A stretch of 64,000 nt of DNA from Halobacteriovoraceae bacterium. Its GTDB lineage: Bacteria > Bdellovibrionota > Bacteriovoracia > Bacteriovoracales > Bacteriovoracaceae. Each line of letters opens with the position of its first letter. The stretch's first letter is position 1. The position numbers and the translations under genes were made by a program. The notes under the pieces are model-generated. The model ran no database searches and was not told the DNA's origin. It saw only the letters and a program-made list of their open reading frames with translations. Location: positions 736,001-800,000 of the forward strand of contig CAVRCF010000001.1 in assembly GCA_963719505.1 (NCBI GenBank), given 5' to 3'. Of the stretch, positions 1 through 64,000 are shown piece by piece.

Positions 1-1
1 A

Positions 2-1867
2 TTGAAAATCATCGATCAAGTTAAAAACACCTCTTTATTTAAAAATATTCTAGTTGAAGAAAAATCTTGGAAAGCTTTATCTGTGGATTCGAATTATACT
101 TTTTTAGAAGAGTTGCCTAAAAAGCATCCAAGTACAGGGCTTTCATCTGGAGTGATCGTTAAATTCTTGGGTGGTGAGAAGTACATTTTGGCTTTTAATA
201 CTCCCTTTAAAAGTTTGAAAGTCTTTACACTTATTAAAGAAAGTATTGCCTTCCAAGCGACAGAAACCCTTGTCAATCGCTCTCTTTATTTTGGTGCTTT
301 GATTGTAGCCGTTGTCATTCTCCTCATTCTTCTCTTTTCTCGAATCTTTACGAATCCAATAAAGAAGCTTTTTGAACGTTCTCGTGAATTTTCACAAAAT
401 AATTTTTCAAATCAGGTTGAACTGTCCAATCGAGATGAACTTGGAGTCCTCGCTGATTCAATGAATGAGATGCGTTCTTCAATTCTCAACTATATGGTTG
501 AGATGCAAGAAAAGAGTCGTTTAGAAGGTGAGATGAAAACCGCTCAATTGGTACAAAAATCTTTCTTTAAGGCCGAAAACCTAAAACTCAGTGGGGCATC
601 CCTATGTGGTTATTATAAACCGGCTTCAGAGTGTGGTGGTGACTGGTGGGGATCTCGTCATATTTTAGGAAAAGATATTATTATTATATTCGATGCAACT
701 GGACATGGAACAGGAGCCGCCATGGCCACGGCGATCGCCTTTAACGGTCTTTCTGCAATTGAAACTCTTAGCCAGACAGATGAAAGCTATGCCAATGATC
801 CATCAAAGATTATGAGTTTTTTAAATAAATCACTTTGTGAAATTCACGGAGATATGATGGCCACAGCTTTTGTCGCCGTTTATGATTCAAGTTTTAAACG
901 GCTCACTTTTTCAAATGCTTCTCACAACGCACCTTTAAAGATAAATTTCACCTCTGAGACCTATCAAAAAGATCATATTGAACCCCTTGTTCAAGTCAAT
1001 GGAAGAAGACTTGGTGAGAAGCCAGAAGAAGTATACCAAAGCCACCAAGTCGATCTAAACGCGGGTGATAAAGTTCTTTTTTATACAGATGGTTTAACTG
1101 AGGGACAAAATAATAAGCAACAAGACTGGGGACAAAGAAGATTTTTAAAATCAGTAATTAAAAATGTTTCTTTGAGTAATGGACATTTCCTAGAGGGATT
1201 AAAATCTGATGCATTTGAATATTATGAACAGACGGAACCAAAAGATGACATCACAATATTGACCTTAGAAATTGATGAAGTCCAAAGCATTTATACATAC
1301 GAGGATAGCTTTGAAGAGGTTCTAGATAAGTGGGAAGAGCTTGGAGACTTCGACGTTTTTAAGCCTAAGGCCGGGTTAATAAAAGAGAGTTCAAATCAGA
1401 GGCAACTTGCACAAGTTGTCCTCGCGGGTGGAAAATCTCAAGAGGTAAAAAATAAAATATCTTCACTTTTTGATAATATAGATTTTAGTGCATATTTTGG
1501 AGATATTAGAGGCTATCTTGAATCTCTTACAGTCGAGCTTGTAGAAAACTCTCTCGTTCACGGTGGGAGTGAGAGTACTTTACAAATTCTAGAGGACGAT
1601 AACCGTTTTACTATTAGAACCGAGGATAAAGAAGGACTTCTTTCTAAACAAAAGTTTTTTGAAAAGCTTAGAAGGGCCTTTAAAGAGAAAACATTTGAGG
1701 AAAAAGAGTCAGGAGCTGGCCTTGGATTCTATCTGATAGTGAATTTATCTGATATGATAGAGTTTGATTTAAAAGCGGGAAGTCATACAATTATAGAGTG
1801 TTCAATAAATAAGTATAAAAGACTAAAAGAGTATAAACAAAAAAGAATAATAGTGGATTTTAAATAA
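2..1867 (+). CDS. HAMP + PP2C/SpoIIE phosphatase fused to a C-terminal RsbW-like HATPase domain (5'-truncated by window)
   Basis: TM then HAMP (RDELGVLADSMNEM). PP2C motifs GGDWW, DATGHG, FYTDGL and DDIT. C-terminal ELVENSLVHG and GAGLG ATPase boxes. Confidence 0.85.
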   Translation: MKIIDQVKNTSLFKNILVEEKSWKALSVDSNYTFLEELPKKHPSTGLSSGVIVKFLGGEKYILAFNTPFKSLKVFTLIKESIAFQATETLVNRSLYFGALIVAVVILLILLFSRIFTNPIKKLFERSREFSQNNFSNQVELSNRDELGVLADSMNEMRSSILNYMVEMQEKSRLEGEMKTAQLVQKSFFKAENLKLSGASLCGYYKPASECGGDWWGSRHILGKDIIIIFDATGHGTGAAMATAIAFNGLSAIETLSQTDESYANDPSKIMSFLNKSLCEIHGDMMATAFVAVYDSSFKRLTFSNASHNAPLKINFTSETYQKDHIEPLVQVNGRRLGEKPEEVYQSHQVDLNAGDKVLFYTDGLTEGQNNKQQDWGQRRFLKSVIKNVSLSNGHFLEGLKSDAFEYYEQTEPKDDITILTLEIDEVQSIYTYEDSFEEVLDKWEELGDFDVFKPKAGLIKESSNQRQLAQVVLAGGKSQEVKNKISSLFDNIDFSAYFGDIRGYLESLTVELVENSLVHGGSESTLQILEDDNRFTIRTEDKEGLLSKQKFFEKLRRAFKEKTFEEKESGAGLGFYLIVNLSDMIEFDLKAGSHTIIECSINKYKRLKEYKQKRIIVDFK

Positions 1868-1879
1868 GATGAGGTTTTT

Positions 1880-2344
1880 ATGAGCTCGCAGCTAAAAATA
1901 GAGCAGATTCAGCAGGGAGATCAGACAATTGTTGTTTTCTCTGGTGGTATTGACGAGGACAGCTCTTTTGAGAATGTCCCAAAGTTAAACAGTAAAATCA
2001 CTTTTGACCTATCAAACGTTCAAAAAATAAATTCTTGTGGCATCAGAGAGTGGATAAAGTTTCAAGATGAACTAGATCCCAATTTGAAGATTACCTATCG
2101 TGGTTGCTCGCAAGTCATTGTGGAACAAATGAATATCATAAAAGGTTTCGTGAGAGCTGGTGGAGTTATAGAGTCCTTCTACGCTCCTTACTTTGATGAG
2201 GAAAATGATGAAGAGGTCAAAATTCTCATTACTCCAAAAGAGGTTGTTGATGGCAAAGCCCCTGTTAAAAAGAATGCTGAAGGCGTTGAATTAAAGTTTG
2301 ATGAAATAGAAGCTCAATACTTTAATTTCTTGAAAGGAATATAA
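1880..2344 (+). CDS. STAS-domain anti-anti-sigma-like protein
   Basis: FSGGIDED and FDLSNVQKINSCGIREW match the STAS pattern with its phosphorylatable Ser. Directly follows the PP2C gene. Confidence 0.7.
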   Translation: MSSQLKIEQIQQGDQTIVVFSGGIDEDSSFENVPKLNSKITFDLSNVQKINSCGIREWIKFQDELDPNLKITYRGCSQVIVEQMNIIKGFVRAGGVIESFYAPYFDEENDEEVKILITPKEVVDGKAPVKKNAEGVELKFDEIEAQYFNFLKGI

Positions 2345-2350
2345 ATAAAA

Positions 2351-3730
2351 ATGGATTATTCTCTACTTGATCACTTACAAAATCCGATATTCGTTGTCGA
2401 TAAAGATGGCAAAGTCTTGTATTCCAATCATTTTTGTTCGACCTATTTTGGACTTCCCCCAAGAAAGCTAAAAGCATTCGAATTCATTTTTGAACTTCTA
2501 AAAGTAGAGAAGAAAAGTGTACAAGAATATTTAGATAACGCTTTGAAAGAAGATTCACCAATGGTGTCAACTGAGATCACGTTGAGTCCACAAGAGGGCG
2601 AAGGAGCTCAAACAGTTATCATTAAGTACATCCCTAGTGGGGGAAATGTCATTGTGGCTCTCAATGATTTATCCATTGAGAAGCAATTGCATGAGAAGTA
2701 TAAGATGCAAGTTCAAGAGTTGAGACAAACTCACGATCAAATTGTTAAAACGGACAAACTGGCCGCGATTGGAGAACTTATTGCGGGAGTTGGTCATGAG
2801 ATTAGTAATCCACTGACTATTATCAATAATCGAATTTCTAAAATTGAAGAAAACCTTATCACGCTAGATCTTGATGATTTAGGAGAAAACATTGTTGAGA
2901 TTTCTAGTGGCGTCTCAAGAATTAATAAAATTATAGCAAATATGCAGTCATTCGTGAGAAGCGAAGATGATGAAAAGGAGCTTGTCTCGCTGGGAGAAAC
3001 TCTGGAGGCAAGTAAGATCTTTTTAGAGGATCTTAACTTAAAGAAGTCTCAGATCTCTATTCACGCTAAAAAAGATGTTTGGAGCTTTGGAAATAGCTTA
3101 AAGATCCAACAAGTTTTTATTAACTTAATGAAAAATTCTATTCAAGCAATGAATGGATCTGACACCGCGAAGATTGATATCACATTAAGAATTGATCATG
3201 ACGATCAAAGTGCCGTGATAGAATTTCAAGATAACGGTCCAGGAATTGAGAAAGGCTTGGAAGAGAAAATTTTTGACATGTTTTATACCAGTAAAGATAT
3301 AGATCAGGGAACTGGTCTAGGCCTGGCCATTTCCAGAAAAATTATGGAGTCAATGCAAGGCTCAATTGAACTTGGTCAAAGTAATAGTGGGGCTAAATTT
3401 GTATGCTCTCTCCCTCTTGTGGAGTTTGCTACTTATACTAACTCAAATGAATATCTCAGCGGGGAAAAAGAGGTCGAGGATCCAAAAATTTTAATCGTTG
3501 GTCAAGATCTCTCTTTAGTGAATTCTGTTTATAAAAGCTTAGAGGGAGAGGACTTAGTTCTCATATGCTCTAATGAAGCCCTCAAGATTGATGAACTTAT
3601 TGATTTTTTTGCTGTCGACTTTATTTTCCATTTTGAAAAAGAAATGGAACTTGAAGTTAACTCTTGCTCTTTAAAGGGGATCTCAATCGAGAAAGCCGAT
3701 TTAAAGAAAAGGATTATCATCGATGGCTAG
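2351..3730 (+). CDS. PAS-domain sensor histidine kinase with degenerate C-terminal receiver-like region
   Basis: N-terminal PAS; H-box GHEISNPL; N-box QVFINLMKNS; DNGPG; GTGLGL. Confidence 0.9.
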   Translation: MDYSLLDHLQNPIFVVDKDGKVLYSNHFCSTYFGLPPRKLKAFEFIFELLKVEKKSVQEYLDNALKEDSPMVSTEITLSPQEGEGAQTVIIKYIPSGGNVIVALNDLSIEKQLHEKYKMQVQELRQTHDQIVKTDKLAAIGELIAGVGHEISNPLTIINNRISKIEENLITLDLDDLGENIVEISSGVSRINKIIANMQSFVRSEDDEKELVSLGETLEASKIFLEDLNLKKSQISIHAKKDVWSFGNSLKIQQVFINLMKNSIQAMNGSDTAKIDITLRIDHDDQSAVIEFQDNGPGIEKGLEEKIFDMFYTSKDIDQGTGLGLAISRKIMESMQGSIELGQSNSGAKFVCSLPLVEFATYTNSNEYLSGEKEVEDPKILIVGQDLSLVNSVYKSLEGEDLVLICSNEALKIDELIDFFAVDFIFHFEKEMELEVNSCSLKGISIEKADLKKRIIIDG

Positions 3731-4277
3731 TTCTAAAAAATTTAATGTTCTCATTGTTGATGATGAAGAAAAAATCACGAATATTATTCAGCAGTATTTA
3801 AAACTCTATGATGGTTTTAACAAAATTGTTATCGCCTCAAGTGTTGTGCAAGCAACTCAAAAGCTTGCCAATCAAGAGTTTGACCTCATCATTACCGATC
3901 TCTATATGGGAAAGGCTGGGGGAACAAATTTAATCGAGTATACGAAAAAACATCCAAAGTATAATAAGATAAAATATGTTGTTGTTTCTGGCTTTGTCAG
4001 TAAAGATGTAACGATTCGCCTTATTAAACATGGTATTCGACATATCATTGTGAAGCCTTTCTCAACAAGACAGATTTTGGAAACTGTTTTTAAAGCCTTA
4101 AAAATTTCTAAAAAACCAGAGGAATTGGCCAACACTATAATTATTCACCTGGCCGAAAAGCTTCAAAGTCAAAAAGAGAGAATTTTAGAGGATCGAAAAG
4201 AAGCTATCTCAAAAAAATTAGAAAAATATTATAAAGAACACGAAAGAATAGAGGCACAGAAAGATAATGAGGACTAA
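3723..4277 (+). CDS. Response regulator (receiver domain plus helical tail)
   Basis: VLIVDDE, IITD and VKPF receiver motifs. Overlaps the kinase stop codon. Confidence 0.9.
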   Translation: MASSKKFNVLIVDDEEKITNIIQQYLKLYDGFNKIVIASSVVQATQKLANQEFDLIITDLYMGKAGGTNLIEYTKKHPKYNKIKYVVVSGFVSKDVTIRLIKHGIRHIIVKPFSTRQILETVFKALKISKKPEELANTIIIHLAEKLQSQKERILEDRKEAISKKLEKYYKEHERIEAQKDNED

Positions 4278-4741
4278 TTCAACTGTCTTAGGGCTTCGAA
4301 AACGACGGCTGTTGCAGTGTTAGAAAGATTGAGAGATCTTATATGCTCTGAAAACATGGGAAGGTGAAACATTCTATCCTCATACTCCGTATAAAAAGTC
4401 TTGGGAAGGCCACTCGTTTCGGCTCCGAAAACAAGATAACAATCTTCACTGTAATTTGCTTGATAATGATTTTGCCTGACATTATTTTCAAAAAAGATGA
4501 GCTTCTCTCTTTGAGGATTTTCAATTTCTAAAAAACTTTCCCACGAATCAAATTCTTTTATTTTGACATGCTTCCAGTAATCAAGTCCTGCTCGTCTGAC
4601 AGCTTTTTCATCGATGTCAAAACCATAGGGCTTAATGAGAATAAGCTCTAGCCCCAAGGCGACACAAGTACGCCCGATACTTCCTGTGTTACCAGGAATC
4701 TCGGGCGTGTATAAAACAATTTTAAAATTTTTTTGTTGCAT
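4274..4741 (-). CDS. trmL: tRNA (cytidine/uridine-34 2'-O)-methyltransferase
   Basis: PEIPGNTG, RRAGLDYW, FGAETSGLP and RSLNLS SPOUT motifs. Confidence 0.93.
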   Translation of the reverse strand: MQQKNFKIVLYTPEIPGNTGSIGRTCVALGLELILIKPYGFDIDEKAVRRAGLDYWKHVKIKEFDSWESFLEIENPQREKLIFFENNVRQNHYQANYSEDCYLVFGAETSGLPKTFYTEYEDRMFHLPMFSEHIRSLNLSNTATAVVFEALRQLN

Positions 4742-6241
4742 CTACTTCATTAAAATATTTGTAAGAGTTCTAACCATCATTCCTGATCCACCTTTAGCTG
4801 GACAGTAGGGAAGGTGAGATTGATCACTTGCAACACCAGCGATGTCAAGGTGAGCCCACTCTATTCCTTCAGTGATAAAGTTCTCTAAAAAGCACGCAGC
4901 CGTTGCTGTACCAGCAAATCGACCCTGGCTAATATTTTGAAGGTCAGCGAATTTTGATTTCATTGACTCTCTCCACTCTGGGATAATAGGAAGTTGCCAT
5001 GCATACTCGTCTGATTTTTTTGCAGAGTCAGTGACAACTTTACAAGCTTTATCAGACCCTAGGACTGCACATACTTGAGTTCCAAGTGCTACTAAACATG
5101 CACCAGTTAAAGTGGCAGCATTAAAAATCATATCTGGTTTTAAGTCACTGGCATAGCTTAGGCAGTCACCAAGAACCAGACGACCTTCAGCGTCCGTGTT
5201 TAATATTTCTACTGTCTTTCCATTTCTAGCCGTCACAATTGAATCAGGAACTGTTGCGTGTTCATTAACAGCGTTATCCGTCATTCCAAGGATACATGTA
5301 ATTTTATAAGGTGAACCGTTGAGAACAGCTGCTCTAAAAGCTCCATAAACAGTTGCGGAACCACACATATCGTATTTCATATTCACCATAGAAGCGCCGG
5401 GTTTTAATGAATATCCACCAGTATCAAAAGTTAAACCTTTACCAACAAGTGCTAAGTGTTTTGTATTCTTCGTAACTTTCTTTGGCGTATATGTAAGGTG
5501 AACAAGTCTAGGTTGGTGAGCACTACCAGAGTTTACGGAAAGAAACATTCCCATTCCCTCTTTTTTCAGCTCTGGTTTTCCGAGAATCTTTGTTTTTACA
5601 CCTTTTAGATTTTCTTTAACGTCTTTTTCAATTCTTTTTGCATACTCTTCTGAGTGAAGAATATTTGGAGCTTCACTTCCAAGATCGCGCGCAAAATTCA
5701 TTGAGTCAGTAATATTGTCATTCTCAGCGATAGCTTTTTCTAAAGACTTCTTTACCTTAGCATCATTCACGTAGAGACAAATCTCTGAAAATGTCGGAGT
5801 CATTTTTTCAGTCTTATACTTATCAAAATTGTAAGATGTGAGCTTAATAGCTTCATTGATGATAACAGCAGAGTCTGCAAGTTTGTTGATGCAGTTAAAC
5901 GAGGCCACATCGATAGCAACTGTTTTATACTTTTTAGGTGAGAATGATTTGTACGCATTGGCGATAGCTTTTCTCAACTCTTCAGATTTGGCTTTTGTTT
6001 TTTCACCTAGTCCTACAACCATAACCGATTGACCGTAGCTATTTGTAAAAAAGAAAGAGGCTCCAGCGCTTCCAGTAAACTCTTCACTGTCAGTAATAAC
6101 GTGAAACTCTTTAATAAGATCTTTGTCCGACCAAGAAAGAACGAGGCTTTTTTCGTCATCTTTTACTTTTTCATAGGCACCAAAAACTTTTAATGAGGCA
6201 TTATCTAAATGCTCTGTCTTAAAATCTACATGTACTTTCAT
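4742..6241 (-). CDS. pepA: Leucyl aminopeptidase (M17)
   Basis: GKGLTFDTGG, MKYDMCG, NTDAEGRL and ATLTGA. ATG at 6241 follows GGAG. Confidence 0.95.
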   Translation of the reverse strand: MKVHVDFKTEHLDNASLKVFGAYEKVKDDEKSLVLSWSDKDLIKEFHVITDSEEFTGSAGASFFFTNSYGQSVMVVGLGEKTKAKSEELRKAIANAYKSFSPKKYKTVAIDVASFNCINKLADSAVIINEAIKLTSYNFDKYKTEKMTPTFSEICLYVNDAKVKKSLEKAIAENDNITDSMNFARDLGSEAPNILHSEEYAKRIEKDVKENLKGVKTKILGKPELKKEGMGMFLSVNSGSAHQPRLVHLTYTPKKVTKNTKHLALVGKGLTFDTGGYSLKPGASMVNMKYDMCGSATVYGAFRAAVLNGSPYKITCILGMTDNAVNEHATVPDSIVTARNGKTVEILNTDAEGRLVLGDCLSYASDLKPDMIFNAATLTGACLVALGTQVCAVLGSDKACKVVTDSAKKSDEYAWQLPIIPEWRESMKSKFADLQNISQGRFAGTATAACFLENFITEGIEWAHLDIAGVASDQSHLPYCPAKGGSGMMVRTLTNILMK

Positions 6242-6328
6242 CAATTCTCCTGTGTATAAATCGTTATTAATTCTTTTATTCTTAAAAATTCAATTCCAAA
6301 GCTAGCACATATCTTGTAATCTATCTTT

Positions 6329-7459
6329 ATGCCCAGCATATATAGTCTCTATTTAGCCTCAAACTTCGTTTTGCCATTTATGGTGAGTACGGTATTTTTC
6401 GTCACTTTTTTGATGACGTTTGAGCTTTTTAGAATTTTACAACTTATGTCGTCTAAAGATATCACAGTTGGTTTTATTCTAGGAATGATGGGAGATGTTG
6501 CCGTCACGCTCGTGCCGATGGCCGTGCCGCTTTCCATCTTTTTCTCAACAATTTATTGTCTCAACAAGCTCTCAGGGGATTCGGAGTATATTGCTTTGCG
6601 TTCTTTTGGGCTTCAAAAGATTAAGATTCTCACGCCCTTTGTTTTGATCAGTTTAGTCATGGCCATAAATTTATATTTTCTTAATCAAGACCTTGTCCCA
6701 AGCGCCCATAGAAGTGTGAGAAAAAAAATTAAAATTATCAGTTCAACAAGTCTTATTGAAGGAATTAGAACGGGCCAGTTTTTTACACGTATTCCAAATG
6801 TTACTCTTTTTGCGGAAAATGTGGATGAGATTACTAAAGAACTTGATAGTGTCTACCTCCATATCTTTGATCCAAAAACTTCCAGAGAAAAAATTATTCA
6901 CGCCAAATCTGGTCAGATTCTCTATGAAAAAAACGAACAGACCGGTCTTGAAACTTTTAATTTACTTTTACTCAACGGAAATATTATTGATACAGGTCTC
7001 AATCATGAAAATATAGAGAAGATTCTTTTTGAAAAATATACTTTCCCTATATCTGAGCAGAAGTTCTCTTACAAACCCTCAACCAAAGAAATTATGTTAA
7101 ATAGAGAGGAGCTAAGCGCCTATATTAAAGGTGGTGAAGAGGCTTCTAAAGCCAGAGGAGTAAAGAAGAAGGATTACTTCAATGCAACTTATGAATTCTG
7201 GAATCGATTTAACACTCCTGTTTTAGTGATGTTGTTGACCTTTCTTGGTTTTGGATTAGGGGTAAGACCTAATAGATCCAGAGGAAAAAACTCCAGTGGT
7301 AAAGGAATTCTCATCTTGATTGGATACTATGTTATTTTCTTCTCACTAGTCAGTGCTGCACGAGATGGAGCTTTACCGCTTTTTATGGCCATGACAATCC
7401 CGGCTTTATTTTTATTTGGGATATCCACTTACTACTACAAAGCTTTGGATTGGCAATAG
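6329..7459 (+). CDS. lptF: LPS export ABC permease, LptF/LptG family
   Basis: 3+3 TM layout; KLSGDSEYIALRSFG motif; divergent from pepA as in the conserved pepA-lptF arrangement. Confidence 0.8.
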   Translation: MPSIYSLYLASNFVLPFMVSTVFFVTFLMTFELFRILQLMSSKDITVGFILGMMGDVAVTLVPMAVPLSIFFSTIYCLNKLSGDSEYIALRSFGLQKIKILTPFVLISLVMAINLYFLNQDLVPSAHRSVRKKIKIISSTSLIEGIRTGQFFTRIPNVTLFAENVDEITKELDSVYLHIFDPKTSREKIIHAKSGQILYEKNEQTGLETFNLLLLNGNIIDTGLNHENIEKILFEKYTFPISEQKFSYKPSTKEIMLNREELSAYIKGGEEASKARGVKKKDYFNATYEFWNRFNTPVLVMLLTFLGFGLGVRPNRSRGKNSSGKGILILIGYYVIFFSLVSAARDGALPLFMAMTIPALFLFGISTYYYKALDWQ

Positions 7460-7569
7460 AGTTTTTGTGCCCCGCTTCCAGTCCTTTTTTGGCCACAATT
7501 TTAGGCTCTAGAGACAGTTTGACATCCATCTAATTTACTGAAATCATTAATGTATTAAGATTATTTAAG

Positions 7570-7586
7570 TTGGCATGAGTCATGCA
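7570..7586 (+). promoter_or_regulatory. sigma54 (-24/-12) promoter
   Basis: TTGGCATGAGTCATGCA has GG-N10-GC spacing. AT-rich IHF-like segment upstream. Confidence 0.65.
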
Positions 7587-7596
7587 ACTATAAAGA

Positions 7597-7702
7597 TGTC
7601 TAGCCCAAGGAAATAGGGCGATACAAGTCCACGGATGGACTCCTTATTTGTTTACCTTTTGTTTGTTTTGTTACCGCTTTAAATTGGGAAAAATTTTCCA
7701 AT
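7597..7702 (+). ncRNA. Candidate sigma54-dependent sRNA or leader with CsrA/RsmA-type GGA-loop hairpins
   Basis: Hairpins GCCC-AAGGAAATA-GGGC (7603-7619) and AGTCCA-CGGA-TGGACT (7626-7641), a U-rich tract, and a further hairpin near 7683-7702. Confidence 0.5.
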
Positions 7703-7760
7703 AGGCACATTTTTGCGAATGTTTCTCAATCCAGTTCGACTTTTATCCGATTACGTTAGT

Positions 7761-8216
7761 ATGAAAGAGGAAAAGTCGGACTGGATTTTTTATTTAAAAC
7801 TATCAAGAAATCTACCAGAATATTACTTTGATTTAGACCGTGAATTTAAGAGTCAGGGACTTACGTTGATTCCTATATCAATTTCTGAACTCATCTCTAT
7901 TACCAAAGGAGAGGGAAAATTCAATGTGTTTACAGGGGTTAGAAATTTTTCTGATGCTCATTACTATACTAAAAGAGTTGAGAAAATTTTTGGAGTCCTT
8001 CTTCGCTCAAAAAGAATGAGCTTATTTATGAGTTCAAGTTTCTCCTTTATGAACCAAAATTATAAATACGGAAAAACGGGCATGTATCATTTTTTCCCTC
8101 TCCCACAAAGTCTTCACGAAATTTGTGATACAATCGCAAGTGAAGTTGAGAAAGCTTCACGCAAAGACCAGCGGTGGCCGGGAACGTCCATTGGCCTTGG
8201 GAAAACGATTAGGTAA
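7761..8216 (+). CDS. Hypothetical protein
   Basis: Open frame. ATG 7761 preferred because it lies downstream of a sigma28-like motif (7726-7753). Confidence 0.7.
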   Translation: MKEEKSDWIFYLKLSRNLPEYYFDLDREFKSQGLTLIPISISELISITKGEGKFNVFTGVRNFSDAHYYTKRVEKIFGVLLRSKRMSLFMSSSFSFMNQNYKYGKTGMYHFFPLPQSLHEICDTIASEVEKASRKDQRWPGTSIGLGKTIR

Positions 8217-8227
8217 TTAGGCGAAAA

Positions 8228-8797
8228 ATGAAAAGTAAAAGAAGTGATCTTGAAATTCGATACCATCTTTTGTTTAAACTAGATGCGTACAATCTCTATC
8301 AAAGGGTGAGCGTTCGCCAACACGACTATATCGAAGCATTTTCTTTGAAGAGAAATAGAGCTGTTTTTAAAGATATTTTTGACAATAGATATAAAAGAGC
8401 TTCAATTGAAGATCTTTCTCATTGCTCTGTTGAAGTCATCGAGTCCCTCAATAGCTTTTACACTCTAGTAGATGAAATCTATTGGTATCTTAAACACACT
8501 CAAGACATGCCAAATATGATTCAGGATGAAGTCCAGCGTTACTGCAACCGACTGAGAAGCCAATACGAAACCCTTGCCCTTTTTATTGATGCTGAGTTAA
8601 CAGGTGAAGATGCCTTTGCTGTAGACTTTAAAGAAGAGATAGAACCGGCTGATCACGATAAGGATAATGACTATTTTATGCTTGAGGGTGAAGAAGCCGC
8701 GATTGCTGAAGAGTCAGACTATATTCAAGATGAACAATATCAAGATGAAGACTTTGTCGATGAGGATGACACGGAGAATCAACAAGATTTATCTTAA
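8228..8797 (+). CDS. Hypothetical protein with very acidic C-terminal tail
   Basis: 189-aa ORF in operon spacing; last ~60 aa are D/E-rich. Confidence 0.75.
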   Translation: MKSKRSDLEIRYHLLFKLDAYNLYQRVSVRQHDYIEAFSLKRNRAVFKDIFDNRYKRASIEDLSHCSVEVIESLNSFYTLVDEIYWYLKHTQDMPNMIQDEVQRYCNRLRSQYETLALFIDAELTGEDAFAVDFKEEIEPADHDKDNDYFMLEGEEAAIAEESDYIQDEQYQDEDFVDEDDTENQQDLS

Positions 8798-8822
8798 ATT
8801 ATTGCCCCTCTTCAGGTAAACA

Positions 8823-9512
8823 ATGACTATGAAAATACTTGTACTAATAATTATTTCAACATTTGCAATGGCCAAAGAGCCTTTCTCAAAGTCGAGGCTT
8901 AATAAGCTTTCAGGCGAGAGAAAAGCAAAATATGACACCAAGTCCGAGTGGGATCAAAAATACTCTCGATCATCATTTATCTATGGAAAGTCTCCGGCAA
9001 AATTTCTGGCCGAGAACTTTGATTATCTAAGACCGGGAAGTGTCGTTCTCGATATGGGAATGGGTGAAGGACGAAATGCCGTCTTTTTAGCTGGTAAGGG
9101 ACATAAGGTCACCGGGATTGATATCAGTTCGGTGGCGATAAAAAAGGCGAACCATCTGGCCCGGGAATTTGGAGTGAAGATTAAAGGAGTTGTCGCTTCT
9201 TTAGAGAAATATAAGATTGAACCCAATTCCTTTGATGCGATTATCTGTTTTTACTATGTCGACCGAAAATTGATTCCGAAAATTAAATCGTGGCTCAAGC
9301 CTGGTGGCATTCTTATTTACGAAGCTGAGACCTTAAAAGAGAGAGAGAAAAAAGAACATCGCAAAGAATCCGTTGAATACTACTTGAAGGATCAAGAACT
9401 GCTTACGATGTTCTCTGGCTTTAAACTTTTAAAATATGAAGAGCCGCTTCACGAAAGAAAGTACCGCGCGAGTGTTGTTTTAATGAAACCAAGAGAAAAA
9501 GGAGCCAAGTAA
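8823..9512 (+). CDS. Class I SAM-dependent methyltransferase (TehB-like) with predicted signal peptide
   Basis: VLDMGMGEGRNA motif I, GIDIS and LKPGG; hydrophobic N-terminus ending AMA. Confidence 0.85.
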   Translation: MTMKILVLIIISTFAMAKEPFSKSRLNKLSGERKAKYDTKSEWDQKYSRSSFIYGKSPAKFLAENFDYLRPGSVVLDMGMGEGRNAVFLAGKGHKVTGIDISSVAIKKANHLAREFGVKIKGVVASLEKYKIEPNSFDAIICFYYVDRKLIPKIKSWLKPGGILIYEAETLKEREKKEHRKESVEYYLKDQELLTMFSGFKLLKYEEPLHERKYRASVVLMKPREKGAK

Positions 9513-9513
9513 A

Positions 9514-9954
9514 ATGGCACAATACACCTCAACTAAACGCTTTATTGGCTACCCCTGTACTCATAGACAGTGGCAAGCCGAATCCCACTGCCGCTTCGTT
9601 CATGGTTATAGTCGCGAATTTTACTTTGAATTTGCCTGCAATGAATTAACTAAAGAACAGTGGGTGGTTGACTTTGGCGGTCTAAAAGAAGTTAAGGCTT
9701 GGTTAGCTGAAATGTTCGATCATACATTTTTAGTTGCAGCAGATGACCCTCATCTTCCCGATTTCAAAAAGCTCGATGAAGCTGGTGTGATTCAATTGCG
9801 TGTCCTCCCAAATGCTGGGATGGAAGGAACAGCAAAGTTTGTTTATGATAATGTTAATGAGGTCATCTCAAAGCTTACCAATAAGAGAGCGTGGGTGACT
9901 AAAGTAGAAGTTAGAGAAAATGAAAAGAACTCAGCGTTCTATCAACCGAATTAA
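9514..9954 (+). CDS. queD: 6-pyruvoyl/6-carboxy-tetrahydropterin synthase family protein
   Basis: HC..VHGY, VVDFG, FDHTFL and terminal EVRENEKN T-fold motifs. Confidence 0.75.
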   Translation: MAQYTSTKRFIGYPCTHRQWQAESHCRFVHGYSREFYFEFACNELTKEQWVVDFGGLKEVKAWLAEMFDHTFLVAADDPHLPDFKKLDEAGVIQLRVLPNAGMEGTAKFVYDNVNEVISKLTNKRAWVTKVEVRENEKNSAFYQPN

Positions 9955-10008
9955 TCAAGTACTATTTTAACACCTTGGAATCTTTCAGAAGTGTGGCATA
10001 ATTAACCT

Positions 10009-10692
10009 ATGCGTTTATTAGGTCTTGTCCTTATTATTTCTTTTTCAGTTTTTGGCGTCGAGTACAAAAAAAATGAAGACTCTGTTATTTTCTCAGGCAG
10101 AATTTCGCGTATTAATAATACGGCTAAACTCATTCGTTTAAAAATAACTTTTGAAAACTCTAAGTTTCTACGTAAAAGAGATCGTATCGAATTTTGGAAT
10201 GAAACCTACCCTGATAAAAGATGCATGTCCTACGTTGAAGGAAAGACCAGTGAGTATATTTTACTTCGCGTCCCTCAATACGATCTTTGCATTAATAGTG
10301 TGCACGCCACCGTTGGAAGTTATCTTCATCTTTATTCCCCAGACCTTGAAAATGGTCTAGAAGTGGCAAAAGACCTTGTCAGTATTCTGAAGAAAAAACA
10401 TCTCGCTCTTTCGGCGAGAATGACAAGATTTGAAACAGAGGTCAGTGGTTTTGTAGAAAAGATGGATGCCGTGAATAAAAGGTATGAAGTCCTAAGGCAG
10501 AAGCTAGAACTCGAATGGCAAAAAGAACTTTCAAGTTTAGAAGAAGACAAAACGAAAAGTTATATGCGATACAAACATACTCAGTCGAGAATGAATGAAT
10601 TAGAACACAAACTTCAACAATACCGAGTCCACGATCAAAACTTAACAGAAGATCGCTGGTCACTTGATCCAAAACTTTATTTTAAAAAATAA
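10009..10692 (+). CDS. Secreted hypothetical protein with C-terminal coiled coil
   Basis: Signal-peptide-like N-terminus; heptad-rich C-terminal half. Confidence 0.75.
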   Translation: MRLLGLVLIISFSVFGVEYKKNEDSVIFSGRISRINNTAKLIRLKITFENSKFLRKRDRIEFWNETYPDKRCMSYVEGKTSEYILLRVPQYDLCINSVHATVGSYLHLYSPDLENGLEVAKDLVSILKKKHLALSARMTRFETEVSGFVEKMDAVNKRYEVLRQKLELEWQKELSSLEEDKTKSYMRYKHTQSRMNELEHKLQQYRVHDQNLTEDRWSLDPKLYFKK

Positions 10693-10701
10693 AAAAGGAA
10701 T

Positions 10702-12315
10702 ATGATGCGAACTCTAGGATGGATGTTTCTCATAATAATAACAGTCTTTTCATGCCAACAAAGACCAAAAAATAACACGGCCTTCTATCTTAATTTAGGT
10801 GGTGAACCTGCGACGATGAATCCTATAAAAGCTTCTGATGGCTATTCTTCTGATGTTCACGATCTAACCGTTGAAGGTCTTTTAGATAAAGACGATGACT
10901 CTTATGAATGGATACCAAAGCTTGCGACCAAATGGAAGATCTCAAAAGACAAAACGACATTTACCTTCTGGTTAAGACAAGGAGTAATGTTTCACGATGG
11001 GTCTGAGCTTACAGCCGAAGATGTAGAATTTTCATTTAAGACCTTCTCTGATGTGGAAAGGTGGCGAAACGTAGAGAAGCAGTATTACTTTGATGAAATT
11101 GAATACGTCAAAGCGATTGATAAATACACAGTTGAGGCAAAGGCCAAAAGTACAATTTATTCAAATTTTTCTAAAGTTGCTAGTGGCTTAGGCATCATCT
11201 CTAAAAAGTTTTATTCTCAAGATGAAAAAAGAAGTTTCTTTAATAAAAATCTTGTAGGCACAGGTCCTTATAAACTTCAAAAATGGCACAGAGGCAATAG
11301 AGTTGTCTTAGAGAAGTTTGATAAGTGGTGGGGAAGAGATGTGGAACCATTTTCTAAACAAGCACATTTCCCTAAAATTGTTATGCGCTTTATAAGTGAG
11401 CCTACCGTTTCCTTAGAGATGCTAAAACAAGGCAAGCTCGACTTTGAAGGAATGAGCCCGGATACTTTTATAAAAAAAGCAGTTGGAAAAGAGTGGGGAA
11501 AAACGGTCCATAAAGTTGAAACACAAAACAAAGCCCCCAAGGGATATTGTTTCTTGGGTCTTAATATGAAACATCCTATTTTAAAAGATCGAACAGTGAG
11601 AAAAGCTCTCTACCACCTTCTCAATAGAAAGCTTATGATTGATAAATTTGAACATGGGCGCTCAGTTCCAGCTGTGGGGCCAATTTATCCTGACTCACCT
11701 TATGCAACTAAAGGGTTAGAGGCTGTGGAATTTAATCCCAAAAAAGCGATTGCCCTTTTAGCGAAAGCTGGCTGGCGCGACACCAACAAAGATGGGATTT
11801 TAGATAAAAACGGAAAAAAGCTTTCTTTAACGATTCTAGAACCTGGTTCAACCTATATAAAGTATCTGACTGTGTTTAAAGAGGATGCGAGTAAGGCTGG
11901 TGTGGAGATAAACATCAAGCAAATAGAGTGGAACTCGTTTGTTAAGCTCGTTACTCAAGAGAAAAATTTTGAAATATGTAGGCTCTGTTGGTCAGCGGTC
12001 GTTGACTGGGACCCAAAGCAGATTTGGCATAGTGAATCTATTGAGAATGGATCAAACTTTATTAGCTACTCAAATAAGTTAGTAGACAAGTACACCGACG
12101 AGGCTTTGTATGTTTTTGATAGAGACAAAAGAATTGAAATTCTTAAAAAGGTTGAGCAGGAAATTATTAAAGATGTCCCTTATTTAATTTTTAGTTATAA
12201 AGAGCCCATTTTCTATGGTTATACGGATAGGATTAAAAGGCCTAAAGACACTTTTGGGTACACGATAGGAACAAAGTATTGGTCGTTTAAAAATACGATA
12301 AAGAAGGAATTGTAA
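10702..12315 (+). CDS. Peptide ABC transporter substrate-binding lipoprotein (family 5)
   Basis: Lipobox VFSC; LRQGVMFHDG..LTAEDV; GTGPYK. Confidence 0.92.
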   Translation: MMRTLGWMFLIIITVFSCQQRPKNNTAFYLNLGGEPATMNPIKASDGYSSDVHDLTVEGLLDKDDDSYEWIPKLATKWKISKDKTTFTFWLRQGVMFHDGSELTAEDVEFSFKTFSDVERWRNVEKQYYFDEIEYVKAIDKYTVEAKAKSTIYSNFSKVASGLGIISKKFYSQDEKRSFFNKNLVGTGPYKLQKWHRGNRVVLEKFDKWWGRDVEPFSKQAHFPKIVMRFISEPTVSLEMLKQGKLDFEGMSPDTFIKKAVGKEWGKTVHKVETQNKAPKGYCFLGLNMKHPILKDRTVRKALYHLLNRKLMIDKFEHGRSVPAVGPIYPDSPYATKGLEAVEFNPKKAIALLAKAGWRDTNKDGILDKNGKKLSLTILEPGSTYIKYLTVFKEDASKAGVEINIKQIEWNSFVKLVTQEKNFEICRLCWSAVVDWDPKQIWHSESIENGSNFISYSNKLVDKYTDEALYVFDRDKRIEILKKVEQEIIKDVPYLIFSYKEPIFYGYTDRIKRPKDTFGYTIGTKYWSFKNTIKKEL

Positions 12316-13346
12316 TGGGTAAGTACCTTTTAAAAAGATTAATGATGCTTATCCCAACACTCTTTGGGATAACATTTGTCGTTTTTGGGATTATAAATTT
12401 GGCCCCTGGCTCTCCTGTAGAACAAAAACTTCAACAGTTACGCTTCGGTGGTGCCGATGGAGGCGCAGGTGGTGAAACGAGCTCAAAGGGTCAAGCGGGT
12501 GTCTCTAAAGAAGTCTTAGACGCTCTCAATAAACAGTATGGCTTTGATAAACCTATTCATATTCGTTATTGGATATGGTTAAAAAATCTCTCTCAATTTG
12601 ACTTTGGAGAGTCCTATACTTATGAAGAAGATGTGACTGATGTGGTTGCCTCAAAGCTTCCCGTCTCTTTGCAGTTTGGTATTGTCTCGCTGATTTTAGC
12701 TTATGCTATCTCCATCCCCCTGGGAATCTACAAGGCGATAAAAGATGGATCGACATTTGATCAAGTTTCAAGCTTCCTTCTCTTTTTAGCTTATTCAATT
12801 CCAGGTTTTATGCTCGCCATTTTTCTTATTGTCTTTTTTGCGGGTGGAAGTTTTTACGACTTTTTCCCCATCGGCGGACTCTATTCAGATTTCTATGATG
12901 AGATGACCTTTTGGGAACGAGTGGTGGATAGAATCTATCATTTTGTTTTACCAACGATTTGTTACACTATTGGCTCTTTTACAACACTGACAATATTGAT
13001 GAAAAACTCTCTGATTGAAGAGATAAGAAAAGACTATATTCGTACAGCACGGGCAAAGGGAGTCAGCGAAAAAGTTGTCTATCTCAAACACGCCCTTAGA
13101 AACGCACTTATCCCTATTGTCACAGGGCTTGGAAGCTTTCTCTCCGTTTTCTTTGCCGGCTCTTTATTATTAGAGAAAATTTTTCAACTCGATGGAATGG
13201 GACTTCTAGGTTTTAACTCCCTTTTATCTAGAGACTATAACGTATTGATGGGACTGGTTTTTATTCAAAGTTTGTTAATGCTTGTTGGAAATATTATTTC
13301 TGATATCGCCTATGTACTGGTTGACCCAAGGATAGATTTCTCATGA
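12315..13346 (+). CDS. Peptide ABC transporter permease (OppB/YejB-like)
   Basis: YIRTARAKG EAA loop, HALRNA, terminal VDPRI. Confidence 0.93.
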   Translation: MGKYLLKRLMMLIPTLFGITFVVFGIINLAPGSPVEQKLQQLRFGGADGGAGGETSSKGQAGVSKEVLDALNKQYGFDKPIHIRYWIWLKNLSQFDFGESYTYEEDVTDVVASKLPVSLQFGIVSLILAYAISIPLGIYKAIKDGSTFDQVSSFLLFLAYSIPGFMLAIFLIVFFAGGSFYDFFPIGGLYSDFYDEMTFWERVVDRIYHFVLPTICYTIGSFTTLTILMKNSLIEEIRKDYIRTARAKGVSEKVVYLKHALRNALIPIVTGLGSFLSVFFAGSLLLEKIFQLDGMGLLGFNSLLSRDYNVLMGLVFIQSLLMLVGNIISDIAYVLVDPRIDFS

Positions 13347-14362
13347 TAAAAATATTAAAAACAGATGAATCGCAAAAAAAATGGAAAGCTTTCAAAAGAA
13401 GAAAGCCGGCAGTCATCTCTATTTGGTGTATACTGATCGCTTGTTTTTTTAGCTTTACGGCAGAGTTTTGGGCCAACTCAAAACCAATCTTTTTGAAGCA
13501 TAAAGGTCATTTTTACTTCCCGGTCTTTTTTGATTACCAGGTTAAAGACTTAGATTTGAAAAACTCCATTATTGTCGACTACAAAAAGTTAACCCTTACT
13601 GAAGGGGATATGGTTGTTTGGCCTCTTATAAAGTGGGACCCCTATGAGTCAAATAGAAAAGTTGATAGCTATCCAGCCCCTCCGTCAGCAAATAATTTAA
13701 TGGGAACTGATGATAGAGGTCGAGATGTGTTAACGCGTCTTCTGTATGGTCTGCGCTATAGTATCATCTATGCTATTGCCGTTTGGCTGATTACTTTTAT
13801 CATTGGAGTCATCTTGGGAGGCTTTCAAGGGTATATTGGTGGCAGGGTTGACCTTTATGGACAGAGAATGACTGAGATCTTAAGCACTGTGCCCCAACTT
13901 CTTCTTCTCATTATTATTATTTCAGTCTTTCAGCCTTCAATGATCTTGCTTATTTTTATCACCAGTCTCTTCGGTTGGATTCCGATCAGTTATTATATGC
14001 GAGGAGAGTTTTTAAAAAATAGAAAAAGAGAGTATGTCGAAGCTGCAAGAAGTCTTGGAGCAGGTCATATGAGAATATTCTTTAAGCATATTCTTCCAAA
14101 CTCACTGGGTCCAATTATCACGTTCTCACCCTTTGTGATTGCGGGAAATATCACGGCCCTTGCTAGTTTAGATTATCTGGGCTTTGGCTTAACGCCACCA
14201 ACACCTAGTTGGGGAGAGCTTCTTGCTCAGGCACAAAGCAACTTTACCATCGGCTGGTGGCTTGCTCTTTATCCGTCACTCGCTTTGTTTCTAACGCTTA
14301 CGATGTTCTCACTCGTAGGAGAAGGTGTGCGTGATGCAATGGATCCTTATAAGGTAAATTAG
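13343..14362 (+). CDS. Peptide ABC transporter permease (OppC/YejE-like)
   Basis: GTDDRGRD, EYVEAARSLGA, HILPN, PSWGELL. Confidence 0.93.
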   Translation: MIKILKTDESQKKWKAFKRRKPAVISIWCILIACFFSFTAEFWANSKPIFLKHKGHFYFPVFFDYQVKDLDLKNSIIVDYKKLTLTEGDMVVWPLIKWDPYESNRKVDSYPAPPSANNLMGTDDRGRDVLTRLLYGLRYSIIYAIAVWLITFIIGVILGGFQGYIGGRVDLYGQRMTEILSTVPQLLLLIIIISVFQPSMILLIFITSLFGWIPISYYMRGEFLKNRKREYVEAARSLGAGHMRIFFKHILPNSLGPIITFSPFVIAGNITALASLDYLGFGLTPPTPSWGELLAQAQSNFTIGWWLALYPSLALFLTLTMFSLVGEGVRDAMDPYKVN

Positions 14363-14664
14363 AAGGTGATTTTTCTTGTGAGAAGTTGCCACCACATAAC
14401 AAAGTCCGAGGCGAGGCTGTAAAATGGATGCTTAAATGTTGCTGGTCTATTTTTTTCAAAAATCATATGACCTGCCCATGCAAATCCATATCCCACCAAA
14501 GGGCATAACCAAAGTAGTTTATACTGCCCAGAGATAAGAGCATAAAAAAAGATGGGTATTAAAATAGATGTACCAATAAAGTGTAAAACTCTATTGGTCT
14601 TGTCTGAATGCTCAGTTAAATAAAACGGATAAAACTCTTTAAAGCTTTTAAATTTCTCGCTCAT
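14359..14664 (-). CDS. DUF962/Mpo1-like small membrane protein
   Basis: FYPFYL.EHS...R.LHF.G and GH..FEKNRPATF motifs. Confidence 0.85.
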   Translation of the reverse strand: MSEKFKSFKEFYPFYLTEHSDKTNRVLHFIGTSILIPIFFYALISGQYKLLWLCPLVGYGFAWAGHMIFEKNRPATFKHPFYSLASDFVMWWQLLTRKITF

Positions 14665-14665
14665 A

Positions 14666-15247
14666 TTACTTCCTATCCCTTAAAAGCCTAGATAGTGAAG
14701 GAGGAGCAATTCCTAAGTAAGATGCAAGATAAGTCTTTGGGATTCTATTGACATCAATATAGCTACTCTTTAAACACTGATCTAGTCGCTCTTTTGCATT
14801 ATACAAAACAAACTCAATTTCGCGTTTTGATTTTCTCATATATGTTCTAACCAAAACTTCTCGATAAACTTCATTCCAAATAGGATTTTGTTTCATTAGT
14901 TGTAAAAAATTTGTGTATTTTGTTGTGTAGATAACGCTGTCTTCAAGGGCTTGCACTGAAACCATTGAAGGTGATTTGTCTGAAGATAAGAAAAAATCTA
15001 GAATGAGACCTCTTTCAGGAATAAAAGAAAAAGTTTTTTCTTCGCCTTCGGCATCGATAAGATAAATTCTAAAAAGACCTTTCGATACAATGGCAACTTC
15101 GTTGGTGTTGTCAAAATGCTGAAAAAAATGATCTCCTTTTTTAATCTCTTTTTTTGTTAAAATAAATTCCAACGGATTCCAATTCTCAATAGGAGATTGA
15201 ATAAGAGTTTGAAAGAAAACTTTGAGATGCTCTTCTAGTTGTGCCAT
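14666..15247 (-). CDS. Crp/Fnr family transcriptional regulator
   Basis: cNMP-binding barrel; C-terminal HTH LASYLGIAPPSLSR. Confidence 0.88.
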   Translation of the reverse strand: MAQLEEHLKVFFQTLIQSPIENWNPLEFILTKKEIKKGDHFFQHFDNTNEVAIVSKGLFRIYLIDAEGEEKTFSFIPERGLILDFFLSSDKSPSMVSVQALEDSVIYTTKYTNFLQLMKQNPIWNEVYREVLVRTYMRKSKREIEFVLYNAKERLDQCLKSSYIDVNRIPKTYLASYLGIAPPSLSRLLRDRK

Positions 15248-15273
15248 GGGAAAATTATAATAGGATAAGGATA

Positions 15274-15292
15274 AAGGGGCATTTCGCCCCTT
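15274..15292 (-). terminator. Probable intrinsic terminator after htrA
   Basis: AAGGGGC-GAAAT-GCCCCTT hairpin on the minus strand just after the stop codon; short U tail. Confidence 0.55.
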
Positions 15293-15293
15293 G

Positions 15294-16349
15294 TTATAAT
15301 TGCTGAAGTTTTATTTTCGTTTTCTTCTTCTTTCCTTCTCTGTAGTAAACAATTTCAATTTCATCGCCAATTTTAAATTTTTCAAGTTCGTGAAAAATAT
15401 CGTCTTTTGAGGTGATTTTTTTGTCTTCTACCTTGGTGATGACATCACCGATAAAGATCCGACCGTAGCTGTCTTTCATCATTCCTCTTAAGCCTGCCTT
15501 TGCTGCTGCTCCGTCGGGGTCTACAAAAGAGATGGCAGCCCCTTGTCTTTTGACATAGCGACTTCTAATTTCATCTTCAAGCACGCCAATGCCTAAACCT
15601 GGCCGAATGACTCTTTTGTATTTTATGAGTTGAGGTGTAATTCTTTTTATCGTGTCTATCGGAACAGCAAACCCTAGTCCAGAACTGGACCCTGAAGTTG
15701 AAAAAATCATCGTGTTCATTCCAATGAGTTGACCTGAAGAATTAATCAGCGGTCCTCCGGAATTTCCTTGGTTAATAGCGGCATCTGTTTGAATCATATC
15801 GTGGATTTTTACTCCACCGATTCCATCAATTTTCCTACCGAGGGCGGAGATAATTCCTTTTGAAATGGAATGATCGAGCCCAAAAGGATTTCCTATGGCA
15901 AGTGCCATCTGCCCCACCAGAAGATCTTTCGAATTACCCTTTACAACTGGCTTCACAGTTTTTGGTTTATTGACAAGTTTTAAAACTGCAATATCTTTTG
16001 TGGGCGCAACACCCACCACCTCTGCTTTGTACTGGGTTTTATCATTATGAAAAGTCACAACAAAATTTGTCCCACCTTGAACAACGTGAAAGTTCGTTAC
16101 AATATGGCCATCAGTATCCCAAACAAAACCAGTCCCAGCTCCTTGGGGAACCTCCACCTTGCCATAGAAAAAACTATCGGCCACTCGGATATTTGAAACG
16201 TTTACAACCGAAGGAACAGTATTATGATAAATATTAATTGTTCTTTTTTCGCTTTCGAGAAGGTTGTCTGTTTTGGGGGTTGAATCATCTGCTAGTAGAC
16301 TTAATGAAAAAATAAACGTCAGTAGTAGAAGAGTCTTTTTCACTTTCAC
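15294..16349 (-). CDS. htrA: HtrA/DegP-family serine protease with one PDZ domain
   Basis: Signal peptide; TNFHVV, DIAVLK and GNSGGPL triad motifs; C-terminal PDZ. Confidence 0.92.
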   Translation of the reverse strand: MKVKKTLLLLTFIFSLSLLADDSTPKTDNLLESEKRTINIYHNTVPSVVNVSNIRVADSFFYGKVEVPQGAGTGFVWDTDGHIVTNFHVVQGGTNFVVTFHNDKTQYKAEVVGVAPTKDIAVLKLVNKPKTVKPVVKGNSKDLLVGQMALAIGNPFGLDHSISKGIISALGRKIDGIGGVKIHDMIQTDAAINQGNSGGPLINSSGQLIGMNTMIFSTSGSSSGLGFAVPIDTIKRITPQLIKYKRVIRPGLGIGVLEDEIRSRYVKRQGAAISFVDPDGAAAKAGLRGMMKDSYGRIFIGDVITKVEDKKITSKDDIFHELEKFKIGDEIEIVYYREGKKKKTKIKLQQL

Positions 16350-16426
16350 TCCTTTGCTATTGTCCGAAATATAGGTAATATTAGGTGGAATCGGTGATAA
16401 AATCTACTGGGAAAAGGTAACAAATT

Positions 16427-17353
16427 GTGACGAAAACACAGAAGTCTAAAGAAATTCAATACTTTAACCGCTCAATAAATAAAGTTGAGACTGAAAAAGT
16501 CTACGGTGACTACTTTGTGAAGCTTCTGTATGAATCAAACTCGGGAAGACTTCTTGCTCCTATCTTTGCCAGTAAGTTTTTAAGTAAAGTGTATGGAACC
16601 CTCCAAAATACCATGCTTACTCAAGTGAAGGTTCCAAAATTTGTCGATAATTTCAGTATTGACCTCTCTGAGTACAAAAAAGGGTCTGTTGAAGTTGATG
16701 ACCAAAAATTAACCTACAAAAATTTTAACGAATTTTTTATAAGAGAATTTAAAAGTGGAAAAAGAACTTTTGTTCAGGATCCTCTACAACTGGCAGCTCC
16801 TTGTGAAGCTCGCTACTTTGGTTATGAAGCGATAGATGAAAATGTAGCGATACCTGTAAAGGGAAAGTTTCTTCGGGCTGATGCTCTTTTAGGTGATATT
16901 GAAAAGGCTGCTCCTTTTATTGGTGGGCCACTTGTCATTGCCAGGCTTTGTCCGGTTGATTATCATCGCTACCACTATCCAGATAGTGGTAAAACAATTG
17001 AAGCTTATCCTATTCACGGAGATTTTCATTCCGTAAATCCCATTGCCTTGAAAAATAAGCCCGATATTTTTATTGAAAATGAAAGACGGGTCGCAATTCT
17101 TGAGACGAATAACTTTGGAAAAATTGCTTATATTGAAGTCGGTGCGGCGATGGTTGGAAAAATTGTCCAATCCCACAATGAAAAAAAATCCTTTCGTCGG
17201 GGGCAAGAAAAAGGGTATTTTCTCTTTGGAGGCTCTACAGTTATTATCCTTGGTGAAAAAGGAAGATGGGCTCCATCTAAAGATATGATTGAAAATACCT
17301 TAAAGGGGATGGAGACCTATATTAAATTAGGCGATCAAATAGGGATCGTTTAA
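16427..17353 (+). CDS. psd: Phosphatidylserine decarboxylase proenzyme
   Basis: FNEFFIR, RLCPVDYHRYH and FGGST autocleavage motif. Confidence 0.92.
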   Translation: MTKTQKSKEIQYFNRSINKVETEKVYGDYFVKLLYESNSGRLLAPIFASKFLSKVYGTLQNTMLTQVKVPKFVDNFSIDLSEYKKGSVEVDDQKLTYKNFNEFFIREFKSGKRTFVQDPLQLAAPCEARYFGYEAIDENVAIPVKGKFLRADALLGDIEKAAPFIGGPLVIARLCPVDYHRYHYPDSGKTIEAYPIHGDFHSVNPIALKNKPDIFIENERRVAILETNNFGKIAYIEVGAAMVGKIVQSHNEKKSFRRGQEKGYFLFGGSTVIILGEKGRWAPSKDMIENTLKGMETYIKLGDQIGIV

Positions 17354-17815
17354 ATTGTACAAGTCGCCTATGATTTTCCTGTACGACTTTAGTCCCCAAA
17401 AAAATAGAACCTCCTTTGAGGTAGGGCCTTTGTACTTTTGAGCTCCACTGAGAAAATCTTCTAAATTTCTTATCATTGCTTCAAAAATTTTATGATCCTT
17501 CTCGTTTAAATAAACCTTATTAAAGTTAAACTCGCCGTCGGTTTTTTTTATCATTGCGTTCTTTATACTATCTTTGACGATTTGATTTAGTTCAAGCGCC
17601 CTTTGCTCTGGTGGTCTTTTTTCTAAGATCTTAAGATTTTGGGTTTGCAGATGAAAGTGATTTTTCTTTTTTAGTATGAGCTGTTTCTCGATAAGCTTTT
17701 GCAGTGTCTTCTCTATAATCTTTGGACATAAAGAAGTATCAAAATGCAACTGACTCAAAGTCTTATTCTCTTTAACGATAGATTCTAAAATATATCTTTC
17801 CAGTGCTGAAATCAT
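17327..17815 (-). CDS. Hypothetical protein with N-terminal winged-helix-like domain
   Basis: ILESI..ENKTLSQLH....CPKIIEKTLQKLIEKQLI resembles a wHTH. Start overlaps the upstream stop (ATGA). Confidence 0.65.
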   Translation of the reverse strand: MISALERYILESIVKENKTLSQLHFDTSLCPKIIEKTLQKLIEKQLILKKKNHFHLQTQNLKILEKRPPEQRALELNQIVKDSIKNAMIKKTDGEFNFNKVYLNEKDHKIFEAMIRNLEDFLSGAQKYKGPTSKEVLFFWGLKSYRKIIGDLYNLNDPYLIA

Positions 17816-18120
17816 AGAAATGCCCCTTTAATCTCAAGTTTATAGTTGATCTCATTGAGAAGTTCACTCAGTTCGTCAAAGGAGAAAGATCGCTCGCATT
17901 TTCTCATTATGGCCCGTAGATCGAAAAGAGATGGCTTTTCATCTTTGTGAGCGAGAGCTCCTTCAAGCGCCTCATATTCAGAGAGCTTCATTTCAGCTCC
18001 ATTGAAAATGCGAAAGATCCTCGTTTGCTGAATATTCGTTTTTAGGGAAATCATCTTGTAGGTGTCTTTTGGAAAATTTTCTTTGTAATTTTTAATAAGG
18101 TTTAATTGTAGTTGGTTCAT
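17812..18120 (-). CDS. Small HTH-like DNA-binding protein
   Basis: TYKMISLKTNIQQTRIFRIFNG resembles an XRE-like HTH; strong RBS AAGGAG. Confidence 0.7.
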   Translation of the reverse strand: MNQLQLNLIKNYKENFPKDTYKMISLKTNIQQTRIFRIFNGAEMKLSEYEALEGALAHKDEKPSLFDLRAIMRKCERSFSFDELSELLNEINYKLEIKGAFL

Positions 18121-18147
18121 CTTGCTCTCCTTGGTTAATTACAGAAG

Positions 18148-18164
18148 AGCAAGACTTGTGCCAA
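18148..18164 (-). promoter_or_regulatory. sigma54 (-24/-12) promoter
   Basis: TTGGCACAAGTCTTGCT on the minus strand, near consensus, 3 nt after the stop codon of the sigma54 activator gene. Confidence 0.8.
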
Positions 18165-18167
18165 AAA

Positions 18168-19505
18168 TTATTGAGCTTTTATATCATCAAAAATGCGATA
18201 AAAAGCTGATGACGAAATTTTTAGATCCCTGATGGCATGTGTGACTTTACCACTATGCTTCTCTAAAACTTCTTTAATGATTTCTTTTTCAATCTTTTTT
18301 ATAAATCCCTTAAGACCATTTTGTTCCAAATAAGAGCGGTGAGAATGACTTATCCAAGCTCTTTCATCATTTGAAGAATTCTTTTTGAGAGACATAATAT
18401 CTTCAGCTTTTACAACACCACACTCTTGAGTCGAGAGGACTTCGATCATTTTTTTAAGCTCTCGAACATTTCCTTCCCATTTTAGATTCTGGAGGTAGGA
18501 TTTTGCACAGTCTTTAAGGACGATTCTTCTTTCCGACTTACTTTGAAAGTGTTTGATCAGCATAGGAATATCTTTTGGGCGTGAGCGCAAAGATGATATT
18601 TCTATGTTAATTCCATTGATTCTAAAAAACAGATCTTTTCTAAATTCACCAGAAGAAACCTTTTCAAAAAGATCTTCACAGGTTGCTGTAATTAAGGTGA
18701 ACGAAGAGCTGACAGGCTTGTCTGAGCCAACCGGATAAAAGGTCTTCTCATCGAGTGCTTTTAAAAGCTTCTCTTGCATCCCCATAGACATAGTAGCGAT
18801 TTCATCCAGAAAGAGAGTTCCACCGTCGCAAGCTTGAAGCTTTCCGATTCTGTCTTCTGTCGCTCCTGTGAAAGATCCCTTTTTCGCTCCAAAGAGTTCA
18901 GATTCAATAAGATTCTCTGAAATCGCAGAACAATTGAGATGGATAAAGGGCTTATCATCTTCGAAGTTTAAAGAGTGAATGAGCTTTCCAATATAGGTTT
19001 TTCCCACACCCGTCTCACCTGAGATAAAAAGTGTTTTATCTTTTAGAGACATATTAGATATTTTTTTGATCTGCTGGATAAGAGTCTCATCTTGAGTAAT
19101 AAACTCTTTATCAAAGAAGTTCCCTAGGGCATTTTTTTTATTCTTTTTAATAAAATTTGTAATATAGGGAGAGAGATTTTTGGCATAGTGAAGTTTGGTT
19201 AAAAAGTGCTGACATCCTTGTTCATAGGCCAATTCAGTTGTTTCGTCATTATCATATGAGCTGAGAATAATACTGTGAATTCCTTTGGCTTTTGCGGCTT
19301 TTAACACACAAAGGCCGGATTCATTTCTTTCCATTTGCATATCAATAAGGGCCAAATCATAGTGATTTGTCTCAAGGAGAGCAAGGGCCTCCTTTTCAGT
19401 GGCAGCCTCAGTGATCATACCAAATTTTGAAATAACATGACTGACACCAAGCCTGAAATATTGGTCATCGTCTACTAGGAGTATATTAAGATTTGCTTTT
19501 TTCAT
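18168..19505 (-). CDS. sigma54-dependent response regulator (NtrC-type enhancer-binding protein)
   Basis: Receiver domain; Walker A GETGVGKT; ESELFG...GSFTGA; FLDEI; GNVREL; C-terminal Fis HTH. Confidence 0.93.
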   Translation of the reverse strand: MKKANLNILLVDDDQYFRLGVSHVISKFGMITEAATEKEALALLETNHYDLALIDMQMERNESGLCVLKAAKAKGIHSIILSSYDNDETTELAYEQGCQHFLTKLHYAKNLSPYITNFIKKNKKNALGNFFDKEFITQDETLIQQIKKISNMSLKDKTLFISGETGVGKTYIGKLIHSLNFEDDKPFIHLNCSAISENLIESELFGAKKGSFTGATEDRIGKLQACDGGTLFLDEIATMSMGMQEKLLKALDEKTFYPVGSDKPVSSSFTLITATCEDLFEKVSSGEFRKDLFFRINGINIEISSLRSRPKDIPMLIKHFQSKSERRIVLKDCAKSYLQNLKWEGNVRELKKMIEVLSTQECGVVKAEDIMSLKKNSSNDERAWISHSHRSYLEQNGLKGFIKKIEKEIIKEVLEKHSGKVTHAIRDLKISSSAFYRIFDDIKAQ

Positions 19506-19574
19506 GGATTCTTTATAAGGGAAAACCTTCCATTTCCAATATATTTATTCCAGAATCGAAATATTTACAGGATT

Positions 19575-20594
19575 CTACCCGTTGTTTTGGTGCTTTTTCA
19601 CTTTTTCAAGCAGTTGCTTCACTTTTTGAGAGTTTCCACGTCTTCCAATCATTATGGCGTCTTCGGTGTCTACTATAATGAGGTCTTCAACATCAAAGGT
19701 TGTAATGAGCTTTTTATGACTCACGATCAGATTGTTTTTGCTATCTAAGTTGATAGAGCGAGAGTCTTTGGTATTTCCATCGGAATCAATTTCAAGCTCT
19801 CCGTAAAGAGCGTCGAAAGAGCCAAGGTCTGACCAATAGAAAAATGAGGGCACTACGCTGACGTTGTCACTTTTTTCCATAACGGCATAGTCTATACTGT
19901 TTGAGGGGATCTTCTCCATCAGCTCTTTATTAAAGAGGGTTAAGTTCTCTGTCGGTTTAGACCCTTCAAAAGTTGCTTTCGCCGCTTGATAAATGTCTGG
20001 AGAATAGCGTTTTAATTCATTGAGAAAAACAGCGGCTTTAAAACAAAACATCCCACTATTCCAAAAAAAGTTTCCACTTTTTATATACTCACAAGCGGTT
20101 TCGTAATCAGGTTTTTCTTTAAACGATTTAACATGGTTTCCATCAGCTTCGATATAGCCAAATCCCGTTTCAGGATATTGGGCCCGAATTCCAAAGGTGA
20201 CAAGCTTATTTTCTTTTGCCAAGTTCACGGCTTCAGTCACAGACTGTTGGTAGAGATTTTCATCTTTAATAAGGTGATCGCTTGGAAGAATAAGGAGAAT
20301 CTCTTCACTGTCGGCACTGAAAGCGGCAAGAGCTATAGCGGCAGCTGTATTTCTTGCAACAGATTCAATGAGAATATCGGTTTTAAGTTCTTTATCTAGT
20401 TGTTCTTTACAAAGTGGTAACTGAGTTTCGTTAACAACAACACAAAGGGATGTGGACAAGGTCTTATTTCTTTTTATCGTTTTTTCAAAAAGGGATTCCC
20501 CTTCAAAAATTTTTGCGAATTGTTTTGGTGATTCTTGCTTTGAGATGGGCCATAAACGCGTTCCAGCTCCTCCACAAAGTATAACAGTTTTCAT
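19575..20594 (-). CDS. manC: Mannose-1-phosphate guanylyltransferase (no PMI domain)
   Basis: GGAGTRLWP, PKQF, RNTAAAI, FKEKP, SIDYAVMEK, WSDLGS. Confidence 0.92.
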   Translation of the reverse strand: MKTVILCGGAGTRLWPISKQESPKQFAKIFEGESLFEKTIKRNKTLSTSLCVVVNETQLPLCKEQLDKELKTDILIESVARNTAAAIALAAFSADSEEILLILPSDHLIKDENLYQQSVTEAVNLAKENKLVTFGIRAQYPETGFGYIEADGNHVKSFKEKPDYETACEYIKSGNFFWNSGMFCFKAAVFLNELKRYSPDIYQAAKATFEGSKPTENLTLFNKELMEKIPSNSIDYAVMEKSDNVSVVPSFFYWSDLGSFDALYGELEIDSDGNTKDSRSINLDSKNNLIVSHKKLITTFDVEDLIIVDTEDAIMIGRRGNSQKVKQLLEKVKKHQNNG

Positions 20595-20602
20595 AAAATT
20601 CC

Positions 20603-21994
20603 TTAGTTGTTTAAAGCATAGGATGCTATCGCGAAATAGATGAGTAAACCAGTAATATCAACTGTGGTCGTGATGGCGGGACTAGCCGCAACAGCTGGAT
20701 CTCCTCCAAGCCTTCGCACCAAAAGCGGAAGACCTGCGCCCACGAGTGCCGATGTCATGACCTGCATGGCAATTGCCAGAGAAATAATAAAACCAACAAA
20801 TTGAAAAGTCATATTAGGGGGTAGCAAAGAGATTGATGAGAGAAAAGCGATCTTAATAAAGACTAAGCCTCCGACGCAAACGCTGAGCATGGCAGATATT
20901 CTAGCTTCTTTCCAAATAATTTTTAACCACTGGGTATCAGAGACCTGATCTAGCGCGATCGCTCTAATAACCACGGTCGCAGCCTGACTTCCGGTGTTTC
21001 CACCAGTTGCGGTCATCATAGGCATATACAGCGCCAAAATAATCATCTGTTCAATAACATGTTGATACTGATGAACAATGACCCCGGAGATAAGTCCAAC
21101 GGCCGCAAGACCCACTAGCCACAGAACTCTTTTTTTGAAATGTTCAAATGCACTCGTTTCAAGATAAGTTAAATCATCCACAGAGGGGACGATCCCCATG
21201 AATTTCTCCATATCCTCTGTGTGCTCGGCGCGAATGACATCGATTGCTTCTTCATGACTGACAATTCCCACAAGTTGCTTGAGAGAGTTTAAGACTGGGA
21301 TGGCGACAATGTCATGTTTTTCAATTTTGTTGGCAACGATTTCTCTATCTTCGTTAACATCTGAATAGACAAAGTTCTCATTACAAAGTTCTCTCACAAT
21401 ATCTTTGGGATCAGACATAATGAGATCTTTAATTGTGATAATTCCCAGCATCTCCATGTCATCGTTGACAACATAAACATAGTAGATCATCTTCTGCGAA
21501 GGAGCGTCGTGGCGAATTTTGGCCAAAGCTTGTTGGCAGGTCATATGAATGAGAATTGTTGCAAAATCGGTGCTCATAATTCCACCCGCAGTCTCCGGCG
21601 GGTAAGCACTTAGGACGATAACATCCTCACGAGTTTTTTTATTTAGAAAAGGTAAAATAGCAATCTGTTCTTCTTTTGAAAATTCTTGGAAAAGATCGGC
21701 TCGGGAATCAGAGTACATATTTGTAAATAAATCTGAGAATGTTTTCTTATCTATAATCTTTGAAATTTCGTGTTGTTTCTCTATGGATAAATAAGAGAAA
21801 ACTCTTCCCGAATCCTCAAGGTCAATAAGTTTCAAAAAATGAACAATATCGGTATCTGATTTTTCTGTGAGAAAGTCGACAACGTTTGCCGTTGGGAATT
21901 CCCCCAGGGCTGACCTGAGTTCTTCAATATTATTCTCATTTACCAAACGTTCAAGCTCTTCAAGCTTTACTTGGACTTCATCATCTTCAACCAT
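20603..21994 (-). CDS. mgtE: Magnesium transporter MgtE
   Basis: N-domain; CBS pair (AGGIMST); GGNTGSQ; DPAVAASP..TT.VD. Confidence 0.95.
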   Translation of the reverse strand: MVEDDEVQVKLEELERLVNENNIEELRSALGEFPTANVVDFLTEKSDTDIVHFLKLIDLEDSGRVFSYLSIEKQHEISKIIDKKTFSDLFTNMYSDSRADLFQEFSKEEQIAILPFLNKKTREDVIVLSAYPPETAGGIMSTDFATILIHMTCQQALAKIRHDAPSQKMIYYVYVVNDDMEMLGIITIKDLIMSDPKDIVRELCNENFVYSDVNEDREIVANKIEKHDIVAIPVLNSLKQLVGIVSHEEAIDVIRAEHTEDMEKFMGIVPSVDDLTYLETSAFEHFKKRVLWLVGLAAVGLISGVIVHQYQHVIEQMIILALYMPMMTATGGNTGSQAATVVIRAIALDQVSDTQWLKIIWKEARISAMLSVCVGGLVFIKIAFLSSISLLPPNMTFQFVGFIISLAIAMQVMTSALVGAGLPLLVRRLGGDPAVAASPAITTTVDITGLLIYFAIASYALNN

Positions 21995-22013
21995 AATTAA
22001 ACCTTTGAATGAC

Positions 22014-22041
22014 TTATCGGTCCACGAACGGCAAACCTTAA
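22014..22041 (-). promoter_or_regulatory. sigma28/FliA-type promoter for mgtE
   Basis: TTAAG-N15-ACCGATAA on the minus strand. Confidence 0.65.
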
Positions 22042-22106
22042 GAAAAAGAAGGGGTTAGCTATTATTCCAAACTGTTTTACTCTACCTTTGAAGAACTAAA
22101 TTTCGC

Positions 22107-22134
22107 TTAAGGTGTTGTAAAAGCTAACCGATAA
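22107..22134 (+). promoter_or_regulatory. sigma28/FliA-type promoter for the 935-aa gene
   Basis: TTAAG-N15-ACCGATAA on the plus strand; suggests the true start is ATG 22170. Confidence 0.65.
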
Positions 22135-22136
22135 CA

Positions 22137-24944
22137 ATGAATAGAAAATATAAAGGAACCTTAAATATAATGAATGTGATAAACCTTCTATTCTTTGGAA
22201 TGACGAAGTCCAATCCGTTGGTCAACGAAATTTCCAATTATTATCAAGATCAAGAGCTCTTTGATACGTCTTTTCACGATGATGAACGAAGTATTAATAA
22301 ATTTTTCTCTCATACTCCAAAAGGTATCTTCTTTTTCACTGTAAGTTCAAAAGAAGAGTTACAAGCAGCTGTAAAAGTTTTACGGACTCAAAGAAAAGCT
22401 ATCAAAAAAGGTTTAATTAAACCCACATGTATTCTTGGAAAGAGTAATAGAAAAATTGAACAGATACTCGCGAAATATAATTGTAAGGAAATCCTTCCGG
22501 CAGATATTAGAGCAAAAAGTGCTGTCTATAAAATCGATTTTTGGGCAAAACAAATAACTGGGCAAGCCAAAAGATATCAACCTGAGTCTTCTAAAGAGGC
22601 GATCTCAAAGGTTGAAATCGAAAAAGAGAAAGAGACCAAAACATCGAGTGTTATCTTTGTTGAGCCCATTGAGCAAGAAAGTGATATTTGGATTGTTAAG
22701 CATAAAACAGACGCAAAAAAAATTCTAAGACGATGGCTTTTAAGAGTCATGGGACCTAGTCCTCAGGTTTGTAAATGGGAGGAAGTCGAAAACTCAACGA
22801 ATAAAAGTCAAAAAACATGGAAGCTTCGGTTTACTTCTGATGAGATCATGTTCTATGAAAGTGAAGGTGTGTGGCTCTTTGAAGGGGCCAAGCCGGAGTT
22901 TGATTGGAAGATGAAGCGATGGAATTTCTCTTCTGATGCTCCAAGGCTCTATTTCTTAGAAAAAGACAAAGATGCCGTTATGCGCTTTGAGATCGCTGGA
23001 ACAAACCTTGAGGTTTGTGAAAACTCAAAAAAAGCAATGGCAAAAGAAGCATCAATAATCAAAACTTTTGATACCAGCTATTCATTTGAAAAAAAGAAAG
23101 AAGATGAAGAAGATGAGACCTCAATTGAATCAGATGCAAAAACAGAAGCTGGTAATTTAGAGGGCGACGTCAAAGACAATCGACGCGATAGCTCGCATAT
23201 GCGTGGTGATAGTAAAAATAGTGTTGAATCTGAACACGGTAGTAAAGGGTCTTTCCACGAAGATGATAAAGGTGGACACCTTCAAGGAAAAGTTAAAGAC
23301 AAAGGTCATTCAGATAAAGAAAGAGAAGATAAAGATAATGTTTTAGATGAAGACTCTGAAATCGAAAAAGAGCGTAAAAAGAGTCGAGATGAAGTTTCAG
23401 GTCGTCTTGAGGGTAAGGTTCAAAAGAATGAGGCGCTTGATAAAAAAGAAGCGGCTAAAAAAGATCCAAAGCAAAGTGAAACTCAAAGTGCTGAAAGAAA
23501 GTCTCAGTCTGAAGAGAGCAAAAAAGATCCGGAAGAAAAAAGGAATCCTGTTCTCGAGCAGCTTCTTAATAAAAAAAATGATGTTGAGGCAGTAGACTAT
23601 TCTCCTGAAGCGCAGCTTCGGAAAAAGAAACAAGAAGCACGCCTTAAAGAAGATCAGGCTAAAAAAGAAGAGGCACAAGCGAAGTCTCTAGACGAGAAAA
23701 ATGAACTGAGGAAAAAAGATAAGACCCCTGATGAGAAGGAGAGAGAGAAACCAGACTTCTCATCAACCTCAACTGATAAGAGGGAAGCAGCTGACAGAGA
23801 GCGAGGTGAGTTCGACGATGCACAAGCTGGGAATTTAGGTGGAAAATCTTCCACTGATCAAATTGACAGAAGCCCTTTGGGTTCGAAGTCACAAAAAAGA
23901 GCCCAACAAGAAAAAGAAGAAAGAGAAAGAGGCGAGTTTAAAGAAGGGCCAAAAAATGATCTCGGAGGCAAGGGCTCAACGGATCAAATTGATAGAAGCC
24001 CACTTGGATCAAAGAGCCAAAAACAAGCAGATAAAGAGAAAAAAGAAAGAGAAAGAGGCGAATTTAAAGAAGGGGCAAAAAATGATCTCGGAGGTAAAAG
24101 CTCGACGGATCAAATTGATAGAAGCCCCCTTGGTTCAAAGACTCAAAAACAAAATCAGGATAAGAAAGATCCCCGTAAAAGTAACTTTAAAGAAAACTCT
24201 CAAAATGATCTTGGTGGAAAAGGTTCGACGGATCAAATTGATAGATCTCATTACGATAATAAAAAACAGATCGATCATCGAAAAGAAAATAAAAAGATAG
24301 AAGATAGCGAATCAGATTTACAAAGCTACAAGAAGAAAGAAAAGATTGTTCCCACATACGGAAGAGATGATGCTTTAGATGAACAACTGGGTGAAGCTCA
24401 ATACGGATCAAATAAAGAGAGTTCTTATAACGAGTTTGCAGAAAATCCTAAATATGCCGAGGGAAGTGTTGAGGATGCTCTTGATCCAAAGCTCGACTTT
24501 GGAGTCGATGAGCCTGAGTCTAAAGAGGGCGAGGAAGAAAAATCTGAGCTGGAAAAAATACTCGCGAAACCATCTGAGGTAAGCACCGAAAGCGGAAGGT
24601 TAAAGGTGGCACTAGAGCAGTCAACAAGTGCTGGAAATGCAATTTCTTTTTTGTGTGATTTTGAAGATTTCTATCCCGATGAACTCATGGTTTTGGCACC
24701 GAAGAGTTCACTCAGCGTTGGTGAGATCGTTCGAGCTAAAGTTTCACTAAAGTACAATAGCTCGAAAAAAGAAGTCGTCGTTTTGGGAAAAATTTCAGAA
24801 GTTGAGTCATTTGATGATAGACTAGATCATCTGGTTATTGACCTTGATGATATTAATCAAGAAGATTACGAACAATTTATAAGTTTATATAATGACCGTC
24901 AAAGTCAGATTAACGATTTTATAGAAAGAGCAAAAGGCTTTTAG
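22137..24944 (+). CDS. Large hypothetical protein: globular N-terminus, charged low-complexity repeat linker, C-terminal PilZ-like beta-barrel
   Basis: 935-aa ORF. C-terminal LSVGEIV...VVVLGKISEVE...LVIDL resembles PilZ but lacks RxxxR. Confidence 0.75.
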   Translation: MNRKYKGTLNIMNVINLLFFGMTKSNPLVNEISNYYQDQELFDTSFHDDERSINKFFSHTPKGIFFFTVSSKEELQAAVKVLRTQRKAIKKGLIKPTCILGKSNRKIEQILAKYNCKEILPADIRAKSAVYKIDFWAKQITGQAKRYQPESSKEAISKVEIEKEKETKTSSVIFVEPIEQESDIWIVKHKTDAKKILRRWLLRVMGPSPQVCKWEEVENSTNKSQKTWKLRFTSDEIMFYESEGVWLFEGAKPEFDWKMKRWNFSSDAPRLYFLEKDKDAVMRFEIAGTNLEVCENSKKAMAKEASIIKTFDTSYSFEKKKEDEEDETSIESDAKTEAGNLEGDVKDNRRDSSHMRGDSKNSVESEHGSKGSFHEDDKGGHLQGKVKDKGHSDKEREDKDNVLDEDSEIEKERKKSRDEVSGRLEGKVQKNEALDKKEAAKKDPKQSETQSAERKSQSEESKKDPEEKRNPVLEQLLNKKNDVEAVDYSPEAQLRKKKQEARLKEDQAKKEEAQAKSLDEKNELRKKDKTPDEKEREKPDFSSTSTDKREAADRERGEFDDAQAGNLGGKSSTDQIDRSPLGSKSQKRAQQEKEERERGEFKEGPKNDLGGKGSTDQIDRSPLGSKSQKQADKEKKERERGEFKEGAKNDLGGKSSTDQIDRSPLGSKTQKQNQDKKDPRKSNFKENSQNDLGGKGSTDQIDRSHYDNKKQIDHRKENKKIEDSESDLQSYKKKEKIVPTYGRDDALDEQLGEAQYGSNKESSYNEFAENPKYAEGSVEDALDPKLDFGVDEPESKEGEEEKSELEKILAKPSEVSTESGRLKVALEQSTSAGNAISFLCDFEDFYPDELMVLAPKSSLSVGEIVRAKVSLKYNSSKKEVVVLGKISEVESFDDRLDHLVIDLDDINQEDYEQFISLYNDRQSQINDFIERAKGF
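23796..24250 (+). repeat. Intragenic tandem repeat of ~126/123 bp (42/41 aa), about 3.6 copies
   Basis: Units start at 23796, 23922, 24048 and 24171; core (N/D)LGGK(S/G)STDQIDRS. Confidence 0.92.
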
Positions 24945-24948
24945 ACAA

Positions 24949-26268
24949 ATGAAAGATGACAAGAAGAAGTCTCTATTCAAAGAGTTTTTAAAGAATAATC
25001 AGATATTGATTGTCGATAAAAGCTCAGCCTCGCGACGCAGGCTCACAAAAACACTCGTGGATATGGGTGCCTCTCGTGCGAATATTGGAAGTGTTGCTCA
25101 CTATGATGAGGCGCTTGAAATAATTAAAGATCAGAACCCCCAATTAATTCTCTCTGATTATATGGTAACAGGTGGGTCTGGATTTGATCTTTTTGCGCAA
25201 AATAAACTTCTGTATCCAACAGATAGAAAATGCACAAGTATTCTCATTACCTCTAATATCTCACAGTCCGCTGTTGCAAAAGCGGCAGAAGAGGATGTTG
25301 ATTCATTTATTATTAAGCCTTACACCGTTCAAAGTTTAGAGAAAAGCTTGATTAATGCTGTTATCTCAAAGCTTCATCCTAGTGCTTATGTTTTGATGGT
25401 GGAAAAAGGAAAAGAGCTTCTTTTCGCAGGCGAATACCAAGAAGCGGCGAAAGTCTTTGACGATGCGATTATCTTAAATAAAAAGCCATCTTTGGCGCAC
25501 TTTTATCATGGGCAGTGCCAGTATTTCCTCAACTTAGAAGATGAAGCTGAGGACGATTATGAGAAAGGTTTGCAGATCAATAATATTCACTTTAAGTGTC
25601 AAGTCGGACTTTATGAACTTTATAAAAAAGAGGGAAAGTTAAAAGAGGCTTATGATGTCGTAAGAAATATCGCCAAATATTTTCCAGCAAACCCTGAGAG
25701 ACTGAAAGAGGTTGTCAGACTTGCCATTAAAACTGAGCATTACGATGATATGGAAGATTATTACAATATCTTTGTTGACCTTGATGAGAGAACTGAAGAT
25801 GTTGTCACCCATATTTGTGCCGGTATGTACGTATACGGAAAGTATAAAAACTCTCAAGGTGATGATGAGAAAATGAAAGAAATTTTTGAAAGAGTGGGGA
25901 TTTCATGTGCTGGGCTGACAAAGTTTTTAAATGCCATGATTGAGACTTTAGTCGAAAATAATATCTTTCACGAAGCCAAAAAGCTTTTAGGTCGATTTGC
26001 TGTTAATGACTCTAATAGGCAGCAATTTGAAATCTGTCAGTTTTTAGCGGATAGTGCATCCATGTCAAATAAAGATCGGATTGCAAAAGGACTTGAGCTT
26101 TTTAATCGGAATAATAAACACCCCATGGCCGTGAGAATTCTCATTAATTCTCTTTATAAGGACGGATCTGAGAAGAAAGCTGAGCAGTACCTCGACGAGG
26201 CTAAACATCTTTGGCCAGAATCTTTTGAAAAATACAAACGTCCAAAGTCTTCTGAAAAAGTCGCCTAA
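24949..26268 (+). CDS. Response regulator receiver + TPR-repeat protein
   Basis: ILIVD, ILSD and IKPY receiver motifs followed by TPR-like helices. Confidence 0.85.
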   Translation: MKDDKKKSLFKEFLKNNQILIVDKSSASRRRLTKTLVDMGASRANIGSVAHYDEALEIIKDQNPQLILSDYMVTGGSGFDLFAQNKLLYPTDRKCTSILITSNISQSAVAKAAEEDVDSFIIKPYTVQSLEKSLINAVISKLHPSAYVLMVEKGKELLFAGEYQEAAKVFDDAIILNKKPSLAHFYHGQCQYFLNLEDEAEDDYEKGLQINNIHFKCQVGLYELYKKEGKLKEAYDVVRNIAKYFPANPERLKEVVRLAIKTEHYDDMEDYYNIFVDLDERTEDVVTHICAGMYVYGKYKNSQGDDEKMKEIFERVGISCAGLTKFLNAMIETLVENNIFHEAKKLLGRFAVNDSNRQQFEICQFLADSASMSNKDRIAKGLELFNRNNKHPMAVRILINSLYKDGSEKKAEQYLDEAKHLWPESFEKYKRPKSSEKVA

Positions 26269-26371
26269 AACACTCAAGTTACAATAACTATCATTACCAT
26301 CTTTTCGTTTACTGATTCATTTTATTTTGATGCACTATAAGCTTATAAAAATAATCTATTCAAGGACGAGA

Positions 26372-27781
26372 ATGATGAAGAAAATAATAGCAATGATGTC
26401 TTTTGTCGCTGCCCTATGTGCCAGTGCCCACGAAGAACCAAACCCACTTATGCGAAAAGAGTGGACCTTAATCGTTAATGTTAAAGTTGAAAATTTCAAA
26501 ACAAAACTTAAAGAACTAAATGACCTCGATATGGATATTGCTGGAGTTGATGTAAAAGAAAATATCATCGATCTTCTTGTCAATGACCATCAGTACGAAG
26601 AATTGGTTTCAAGAGGTTATGCTGTGACCGTATCAGAGACTAAAGGTGTAACTAAAGGTCCTGATAGCGAATATAAAAACCCAGAGGAAATAGAAATCAT
26701 TATAAAAGATTTTCACGCAAGATATAGTGATATTACTCAGTTAGTTTCAATTGGAAAGTCACTAGAGGGAAGAGATATTTGGGCCTTAAAAATTTCGGAT
26801 GAACCAAAAGTGAACGATCTAAGTGAACCTGCAGTCCTATTCAATTCTATGCATCACGCTCGTGAAGTTATGACCCCAGAAGTTTCAATTGATATTATGG
26901 AATATCTTTTGACCAACTATAACTCAGACCCTCAGGTGACAAAGTGGGTGAATGAGACTCAGATTTGGGTTATCCCTATGTTTAATGTCGATGGCAATAA
27001 TAAAATGTGGAACTATGATTCTTATTGGAGAAAAAACGTAAGAGGTGGTTTTGGTGTCGATCTCAATAGAAATTATCCAACTGGCTGGGATTCATGTAAT
27101 GGCTCTAGCGGAAGCCAATCATCTCAAACATATAGAGGCGAAAGTCCTGCAAGTGAACCAGAAACCCAAGCGATGATGGCTTTTATAAAAGATATTCGAC
27201 CTGTTTTTGATATCTCTTATCACGCCTATAGCGAGCTTGTTATTTACCCATTTGGATGTGGTGACCAAAGAACACAAACGAAAGAAGTTGTAGAAAAAAT
27301 TGGAAATGAAGTCGCAACACTTCTGGATTATGATGGTGGTACGGCTTGGGAGCTTCTTTACAACGCTGATGGTGGAGATATTGACTGGATGTATGATGCT
27401 TATCAGGTTATCCCTTTTGTTATTGAATTAAATAATAGATGGGCTGGTTTTCATCCAAAGTTCAGTAAGTGGAGAGATAAAACTGTTGAGAGGAATAGAG
27501 TAGGATGGCAACATCTTTTAAAGCGAACATTCGAAAGTGGAATTAGAGGAATAGTTTCTACTGTGGATAGCCCTGTTTCAGACTTTAAGATTAAAGTTTA
27601 TAAAGTTATCAATGGTCAGAAAGAATTTTTTCAAAATTACGTTGGACATCAAACAGGTGCCTTTCACCTCGTGTTAAATCCAGGGGATTACTCTTTAGAA
27701 ATTATTATCGATAATAAAGTTGTAAAAGAAGTTAATTCATCGGTTCAAGCAACGTTAAAAAGAGTGATGATCGAGATTTAG
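26372..27781 (+). CDS. Secreted M14 zinc carboxypeptidase (carboxypeptidase T-like)
   Basis: HAREV, WRKN, GVDLNRNY, SEPET, SYHAYS. Signal peptide from ATG 26372/26375 after AAGGA. Confidence 0.92.
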   Translation: MMKKIIAMMSFVAALCASAHEEPNPLMRKEWTLIVNVKVENFKTKLKELNDLDMDIAGVDVKENIIDLLVNDHQYEELVSRGYAVTVSETKGVTKGPDSEYKNPEEIEIIIKDFHARYSDITQLVSIGKSLEGRDIWALKISDEPKVNDLSEPAVLFNSMHHAREVMTPEVSIDIMEYLLTNYNSDPQVTKWVNETQIWVIPMFNVDGNNKMWNYDSYWRKNVRGGFGVDLNRNYPTGWDSCNGSSGSQSSQTYRGESPASEPETQAMMAFIKDIRPVFDISYHAYSELVIYPFGCGDQRTQTKEVVEKIGNEVATLLDYDGGTAWELLYNADGGDIDWMYDAYQVIPFVIELNNRWAGFHPKFSKWRDKTVERNRVGWQHLLKRTFESGIRGIVSTVDSPVSDFKIKVYKVINGQKEFFQNYVGHQTGAFHLVLNPGDYSLEIIIDNKVVKEVNSSVQATLKRVMIEI

Positions 27782-27782
27782 T

Positions 27783-28190
27783 ATGATCAAACTTCCAGCT
27801 CTTCTTTTTGACCCTGAGTGCGGTCTCTGTGTGAGATTTACTCAAGGCCTGCGTCTTTTAGACAGATCTGGAAGTATTAGTATGGTTCCCATCACGGATG
27901 AGAGTATCTATGAAGAGTACTCCTCACTTACCTTTGAGGATTGTTCGGAGACGATTCATCTCATCGATGAGAATGGAGATTTTCACCGGGGACCAGATGT
28001 TATAGAGTTTTTGATAAAACAAATTCCTACAGTTTCTAAGCTTTCATGGTTAATTGAAAAAGGATCTTCTAAAAGGGCGATGGGCTCCTTTTACGATAAG
28101 GTCAATGAGATAAGAAAAAATAAAAAGAATGCACATGCACCCGGATGTGATGATTGTGGTACTCGTAGAAGTCGAAAGGTTGAAAAATGA
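27783..28190 (+). CDS. DCC1-like thiol-disulfide oxidoreductase (DUF393)
   Basis: FDPECGLC (DxxCxxC) N-terminal motif. Confidence 0.82.
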   Translation: MIKLPALLFDPECGLCVRFTQGLRLLDRSGSISMVPITDESIYEEYSSLTFEDCSETIHLIDENGDFHRGPDVIEFLIKQIPTVSKLSWLIEKGSSKRAMGSFYDKVNEIRKNKKNAHAPGCDDCGTRRSRKVEK

Positions 28191-29065
28191 AAATATTATT
28201 AATGGCACTGATGAGCTTAAATGCTTTTGCTGGATTTCCTGTTGTTAAATTTACAGGTCTCTATGGAGAGTTTGAAAATAGAGAAGGCATGGCTTATGCA
28301 AAAAGTGCTAAATATGATCTTGAGCAAGTGAAAATTTCTCATCAAGAGATTGAGGTCAAATTTAATAATAAAGTGAAAAATCTTGTTATTAGCGACAATA
28401 ATACAACAGTTGAATTAAAATTTGATTTTAGTTTTCTCAATGTTTTTCAATCTTTTAGCTTTGATGGCGTCTCTATGGAGTCCTCTGCTAAGGCTTTTGA
28501 TATGGCCATGGATAGACTTGCTTTACACATTAAACCTAAAGATTATAATGCAGAGGATTTGAAAGTTTCATCAGATCTAAGTGTTATCAACACAGATGAT
28601 TTACCCCCGGGCGATATAGACATTCTCGATGGATTTGTTCTAAATGGTGCCATAAGTTTTAAGAAGCTTTTATTTGGCAATGTCGATGCTCAAAATATCA
28701 TGCAGCAACTGATCGCTGAAAACCCACAAAGAGAGACAGAAATAAGAGAGTCCTTCACTGGTTTGAAGTCAATTCCTTTGAAGCTTAGAAATCTTAGGCT
28801 CTCAACTGATAAAGGCCGAATCACAGGTCAGGTCTTACTTGATTCTTGGATTAATGCCAATCTCTATATTGGAGGGCAGATGGTTCATCGAAAAAATGAA
28901 AATAATATTGAGATCAGGTTAACGAAGGCCAAGCTAGGCTACTTCTCCATTAGAAGACTCGTTTTAAGAGAGATTAGAGCTTTGCAAGTTGAAGCAATAA
29001 CAGTGCAGGGAAATCTTATTACAATTGATTTGGGTAAGGTTTTATCCACTTCGACTCTACGATAA
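28187..29065 (+). CDS. Secreted hypothetical protein
   Basis: Signal peptide ending AFA; beta-rich; start overlaps the upstream stop. Confidence 0.75.
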   Translation: MKILLMALMSLNAFAGFPVVKFTGLYGEFENREGMAYAKSAKYDLEQVKISHQEIEVKFNNKVKNLVISDNNTTVELKFDFSFLNVFQSFSFDGVSMESSAKAFDMAMDRLALHIKPKDYNAEDLKVSSDLSVINTDDLPPGDIDILDGFVLNGAISFKKLLFGNVDAQNIMQQLIAENPQRETEIRESFTGLKSIPLKLRNLRLSTDKGRITGQVLLDSWINANLYIGGQMVHRKNENNIEIRLTKAKLGYFSIRRLVLREIRALQVEAITVQGNLITIDLGKVLSTSTLR

Positions 29066-29609
29066 GAAAGAGTCTATAAATTGCCCAGCTAATAAAGAGA
29101 CCTAAAAGAGCTCCACAGATAACATCTAGGGGATAGTGTTTTCCTAGATATATTCTTGAGTAAGACACAATCGCTGCATAAATGAAAAGATACTTAAATT
29201 TTGATTTTTTACTTCTATAAAGAAGAAAGAAGAAAAATATAATACCAAATGTGCTCGTCGCATGACTGGAGACAAATCCATATTTTCCTCCGCCTCGTCC
29301 CTGTCCAGCTGTGTATACATTCCCCATGAGACTTGGTTCATGCATGGGCCTTAATCTTTTTATATTATCTTTAAATCCCTTCGTTGAGATACTGTCACAT
29401 AGACCAAAGACCATAAGTAAAAAGAGAAAGGGAATAAAGGCTTTTGCTTTATATTTTTTAAATGAGAAATAAAGAAAGAAAGCTAAAATAAGAAGAGGTG
29501 GAATAAAACTATAGGAAACAAAAAACATTACCTTATCCATCACCGGACTATTGAGATGATTGATAAAAAGAAAGAGTTTTGTGTCAATTGAGTTTATTAC
29601 TTCCAGCAT
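29019..29609 (-). CDS. PAP2-family membrane phosphatase
   Basis: K...KRLRP, FVSSHA, SRIYLGKHYPLD. Confidence 0.9.
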   Translation of the reverse strand: MLEVINSIDTKLFLFINHLNSPVMDKVMFFVSYSFIPPLLILAFFLYFSFKKYKAKAFIPFLFLLMVFGLCDSISTKGFKDNIKRLRPMHEPSLMGNVYTAGQGRGGGKYGFVSSHATSTFGIIFFFFLLYRSKKSKFKYLFIYAAIVSYSRIYLGKHYPLDVICGALLGLFISWAIYRLFLIVESKWIKPYPNQL

Positions 29610-29610
29610 T

Positions 29611-30339
29611 TTAATCTAGCATCCCAAATATCTTTCTGAGCCTAAGTTTTAAAACGGCAAAAACGGCTTCATAAACGATGCCACCACTCATTTTAGATTC
29701 ACCATCTCGTCTTTCTGTGAAAACAATCGGTACTTCTTTTACTCTTAAGCCTTTTGCCCAAATTTTAAAGTTAAGCTCTATTTGAAATGAATAACCATTT
29801 GAAAAAACGCGATCTAAATTTAGGCTTTCAAGACCTTTTCGAGAAAAGCACTTAAAGCCACCAGTGGCATCTAAAATGTTTAGACCTGTTATGATACGCG
29901 TGTAAACGCCAGCAAAGTAAGACAGCAGAAGTCTGTGCATCGGCCAATTTATAATACGGATTCCACCAATATAGCGAGAACCGATAACAAGTTCATGGGT
30001 TTGAGCGGCTTCTAAAAGTCTCGGAATGTCTTCTGGGTCATGAGAGAAGTCACAGTCCATTTCAAAGATAAATTGATACTCTCTGTCTAGTGCCCACTTA
30101 AAACCTGTAATATAAGCGGTCCCTAATCCAAGTTTACCCGTTCTCTCGATAATATTAATATGCTTATTCTCTTCCATAAATTTTTTCACGACCTCAGCCG
30201 TTCCATCGGGAGAGCCATCTTCAATAATGAGGATATCAAGATCCGGGTAGAGGGTCGTAATACGAGTGAGCATCTTTTCGATATTCATAATCTCGTTGTA
30301 AGTAGGAATGATGAGAAGGGATTGATTAAATGGCAACAT
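29611..30339 (-). CDS. Polyprenol-phosphate mannose synthase (Dpm1-like GT2)
   Basis: IIPTYNE, DGSPDGT, GLGTAY, MDCDFSH, GSRY. Confidence 0.9.
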   Translation of the reverse strand: MLPFNQSLLIIPTYNEIMNIEKMLTRITTLYPDLDILIIEDGSPDGTAEVVKKFMEENKHINIIERTGKLGLGTAYITGFKWALDREYQFIFEMDCDFSHDPEDIPRLLEAAQTHELVIGSRYIGGIRIINWPMHRLLLSYFAGVYTRIITGLNILDATGGFKCFSRKGLESLNLDRVFSNGYSFQIELNFKIWAKGLRVKEVPIVFTERRDGESKMSGGIVYEAVFAVLKLRLRKIFGMLD

Positions 30340-31295
30340 TAGAAAAGCTCTTTTGCTATATTATAGACGTTATCGGATTTTCCCATTGTGTAGTAGTGAA
30401 GACAGGGAACACCTTTTTCTTTTAATTCTTTGGATTGAGCGATACACCACTCGACACCCACCTGACGAATCTCTTCAGTATTTTTGCACTTCATGGCAGC
30501 TGAAACGAGGTCATCAGGAAGATCAATATGGAAGATACTAGGGAGAACTGTTAATTGAGTTGCCGTCGATAATGGTTTTAAACCTGGAATAATGGGGACA
30601 TTTATCCCAGCTGCTTTGCAGCGATCAACAAATTCAAAAAACTTAGTATTGTCAAAAAACATTTGAGTCACTATGTATTCAGCTCCAAGCTGAACTTTCT
30701 TTTTTAAAAAATCTAAGTCGACGTTGCAGTTTGGTGCTTCAAAATGTTTTTCCGGGTAGCCTGCAACTCCAATACAAAAATCTGTGGGAAAAGCATTTTC
30801 TACTTCGTAATTAAGATAGTCACCTTGATTCATGCTATGAATTTGACCGATAAGATCTGAGGCGTAATTATGTCCGTTCTCAACCGGTGTAAAACGTCCT
30901 TCCGACTTAATGGCATCCCCTCTAAGGGCGAGAACATTATCTACACCAAGAAATTGAAGATCAATAAGAGCGCTTTCGGTTTCTTGTTTAGTAAAGCCTC
31001 CACAAATAATATGGGGAACGGTGTCGACGTGAAATCTGTTCATTAATGCGGCACAAATACCAACAGTGCCAGGTCTTTTTCTCAAGGATACTTTTTCGAG
31101 GAGTCCGTTTTCTCTTTTCTTATACATGTACTCTTCACGGTGGTAGGTAACATCAATGAATTTGGGCTTAAACTCCATAAGAGGTTCAATGGCCGTAAAG
31201 AGCTTTTGAATTCCATGTCCTTTCATTGGTGGAAGGATTTCAAAAGAGAAAAGAGTCTCTTTTGCATTATCTAAGTGTTCTATTACCTTTGTCAT
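30339..31295 (-). CDS. metF: 5,10-methylenetetrahydrofolate reductase
   Basis: FSFEILPP, LALRGD, AGYPEKH, TQMFFD; adjacent to metH. Confidence 0.95.
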   Translation of the reverse strand: MTKVIEHLDNAKETLFSFEILPPMKGHGIQKLFTAIEPLMEFKPKFIDVTYHREEYMYKKRENGLLEKVSLRKRPGTVGICAALMNRFHVDTVPHIICGGFTKQETESALIDLQFLGVDNVLALRGDAIKSEGRFTPVENGHNYASDLIGQIHSMNQGDYLNYEVENAFPTDFCIGVAGYPEKHFEAPNCNVDLDFLKKKVQLGAEYIVTQMFFDNTKFFEFVDRCKAAGINVPIIPGLKPLSTATQLTVLPSIFHIDLPDDLVSAAMKCKNTEEIRQVGVEWCIAQSKELKEKGVPCLHYYTMGKSDNVYNIAKELF

Positions 31296-31306
31296 TTTTG
31301 TTACCT

Positions 31307-34300
31307 TTAAAGATCCATATTATAACGAAGCCATTTTTTCGCTTCTTCTAGATCATATCCTTTCTCTTGGGAATAAACTTTTACCTGTTCTTCAGTAATT
31401 TTTCCAACATTAAAGTATTTAGCTTCTGGGTGAGCAAAGTACCAACCCGACACAGAGCTGGCCGGAGTCATCGCACAAGACTCCGTTAGTTCAACACCAA
31501 TTCTGTGTGCATCTAAAAGCTTAAAGAGTTTCTTTTTCTCAGAGTGATCTGGACAGGCGGCATAGCCAGGAGCTGGTCTGATGCCTTTGTATTTTTCTCG
31601 TATAAGTTCCTCACTAGATAGACTTTCATCTTTGGCATATCCCCAATAGTCAGTTCTCACTTTTAGGTGAAGATACTCGGCAAAAGCCTCGGCCAATCTA
31701 TCGGCCAAAGCCTTAATCATAATAATGGCGTAGTCATCATTTTCTTTTTCATACTTCTGGATCAAAGTCTCAAGACCCAAGCCTGTTGTGACCACAAAGG
31801 CCCCAATATAATCAGTGACACCGGATTCTTTGGAAGCGATATAGTCAGAGAGGCATCTGTTTTTAGAGTTGGCCTCTTTCATCTGTCTTTGTGAGCGAAG
31901 CATATGCAAAGTCGTCTCTTTTAAAAAGATCATTTCATCGCGAGAGTTTGCCTCAAAAAAACCGAGCACCGCTTTATTTTTAACCTCGGGACAATCAATT
32001 ATTTCTTTTAAATATAGTTGAGCATCGTTAAAAAGTTTTTTTGCCTCAGAGCCAAGTTTTTCATCTTCGAAAATTTTAGGGTAGGCACCTTTGAGTCGCC
32101 ATGCAGAGAAAAAGGGACTCCAGTCTATATACTCAACAAGTGTGTTCATGGACACATCAGTGATCTCTTTTGTTCCGACGAAACTTGGTTTAACTGGAGT
32201 GAATTTTTCCCAATCAATTTTTAGTTTATTTCTTCTGGCTTCTGCCATTGAGACAAGCTTAATTTTATCAACTCTTTTAGCGTGACTGTCTCGAAGCTCT
32301 TGATAGTGCTCTTTGGTTTCTTTGTGAATCTTATCTCGGTTTGTCATAAGCATCTGGGCCACGGGAACTGACTTTGAGGCATCTGAGACGTGAACAATGG
32401 TGTTTTCATAATTGGGATCGATCTTTACTGCCGTGTGAATTCGGCTGGTCGTCGCACCACCAACCATGAGAGGAATATTAAAATCGAGACGCTTCATCTC
32501 TTTGGCCACATCCACCATCTCATCTAAACTTGGAGTAATAAGACCTGACAGTCCTATAATATCGACATTTTCTTCTTTAGCGCGTTTAAGGATATCTTGA
32601 GCCGGAACCATAACGCCCATGTCAATAACTTCAAAGTTATTACAGGCCAAGACAACACCGACAATATTTTTTCCAATATCGTGAACATCACCTTTGACGG
32701 TTGCCATAAGAATCTTGCCGTTTGTTTGGGCTTTTCCACCTTTTTCAGCTTCGATAAAAGGTTGCAAGTGAGCGACGGCTTTTTTCATCACTCTTGCCGA
32801 CTTAACAACTTGAGGAAGAAACATTTTTCCATCCCCAAAAAGTTCTCCCACCACATTCATCCCATCCATAAGGGGGCCCTCAATAACTTCAAGGGGGCGA
32901 GCGAAAGTGGGTCTGGCTTCTTCAACATCATCCACAATAAAGTCGGCGATCCCTTTAACGAGTGCGTGAGTAATTCTCTCATTGACTGGAAGAGTTCTCC
33001 ACTGATCATCTTTTTTCTTGTCTTTTTTGACACCGACAACGGTACTTGCAAACTCTAAAAGTTCTTCAGTCGCCTCAGGATGTCTATTTAAAACGACGTC
33101 TTCAACTTTGTCTCTTAGCTCTTTTGGTATTTCATCATAGATCTCAAGCATACCTGGATTTACAATTCCCATATCCATTCCCGCTTTAATAGCGTGGTAG
33201 AGAAAAACGGAGTGAATGGCTTCTCGAACGGCATTATTTCCTCTAAAAGCGAATGAGAGATTTGAAACACCTCCACTAACTTTGGCAAAGGGGAGGTTCT
33301 CTTTAATCCATTTGGTAGCATTTATAAAATCAACACCGTAATTATTGTGCTCTTCAATTCCTGTTGCGATCGCTAAAATATTGGGATCAAAAATAATATC
33401 CTCAGCCGGAAAGCCCACTTTTTCAGTTAAGACTTTATAAGCTCTTTGACAAATTTCTATTCTTCTATCAAAAGTGTCAGCTTGTCCTTTTTCATCAAAG
33501 GCCATAACGACTACCGCCGCTCCAAACTTCTTTACCGTATTGGCGTGAGCGATAAATTCCTCTTCTCCCTCTTTTAAAGAGATGGAGTTCACAATAGCTT
33601 TTCCCTGCACACACTTTAGACCCGCTTCAATAATAGACCATTTCGACGAGTCCACCATAACAGGCACTCTGGCAATATCAGGCTCTGCGGCGATAAGGTT
33701 GAGAAACTTCACCATGGCCGCTTTACCATCGATCATCCCATCATCCATATTGACGTCAATGACCTGGGCACCATTTTCAACTTGTTCTCTGGCCACTTCC
33801 ACTGCCGTGGTAAAGTCTTCTTCAGCGATAAGTTTCTTAAAGCGAATGGAGCCAGAAATATTTGTTCTCTCGCCGATATTAATAAAATTACTTTCTTCAA
33901 AAATTGTCAGCGGCTCAAGCCCTGAATAATGGGGAAGCTTTTTAAGTTCAGGGATAGTATGGGCAGAGTAGTTTTTTGCTCTATCGGCAATCTCTCTTAT
34001 GTGTTCATCTGTCGTTCCACAACAGCCACCGACGATATTAATATAGCCCTCTTTGAGAAAGTCTTCGATAATGTCGGCCATCTCAGCCGGAGTTTGATCA
34101 TATTCTCCAAACTCGTTGGGAAGCCCAGCATTTGGATACATAGAGACTTTAAAGGGCGCTTTCTCTGAGAGAGTTTTAATATAAGGGCGCATCAGATCAG
34201 CACCAAGCGCACAGTTTACTCCTATACTCATCAAAGGCAGATGGCTCATGGAATAAAGAAAAGCTTCAATCGTTTGTCCTGACAACGTTCTTCCGGAGGC

Positions 34301-34912
34301 ATCAGTAATTGTTCCTGAAACCATAATAGGAAGAGGTTTGGTTTTAGTTTTTTCAAAATAATTACTAATGGCAAACAGTGCGGCTTTGGCGTTAAGAGTA
34401 TCAAAGATAGTCTCAACGAGAAGATAATCGACTCCACCCACCACTAGGGCCTCAATTTGTTCGTAGTAGGCTTCGACAAGTTCATCAAAAGTTATCGCTC
34501 GATATCCTGGATCATTTACATCTGGAGATAAGGATGTGGTCTTTGTCGTGGGTCCAATTGATCCGGCGACAAATCGAGGTTTCTCTTTTGTGGAAAATTT
34601 CTCACAAGCAGCCTTGGCCAATTTTGCTGACTCGAGATTGAGTTCATAACAGAGGTTTTCCATATTGTAGTCGGCCATGGAAACTGAATTGGCCGAAAAA
34701 GTATTTGTCTCAATAATATCTGCGCCAGCATCTAAGTATTTTTCGTGAATTTCGCTTATCACCTCGGGCTTTGTTAGCGTTAAAAGATCGTTATTGCCTT
34801 TAAGCGAACTGGGATAATCTTTAAAGCGCTCACCGCGATAGTCTTCTTCTGATAAATTATACCTTTGAATCATGGTACCCATAGCACCATCGAGAACGAG
34901 TATTTTTTGCAA
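31307..34912 (-). CDS. metH: Cobalamin-dependent methionine synthase
   Basis: [27 protein letters not shown]12-binding motif and RPAPGY. Start codon uncertain. Confidence 0.97.
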
Positions 34913-35025
34913 AATTAAAACCTTTGGTCATTTGAAAAATATTTGATTAGTGTATTATTTATTTAGGGATATTCCAAGGGGAATCAACGCTTTTCTAACG
35001 ATTAAAACAGGGCTAAACTAGATTT

Positions 35026-35911
35026 ATGTTATCAAAACTTGAACCAAAATTTACCTATAAAATCTGGGGTGGAACGAAGCTTTCACAAATTAAAAACCAC
35101 ACTTGTGAGACTCCACTAGGCGAGACCTGGGAGATTTCAACTCATGAAGATGGACCAAGTCTTTTGGGAGGCGTGCCACTAAATAAATTTTGTGACCTCT
35201 CTTATTTAGTCAAGTTTATCGATACATCTGACAATTTATCAGTTCAGGTTCATCCAGGAGATGAGTATGCCAAAGAGCACGAAAACTCTATGGGAAAGAC
35301 AGAGTGTTGGATTATTTTAGAAAGTGCGCCTGGATGTGGAATTTATCTGGGCTTTAAAGAAGGCATCACAAAAAAAGAGTTTAAGACAGCCGTTGATAAT
35401 GGATTGAATGTTCAAGAGTATCTAAATTTTATTCCGACAAGCCCCGGGGACTACTTTTATGTTCCCTACGGAGCCGTGCATGCCATTGGTGTTGGCGTTA
35501 CTCTTTGTGAAGTTCAACAAAACTCAGGAATAACCTACAGAGTGTGGGACTGGAATAGAGTGGATGATAAAGGTGTGGGAAGAGAGCTCCATATAGATAA
35601 AGCCTTGGATGTCTTAAACTTTTCGGCAGACTTTAATCTTAAATTGATACAAATGAAAAATATTTTTAAAGGATCTGGGCTTCAAAAAGTTGTCGACCAC
35701 AAAGACTTTAAAGCGGAGATCCTTCTTTTAGAAGCAGATCAAAAAAAAGAGCTTAACCTTTCAGTAAAGGAAGGGACTTGCCATTTTATCGGGAAGCTTA
35801 GAGATTGATGAAAATCAGTTTCACTCCTTTGATTGTGCCATTACCTTAAAATCGAGTCTTTGTGAGATTAAAGCCAAGACTAAATCAATTGTTTTACTCA
35901 TTAGAGAATAG
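35026..35911 (+). CDS. manA: Type I mannose-6-phosphate isomerase with an apparent frameshift (one extra base) near 35773-35775
   Basis: IWGG, LSVQVHP, GKTECW, VHAI, EVQQNS. Removing one G restores a cupin-like tail ending TAG 35909-35911. Confidence 0.85.
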
Positions 35912-35918
35912 GAAAGAT

Positions 35919-36857
35919 ATGAATCATATTGAGATTGCCAAAGAAGTTATTGATATTGAAATTGAAGGATTGAAGTTTTTAAGATCAAACCTTGATGACA
36001 ATTTTAAAACGGCCGTTGAAGTTATTTTAAAAACCAAAGGACGAGTGGTTATAACAGGCATGGGTAAGTCGGGACTTGTAGGAAAGAAAATTGCTGCGAC
36101 GATGGCTTCTACTGGAACTCGAGCATTCTATATGCATCCAGGAGAGGCTTATCATGGCGATCTTGGCATGATTAGTCCAAGTGATGTGATTATTGCCATT
36201 TCAAACTCAGGTGAGACCGAAGAGATTATAAAGCTTATAAGCTTTTTTAAAGACAATAAAAATACCATTGTTGCCATGACGGCCAAAGAGAATTCTACAC
36301 TCGCTAAGTTCTCAGATATCTTTTTAAATATCGCCGTTGAAAAGGAAGCTTGCCCTTTAAAACTCGCTCCAACGAGCTCGACCACAGTGACGATGGCTTT
36401 AGGGGATGCATTGGCCGTGAGTTTAATGAAGGCGATAGATTTTAAAGAAGAGAACTTTGCGCGCTTTCATCCCGGTGGAAGTTTGGGCAGAAAGCTTTTA
36501 GTAAAAGCAAAAGATGTGATGAAAACTCAAGACCTTCCGGTCATTTCCTTAAACTCAAACTTTAGTGAAGTCATTGATATGATCTCAAAGGGACGGATGG
36601 GAATTGCCATTGTGACAGAGTCTGAAAAAGTTATTGGTGTTGTCACTGATGGCGATATCAGAAGAATTTTAACCACAGATCCAAAAGTGGCCATCACAAA
36701 ATCGGCAAAAGACTTTTACACAAAAAATCCAAAATCGATCACCAAAGAAATGAAAATAGTCGACGTCGAAAAACTGATGCAAGAAAATAAAATTACATCA
36801 GTTCTCGTTTTAGAAAATGAAAAGCTTGTGGGTCTTATTAATCGCTACGATCTTTAA
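35919..36857 (+). CDS. kdsD: Arabinose-5-phosphate isomerase (KpsF/GutQ family)
   Basis: GMGKSG, HGDLG, SNSGET, FHPGGSLG and a CBS pair. ATG 35919 follows AGGA. Confidence 0.93.
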   Translation: MNHIEIAKEVIDIEIEGLKFLRSNLDDNFKTAVEVILKTKGRVVITGMGKSGLVGKKIAATMASTGTRAFYMHPGEAYHGDLGMISPSDVIIAISNSGETEEIIKLISFFKDNKNTIVAMTAKENSTLAKFSDIFLNIAVEKEACPLKLAPTSSTTVTMALGDALAVSLMKAIDFKEENFARFHPGGSLGRKLLVKAKDVMKTQDLPVISLNSNFSEVIDMISKGRMGIAIVTESEKVIGVVTDGDIRRILTTDPKVAITKSAKDFYTKNPKSITKEMKIVDVEKLMQENKITSVLVLENEKLVGLINRYDL

Positions 36858-38465
36858 TAGTGAAAAACTTTTAAGACGTAATTATCATTTTGTGGAATGA
36901 CATCGGCCCAACCGGCAAACCCGTCTATATCATTTCCAAGAACTCGGTACTTAATTGTTTGATCAAACGGAATACTCGTTTGGTAGCCTAATAGACGAGA
37001 GACTAAAAGAGTTACGTTAAGGTGGTTGGGAAGAGGGCCAAACTTATCCAAGAGGGCTTTAAAGTCAGGACTTGTTGAATAACCGAGCACAGGAATATCC
37101 ATAGAAATTTTATGGAGCATTCCGTGACCCCAAATATTATCTTGTCCAAGTCCTTCACCGTGATCAGAAATATAAATAACGGCCGTGTTAGGATACTTTT
37201 CAATCTCAGTTAAAAGTTTTTTAAAGAATGAATCTAAGTGATAAGTACTATTGTCGTAGTGGTTAACGAGGGCAACTTTGCCAATATCTTCAATCTTATT
37301 TTTAAAGACGAGTGAATCTTTTGTGTAGCGAAGATTATAGGGGCTATGAGAACCTCGGTGGTGAAGGACCATAAAGTTTTTCCCCTGAGTCAAATCAACT
37401 TTTCTAATCTGTTCAATAAGATCGTGATCGTTTGCTGCATTCTCATCTTGTGTGTCTTTGGTGATATCGTAGAACGATTTATAGTCGTCAATAAACTCCG
37501 GGCAAAGACTATTGATGATATAGCGAAGTTGCTGAGATGACTGCGCCGAGTAAAAGTAGGTTTTGAAATTATTTTCTTTGGCCATCTTAAAAAGACAACG
37601 ATCAGCTTTTGAAACTCTTGCCCCACCACCAAGGCCAAAAGTATTATTCATAATAAAAGCCAATGAGATATCGGTGGAGACACCAGAAGAGATCCCCCTG
37701 GTAAAATAAAAGCGTTCATCGTCTTTTAGGCTATCAAGAAAAGGAGTTGTCTCTCTTTTGTAGCCATAGAGGCTCATCTGATTAGGAGTTTGGCTCTCTC
37801 CGATAATAAAAATAATATTTCTATCACCAACAGGTTCTTTGTCGAAGGTGATCTTGATATCTTCTTTATCAAAAGAATTCCCCGATAATTTGTTGGGAAG
37901 AATTCGTCCTAAAAAATAGGAGAGACTGAGATAAATATTCATCCCGTCAAACTCTTGATTTGAAGGCTGACGTCACCAGTCGTGTTTCCGACTGTATAGG
38001 TTCTGTCGGATTAAAAATAAAATAAAAAATGAAAAGAAAATGAAAAAACTTTGACGATATTTTAGGTGGATAAGTCTTGTTTACTTTCCAAAGAATCACA
38101 AGATGCAGGAAAGACGAGAAGAAATGGTCTTAAAAAGACGTAGATATCTTCTTTTAGTGTCCCGGTGATCTCAGAGACCTGTGTGAACAAGAAGCTAGAT
38201 CTCAGCTGGAAAAACGGGGAGCCCATAGAATTCCAAGTGAATCATCTGGAAAAGGCTTAGCATAAGGACAAAACCCATGGAGACGAATCTCCAAATAGGT
38301 CTTCGTATAAAACTAAAGACATAAAAAGATAACCGATCAGTCCAACATAATTACTAAATGGAATCTCTAAAGTTAATGAATCGTGAAACCAATAGAAAAA
38401 ACTTGAGCGGCGATCGTAAAGAAACTAAAACAAAGAGTAAGAATAGCGTTATTTAATATTTTCAT
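36854..38465 (-). pseudogene. Phosphoethanolamine-transferase/sulfatase-family gene with several frameshifts in its N-terminal membrane part
   Basis: C-terminal ORF 36854-37942 has IIGES, GSHSPY, YDNS and SDHGE. A hydrophobic N-terminus (MKILNNAILTLCF...) starts at 38465 but shifts frame repeatedly. Confidence 0.75.
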
Positions 38466-38481
38466 CTATAAAAGGTAGCAT

Positions 38482-38515
38482 AAAAAAAAGAAATTGGGAG
38501 GATTTCTCCTCCCAA
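38482..38515 (-). terminator. Intrinsic terminator
   Basis: TTGGGAGGA-GAAA-TCCTCCCAA followed by TTTC-T8 on the minus strand. Confidence 0.88.
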
Positions 38516-38607
38516 GTGTAGGTCTCAACGAATGTTGCTCTCTCATGACAATCTAGCATTCACTAGATTAAGGTGTGGATTGTGACTGTAAACTCTCTCA
38601 AGTTCCA
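38482..38607 (-). ncRNA. Candidate ~125-nt sigma54-dependent small RNA
   Basis: Lies between a sigma54 motif and a strong terminator; internal hairpin AATCTAG-N6-CTAGATT; no ORF with an RBS. Confidence 0.5.
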
Positions 38608-38617
38608 CCATCCATAG

Positions 38618-38634
38618 AGCAAGTGAGATGCCAA
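38618..38634 (-). promoter_or_regulatory. sigma54 (-24/-12) promoter
   Basis: TTGGCATCTCACTTGCT on the minus strand. Confidence 0.75.
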
Positions 38635-38644
38635 ACATTTCCCA

Positions 38645-39523
38645 CTATTTTGTTTTGTTTTCGGAATCCTCGTCAACGTCACTTATAAACTCAGTCACAA
38701 CTTTGCTTAGGACTTTTGGCTTCTCCGTCCAAATAGCGTGGCTTGCGCCTTTGACCTCATAAAAAGAGCAGTTGGGAATAAGGTTTGCGTATTTGATACC
38801 CGTCGTTGGGGTCGCCTCATCAAATTCTCCACAAACAATGAGAACCGGAACTTTTAGCGTCTTGAGTTTTGCAACTTTATTGTATGACTTTAAGCTGCCT
38901 GTAGGTTTAAACTCTGAAGGGCCCCACATCGACATATACACTTCTTCTCCGTGAGGATTTTTTATCTTCATAAAGTCTGCGAGCTTCTTTTTATCTCGAA
39001 GAACATGCTTTTCATAATATTTCATAATCGCGTTTTGATAAACTTTTGAATCTGTCGCATCTATCTCGTGACAATAATTAATAACCTTTTGAATATCTTT
39101 GGGAAGACCTTTGATGAGTTTAATCGCATCCTTTTCCCAGTCTTTTGCACTAAACATGGGTGATTGAAAGATAATTGACTTCACTCCTTTGCCCTTCTTC
39201 GCAAGGTAGTACTCTAGGGCCAAAGTTGTGCCCCACGATCCCCCGGCAAGGTGAAATTCTTTAAGCCCCCAAGCTTTTATCAACAGATCAAGTTCTTCTA
39301 CAAAAGTAGAGATCTTAAATTTATTTCTCTCAAGCTTGCTGCTTTTGCCTCCGCCAATCTGGGTATAGGCATAAACCTTTCTTCCTTTTGCCAAGTCAAA
39401 AATTTTTGACGAAGAGCTATGAGTACCACCCGGACCTCCGTGAAGCCAGATAAGAGGAGTCTTTCCTCCTCTGCCTTTGACAGTGTAGTGGGTCTTTCCA
39501 AGCGTGTGGGCGATGTATGGCAT
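38645..39523 (-). CDS. pip: Proline iminopeptidase family (alpha/beta hydrolase, S33)
   Basis: HGGPG, GGSWG nucleophile elbow, MWGPSEF, GEFDEA. ATG 39523 follows GAGGAG. Confidence 0.85.
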   Translation of the reverse strand: MPYIAHTLGKTHYTVKGRGGKTPLIWLHGGPGGTHSSSSKIFDLAKGRKVYAYTQIGGGKSSKLERNKFKISTFVEELDLLIKAWGLKEFHLAGGSWGTTLALEYYLAKKGKGVKSIIFQSPMFSAKDWEKDAIKLIKGLPKDIQKVINYCHEIDATDSKVYQNAIMKYYEKHVLRDKKKLADFMKIKNPHGEEVYMSMWGPSEFKPTGSLKSYNKVAKLKTLKVPVLIVCGEFDEATPTTGIKYANLIPNCSFYEVKGASHAIWTEKPKVLSKVVTEFISDVDEDSENKTK

Positions 39524-39636
39524 CTCTGTGTCTCCTCGTAAAAAGTCAATAATATCGGTGAGTTTCGGTTTTTGCAACGAATTAAATCAAAATATTCGGA
39601 AATCGAAATAAAAAGCATCTAAGAAGCTTCATCTGA

Positions 39637-39653
39637 TTGGCACCCTCATTGCT
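39637..39653 (+). promoter_or_regulatory. sigma54 (-24/-12) promoter
   Basis: TTGGCACCCTCATTGCT, 30 nt upstream of ATG 39684, which has an AAGGAG RBS. Confidence 0.78.
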
Positions 39654-39683
39654 AAAGAGAATAAAAAATAAAAAGGAGAAAGA

Positions 39684-41234
39684 ATGAAATTACTATTAGC
39701 AACACTTTTGACGATGACCTTTCTATCGTGTGGAAAGGCAGAAAATGAGTCGGGATCTTATGCAAGTTTTATCAATCAGATGTCAGTTGATACTGACTTT
39801 GATGGGATCTATGATTTTCATGAAAAGAAAATGGGGACAGATCCCCAGGTGGCCGACTTACCCTTTATTGAAGTAAAGAGCCAAAATATAAAACTTAAAG
39901 GTAGGAACTTCACACTGGAATATGAAAAAGAAGAGACATCAACTTTTGTTTTAGATAATAAAATTAAGAGACAAGTGCGGCTTTTTTTAAAAGAGAGAAA
40001 TTATCACTTAGAAGAAGAGGTCTTTTCTGAAAAAGAAAAACGCAGATTTTGCCTCTCAGATGACGTGTACTTTGAGGCTCTTGCAAAGAAACTCTATCCT
40101 GAAAAACTAAGCTTCGAGTACTCTGTTATCCCAGATCAAAACAAGCTTTCAGACTCAATAACGAACTTAAAAGTGAATTTACTTCAAGATGAGTCGACCT
40201 TACAGGTGAACTCTCAGATTTTTTTTGCCAATATAGATTTTAATAGAGCTATTGAGAGATGCCTGAGTTTTGATCTTATAGACTTTAATTATACTATCGC
40301 TGGTCGGGAGCTTGAATTTTCAGATGTCGCTTCTGACACTGGAAAAAATTTGTCTCATATTATCATAAAAAATGAAGACGTCTTGAAAGATTATAGAGTG
40401 AACCCAAAGGGAAACTTTCTCGATCAACTGAGAAAACAAAATATTGACTTTAAAATAAGTCCAAGTGGTGAAATTATTCACATCGACCAAAAAAGAAGCT
40501 CATTTGCTCTAAGAGAGAGCTTCTCTTATTATAGATCTCTAAAACCAGATCAAAAAAGATGGTTCTTTATTTCAAGTGACTCAGGTGTCATCACAGATCA
40601 ACTAAACCCTGGGCAGACTTATATACTGGCCCTTGTCTCAATAAAAGAGATTTTAAAGAGTGAAAAGCTCTATGAAACTCAAGCGATAGAGCAAAATTCA
40701 AATATCATTTCTCTCAAGGGGTTTAGTAGTGGGGATGAAATTTATTTAAACCTTGATGCGCAGATAGACCTTATCAGTAAACAAAATATTAATATTAGAA
40801 AAGCGGGTTATAATCATTTGGTTGAACAGTTTGGTATAGCGACTCCTAGGAGTGTCGCCACTGGCTGCTCCCATGTGGAGACGAACTTAAATGATGGTGC
40901 AAGAAGATATGAGCTTTTAAAAAATCTAAGACTCTTTGCTCAGTTTTCAAGCGGTGAAAGCCGTGAGTTAAAAAATGTGAATGGGAAATTAGTTTTAAAG
41001 TACACTCTTAAAAAAGAAGATTTCATCTCGGGAGTCGCATCAATTCAAGTTGGGCCAATAAACAAAAGTGCCTTTACCTACACGCGCCAAACAATTATTA
41101 AAGATGTTGGAAAACTGAGTAAAAGAGAGTTTTATCGTTGTGCACGAAAAGATATTACCCACCAAGTTTCTAACACGACAGAAATATTTAGTTTCGATTA
41201 TAAAATCTCAGGAGGGGCAGCGCGTCGTTATTAA
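39684..41234 (+). CDS. Hypothetical lipoprotein with an N-terminal DxDxDG Ca-binding motif
   Basis: Lipobox FLSC; DTDFDGIYD..E...GTDP..AD. Confidence 0.75.
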   Translation: MKLLLATLLTMTFLSCGKAENESGSYASFINQMSVDTDFDGIYDFHEKKMGTDPQVADLPFIEVKSQNIKLKGRNFTLEYEKEETSTFVLDNKIKRQVRLFLKERNYHLEEEVFSEKEKRRFCLSDDVYFEALAKKLYPEKLSFEYSVIPDQNKLSDSITNLKVNLLQDESTLQVNSQIFFANIDFNRAIERCLSFDLIDFNYTIAGRELEFSDVASDTGKNLSHIIIKNEDVLKDYRVNPKGNFLDQLRKQNIDFKISPSGEIIHIDQKRSSFALRESFSYYRSLKPDQKRWFFISSDSGVITDQLNPGQTYILALVSIKEILKSEKLYETQAIEQNSNIISLKGFSSGDEIYLNLDAQIDLISKQNINIRKAGYNHLVEQFGIATPRSVATGCSHVETNLNDGARRYELLKNLRLFAQFSSGESRELKNVNGKLVLKYTLKKEDFISGVASIQVGPINKSAFTYTRQTIIKDVGKLSKREFYRCARKDITHQVSNTTEIFSFDYKISGGAARRY

Positions 41235-41274
41235 AAATCTTCATTCATAGAGAGACTTATGCTAAATTCTCTCT

Positions 41275-42243
41275 ATGAATATTTTACTTACAGGAGTGGC
41301 AGGCTTCGTTGGTCATAAAACTGCACAATTATTACTTGAAGACGGTCACCAGGTTGTGGGTGTGGATAATCTCAATGATTATTATGATGTCGAGCTTAAA
41401 AAATTTCGTCTCGCTCAAATCAATTCTGAAAACTTTACTTTTGCTCAAGTGGATATAGAAAATCTAAAAGATCTAGAAAATATTTTCTCTCATCATAAAA
41501 TCGATAAAGTCATCAATCTCGCAGCTCGTGCGGGTGTGAGGTATTCTATGGAAAATCCTCATGTCTATCTTTCAACAAACGCTCAAGGAACACTCAATAT
41601 TCTTGAATGCATGAAAAAGTTTGGACAGAAAAAATTAGTTTTGGCTTCGACAAGTTCTTTATATGCAGGCCAAGAAATGCCATTTTTAGAATCTCTTCCC
41701 GTTAATGAACCCATCTCTCCATACGCGGCATCAAAAAAAGCTGCAGAGACGATGGCCTATACTTATCATCATCTGTATGGAATTGATGTTAGTGTTGTCC
41801 GTTATTTTACAGTGTATGGACCGGCCAGTCGACCAGATATGGCTCAGTTTCGCTTTATGCGCTGGATAGAAGAGGGCGCTGAAATTGAACTTTTTGGTGA
41901 CGGAAAACAAGCAAGAGACTTCACCTTTGTGGATGATATTGCTAGGGGAACTATTCTTGCTCTTAAGGATGTGGGCTTTGAAATTATTAATCTGGGCGGA
42001 GGGAATAATCCCATCGAAGTCAATACGATGATAAGTGAACTCGAGAGACTCTTGGATAAAAAAGCAAAAATAAAAAATCTTCCCTTTCATAAAGCAGATA
42101 TGATGGTGACATGGGCTAATATCGATAAGGCAAAAAAGATTCTTGGATGGGAGCCTCAAATTAATTTTACTAAAGGTTTAGAACTTTGTGTCGCTGACTT
42201 TAAAAATCATTACGATTTTTTAAAGGGAATAAAGTTATCATGA
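41275..42243 (+). CDS. NAD-dependent epimerase (UDP-glucuronate 4-epimerase-like)
   Basis: TGVAGFVG, LAARAGVRYS, YAASKK, RYFTVYGP..RPDMA. Confidence 0.92.
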   Translation: MNILLTGVAGFVGHKTAQLLLEDGHQVVGVDNLNDYYDVELKKFRLAQINSENFTFAQVDIENLKDLENIFSHHKIDKVINLAARAGVRYSMENPHVYLSTNAQGTLNILECMKKFGQKKLVLASTSSLYAGQEMPFLESLPVNEPISPYAASKKAAETMAYTYHHLYGIDVSVVRYFTVYGPASRPDMAQFRFMRWIEEGAEIELFGDGKQARDFTFVDDIARGTILALKDVGFEIINLGGGNNPIEVNTMISELERLLDKKAKIKNLPFHKADMMVTWANIDKAKKILGWEPQINFTKGLELCVADFKNHYDFLKGIKLS

Positions 42244-43499
42244 AAAATCTTAACGAAAAATATTTTAACCTTCTTTTAAATAGATTTAAAACAGGACATA
42301 AAACACAAGTCGTTCTCCACCAACCAGAAAAAGATATTTTTTCAAATGTTATCTGCCTTCCTATTGCAAATGATAAAGAGCTCTCAAGCATCACTATTCA
42401 AAAATACGAACAGCTAACGGATGATCTTTCTAAAAATTTGAAAAATTATGATTATACTATCTTAAAAATGCAAGCGGGACTTGGCTCAAGTGTAAAAAGA
42501 AAAGATCTAATTGCAAAAGTTGAAAAGAGAACCAGGCTTGGAGCAAAGGGGACCGATTTGTACTTTGAAGTTGAAGGTCAGATGAAGTCAATCTCTGAAC
42601 TACAACTCCTTCAGGCCCAGGCCCTTGGTGAGAAAAAAATATTTAAAAATATTAATTACGTAAACCTCGTCAATAAAGAGACAAAGGATGCGGTCGATGA
42701 AAGTTCTCAGAAATTTCAAGAGAGCAAGAGTCTTAATATCCTTGAGGATATCTACCAAAAGAAAATGAAAACAATTGGAGCCGATGGTGAACTGACCGAC
42801 AGAAGAAGGGCTCCTGCTGGGCACGGTTTTGTTGGATTTTCGGCAATTCTGGATACTTATCTTAATGATTTAAGACATGAAATAGTCGCTATCGGAAACG
42901 GTGAAGACCTTTGTTCAACTCCAGATCCTTTGATGATCAACTGGGTTGTTGAAAACAATATACCTATCACAATGCTGACAACGACAAAAACGCAAGCTGA
43001 TAAAAAAGGCGGTCAAATCTCTATTGTGACTGGTGAAAATGAGCATGTGACTATTGTTGAAAAAGCCCAAGCTGAAGAATCTGGTCAGCTTGAGTATTTT
43101 GAAGCTCTTGGCCTTCGTGCTGGGGATAAAGAATCTCTTTTTAATACCAATATTGTCATCATTAATAAAAAAGCTTTGAAAGAAATGTTTAATAAATATC
43201 TTGGTGGAATGAGTGCTGATGAGTTTTCTCAATGTTTTACTCCAGACATAATAAAAAATGTTAAGGAGCAAGATGGAGAGAAGTTTACTCAGCTTGAAAG
43301 TGCCCTGGGTTCTGTTGTCCTCAATCTAGATCGTTTCTTTAGAGAAAAGTTTAGTCAGCCTTTGGTTTCATTTTTGAATTTAAATAAAAATGACAGACGT
43401 AAATTTTTTATGCCTATAAAAAAGAGATCAGATTACGATGAAATCTTGGAGGCTTTTAAAGTGGATGCCAATAGTTTTCAATTAGTTCCAAAAATTTAA
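42240..43499 (+). CDS. UTP-glucose-1-phosphate uridylyltransferase of the eukaryote-type UDPGP family
   Basis: LKMQAGLGSS, PAGHG, NGEDL, KGG, FNTN, QLESALG, FMPIK. Confidence 0.8.
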   Translation: MKNLNEKYFNLLLNRFKTGHKTQVVLHQPEKDIFSNVICLPIANDKELSSITIQKYEQLTDDLSKNLKNYDYTILKMQAGLGSSVKRKDLIAKVEKRTRLGAKGTDLYFEVEGQMKSISELQLLQAQALGEKKIFKNINYVNLVNKETKDAVDESSQKFQESKSLNILEDIYQKKMKTIGADGELTDRRRAPAGHGFVGFSAILDTYLNDLRHEIVAIGNGEDLCSTPDPLMINWVVENNIPITMLTTTKTQADKKGGQISIVTGENEHVTIVEKAQAEESGQLEYFEALGLRAGDKESLFNTNIVIINKKALKEMFNKYLGGMSADEFSQCFTPDIIKNVKEQDGEKFTQLESALGSVVLNLDRFFREKFSQPLVSFLNLNKNDRRKFFMPIKKRSDYDEILEAFKVDANSFQLVPKI

Positions 43500-43626
43500 T
43501 ATAAGCCTTGCTTTAAAAGCTTAATCCTTAAATGAATTCACTCTCTTTTTCATAACTTACAGACTCTTATGACTGATCACCTTTTGCAAATCCTTGTCTT
43601 AATCAATTCTAGCAAGGAGAATATAA

Positions 43627-43803
43627 GTGGATCAAGGGCAAGAAAATCAATACACCTATATCGATCTTTACGATCATGTGGTTAATGGACATTTGGTTGA
43701 TACAGGCTTTACCTACGACTGTTGGTCAGGTCAGTACGCTGTTGAAGATGCTGAAAAGAGAATTTTCAACTTAAAAGTGCGGGGCTATTTTAGTGAGGAC
43801 TAG
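43627..43803 (+). CDS. Small 58-aa acidic hypothetical protein (not in the ORF track)
   Basis: GTG start 7 nt after AAGGAG; MDQGQENQYTYIDLYDHVVNGHLVDTGFTYDCWSGQYAVEDAEKRIFNLKVRGYFSED. Confidence 0.55.
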   Translation: MDQGQENQYTYIDLYDHVVNGHLVDTGFTYDCWSGQYAVEDAEKRIFNLKVRGYFSED

Positions 43804-44246
43804 TCTTTACAAATGAAGGGGCTTCTATTTTCATAGCTTGGTGTACAGTAGGTTAACCAAGCTCCATCTTTAAAATGGGCAGAACCAAAGAACCAATTAA
43901 TATGATGATTAATTTTTGGATCTATTTTGATCTCATTCATAAACCTGTCGGGTTGGACACCATCGACTTCAAAGCACCAGCCGTAAACTCGCATCTCGTT
44001 ATCGCTAATCACTTCGTAGGAATCAAGGCCTGTGGGTGTTCCTATAATAGAATTTACTGATCTTTCGTCTCCTATAAATTCGACATTGTTCTCAAGGAAT
44101 GAATCAAGAGTAATCTTTGAGACTGTGGACTCATTATTGAGTGGTATTTCGATATCCAGATACTTTGAATCTGTACAAAGCTCAGAGATTGAGAATCGAA
44201 TGGCAAAGGCTTGTAGACTTAAAATGAGTAAAAGAATTATTTTCAT
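43800..44246 (-). CDS. Secreted DUF4430-like protein
   Basis: Signal peptide ending AFA; V.SI.G and GWCFEVDG...I.W motifs. Confidence 0.6.
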   Translation of the reverse strand: MKIILLLILSLQAFAIRFSISELCTDSKYLDIEIPLNNESTVSKITLDSFLENNVEFIGDERSVNSIIGTPTGLDSYEVISDNEMRVYGWCFEVDGVQPDRFMNEIKIDPKINHHINWFFGSAHFKDGAWLTYCTPSYENRSPFICKD

Positions 44247-44285
44247 AGGCCCAAACTAACTTGGGCCATAGAGGTTGTAAAGAGA

Positions 44286-44675
44286 CTATATAATTTTGTT
44301 TAAGACTTGAATAAGAACAACAGCTCCCACCATAATACTAGAAAGCTTAACCGTCATTCGACTCTCAAGAGACTTTATGTCCGATCGAACCATAACAAAC
44401 TCCTGGTCAACTTTTGCAAAGCCATCTCTCATCTCAGTTCGAACGTTAGTGAATTCTTCTTTCATCTCAGATCGAAACTTAGAAAACTCTTCATGAACCT
44501 CAGTTTTAAAGGCTTGGAAGTCAGCTTTCACTTCTAGTTTGGCGATGTGAATGTCTTGTGAAGTCGCAAAATTGTCGTTCATAATTTCACTCAATACCTT
44601 GATCATGGTGGTGGCTTGATCTTTAGAAAAGCCACTTTCCTCTAAATAAAGACTATACCTCATTGCGTTAATCAT
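44286..44675 (-). CDS. DUF1640/CCDC90-like coiled-coil membrane-anchored protein
   Basis: LEESGFS..QA, ATSQDI, 11-residue coiled-coil repeats, C-terminal TM. Confidence 0.75.
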   Translation of the reverse strand: MINAMRYSLYLEESGFSKDQATTMIKVLSEIMNDNFATSQDIHIAKLEVKADFQAFKTEVHEEFSKFRSEMKEEFTNVRTEMRDGFAKVDQEFVMVRSDIKSLESRMTVKLSSIMVGAVVLIQVLNKII

Positions 44676-44740
44676 TTCTACTCCTTTTTAAAGGAGAGTA
44701 TTCAATTTAGGGGTAAAGCTAAGATTTGTAAGTGATTGAA

Positions 44741-47700
44741 TTAACTCAGTAAAAACTGGATATCGTTCTTTTTCAGCTCTTTGATAAAGCCCTCATTGGA
44801 CTCTAGCAGAGTATTATAAAGATCTCTTTTTGTATTTTGAAGAGCATGAACTTTCTCTTCAATGGTGTCCTTGGTGATAAGTCGGTAAGCAAAGACGGGA
44901 TTTTTTTGACCAATCCTGTGGATTCTATCAATGGCTTGAGCTTCAACCGCCGGATTCCACCATGGGTCTAAAATAATACAATAGCTGGCGTTGGTGAGAT
45001 TTAATCCCACACCTCCGGCTTTGATACTAATGAGAAAAGTTTTATGCTCAGATCTATTTTTAAATTCGTTGATGACCTTATCTCGGTCGCGGGTAGAGCC
45101 ATCGAGGTAAGAAGAGTTGTCTGCATCGAGGTTTAGCTCCTCTTTAACTAAGGCCAAAAGCTTTGTGAACTGGCTAAAGATAATCACCTTATTTCCGGAG
45201 TCGTGAATCTCACTGACAAGCTCTTTGAGAGTCTCCATCTTTGAGCTTTCAATTTTGGTAGCGTTATCCACAAGCTTTAAGTGACTTGCTGCTTGGCGAA
45301 GCTTGGTGAGAACTTGCAGGAAAATAAGTTTTGAAAACTTCTCTTCAGATTGTTTTTCTAGCTCCTCTCGGAGGGCCACGTGATAACTTAAATATTCTTT
45401 TTTCTCTTTTGCCGACTGCTCACAGTAGATGGTTTGAATAGTCTTTTCTGGAAGGTCTTTTAAGACAGTCTCTTTTGTTCTTCTGAGAATAAAAGGTCTC
45501 AAAAAGTTAAAGTTCTCGAGAATGGTGGGATCTTTAATTTTCTTAGCTTCAAAAAGTCCAGGAATCACAATATTAAAAATACTCATCATGTCTCCGGCGT
45601 GATTTTCAACAGGAGTTCCGGTAAGAGCGTATTTGTGTTTGGCCACAACCGCAGCACAAGCTTTGTGGGTGAGAGAGGTTGAGTTTTTAATCATCTGGGC
45701 TTCATCCAAGATGAGATAGTCAAATTGATAATCAAAATTCTCTTGTCTTTGTAAAAGCTGATAAGAAACCAAGAAAACATCATTGAGGTCAAAATCCATT
45801 TTGCCCAAATTCTTATTTCGCCAGTTAAAAACTGAAATCTCTTTGGCAAACAGAGCAAATTCACTTTCCCAGTTTCCTGTGAGTGACTTTGGACAGACGA
45901 TCAATATCTTGAGCCCTTTGTTGGCATTAAGCTTTCTTTGAAGGTGAGCGATTATCTGAATCGTTTTTCCAAGTCCCATATCATCGGCGAGGCAACCACC
46001 AAAGCGGCACCTCTCAAGAAAATCAAACCAGCCAAGGGCCAATCTTTGATAAGGACGAAGAGTGCCGTTAAAGTTTTTTTCTTCATAGATTTCTTTAATC
46101 TCTTTAAAGTTTTCAAGCTCAGCTTTTAAAAGTCTGATATTCTTTTGTGTTTTTAATTCTGGAAACTCATCCAGGATTAATGCCTTTGCTGGGTGCAAAG
46201 ATATAGAGTCTTTAGTAATGACAGCATGTTTTTGAATAAGTCTTATTTTTTCAATCCAGTCATCGGGAATGATTCCCATTTCACCGGAGCTGAGTTCAAT
46301 GGTATTTGATTTTAGATTTACTTTTTTGAGGATATCTCTAAAATTTATTTCTTTTTTTAAGCCATTAAAATCAAGCTTTGGATTGAGGTCGAGCCAATTG
46401 ATTCCACTTGTCACATCCATACTAAACGAGCTCGCACTTTTTAATTTTTGTTTTTTAAAGAAAACGGGAAGCTTAAATTCATCTGCATATTGCATAAACT
46501 TAAAAAGTTCGGAGCTTTCAAATAAGAACGTATTATCCGTAAACGTAAAAGACGGAAAAGCTTTTATAAATCTCTCAAGCGGTTCGTAGTTGAGTTCAAC
46601 TAAGTTATTATTATTAGGTCCATCAGGGACATAGATATAGCCTCTGATGTGATTTGAGTTATCTTCCCACTTTAAATAAAGCTCAAAATAGATATCAATG
46701 GTTTCAACCTTGAGGTTAAACTTATCACCGGTAAAAAGGTGATGAGGTATATTTTTGATCAGCATGGCCTGAAGTTCATTCCACTGTTCATTGCTCACCT
46801 CAAGACTTTTTTCATAAATCTCAATTAAGGTTGAATAGAGGTTATTATCGATAAGATCTTTATTCTCCACCTCATAAAATTCATCATACTTTAAAAGAAG
46901 ATTGTCATAGATCTCTCGATCAAAATCCTTGTAAGAGAATCTTTTATCATTGATCTCAATATAGGGGACAGCAGACTTTTGCAAAGAGTCCACTTCAATT
47001 TTAAAGCGAGCCTTTTCTGAATTAAATCTCAGATCTTTATCCTCGTCGACATCATAATAGCGATAAGATCTTTTGATCGTTCTTTTCGTTTTAATCATTT
47101 TCTTAAAAAGGAGTCTGTTTTGATGAAGATAGAAGTCGCCGTTATGAAAACTTGATGAATTTTTAGATTGGGAATATTCCCACCTGCCAAAAGCACACAG
47201 CTGGTTGAGAATCTCTTGATCCAGAGCATCTGGAAGCATGCGAATAAGTTCAGGCTCTACTTTTACATTTTTAATTTTTCCAAGACGACCAGAGGCAAGT
47301 CTTGATTGACACTGAAGGGAAAACTCAACCTTAACTCCTGTATAGTCTTCATAAAAATCTATAATATACCAGATGAGTTCGGGGGCATTTGTTTTGACTT
47401 CTTTTTCACTGTAGAAAAGTTCGGGGGTCTCAATATCTTCTTTTCTTCTTTTTTGCTCGTAGATAAAACTTTCCATGATTTGTTCAAACTCATTGGATGG
47501 CTTATCTTCATGTTTTATAGGTTTAGGATTAATAAAGGCATTGTTAACAAATTCGTAGTCGCTATTCCAGTCATCAAAAAACATACCCGTCTCTTTTAAG
47601 ATGACAGCTGCGATATGCTTACACTGACCATTTGAGATAAAGGCCATGCAAGAACAAAAACCCAAAATTTCTTCATTAAGGGCCGACTTTTGAAGACTCA

Positions 47701-47833
47701 CCTGATAGGTGGTTGATCCTTTAACAGTAGCTTTGAGTCTATTTTTAGTAGAGTCTACAAGATTGATTTTATCCAAATAGTCTTGGGCTTTTTCAAATTG
47801 TATTTTATCAATATTGTAGAGAAATCTTGGCAT
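44741..47833 (-). CDS. SWIM zinc finger + SNF2-family helicase/ATPase
   Basis: CSC...CKH SWIM; LADDMGLGKT, DEAQ, TGTPVEN, GLNLT, QAIDRIHRIGQ. Confidence 0.93.
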   Translation of the reverse strand: MPRFLYNIDKIQFEKAQDYLDKINLVDSTKNRLKATVKGSTTYQVSLQKSALNEEILGFCSCMAFISNGQCKHIAAVILKETGMFFDDWNSDYEFVNNAFINPKPIKHEDKPSNEFEQIMESFIYEQKRRKEDIETPELFYSEKEVKTNAPELIWYIIDFYEDYTGVKVEFSLQCQSRLASGRLGKIKNVKVEPELIRMLPDALDQEILNQLCAFGRWEYSQSKNSSSFHNGDFYLHQNRLLFKKMIKTKRTIKRSYRYYDVDEDKDLRFNSEKARFKIEVDSLQKSAVPYIEINDKRFSYKDFDREIYDNLLLKYDEFYEVENKDLIDNNLYSTLIEIYEKSLEVSNEQWNELQAMLIKNIPHHLFTGDKFNLKVETIDIYFELYLKWEDNSNHIRGYIYVPDGPNNNNLVELNYEPLERFIKAFPSFTFTDNTFLFESSELFKFMQYADEFKLPVFFKKQKLKSASSFSMDVTSGINWLDLNPKLDFNGLKKEINFRDILKKVNLKSNTIELSSGEMGIIPDDWIEKIRLIQKHAVITKDSISLHPAKALILDEFPELKTQKNIRLLKAELENFKEIKEIYEEKNFNGTLRPYQRLALGWFDFLERCRFGGCLADDMGLGKTIQIIAHLQRKLNANKGLKILIVCPKSLTGNWESEFALFAKEISVFNWRNKNLGKMDFDLNDVFLVSYQLLQRQENFDYQFDYLILDEAQMIKNSTSLTHKACAAVVAKHKYALTGTPVENHAGDMMSIFNIVIPGLFEAKKIKDPTILENFNFLRPFILRRTKETVLKDLPEKTIQTIYCEQSAKEKKEYLSYHVALREELEKQSEEKFSKLIFLQVLTKLRQAASHLKLVDNATKIESSKMETLKELVSEIHDSGNKVIIFSQFTKLLALVKEELNLDADNSSYLDGSTRDRDKVINEFKNRSEHKTFLISIKAGGVGLNLTNASYCIILDPWWNPAVEAQAIDRIHRIGQKNPVFAYRLITKDTIEEKVHALQNTKRDLYNTLLESNEGFIKELKKNDIQFLLS

Positions 47834-47841
47834 GGGGTACT

Positions 47842-48375
47842 CTACAAAATGATTTCTGGGCTTGGAAGTTTCAGTGCGTCAATATGTCTAACCTTTTTGA
47901 TATCACTTTTAGACACGGGCTTATTAAGCCAGTGAAGTTTATACTCATCAGGCATGCCAAACTTTTCGTGGATAGGGGCTTTCATGGATTTTCCATGAAC
48001 GAGGTGGTGCAAAGTACTATAGGGATAGTGCTCAATTTTTTTGACAAGCTTTGCCCTTGTAGGATTTTGGTAGATATATCTGTAGCAGTGAAGAAGATAG
48101 GTTTTTGAAGCAATGGACTGAATCTTGAGATTTTGAAAGACGCCCGGGTTGAGAAAAGAGATAAACTTCGAAACCTTCTTTGAATGAGTTTTTAAAAGAA
48201 GATGGTAATGATTATTCATTAGGACAAAACAGATAATATCCCCACCGTGGATTCTATGAGCGAGAGACAGACCAAAGAGAAGTTCATTCCACATTTTATC
48301 CATGGGTTTTTTAAACCATCTTTGGTCAATTGTTTTTGCTGTAATATGAAGTGTAAGTTTTTGTAATTGCGCCAT
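47842..48375 (-). CDS. REP-associated tyrosine transposase-like HUH nuclease (Y1/RAYT)
   Basis: FVLMNNHYHLL HUH motif; catalytic YIYQNP; YPYST. Confidence 0.8.
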   Translation of the reverse strand: MAQLQKLTLHITAKTIDQRWFKKPMDKMWNELLFGLSLAHRIHGGDIICFVLMNNHYHLLLKTHSKKVSKFISFLNPGVFQNLKIQSIASKTYLLHCYRYIYQNPTRAKLVKKIEHYPYSTLHHLVHGKSMKAPIHEKFGMPDEYKLHWLNKPVSKSDIKKVRHIDALKLPSPEIIL

Positions 48376-48468
48376 TTTTAAAAAGTCCTTTATTTCAATC
48401 AGTAAAATATGCTATTCTTTTCATGCACCAAAAGGGTGGGGATGTGCTTCTAACACACCCCCCTTGGT

Positions 48469-48549
48469 TCACTTATATAGCTGGTAAGTCGCTACAATTA
48501 GCTGACAAACTGCTGCTATAAAAGAGAACACCCTAATGATGTCTTCCAT
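48469..48549 (-). CDS. 26-aa hydrophobic peptide, candidate type I toxin (not in the ORF track)
   Basis: MEDIIRVFSFIAAVCQLIVATYQLYK; AAAGG RBS; structured leader and 3' hairpin. Confidence 0.6.
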   Translation of the reverse strand: MEDIIRVFSFIAAVCQLIVATYQLYK

Positions 48550-48595
48550 AACAAAACCTTTTGGCAAAGGCGCCCTTCATTGGGCGTCATGGAAG

Positions 48596-48661
48596 CTCCT
48601 TGCTTTCTATGCAAGCTCTCAACGACCTAAAAAACTCTAAAGGTTTGAAATGATTCTATTT
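48596..48661. repeat. 66-bp imperfect direct repeat, copy A
   Basis: 59/66 identical to 49332-49397 by hand alignment. Confidence 0.9.
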
Positions 48662-48709
48662 AAAAGATGCTAAACGGATTTTTTTGTGGGGAGGAGGAGA
48701 GTATAAAGA

Positions 48710-49012
48710 TTAAGCGACGATGCTAACTTTTCCACTTACGCCAGCTTTAGTGAGTTGGTCTTGTAGGGCGTACTTGGCAAAAGTTTTTTCCGGCATACCA
48801 ATAAGCCTTGCAAAGCTTACGGCTCTTTCTACACTGACAAGCTTTCTCCCTTTTTCTATATTACATAGATCCTGTTTTGAAATTTGCAGTCTTTCAGCAA
48901 AATCTGTCTGAGTGATTTCATTGGCAATCCTATAAGAGTGAAGCATTTCACCAAAAGAGACTTGGCCGCTTTGTTGTCTTATGGCTGACTTTGCCCTATT
49001 TTTTGTACTCAT
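48710..49012 (-). CDS. higA: HigA-like XRE HTH antitoxin
   Basis: ITQTDFAERLQISKQDLCNIEKG HTH. Lies downstream of, and overlaps, the toxin gene; probable start ATG 49012. Confidence 0.8.
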   Translation of the reverse strand: MSTKNRAKSAIRQQSGQVSFGEMLHSYRIANEITQTDFAERLQISKQDLCNIEKGRKLVSVERAVSFARLIGMPEKTFAKYALQDQLTKAGVSGKVSIVA

Positions 49013-49283
49013 GATGATTAATCTCCAGAACCTCAATGAGTAACTCATGGGTTTTCTCGTTTAGCTGGTAGATGATTCTCCAGCTTCTAGATAGGGAGCA
49101 GGAGCGCTGTCCTATTCTACTACCTTTGAGACTATGGTCTCTAAAACCTTTAATTTGTTGCATTTTTTTAAAGCCATCGGTTTCTATAATTTCCACCCAT
49201 AAATCAAATTGGATGAGAATATACCTTGGTATTTTGGATAAGTTTTTTTGAGCTTTTTTTGTCAGTAAAACTTTATATTCCAT
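48996..49283 (-). CDS. higB: RelE/HigB-family mRNA interferase toxin
   Basis: AQKNLSK, DHSLKG.R.G.RS.SL...WRIIY; toxin-first gene order. Confidence 0.82.
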   Translation of the reverse strand: MEYKVLLTKKAQKNLSKIPRYILIQFDLWVEIIETDGFKKMQQIKGFRDHSLKGSRIGQRSCSLSRSWRIIYQLNEKTHELLIEVLEINHHEYKK

Positions 49284-49295
49284 AAAACCTTTTTA

Positions 49296-49316
49296 AGTAT
49301 ACCATAAAGGTGTACT
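49296..49316. promoter_or_regulatory. Probable higBA operator palindrome overlapping an extended -10
   Basis: AGTATACC-N5-GGTGTACT inverted repeat; the minus strand reads TGgTATACT. Confidence 0.55.
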
Positions 49317-49331
49317 CTTGTATAGAGCCCA

Positions 49332-49397
49332 CTCCTTGGGTTCTATGCAAGGTCTTAGCGATCTAAAAAATTCTAAAGGTTTGAAATGATTCTATTT
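49332..49397. repeat. 66-bp imperfect direct repeat, copy B
   Basis: Matches 48596-48661; overlaps the stop codon of the GT4 gene. Confidence 0.9.
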
Positions 49398-50519
49398 TAT
49401 AAAAGGAACAATGATTCTTTCAAAAAGATCGGGAAGTTTTGATTCAAAAACGGCACTTGCCGATTGAGCATTTTGTCTTGAGACCTCTGCTCTTAAATCC
49501 GCATCACTGAGAAGGGTTTGCATCAGCTGCGCCAGCTCGTGATCATTTTCTCCAGAGTAGATAAAGTTTTTTGACTTTCCCTCTAAAAGTTCGCTCGCCC
49601 CAACCCAGTTGGTTGTTATGACAGGAGCCCCGCAAGCCATGGCTTCGGCCACGACGCGGCCAAATTCTTCAATCCTTGCTGGTAAAACAAAAATATCTAG
49701 AGCGTTAAAATACTCTTCCACATGATGAATAACGGGCAGAAGCTTAACTCTATTTTTATAGGGACTTTGATCTAAGATGCTTTGAAATTCAGCTGGAAGC
49801 GTGTCTTTTCCCACGAAAACAAAATGACATTTTCGAGCGATCTCTTTTGGAAGAAGATTGATGGCGTTAAAAAATCTGTCCACTCCGCGCTTTTTAAAAT
49901 TTCCAGAAGTAATAAGACCGACTAAAAATTCATCCTCTTCCACTCCTAGCTGCTCTCTTTTATTATCGCGAATCTCTTTTGAGAGAACTTGAAATTGAGT
50001 CTCATCCACAGCGGGATAAATCACTGAGATATCTTTTTCCGGAATTTCAAATCTTTTTATCATCTCATTTTTCACAAGCTTGGAGTTGGCAATAAGATGC
50101 TTAAACTTTTGATTTTTAAAGATGGGGGTATGAATCTTGTACATTTCATCTTCTCTTGAAAGTACCGTCACCATGAACTTTTTCACTGAAGTGAGATGCA
50201 CACAATTGTGAACAAAGTGAATATCTGGATTTTGATAATCTCCGTGACCGATCACAAGGTTGGGCTTTAGCTTCTTGGCAAGATCTCGAGTTTGATTTGA
50301 AAACTGCAGACGCCTTTTAAACTTCTTTTGCCAAGGCCATCTAAAGGATTTATGGCTAGTTGCGCCACTGGCCTTAATATCACCCACATTTGGGTCCTCT
50401 GAGATAGTATGCACTTCATATCCAGCTGACTTAAAATACTTTATTTCCTCATGCACACTTCTAGTAGCACCGGAATAAGTTTTGGCCAAATTTTGCTTTG
50501 AAATGAGTATTTTCTTCAT
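49392..50519 (-). CDS. Glycosyltransferase family 4
   Basis: GNFKKRG; EEFGRVVAEAMACG.PVI. Confidence 0.92.
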   Translation of the reverse strand: MKKILISKQNLAKTYSGATRSVHEEIKYFKSAGYEVHTISEDPNVGDIKASGATSHKSFRWPWQKKFKRRLQFSNQTRDLAKKLKPNLVIGHGDYQNPDIHFVHNCVHLTSVKKFMVTVLSREDEMYKIHTPIFKNQKFKHLIANSKLVKNEMIKRFEIPEKDISVIYPAVDETQFQVLSKEIRDNKREQLGVEEDEFLVGLITSGNFKKRGVDRFFNAINLLPKEIARKCHFVFVGKDTLPAEFQSILDQSPYKNRVKLLPVIHHVEEYFNALDIFVLPARIEEFGRVVAEAMACGAPVITTNWVGASELLEGKSKNFIYSGENDHELAQLMQTLLSDADLRAEVSRQNAQSASAVFESKLPDLFERIIVPFIK

Positions 50520-50676
50520 ATTAATAGTGTAGACTTTAAGAGCTACTTTGAGAACATCTATTCAAATACTTATCCCATATTTAGAGCTAGAAAAATCTTT
50601 TAAACCATGGTAACTAAATCGTTCATATATACCGCTATAATATAACTTTAGAACTAAATAGGGAGAACGAAGAGAT

Positions 50677-52068
50677 ATGGTTTTTACTTCCTTTGTTTTT
50701 CTTTTTCTCTTTTTGCCTTTTTGTCTCATAACACTTTTTTTAATCCCAAAAAAATACAGACATATCCAACTCCTTTTTATGAGCCTTGTCTTTTATGGTT
50801 ATTGGCGTCTGGATTTTATTCTTTTAATCATTGTCTCAACACTGGTTGATTTCTATTGTGGAATAAAAATTTTTGAAAGTACCGGGGATAGAAGAAAGCA
50901 TTTCTTAGCTCTTTCAGTTATTTTCAACTTAAGTCTCTTAGCCTATTTTAAATACTTCAATTTTGGGATCGAAAATTTAAACCTAATACTGAACGAATTT
51001 GGAATGACCTCACTTGGGCGTTATTCTATTTTACTACCTGTGGGGATCTCATTTTTTACCTTTCAGACCATGTCGTACTCCATTGATATTTATAGGAAAG
51101 AAGTTGAGCCAACTTATGATCTTCTAAAATTTGGTACTTATGTTTCAATGTTCCCTCAATTGGTGGCAGGACCTATTGTTAGATATTCAGAAATCCAAAA
51201 ACAATTAAAAAACTTCCACTCAAATATGCAAATTAAAGAGGGATTGGCTTTATTTGCTCTGGGCTTTAATAAAAAAGTATTAATCGCTAATAACGTCTCT
51301 GAGGTTAGTGATTTTGCCTTTAAAGTAGGGGGCGGAGATAATATAACCGCGATTATTGGTGCTGTGGCCTACACTCTACAAATCTATTTTGATTTCTCTG
51401 GCTACTCAGATATGGCAATAGGCCTTGGAAGGATGTTTGGTTTTGAATTCCCAATAAACTTTAACTCACCTTATCGATCTAAAAATATTACTGATTTTTG
51501 GAATCGATGGCATATGAGTCTCTCTAGGTGGTTTCGAGATTACCTCTATATTCCTCTAGGCGGGAATAGAGGAAGCTCTTTGACGACTTATAGAAATCTT
51601 TTTTTAGTCATGTTTTTATGCGGCTTGTGGCACGGAGCAGCTTGGACATTTATTATTTGGGGTTTATTTCATTCCTTACTCCTAATCCTAGAGAGATTAA
51701 ATGGAAGACGAGCTCTGGGGTACCACTGGTTACCAAAACCTTTAATGAGCACGGTAACGTTTTTTATTGTCATTGTGAGTTGGATTCCTTTTAGAGCTGA
51801 AAACCTTGGGCAGCTCACTCACTATATGGGAGCATTTTTTAATAGTGTGCCAGACTTAAAGCGCTCAATGATATTTGAAATCCTTGACGTAGAAAAACAG
51901 ATTTTTTTGATTTTGGGTTTAGTCCTCTGTCTTGGTTTTAAAAACATCTACAATGTAAGTGATAGGAGGCGTAAGAGTCTTTACATATTCAACCTGGGAA
52001 TTTTTATATTTGCTATTCATGAACTGATGTTGCAAGAATTTAATCCCTTTCTTTATTTTAATTTTTGA
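50677..52068 (+). CDS. MBOAT O-acyltransferase (AlgI/PatA-like), intact
   Basis: LPVGISFFTFQ, FPQLVAGPI, DFSGYSDMA, FWNRWH, GLWHGA, terminal NPFLYFNF. Confidence 0.93.
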   Translation: MVFTSFVFLFLFLPFCLITLFLIPKKYRHIQLLFMSLVFYGYWRLDFILLIIVSTLVDFYCGIKIFESTGDRRKHFLALSVIFNLSLLAYFKYFNFGIENLNLILNEFGMTSLGRYSILLPVGISFFTFQTMSYSIDIYRKEVEPTYDLLKFGTYVSMFPQLVAGPIVRYSEIQKQLKNFHSNMQIKEGLALFALGFNKKVLIANNVSEVSDFAFKVGGGDNITAIIGAVAYTLQIYFDFSGYSDMAIGLGRMFGFEFPINFNSPYRSKNITDFWNRWHMSLSRWFRDYLYIPLGGNRGSSLTTYRNLFLVMFLCGLWHGAAWTFIIWGLFHSLLLILERLNGRRALGYHWLPKPLMSTVTFFIVIVSWIPFRAENLGQLTHYMGAFFNSVPDLKRSMIFEILDVEKQIFLILGLVLCLGFKNIYNVSDRRRKSLYIFNLGIFIFAIHELMLQEFNPFLYFNF

Positions 52069-52070
52069 TC

Positions 52071-53507
52071 ATGAAAAACGTTAAAAAAGTGATATTTAAT
52101 TTTTTGTTCCTTTGCGTGATACTTTTTATCGCGACTCAGATTCCTTTGAGCTTTATGTTTGTGGAAGATATAAAGTTGCCCACCCTGAGTTTTTCGAAAC
52201 TTAGAAATGGAGAGTTTGGTGTCGATTTAGAAAAAACAATGAAAAATAGCTCGTATCTTTCAGAAGTGACAAGCAAAAATTATAAATCCTTTATTGAAAA
52301 AATAGTTAAAAGACCCAATAAAAATGTTTTGATTGGTGAAGATGACTTCCTGTTTTTGAAAAAAGAAACTGATGAGCTACCTGCCATTTATCTTGAAGAG
52401 AAAGTGAGTAAAATAACAAAGAATCTTGCTCTTTATAATGATCTTTTTGAAAAAAATGGGATTAAGCTCATCCTTGTTATTCTGCCCAATCGATCGAGGC
52501 TTTATAAAGAACTAGCTTACAAAAATAAAGAAATACCGGAAGTAAGAAAAAAATCTTTTTTAAAAGTTTTGGATGAACTCAAAGGTAAAAATATCGATTT
52601 TATTGAACTTAGTCCATTTATGATAAATGCAAGTAAAGAGCTAAAAGATCCTGTCTTTTTTAGAATTGATCATCACTGGACTTGGCGATTTGTTGAATGG
52701 CTAACACCTCGCTTATTGTCGGAATTATCTCTTTCATTAAATGAGGAGATTATAAACCCTAAAAAAATATTCGATATAAAATGGACAACGATAGTTAATG
52801 AGCATGACAAAATTTTAAGAAAGCTAGGTTACGCTAGAAATCTTGTACCTAATCGATTTAAGCACAAACAAGAAGTACCAGTCTTTAGTCCAGATAGAGA
52901 TAAATTACAAATAAATGCAGAAAATAAACTCCTCATGGTTTCATCTAGTTATGGAAGGTATGGAGTGGTTGAGCACTTCTCCAATAAGCTGGGTTACGCT
53001 ATGCCTTATTATATTGGAAGAGGTAAGGGTCCTCTGTGGGGCATGAATGCAGCAATCCAAAGAAATATAAGTCAGGGATACAAGTATGGAAAGCCCAAGG
53101 CCGTTATGTGGATTTTGTCAGAGTCTGAGGTCCTTAAAATGGATGATATTCTCAATATTCCTAAAGTCGCTGATGTGGATAAGCTAAAGTCAGCTCCATT
53201 TTCTATAAGCAGTGTTGAGAACAGTAATGGTTCAACTGAACTTAGCCACGTAAACGGACAAATTGACCTTAAGTTAAGTGTTCCTCGATCGAATTCTATG
53301 TACTTTGTTAAATTAGCTCTTTTTGCTACGAAGGAGCAGTCATTACTAAAAATAGGTTCTAAAAATTACGAATTTTTTCAAGATGGTGGCGACCACTACT
53401 TTCCGGCAAGAGCGAAGAATGGAGAGATAGAGATTAGACTTACTACGCCATTTGATAAAAAAGTTGATGAGAAAAGAGAATTAAAGGTTTTAGGGGTTTA
53501 TTATTAG
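52071..53507 (+). CDS. AlgJ/AlgX-like SGNH O-acetyltransferase with C-terminal beta domain
   Basis: N-terminal TM, VLIG....LF, FFRIDHHW (DxH), SSY; follows the MBOAT gene. Confidence 0.72.
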   Translation: MKNVKKVIFNFLFLCVILFIATQIPLSFMFVEDIKLPTLSFSKLRNGEFGVDLEKTMKNSSYLSEVTSKNYKSFIEKIVKRPNKNVLIGEDDFLFLKKETDELPAIYLEEKVSKITKNLALYNDLFEKNGIKLILVILPNRSRLYKELAYKNKEIPEVRKKSFLKVLDELKGKNIDFIELSPFMINASKELKDPVFFRIDHHWTWRFVEWLTPRLLSELSLSLNEEIINPKKIFDIKWTTIVNEHDKILRKLGYARNLVPNRFKHKQEVPVFSPDRDKLQINAENKLLMVSSSYGRYGVVEHFSNKLGYAMPYYIGRGKGPLWGMNAAIQRNISQGYKYGKPKAVMWILSESEVLKMDDILNIPKVADVDKLKSAPFSISSVENSNGSTELSHVNGQIDLKLSVPRSNSMYFVKLALFATKEQSLLKIGSKNYEFFQDGGDHYFPARAKNGEIEIRLTTPFDKKVDEKRELKVLGVYY

Positions 53508-53554
53508 TTGTCTCATTTAGGGCTAATAAAAACAAAAGTCTACTAAATTTCATT

Positions 53555-53812
53555 TTGGGGCTTGCTCCCGTTGTGACGATTATCTTTTTAATCCTCAATA
53601 TTTCATATGCTAATGGGGGCTTTGATAAAGGATTTCCAAAGCTTACCAAGATCTATAAGGCCCGAGTTCTTGGTGTGGTAGAAAAAGGGGAAGTTCAAAA
53701 GCCTCTTACAAAAAAAGACTATTACAAATACCCTCTCACTGCGTCAGCTAGGATTGAGAGATATTTCTATATTCCAGGTCTGGCTTCCTTTTTCTGGGAT
53801 GGATTCTTTTAA
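53555..53812 (+). CDS. Small hypothetical membrane protein
   Basis: 85-aa ORF with hydrophobic N-terminus, co-oriented with the operon; start uncertain. Confidence 0.4.
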   Translation: MGLAPVVTIIFLILNISYANGGFDKGFPKLTKIYKARVLGVVEKGEVQKPLTKKDYYKYPLTASARIERYFYIPGLASFFWDGFF

Positions 53813-53963
53813 AATTTCGACGAAAAAACAATACAGAGCTTAATTATAGAGTTTTTAGATTTTTGATTCCTGCGGATCTGTCTTGGTATATGTTGGTTTA
53901 TGAGCATACAGTCGTTCACCAAGTTGCTGGGAGTTATAGTTATTTTTTATGGATGATCTTTTT

Positions 53964-55079
53964 CTATTTATTCAAGTTATAATACAAAGTTAATTCGTTG
54001 ATTCTTTTTTCAAGTAAATCTACATTTCTTTCAACTATCAATAAATAGACGTATTCTTCATCTAAACTTTGAAAAGCATTTTTAACTTTGGGCGAAAGGA
54101 TATTTACCAAGTGAACCATGCCTACTTTGTAAAAAGAATCGAATAAACCTACTCGCTGCATAGTGTTGGTGAAAGAATCTCTTACTATCAAAATATTTTT
54201 TCCATTTATAATCTGATGATTAGTTACTATCTCTGGACCTAAACTTTGATCTATATATTTAGAATTATCAGGTGTATTATATTTAAAATCATAATCACTA
54301 GAATTATAGTTAGTTGACTCCGGAATGTAGTCTTTTTTTTCTAAAATAAAAGGTAGTTTCGAAATTTTTACTAAATCTAGATTTCCAGTGGCTGCTATAG
54401 TGTAATCTATGCAATTAAACTTATTAGAACTATTTAAGATGGCTTCTCGTATTTTTTTTAAGGCAACATATGCTCCAATTTGGTTCCAATGAGTGTCTGT
54501 TTTGTAGTAAATTAAATCTCCACAGCGTTCTTTATAGTCCATGAGTGTCGAGAATAAATCAATGTAGTTTTTATTTTTGAAATTAGAGATAGTAACCTTT
54601 TTTTGCCTCCTTATCTTTAATGGTAGAAATTCTGAGTATATTGAGCTTTTATTTGGTGCAATTGAAAAATAAAATTTTTTGCCGTGTTTCTCTTCTAGTA
54701 GCATACTAAAACGTTCGATCTTTTTTGAGAGTGACTCTAGATCCAAAGGATGCAAACCTTTAAATCTGTCAATGTTTGAGATATAATCTTTACCAAGAAA
54801 TATCCAGTCATTATTCCCTAAAATTGATTTATTAGCATTAATTGTTTTATTGAATATAAAGTATTTTATCCAAACCAAGGCATTTATAAAATCATTTCTA
54901 AATAAATATTGATCTCGAATATATAGTTTTAAGTTTTTATAATCCTCTTCTCGTACTCTGTTCTCTAGGCTTTGAAATTTGACTTTCGATACCTTTGCAA
55001 AATGCGTGTCCTTAAATATTATTCCAACTAAGGGGAGAAAAAGAATAAAACAAAAAATAAAAATATAAATTTTTTTCAT
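53964..55079 (-). CDS. AlgJ-like (DHHW/ALGX family) O-acetyltransferase
   Basis: TM anchor, ENR, APNK, YYKTDTHWN, RDSF. Confidence 0.82.
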   Translation of the reverse strand: MKKIYIFIFCFILFLPLVGIIFKDTHFAKVSKVKFQSLENRVREEDYKNLKLYIRDQYLFRNDFINALVWIKYFIFNKTINANKSILGNNDWIFLGKDYISNIDRFKGLHPLDLESLSKKIERFSMLLEEKHGKKFYFSIAPNKSSIYSEFLPLKIRRQKKVTISNFKNKNYIDLFSTLMDYKERCGDLIYYKTDTHWNQIGAYVALKKIREAILNSSNKFNCIDYTIAATGNLDLVKISKLPFILEKKDYIPESTNYNSSDYDFKYNTPDNSKYIDQSLGPEIVTNHQIINGKNILIVRDSFTNTMQRVGLFDSFYKVGMVHLVNILSPKVKNAFQSLDEEYVYLLIVERNVDLLEKRINELTLYYNLNK

Positions 55080-55262
55080 TTAAAACCTAAAATATATAAA
55101 TGGGTTATAGGTTGCTCCAGATAAATAAATAATACTAATAAGGAGTAGTGATAAGCTTAAAATTGAATCAATGAATAACTTATAATTATTGATCAGTCTA
55201 AGTCTTGTTGTTAAAAATGTTCGTGACCCCCTTTTGACGGCTACCTCTTAACGGAGGAAAAA

Positions 55263-55628
55263 ATGGAAAGAAAAAGAAGAAGATTTACCGAAGATCAAAA
55301 AATCCAAATTCTACAGGAACATCGTTCAAAAGGTGTTCCAATTTCAGTTTTAGCACGAGTCCATGATATAAATGCAGTAACTTTATACCAATGGAAAAGA
55401 GCTATGAAAGACAAACCTGATACTAATATCGATGTTGCTGACCTTTTGAAACAAATTGATCAACTTAAAAAAGACAAAGATAAACTACTCAAGAAAGTTG
55501 GTGAATCTACCCTCAGAGAAGAGGTCGCTCAGGATATCATCGATTTTTATAAAAAAAAGATCTTGGAACAGGAGTTGATCGAGCAAAAGAATTCATCAAA
55601 CTCAAAAAGAAAGGATCAAAAAAAATGA
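55263..55628 (+). CDS. IS3 transposase OrfA (HTH)
   Basis: RRRFTEDQK...LARVHDI...TLYQWK; A8G slippery site at 55551-55559. Confidence 0.9.
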   Translation: MERKRRRFTEDQKIQILQEHRSKGVPISVLARVHDINAVTLYQWKRAMKDKPDTNIDVADLLKQIDQLKKDKDKLLKKVGESTLREEVAQDIIDFYKKKILEQELIEQKNSSNSKRKDQKK

Positions 55629-56428
55629 TCTGTGAAATGTTTGGAGTCCACTCAAAATCAATTTATAAAACGACTAGCTCAAAGAAATTTTACTTTAAAG
55701 CTGAAGATGGAGAAATACTAAGCCAGATTAGGTCAATTGTTTCCTTACGACCAACTTATGGTTATAAACGAGTTACGGCCATGGTCAATCGTCTTCGACT
55801 TACTCTGGGGCATCCAAGGCTTAATAAGAAGCGTATCTACAGGATCATGAGAGTGAATGGACTTCTTCTTCCAAAGTCTGCTGTGACGAGAACTCACACT
55901 CCAACTGGCAAAGTAATGACTCTGCATTCAAATACAAGGTGGTGCAGTGATTGTTTTGAGATTAAGTGCTTTAACGGAGAAAAAGTTTTTGTTTCTTTTG
56001 TTTTAGATACATGTGACAGAGAGGTTCTCTCATTTGTAGCTTCAAAATCACCACTGCTTGCGACTGATATTGAGAGTCTGATGCTGAAAGCAGTTAAATA
56101 CAGGTTTAAAGATTACAAAACTTTGAGAACGATAGAATTTTTATCGGATAGAGGAAGTATTTATCGAGCCCATTCTGTTAAGAATTTGGCGAACCATCTT
56201 GGTTTAAAAAGCTGTTATACAGCTGCCTATAGCCCAGAATCAAATGGAATGAGTGAAGCTTTTGTGAAAACGATCAAGCGAGACTATGTCTACAACAGCG
56301 ACTGTTACAGTGCGGATGTAGTGCTGAAGATGATCAAGGGTTGGATGAAAGATTATAATGAAATAGCACCTCATTCAGGGCTTGGCATGTTGAGCCCGAA
56401 AGAGTATTTATTAGAAAATCAAAGGTAG
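55553..56428 (+). CDS. IS3 transposase OrfB (DDE), probably reached by -1 frameshift
   Basis: YGYKR, WCSD, SDRGS.Y, NGMSE. The -1 frame is open from 55553 (first ATG 55625). Confidence 0.9.
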   Translation, partial: KKDLGTGVDRAKEFIKLKKKGSKKMICEMFGVHSKSIYKTTSSKKFYFKAEDGEILSQIRSIVSLRPTYGYKRVTAMVNRLRLTLGHPRLNKKRIYRIMRVNGLLLPKSAVTRTHTPTGKVMTLHSNTRWCSDCFEIKCFNGEKVFVSFVLDTCDREVLSFVASKSPLLATDIESLMLKAVKYRFKDYKTLRTIEFLSDRGSIYRAHSVKNLANHLGLKSCYTAAYSPESNGMSEAFVKTIKRDYVYNSDCYSADVVLKMIKGWMKDYNEIAPHSGLGMLSPKEYLLENQR

Positions 56429-58119
56429 CCTAAAACGGGGTCCAATCCAAAAATTTATAGGTTGGTGCAGAAAATATAAATGCAATTATAAAGAAAAATA
56501 GAACCTCTTTGTCTATTAGGTTATTGATGCTAGAGTTGGTGTAATTACGCTGAATAGTATTATTAAAATCAAAAAGTTTTAAAACGAAATTATTTGCATA
56601 TTGAATGTTCTCCGATCTAAAATAAACCCACCCTACCATTACAACAAGCAGAGTATAGAGTCTTGTAAAAGTGTTAGGGATTTGGGAAAATAAATTTAAT
56701 AAGAATAGTTTTTCAAGTACAAGAAATAGACCATGATAGAATCCCCAAAAAACAAATGTCCAGCTTGCTCCGTGCCACAAACCGCAGAGAAAAAATACAA
56801 TAAATAAATTTCTATAATTCTTTATTATACCGACCCTATTGCCACCGAGAGGTTTGTAGACATAGTCTTTCCACCAGGTTGAAAGTGATATATGCCATCT
56901 TCTCCAAAAATCTGTCACAGATGTTGCTATATATGGATAATTAAAATTTTCGACGTATCGAAATCCAAATACACGCCCCAATCCAATAGCCATATCGGAA
57001 TATCCTGAAAAATCAAAATAAATTTGGAACGTATAAGCTATAATTCCAACCCATGCGGCCGGTACATTTAGTTCTGTAGGCACTGTTTTAAAAACTTCAT
57101 CTGCTACCAATCCACAAGTATTTGCGACTAGAACCTTTTTTGATAATCCATAACTAAATCGAACAAACCCTTCGTATATATCGCTAATGGAAACTGAATG
57201 ATTTTTTAACTGACTCTCTATGTCACGATATCTAACTATGGGGCCCGCAACTAATTGCGGAAAACAAGTGACGTAGCTTGCAAACTTAGAAAAATCTTTA
57301 GTTGCTTTAACTTCTCCCCAGTATACGTCAATTGAGTAACTCATTGATTGAAAAGTATAGAAGCTTATACCGAGAGGCAGGCTAACGTGCCGCATGAAGT
57401 TCAGAGCTTCTTCATCAATCCCCACTGAAACTAAATTTTCTGCAATAAAACCAGCATATTTAAAATACATGAGAAGTGAAAGATTTACAGCAATACTTAA
57501 AAATAATGTATATCTTGCTTTTATTGATCCTTGATATCTGTATTTTTCTATATTCAAGCCGCAGAAAAAATCGATAACTGAACTTAACAAAATAACCCAA
57601 AGTGCTTTTGAGTCGCCCCATGCATAGAATATCGCGCTTAAAATTAGTAGAACCAAAAACTTGAATCTTTTTTTAAAGATGAAAAAAAGAGCTAAGCTGA
57701 ACGGAAGGAAAAAAAATATAAATTCAATAGAGCTAAAAACCATTTTACATCAACAAATTTGCTCCGAACAAATAGACTAAACTTAGGACTTGAGAATAAA
57801 TCACAAACCGCACAAAATATCAAATATATCTTCTTTATAGGAGAGTATTTGGATTCCTACATTTAAAATACATGCGATTGCTAAGTTTATCCTTCAAAGA
57901 GTCAAGGTCGGTACCATTAAAATCTACATAAAAATTTAAAGGGAATAGCTTTTGTGTAATAGCGCCAAAGATTAATATAATTTTAAGACTATAGAATTCT
58001 TTTTTCATACAAAGAGAGCATTAATATTTTCCAATTAATTAAGGATTTTGCTCCGCATAAGGGACAGAAAAATCTGTTTTTGTATATAATTTTTAGTTTT
58101 GCTGTTATATAAGTTTGCA

Positions 58120-59349
58120 ATGAATGAAACGGTTTTAGATGTACAAAATGTAAGTAAGATATTCTGTCGAAATATGCGTAAGAGTATGTTTTATGCTCTT
58201 GTTGATACCTTGAGAGGATTTTTAGGATTGCGGTCCCCAAGCGGAGAAGCCGACTTAAGAGAAGATGAATTTTGGGCTTTAAAAAATATAGATTTTAAGC
58301 TTAAAACAGGTGAAGTTTTGGGCATAATTGGCATGAATGGGGCAGGAAAGTCAACCTTACTCAGAGTTCTTACGGGTATATTTCCTCCTTCTGGAGGAAA
58401 AATTGTGATCAATGGAGACGTTGGAGCACTAATTGCTGTGGGTGCTGGTTTTCATCCCCATATGAGTGGGAGAGAAAATATTTATGTTAATGGTACCATT
58501 TTGGGAATGAGTAAAGAAAAAATTGATGAAATGTTTGATGAAATTGTCTCGTTTTCAGAGATAGGAGAATTTTTAGACGCCCCCATATCCACTTATTCTT
58601 CTGGTATGAAAGTTAGACTCGGATTTTCGATCGCAATTCAAAATAAGCCTAAACTTCTACTGATAGATGAGGTTTTATCTGTGGGGGATCTAAAGTTTCG
58701 AAAAAAGTGCATGAGTAAGATAGAAGAATTAAAAAAAGAATGCTCAATTATCTTTATTTCTCACAATATGAATCAAGTAAAGAGACTTTGCAATAGAATT
58801 ATTTTTATGGATAAAGGAAGAATTATATCTGATGGAGAACCCGACGCAATTATAAGTGAGTACTACAACCTATCAAACAAATCGAGTGAAGACGCTGATG
58901 TTCTTTCGATAGTGGACTCTACTTCAGATATTGAAATAGTTCAGTTTCGGTTTTATCGTCTAAAAGGGGATGTGAAAGAGTATACAAATGAGTTTTTATT
59001 TCAAGAGTTAATTAATGTCGAAGTCTGTTTTAAAAGTTTAATATCGGCAGAGCAGGCTAATATAGGATTTGCCATTGTTAATTCATCTGGTCATATTGTT
59101 GGCTCGACAAAGTCTATTAATTTAATTAAATCTCCAAAAGAAACAATTAAAAAAGGCAGAAATAGCATTGATATAAGTATTGGCAGAATTAACCTTCTTC
59201 CAGACATATATAATACTGAATTTAAGTGGAAACTTAAAAATGGTTTAGAACTCTTGCAGGGACATGGACCATCATTTACCGTCCTAGCGGAACCAGAATT
59301 GACTAACTATGATGGCATAGTAAAATTTGATGATGAGTGGTCATGGTAA
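58120..59349 (+). CDS. wzt: Polysaccharide ABC exporter ATPase with C-terminal Wzt-C-like domain
   Basis: FWALK, GMNGAGKST, YSSGM, IDEVLSVGD; long beta-rich C-terminal extension. Confidence 0.92.
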   Translation: MNETVLDVQNVSKIFCRNMRKSMFYALVDTLRGFLGLRSPSGEADLREDEFWALKNIDFKLKTGEVLGIIGMNGAGKSTLLRVLTGIFPPSGGKIVINGDVGALIAVGAGFHPHMSGRENIYVNGTILGMSKEKIDEMFDEIVSFSEIGEFLDAPISTYSSGMKVRLGFSIAIQNKPKLLLIDEVLSVGDLKFRKKCMSKIEELKKECSIIFISHNMNQVKRLCNRIIFMDKGRIISDGEPDAIISEYYNLSNKSSEDADVLSIVDSTSDIEIVQFRFYRLKGDVKEYTNEFLFQELINVEVCFKSLISAEQANIGFAIVNSSGHIVGSTKSINLIKSPKETIKKGRNSIDISIGRINLLPDIYNTEFKWKLKNGLELLQGHGPSFTVLAEPELTNYDGIVKFDDEWSW

Positions 59350-60833
59350 ATAAAGTGCACAAAAAACTTAGATACCTAGTATTTCTATATATAGAAAAAT
59401 TAAGCTTTTTTTATATTTATTTATTCAAAAGTGCTCCTCGCTCAAACTCAATAAATAGAAGCTTCCAGGCCACACAAAAAATAGAGTTATTGGATCGTAA
59501 AGTTTTAATTGTTGTTTCTCATTGCGACGATGAGCTAATATGGTCAAGTTCCCTTTTAACCCAAAAAGACTCAGCTTCAGTTCGGCTCTTAGTGATTTAT
59601 AGCGGTGGAAAGAAGAGGGATGATTCGGCTTGTCGCGTTGCCCACCAGTCAGGGGTTGAGTTTGATCACTTAAAATTGGAAGAGAACACTTTCAGCGATA
59701 ATCGACTTGCATTTATCACAAATGAGGCGGCTGAAAAGATAGAAAATAAATTAAATACTTATACAGATATTGATATAGTTTTCACTCATAATCCTCATGG
59801 TGAATATGGGCATGGTCACCATATAGATCTTTCAGCTAAGATTTCTAAGTTTTATAAAAATAGAGAAGAAGAGTTGTTTTATTTTGGTTATGCTCATTCA
59901 ACAGTTTATAATAAGTTAGCTCTATTTTATAAAACTACAACCTTGTTTTTAAATCACACTGGAGTCTGGCCTAAGTATTCAACTAAGAGTGTGAAACCAT
60001 CTTCTGGAATGTTAAAATTTAAACAGTATGAGAGGTATTTCTTAGTCAATCATACTCACTACTTTCCTCAAAAAGATCAGGGGCTTTTATACAAATTAAT
60101 TGAGAATTATGAATTTATTAGAAAAGATATCTGGGATGGATGGCTTAGATATGGAACTCATTATCACAAATATATGGTAAGTAATGTTCAGTACTTCATG
60201 TCAAATAAAGTTGCATATAATTTTGAAGTATTTCTTGAATGGCCAACATTTTATAAAACCGATCTTTTGCCAAAGAATAAGCAGGGTGAAATTGTTAGAG
60301 CAGACGACATTAGATATTTGTTTGACTACTTTCTTATTCCGAAACTAAAATTTGAGGGCGATTTGTTATTCTGCGGCTGGAATGAATTTTGTATAAATAG
60401 AAGATATAAAAGTAAATTTTTGAAATATTGCTCATCATTCAGTACTTTGGATAATAATCCTATAAGAAAAGATGAAAGTATTTACGGCGATCAAGTAGCA
60501 ACCTATGTTGGAGATATCGTAAATTTGGACGGAGTCATTGAGGACTCAAAGTTTGATTCTATAGTCTGTAATGGTGTGTTTGAATATGTAAGTGATATTG
60601 AAGCGTCTACAGCTGAAATTTCAAGAATTCTTAAGGTCGGAGGAAGGTTTCTTCTTGGTATGCCTGGCAAGGAATATTCGTCCACAGGAGTAAATAGAAC
60701 GACCTACACTGAAATGAAAAAAATTCTTAGAAGTAATGGACTTTTACCTGTACAGGTCTGGCTGAAAGAATTCCCAGAATATTATTTTATACATGGAATA
60801 AAGCTAGATGAGTCTTGGCAATTAACTCCTTAA
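59337..60833 (+). CDS. PIG-L/LmbE-like deacetylase fused to a class I methyltransferase-like domain
   Basis: SHCDDE and THNPHGEYGHGHH at the N-terminus; FDSIVCNGVFEY and EISRILKVGG at the C-terminus. Confidence 0.7.
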   Translation: MVMVNKVHKKLRYLVFLYIEKLSFFYIYLFKSAPRSNSINRSFQATQKIELLDRKVLIVVSHCDDELIWSSSLLTQKDSASVRLLVIYSGGKKRDDSACRVAHQSGVEFDHLKLEENTFSDNRLAFITNEAAEKIENKLNTYTDIDIVFTHNPHGEYGHGHHIDLSAKISKFYKNREEELFYFGYAHSTVYNKLALFYKTTTLFLNHTGVWPKYSTKSVKPSSGMLKFKQYERYFLVNHTHYFPQKDQGLLYKLIENYEFIRKDIWDGWLRYGTHYHKYMVSNVQYFMSNKVAYNFEVFLEWPTFYKTDLLPKNKQGEIVRADDIRYLFDYFLIPKLKFEGDLLFCGWNEFCINRRYKSKFLKYCSSFSTLDNNPIRKDESIYGDQVATYVGDIVNLDGVIEDSKFDSIVCNGVFEYVSDIEASTAEISRILKVGGRFLLGMPGKEYSSTGVNRTTYTEMKKILRSNGLLPVQVWLKEFPEYYFIHGIKLDESWQLTP

Positions 60834-61675
60834 TACATCTTCTCAATTAATTTTTCTTCACTAACATAGTAAAACCTGTAAGAAATAATAAAGATAGCTA
60901 TAGAAATAAGTAATATTAAAAAATACTCAAGCTGAAGAACAAACATACCTTTAAATATAAGATCTCTACATCTAATTAGTAAATATCCAATTGGGTTATA
61001 ATCTATCAATATCCTAATCAATGGGTTTTCGATTGTTGTCTGCTTGTATATTACGGGAGTAATGAACATAAAAAGTGTTAAACCGAAATTTACAGCTTTT
61101 CGAAAGTCGTTATAGGCTATAGATAGAATTGAGGTAATTAGACCGATTGAGCATGCTAAAAACAGTAATGGAGCCAGATATATAAAAACAAGAATAGATT
61201 TCCAGCTAGGTATAATGTCAAAGAAAAATAAAGCTATAAAAGTAATTGCTAGGTTAATTATTATTGTTATCGATTGATTTATTATTTGTTTAACTAGAAG
61301 TGCGTGGCGTGGAAAGTTTACCTGCTGCAAGAAACCAGAAGCTATATTGAATATATCGCTAGATGCATTAATGTATCCGACAAAAATAGACCAAAAGGTT
61401 GTACCAATTAAAACAAATGCTGGGTAGGGTACACCTATATCTCCGGGAGTAAGTAATCCTGCGTAGTTTAGAAATATCCAGGATATAATGCTGACTAGAG
61501 GTGTAATAATATGCCAGGTCACCCCAAGTAAAGCTTTCTTGTACTGCGCAATAAAGTCTCTTTTCACTAATTGAGTTATAAGATCTTTTTTGCTCATCGT
61601 GTCTCTAAAACTAGTTCTAAGCATTTGGAAAATATTTTCAGCGTTTCGGCTGTTCGGGGTATAAATTTCTTGCAT
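60830..61675 (-). CDS. wzm: Polysaccharide ABC exporter permease
   Basis: RDFIAQYK...LG..W....P, VNFPR, FITPVIY, YNP. Confidence 0.9.
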   Translation of the reverse strand: MQEIYTPNSRNAENIFQMLRTSFRDTMSKKDLITQLVKRDFIAQYKKALLGVTWHIITPLVSIISWIFLNYAGLLTPGDIGVPYPAFVLIGTTFWSIFVGYINASSDIFNIASGFLQQVNFPRHALLVKQIINQSITIIINLAITFIALFFFDIIPSWKSILVFIYLAPLLFLACSIGLITSILSIAYNDFRKAVNFGLTLFMFITPVIYKQTTIENPLIRILIDYNPIGYLLIRCRDLIFKGMFVLQLEYFLILLISIAIFIISYRFYYVSEEKLIEKMY

Positions 61676-61727
61676 AGTTCGTTAGTATCATGTCAAAAAT
61701 GAGGATGTCTATTTAATAGCAAGCTAT

Positions 61728-62720
61728 GTGGGTAATTTTTTGAATTTAACTAGAGATTTACGTTTCAACTTAGAAAAAGAAGCCGTAGAGTATCGCGGAC
61801 TTTTTTATTGGAGAAGAGAAATCTCTGGTGTTTGGCCTTTGGTTAATCAGAATCGAGAAATCATACCGTACATCGCTTTTGGTAATAAGAATGGATTGAG
61901 TGAGGAGTTAATACTTCGAGCAAAAGTTTACAAAAAAAAGGGATATCGGATCATATTTAATCTTCAAAGTGCTCCATATTATAAGGAAAATAAAAAATTT
62001 ATATATTCTTTTTTTGATGCTGTTATGGATATGGGGAGTGAAGAAAAAAGTCTAAACATGAATCATTCAATGATGGTAAGGTCTATGCCTTATAAAAATT
62101 TTTTTTGGGAAACAGCTGGAAATCTAAAGTCCGTAGACTTTTCTATCTTAACGTGGGGTGATGATGATGGCGGATGTAAACAATGGGAAAAAGGCAAAAA
62201 AGTAGTTTTGCAACTCCTTGAAAAAGGAATGTCTGGGATTGTTTTTAATCAAAGGCCTATTGTAAATATTGAATCAGACGATCTGAAATATTGGACGGAC
62301 GGTGGCTCGTTAAAAATTATCAATACTGTTTTAGAAGAGAAAGACTTTTTTAAAATTGCCGATAGAAGTAAGATCTCTATTTTTCCAAACGAAAACGATG
62401 CTTTTCCTAAATTCATCATAGAGTCACTGTTGAGTAATAGACCTATTGTTTACTCAAATAAACTAAAGTTTGGAAAAGGAGTATTGCAGTGGAGTGGGGA
62501 CGTCGCCATGGAATATAACTTTGAAAATGAAGATAGTATTGATAAAATAATTACGTTTCAAAAAAAATCTGAAGCTTACAATTCAAGAAAGCTATGGTTG
62601 GAAGAGTTTGGTTTTGATAGGTTATCAAAATTATGGGCTAGTGAGCTAAATAGGCTTTTTGGGACTAACTACAAACAGATCTCTTATTTGAACCACGAGA
62701 AGCGAAAAAATGATAAATGA
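61728..62720 (+). CDS. Putative GT-B fold glycosyltransferase
   Basis: DAFPKFIIESL...RPIV resembles the GT4 ExxxxxxxE motif; locus context. Confidence 0.55.
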   Translation: MGNFLNLTRDLRFNLEKEAVEYRGLFYWRREISGVWPLVNQNREIIPYIAFGNKNGLSEELILRAKVYKKKGYRIIFNLQSAPYYKENKKFIYSFFDAVMDMGSEEKSLNMNHSMMVRSMPYKNFFWETAGNLKSVDFSILTWGDDDGGCKQWEKGKKVVLQLLEKGMSGIVFNQRPIVNIESDDLKYWTDGGSLKIINTVLEEKDFFKIADRSKISIFPNENDAFPKFIIESLLSNRPIVYSNKLKFGKGVLQWSGDVAMEYNFENEDSIDKIITFQKKSEAYNSRKLWLEEFGFDRLSKLWASELNRLFGTNYKQISYLNHEKRKNDK

Positions 62721-63549
62721 AATCAAAAAAAATTCAATTTGTGTAATAAGGAGTGTTGGTGAAAGTACGACTGACACTTGCCTATCTAGATGTGTCAGCT
62801 TCTTTGGTGAGAATAATGTCGTTGTTATTTATGAATCGCCGTTTGAAAATGCAATAAAAAAATGTTTCGAAATTGGCATTGATTCAGGGAAAAAATGGCT
62901 CATGGTAATTGATGCTGACGTTATACCTGCTGAGCATGGATTAGAGAGCTTATTGAGATATGCTAGTGCATCATCTGAGAACCTTTTCGAAGTTCAAGGT
63001 AATGTTTATGATTTCTCTTTTGGGGGTTGGCGTCAAGCTGGAAACCATCTATATAGAGTATCTTTATTAAGTAAAGCAATTGAGTTGATTCCAGGTCCAG
63101 GAGAGTCACTCCGGCCTGAATCAACAACGATAAAGAGAATGGCTGGGTTGGGTTATGAATGGTCAGAGTTAGATTTTAAAATTGGACTTCATGACTTTGA
63201 ACAATATCCAAAAGATTACTTTCGAAAAGCACTACTATTTAATAAAAAATTCAAACGATATATTCCTATTTTAAAGTTTCGTTGGAAAAAAAATGAACAC
63301 TTACACTATGGCTTCAAATACCTAATAAACGGTATCGAATATAAGCAAAATGTAGAGAATCAAGATTATTTAAATGCTGATAAAGTAAACCTAATATTTA
63401 AATCGTTAGATAGGGTCGAAAATATAGACTTTGAAAAATACGCTGACCTCGATATTAATGACTACAACAATACATTTGAGTTTAAAATATTTCAATGTGT
63501 GAGCTTTATTTCCAATTCAAATCTTTATAAATGGATATCAAATGTTTAA
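62710..63549 (+). CDS. Putative GT-A fold glycosyltransferase
   Basis: WLMVIDADV DxD motif; locus context. Confidence 0.55.
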   Translation: MINEIKKNSICVIRSVGESTTDTCLSRCVSFFGENNVVVIYESPFENAIKKCFEIGIDSGKKWLMVIDADVIPAEHGLESLLRYASASSENLFEVQGNVYDFSFGGWRQAGNHLYRVSLLSKAIELIPGPGESLRPESTTIKRMAGLGYEWSELDFKIGLHDFEQYPKDYFRKALLFNKKFKRYIPILKFRWKKNEHLHYGFKYLINGIEYKQNVENQDYLNADKVNLIFKSLDRVENIDFEKYADLDINDYNNTFEFKIFQCVSFISNSNLYKWISNV

Positions 63550-64000
63550 AGTTGGATTTTACTTTAATGGTGTGGAAAACAATCATGATATCAATACTAT
63601 TCAAGCATCGACACGAATAAGAGTATTTGATGTTATTAAAATGTTTAAGTATGATTTTAAGTACCGTCTTGAGCTTTTCAAGCCAGGTAAAAAATACGAT
63701 CTTGTGGTATTTCAAAAAATTTTAGACAAGAAAGGTTTAGATCTTTTAAAAGAAACAAAAAACCTAGGTTGTAAAACAGTATATGATATAAACATTAATG
63801 CTATTGACTGTGACTGGGACTCAGATAGTCTATTTGGAAGCGGAACAAAAGAAGTTCTAGTGGAACGTGCAGAAATAATAAAATCTATTTGTTCAGAAGC
63901 TGACATCGTTTGTGTTTCATCTAGACACCTTAAAGGTGTTTACTCTCAGTATTCTAAGAGGACGATTTGTATTGAAGAAAGTGTACCTGACAGTTTAATT
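63542..64000 (+). CDS. Putative glycosyltransferase, N-terminal part (runs off window; not in the ORF track)
   Basis: MFKVGFYF...ASTRIRV...YDLVVFQK...VYDI...ADIVCVSSRHL is open to the window end. Confidence 0.65.
   Translation, partial: MFKVGFYFNGVENNHDINTIQASTRIRVFDVIKMFKYDFKYRLELFKPGKKYDLVVFQKILDKKGLDLLKETKNLGCKTVYDININAIDCDWDSDSLFGSGTKEVLVERAEIIKSICSEADIVCVSSRHLKGVYSQYSKRTICIEESVPDSLI

Follow-up and report, generated by a model that had tools for sequence, protein, structure and literature searches.

Do direct repeats around a toxin–antitoxin (TA) module mark sites at which that module is recombined, or do they have some other origin? The question is raised by a locus of a Halobacteriovoraceae bacterium, within a 64,000-nt stretch of contig CAVRCF010000001.1 that we analysed as a whole (the window, in whose positions all coordinates are given). 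Read on the minus strand, the locus runs from a GT4 glycosyltransferase gene (GT) through one repeat copy (B), a RelE/ParE toxin gene with its HTH antitoxin gene, and the other repeat copy (A) to a small gene that we call X, an HUH/Y1 gene and an SNF2 gene. In a preliminary description the repeats and their hairpins were taken for sites of recombination, or REP-like sites, through which the HUH enzyme would move TA cassettes.

The repeat pair

The pair had been described as two 66-bp copies, and realignment bears this out: 48596–48661 and 49332–49397 are identical at 59 of 66 positions, with a start-to-start spacing of 736 nt. Gapped alignment lengthens the copies to 71 nt (A, 48596–48666) and 74 nt (B, 49332–49405), both read on the minus strand, with 64 of the 71 aligned bases identical, one 3-nt indel and a longest identical run of 26 nt. 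BLAST comparison of copy B with copy A gives E = 5.7e-19, far beyond chance.

No further copy was found in the 3.69-Mb assembly. Five 26-nt matches returned by the genome search lie inside a multi-copy transposase gene and were rejected as chance matches. When metagenomes were scanned for a 20-mer taken from the core that is identical in both copies, four loci came up, all of them chance matches of 20–26 nt without wider similarity. Counting copies genome-wide had been proposed beforehand as a test of the recombination-site idea, and a count of only two implies an old one-off duplication.

The two copies differ in what they adjoin. Copy B reaches into GT (49392–50519, minus strand; a member of a surface-polysaccharide gene cluster), covering its final 11 coding bases and its stop codon, and ends 8 nt before the TA promoter. 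In copy A a vestige of the GT 3′ end remains (CTTTT---AAATAG), and the copy stops precisely where the conserved 5′ end of X begins. Homology to X in other genomes (8 BLAST hits) begins exactly at 48596 in four hits and 6–15 nt upstream in the other four. From the overlap of copy B with GT, and from the vestige and the X limit in copy A, it follows that each copy has one native join. We read the repeat as the GT–X spacer, which begins within the final codons of GT and reaches as far as the conserved 5′ end of X; it should hold the promoter of X. A duplicated regulatory element had been named as the alternative to recombination sites, and this came close, since the spacer that forms the repeat immediately precedes the conserved start of X.

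Each copy had also been placed upstream, on the minus strand, of a toxin module. This holds, copy B preceding the RelE/ParE-type toxin gene and copy A directly preceding X, a small toxin-like ORF. The term ‘TA array’ overstates the content of the locus, which amounts to a single type II pair and one candidate gene for a small toxin.

The TA module and gene X

The toxin gene (48996–49283, minus strand) is encoded first, in the HigB-like position. Its 95-aa product belongs to the RelE/ParE superfamily, scoring 30.9 bits with Pfam ParE_toxin (cut-off 23) and 37.8 bits with NCBIfam RelE_StbE (cut-off 27.9); a PDB sequence search with it gave no match. The gene for the HigA-like antitoxin (48710–49012, minus strand) overlaps that of the toxin by 17 nt, and its 100-aa product, with an XRE-type HTH, passes the cut-offs of HTH_31 (37.2 bits) and HTH_3 (29.9 bits) and falls under that of the HigA model (24.2 against 47.7 bits). 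A 43-nt tail (48667–48709, minus strand) leads from the antitoxin stop codon to repeat A and has no significant similarity to X.

The predicted TA promoter, TATACA-17-TATACT (49296–49324, minus strand), overlaps an inverted repeat, AGTACACC-N5-GGTATACT (49296–49316). The inverted repeat is also conserved ahead of homologous modules from two other genera and is likely to be the operator of the module. Such homologues, with 68–69% nucleotide identity, stand in other contexts in two other genera; their alignment begins ∼8 nt past copy B, at a conserved −35/operator/−10 block, and stops at the antitoxin stop codon. In G008 and G022 the homologous modules have no such flanking repeats. The TA module thus delimited reads as a self-contained unit with its own promoter and operator, and the view that it is an insertion bracketed by the repeats is upheld.

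Gene X (48430–48595, minus strand) is composed of a leader (48550–48595), an ORF (48469–48549; MEDIIRVFSFIAAVCQLIVATYQLYK) for a 26-aa hydrophobic peptide, and a terminator (48430–48463). The predicted leader fold joins CTTCCATGAC to GTTATGGAAG at the start codon; the leader also contains a G+C hairpin and a CCTTT/AAAGG hairpin that covers the ribosome-binding site. The fold of the whole mRNA has an energy of −76 kcal/mol (z = −6.14, with none of 200 shuffles as good), and X scores 85.8 bits with the covariance model. The consensus structure likewise pairs the 5′ end with the start codon; this outer stem was fixed by the search pattern, and the same stem is present in the 8 copies found by BLAST. 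The inner hairpin covaries, with double changes in 18, 4 and 9 of 47 rows.

Among 121 sampled genomes of the order (Bacteriovoracaceae and allies), 22 have X, in 1–10 copies; it is multi-copy and patchy in Bacteriovoracaceae, Halobacteriovoraceae and Peredibacter, and in the congener G003 it occurs in another context. Tandem X pairs are found at L065, with a 306-nt period and a repeat that includes the upstream region, and at L070, with a 315-nt period and a repeat of the transcribed part only. An ORF of 22–27 aa is kept in 43 of 48 copies, with a peptide of the form ME[DE]xxRVL..., and its variation, as judged by eye, falls mostly at third codon positions. By these signs X is a real conserved gene, placed directly after copy A.

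With CTTCC as the anchor, the sequences upstream of X at 41 non-redundant loci have a TAnAAA box at −14 to −9. A subgroup of loci that includes G000 shares, read by eye, TTTCAA-N30-32-TTGCA-N12-15/20-21-CTTCC upstream of X; both repeat copies keep these words, and copy A contains TTTCAA-N30-TTGCA plus a TAGAAA box at −14 to −9. A generic sigma-70 scan made no promoter call ending at the start of X. A sigma-54 reading of TTGCA was rejected, the loci checked by eye having no GG at −24.

X matched no family in Rfam, Pfam or NCBIfam. In the window as a whole nothing reached an Rfam gathering score, and 48300–49450 gave only noise (E ≥ 0.65). The peptide has no sequence match to known type I toxin families, with TisB at E = 0.3–1.4 only; no conserved antisense promoter was recognised at X, and our literature search found no paper describing X or type I toxins in Bdellovibrio-like organisms. 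X may found a new type I-like toxin family specific to the predatory Bacteriovoracaceae and allies, a suggestion that we make tentatively and rate as somewhat short of probable.

Hairpins, the HUH/Y1 gene and recombination

Both copies were said to end in a hairpin, which is confirmed for copy B only. Hairpin B (49317–49351; 15 pairs including two G–T, on the plus strand) is a palindrome at the junction. Its left arm is the end of repeat B, its loop reads AGGAG on the minus strand, and its right arm consists of TGGGCTCTAT, a 9/10 inverted copy of the repeat end, followed by ACAAG of the TA promoter −35 region. No other ungapped hairpin of the window is as good (runner-up, 12 pairs). Folding of 91 nt of single-stranded DNA gave z = −3.21 for the plus strand, a fold matched by 2 of 200 shuffles, and z = −2.19 for the minus strand. 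Hairpins of at least 15 pairs arose in 6 of 20 Markov-shuffled windows, so its size alone is not decisive. Apparently derived changes strengthen the pairing on both arms: copy B has ACCC for AAGC, and the TA −35 element has TATACA for TTGACA. Hairpin B is unusually good, and the pairing-increasing changes could mean selection for some function.

Hairpin A (48588–48612), in contrast, is weak. Here the end of repeat A would pair with the conserved 5′ end of X. The minimum-energy fold does not contain this hairpin (z = −1.87 on the plus strand, −0.71 on the minus strand), and when the upstream 25 nt were shuffled in a duplex test, 167 of 200 shuffles paired at least as well with the 5′ end of X. 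Pairing between the upstream region and the 5′ end of X is absent as a family feature (mean z = +0.35, with 2 of 43 loci below −1.64). Hairpin A is a pairing with the conserved 5′ end of X at chance level. The sequences of hairpins A and B each occur once in the genome.

The locus was also described as lying next to a RAYT. An HUH/Y1 gene does adjoin (47842–48375, minus strand; ∼220 bp from copy A), but its product is a divergent, RAYT-like protein that reaches 36.9 bits with NCBIfam REP_Tyr_transpos (cut-off 80), over its C-terminal 33 residues only, and matches Pfam Y1_Tnp at E = 0.036. PF01797 is carried by 51 of its 68 homologues, the motifs NHYHLLL and YRYIYQNP were recognised by eye, and closer homologues match at 84% (P0002) and 76% (P0003) of amino acids; a PDB sequence search gave no match. 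The gene is single-copy, and its stop codon lies 9 nt upstream of the start of a SWIM/SNF2 helicase gene (44741–47833, minus strand). The HUH–SNF2 pair is kept in the congener G002, where it has a different upstream neighbour and no repeat, X or higBA beside it.

We looked for the marks of several recombination systems. No REP-like repeat family was found in the genome, the commonest 14-mer (23 copies) being the ends of a ∼1.26-kb IS. The HUH gene is not flanked by repeats; on its 5′ side is the X terminator and on its 3′ side, 9 nt away, the SNF2 start, with no palindromes. An IS200/IS605-type layout would have similar subterminal hairpins and no direct repeats, and here there are direct repeats, a chance-level hairpin A and a unique hairpin B. 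A Pfam scan of the 59 window ORFs of at least 80 aa revealed no integrase or tyrosine recombinase; the sole mobile-element-type proteins were an IS3-type DDE pair (55263–56428) and the Y1-like protein. Single-stranded DNA folds of both copies showed no attC-like self-pairing across the repeat, no GTTRRRY/RYYYAAC core common to both copies was seen by eye, and neither attC or dif features nor a dif-like 11-6-11 site was found at the repeats.

That the repeats or hairpins serve as sites for the HUH/Y1 enzyme or for a recombinase of the integron or Xer type, or are attL/attR remnants of an integrative element that has decayed, with an excisable 736-bp unit, is thus very unlikely. Such a reading has in its favour the direct repeats around a TA module, the strong hairpin at one repeat edge, the nearness of the HUH/Y1 gene and the precedent of TA modules between recombination sites elsewhere. 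Against it stand the count of two copies, the unique hairpin sequences and the lack of a REP family; a hairpin at chance level; a repeat with neither attC-like folding nor a shared core; homologous TA modules that do without such repeats; and, for the proposed enzyme, a single-copy gene that lacks flanking palindromes and is kept with SNF2 where repeat, X and TA are missing. The preliminary proposal of HUH-used sites moving TA cassettes, and with it the role given to the HUH enzyme, is not sustained.

Origin of the duplication and comparison with known systems

The repeats are, in our judgement, probably an old one-off duplication of the GT–X spacer linked to the insertion of the TA module, rather than recognition sites of a recombinase. 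Because no GT orthologue was found in three congeners (G001–G003), the ancestral order is drawn from the two native joins only; it would have been, on the minus strand, GT, a spacer R of ∼71 bp, then X. Spacer R would begin in the final codons of GT and reach the transcription-start region of X, and so hold whatever promoter or control sites X has. A 665-bp segment with the RelE/ParE toxin and HTH antitoxin genes, bringing its own promoter and operator, would then have been inserted so as to leave the whole of R on both sides, GT-R(B)-TA-R(A)-X. Copy B would keep the native join to GT and copy A that to X. The event presumably happened once, the copies having since drifted to ∼90% identity. 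Copy A should today drive X, if R does have promoter activity. Copy B would be a spare X control region before the TA promoter, which may add read-in transcription or simply decay, and hairpin B may be a palindrome made at the insertion junction. Besides the quality of hairpin B and the negative sigma-70 scan, two points count against the insertion model. The coincidence of the repeat end with the presumed X start site is odd for a random break, and a flanking duplication of 71 bp is much longer than ordinary transposon target duplications.

The first of these points would be explained if the locus had once been R-X1-R-X2, with the TA module later replacing the body of X1 and leaving its upstream region as copy B, which would then end exactly at the position of an X start. 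Tandem X pairs do occur in other genomes, as at L065 and L070, but the L070 pair repeats the transcribed part without the upstream region. The covariance model finds no X1 remnant after copy B (2.8 bits, E = 4.7), and in comparison with X the 48 nt that follow copy B are matched in score by 366 of 1000 shuffles, the 46 nt that precede copy A by 894 of 1000. We regard a tandem-X origin as unlikely. It is just as doubtful that copy B was kept by selection to put TA under the control of X, with hairpin B as an RNA or DNA control element and AGGAG as its loop. Both copies keep TTTCAA, TTGCATAGAA and CAAGGAG as well as the 26-nt identical run, and a 5-bp local stem is maintained in the folds by shifted pairing (CTTGC/GCAAG in A, CCTTG/CAAGG in B). 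To these are added the fold of hairpin B (z = −3.2) and the apparently derived changes that raise its pairing on both arms. The copies differ, however, at just 7 of 66 positions, so that the keeping of such words is not significant; a conserved promoter and operator already belong to the TA module itself; and the left arm of hairpin B would be untranscribed if transcription started at the end of copy B, as for an X-type promoter. Far-fetched, and held by us as little more than speculation, is the idea that the duplication and its palindromic junction are the footprint of an unrecognised insertion route, one that sets TA modules carrying a promoter at the promoters of genes for small toxins, maybe via single-stranded DNA hairpins and HUH, with the 736-bp unit still excisable.

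As a recombination system the locus fails, and it adds little on HUH enzymes or cassette mobility. With insertion and spacer duplication as the preferred reading, it would be a clear case of the insertion of an accessory TA module among surface-polysaccharide genes, with both junctions readable, and the unusually long flanking duplication with its one palindromic junction may inform how TA modules get in. The repeat analysis also exposed X, a previously undescribed hydrophobic-peptide gene with a strongly structured, covarying leader. Should X prove to be a type I toxin, its family would be the first of the kind to be described from these predators.

Several known systems resemble parts of the locus. 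Two direct target copies bracket a self-contained module with one native join each, as in the footprint of a target-site duplication. Ordinary transposases make target duplications of 2–15 bp; the copies here are 71–74 bp long, no transposase ends were found, and one junction has a 15-bp palindrome. REPs are short palindromes in tens to hundreds of copies that also flank the RAYT gene. In common with them the locus has an HUH/Y1-type gene nearby and hairpin-forming sequence at a repeat edge, but the repeated 66-nt sequence is non-palindromic and occurs just twice, neither hairpin has a second copy, and the HUH gene has a terminator on one side and SNF2 on the other. TA genes bracketed by recombination sites are known from integron cassettes and Acinetobacter pdif modules, which share with this locus a small TA module with its own promoter between similar sequences ∼0.7 kb apart. 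Unlike those, the window has no integrase, the repeats have neither attC-like self-pairing or cores nor a dif-like 11-6-11 site, and there is only one ‘cassette’.

X differs from known type I toxin genes with self-occluding mRNAs (hok/Sok, AapA1/IsoA1, TisB/IstR-1, Ibs/Sib) in having no sequence match to a known family and no Rfam match, and it is a candidate toxin by its sequence and predicted fold. It resembles them in its hydrophobic peptide of 22–27 aa, its own terminator and its multi-copy, patchy occurrence, and also in a leader that would pair the 5′ end with the start codon and hide the ribosome-binding site. The TA pair, finally, departs from HigBA in that the toxin matches RelE/StbE and ParE models and not a HigB model, and in that the HigA match stays below its cut-off; it agrees with HigBA in having the toxin gene first, a toxin of the RelE/ParE fold family, an XRE-HTH antitoxin, overlapping genes and a palindromic candidate operator in the promoter.

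A repeat read as a duplicated spacer between a glycosyltransferase gene and a small gene

All genes around the repeat R lie on the minus strand, in the order GT4 glycosyltransferase gene (GT, 49392-50519), copy B of R, toxin gene, antitoxin gene, a 43-nt tail, copy A of R, a small gene that we call X (48430-48595), the gene for a divergent HUH/Y1 protein of 177 aa (47842-48375) and a SWIM/SNF2 helicase gene (44741-47833) that starts 9 nt after it. More widely, the window is a surface-polysaccharide cluster (GT2, MBOAT, AlgX-like genes, ABC exporter) with an IS3-type element inside it at 55263-56428. All 59 window ORFs of at least 80 aa were scanned, and none was recognised as a tyrosine recombinase.

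A repeat search found one family, 48596-48684 versus 49332-49420, with a spacing of 736 nt. The two-copy repeat of the preliminary description is confirmed, its core (48596-48661 and 49332-49397) being identical at 59 of 66 positions; gapped alignment extends it to 48596-48666 (copy A) and 49332-49405 (copy B), where 64 of 71 aligned bases agree, one indel of 3 nt is needed and the longest stretch without a mismatch is 26 nt. That description took the repeats and their hairpins for recombination or REP-like sites through which an HUH/RAYT enzyme moves toxin-antitoxin (TA) cassettes, and a genome-wide count does not bear this out. In the window's own assembly (3.69 Mb, 5 contigs, 83.5% complete) BLAST returned only the two known copies (E = 1e-34 and 5.7e-19), the next-best matches being chance ones of 15-26 nt, five of them within a multi-copy transposase gene. 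A mismatch-tolerant scan of the assembly agreed, with two matches for R and one for each hairpin.

Copy B overlaps the GT stop codon and the last 11 coding bases, and its 5′ end is therefore natively joined to GT. Copy A holds a vestige of the GT end (CTTTT---AAATAG), though there is no GT gene there. At its 3′ end copy A has its native join with X; the last 15 nt (ATAGAAAGCAAGGAG) can be aligned to what lies upstream of X in other genomes, e.g. GTAGAAAGCATGCAG. Across 41 non-redundant X loci anchored on CTTCC, the upstream region has a TAnAAA box at -14 to -9 and a T at -1; the subgroup that includes our assembly has TTTCAA, 30-32 nt, TTGCA, 12-15 (or 20-21) nt, then CTTCC, and both words are kept in both copies of R. 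Because of these words and the two native joins, we take R to be the whole GT-X spacer, now present twice. The X promoter would then lie in R, where a generic sigma-70 scan made no call for it and a convincing -35 could not be defined.

About 20 of 43 X loci (e.g. L037, L041, L043, L056, L083) have a palindrome, TTTCA-N4-6-TGAAA, at a fixed distance upstream (-82 to -64 from CTTCC); in another group, to which the window's own X belongs, TTTCAA stands some 57 nt upstream and TTGCA some 20 nt upstream. Such palindromes and words could be binding sites for a putative regulator.

Hairpins and the HUH protein

Hairpin B (49317-49351) is real. Read on the plus strand it has 15 pairs, two of them G-T, and read on the minus strand 13 Watson-Crick pairs. 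No other ungapped hairpin in the window is as good (the runner-up has 12 pairs), and as single-stranded DNA it folds with z = -3.21 (plus strand) and z = -2.19 (minus strand). Shuffling produced hairpins of equal size in 6 of 20 windows, so it is the position of hairpin B that gives it significance. The end of copy B forms the left arm; the right arm consists of a 10-nt junction sequence, TGGGCTCTAT, which matches the inverted end of the repeat at 9 of 10 positions, and of the ACAAG of the TA -35 region. Copy B has changed AAGC to ACCC relative to copy A and related X flanks, the window's TA -35 is TATACA versus TTGACA in homologues, and both changes raise the pairing of the hairpin. We read it as a junction palindrome. 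Fold-back synthesis and template-switch mutation that sharpens quasi-palindromes are known mechanisms, and hairpin B may have been made by the former or sharpened by the latter; it may also be under selection for some function.

The other proposed hairpin (A, 48588-48612) finds no support: it is missing from the minimum-energy folds (z = -1.87 and -0.71), and when the upstream 25 nt were shuffled 200 times, 167 of the shuffles paired as well with the 5′ end of X. One of its arms is that conserved 5′ end, whose own partner sits at the start codon, and across 43 X loci pairing between the upstream region and the 5′ end was not enriched (mean z = +0.35; 2/43 below -1.64).

The neighbour described as a RAYT is a divergent Y1/IS200-like protein, scoring 36.9 bits against NCBIfam REP_Tyr_transpos, where the cut-off is 80. 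It reaches E = 0.036 against Pfam Y1_Tnp, and 51 of its 68 homologues carry PF01797. Nothing ties it to R: the gene is single-copy, no palindromes flank it, and no REP-like family exists in the genome, where the commonest 14-mers (at most 23 copies) are binding-site repeats at the ends of an IS of about 1.26 kb in about eight copies. In the congener G002 the SNF2 gene (60% aa identity) again comes directly after the HUH gene, the upstream neighbour is an unrelated divergent gene, and X, TA and GT are all missing beside the pair. The pair has the look of a domesticated HUH protein that acts together with a helicase. The 1.26-kb IS (C1:9995-11255 and seven other places), with ATAGGACATAATCG words repeated at both ends, is separate from the IS3-type element.

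Origin of the arrangement

The toxin (48996-49283, minus; 95 aa) belongs to the RelE/ParE superfamily (Pfam ParE_toxin 30.9 bits, NCBIfam RelE_StbE 37.8 bits, both above cut-off), and the gene for the 100-aa XRE-HTH antitoxin (48710-49012, minus) overlaps its gene by 17 nt. Homologous pairs in two other genera (G008, G022) are 68-69% identical in nucleotides, in unrelated contexts and without an R-like repeat. The three-way alignment begins about 8 nt after copy B, with a conserved block TTGACA / AGTACACC-N5-GGTATACT / TATACT, and ends at the antitoxin stop; the block is a predicted promoter with a palindromic operator, and a promoter scan of our assembly calls the site as TATACA-17-TATACT. 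Having homologues elsewhere and its own promoter/operator, the module is a self-contained 665-bp accessory unit between spacer copies. A DNA search did not detect it in the three congeners. The tail from the antitoxin stop to copy A (48667-48709, minus) is pyrimidine-rich (…CTCCTCCTCCCCAC A7…), with no match to X or to what flanks the homologous modules.

Probably, then, the ancestral order was GT-R-X; a single insertion would have brought in the TA module and flanked it with R, and the two copies would since have drifted to about 90% identity. Copy A would serve X, and copy B would be left over as a spare control region in front of the TA promoter. Now and then, recombination between them could remove the module, a loss that the TA pair would tend to penalise. 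One weak point is that no empty site was seen; another is the 71-bp duplication, for which we know of no mechanism; that it ends at the start of X is a suspicious coincidence that weakens this reading.

A former tandem pair of X genes, the body of the first having been replaced, has precedents in L065 and L070, where X occurs in tandem, but neither a covariance model nor shuffle-tested similarity found a remnant of a first X, and we consider this origin unlikely. Retention of copy B as a selected regulatory duplicate, rather than as a spare, seems equally doubtful. That the R copies are true recombination sites is very improbable, given their restriction to this locus and an HUH protein with no link to them.

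The gene X family

When the 2.7-kb locus was compared with 40 relatives, the recurrent part, often several per genome, was not R but about 48514-48610, just past it. After re-alignment on the minus strand, homology to other X copies starts at the first base after copy A in four of eight matches, and 6-15 nt upstream of that base in the other four. The copies share a leader (CTTCCRTGAC, a G+C hairpin, CCTTT...AAAGG, GTYATGGAAGA), an ORF of 22-27 aa starting ME[DE]xxRVL, and a terminator. When one genome per species was scanned with a pattern, 53 loci came up. Seven of them (L038, L044, L048, L050, L076, L077, L088) were dropped as chance: their titles name other phyla, they lack the hairpin, and their ORFs are long and unrelated. 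That leaves 46 loci (48 matches), with the titles Bacteriovoracaceae, Halobacteriovoraceae, Halobacteriovorax, Peredibacter, Oligoflexia or Bdellovibrionales; L042, on a contig titled Flavobacteriaceae MAG, was also kept because it has all X features, a typical gene with leader and 26-aa peptide. This contig probably belongs to Bacteriovoracaceae and was mis-binned; otherwise the gene would have been transferred.

The ORF is kept in 43 of 48 matches. An alignment of 47 rows shows the 5′ end paired with the start-codon region and a covarying inner hairpin, three of whose pairs have changed on both sides, in 18, 4 and 9 rows. Since the search pattern required the outer stem and CCTTT, their invariance there proves nothing; they are also present in copies found by BLAST. 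The X mRNA of our assembly folds at -76 kcal/mol (z = -6.14), a fold that 0 of 200 shuffles equalled. The covariance model from this alignment finds one X in our assembly (85.8 bits); of 121 sampled genomes of the order, 22 have X by this model, each in 1-10 copies. The X most similar to the window's is in the congener G003 (L024, 1402-1720; 74% over 210 nt), between UDPGP-like and GNAT genes; the similarity runs past the terminator into the window's HUH-gene ribosome-binding region, and the HUH and SNF2 genes are missing, which suggests deletion or rearrangement in G003.

X matches no Rfam family and no Pfam or NCBIfam family (best TisB, E = 0.3-1.4, and KdpF, 0.06), and text searches of the literature gave no paper that treats type I toxins of these bacteria. 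The X genes are a previously undescribed family of small-peptide genes, whose leader has three stems and covaries. Set beside the type I toxin systems hok, AapA1 and TisB, X is a candidate type I toxin-like gene.
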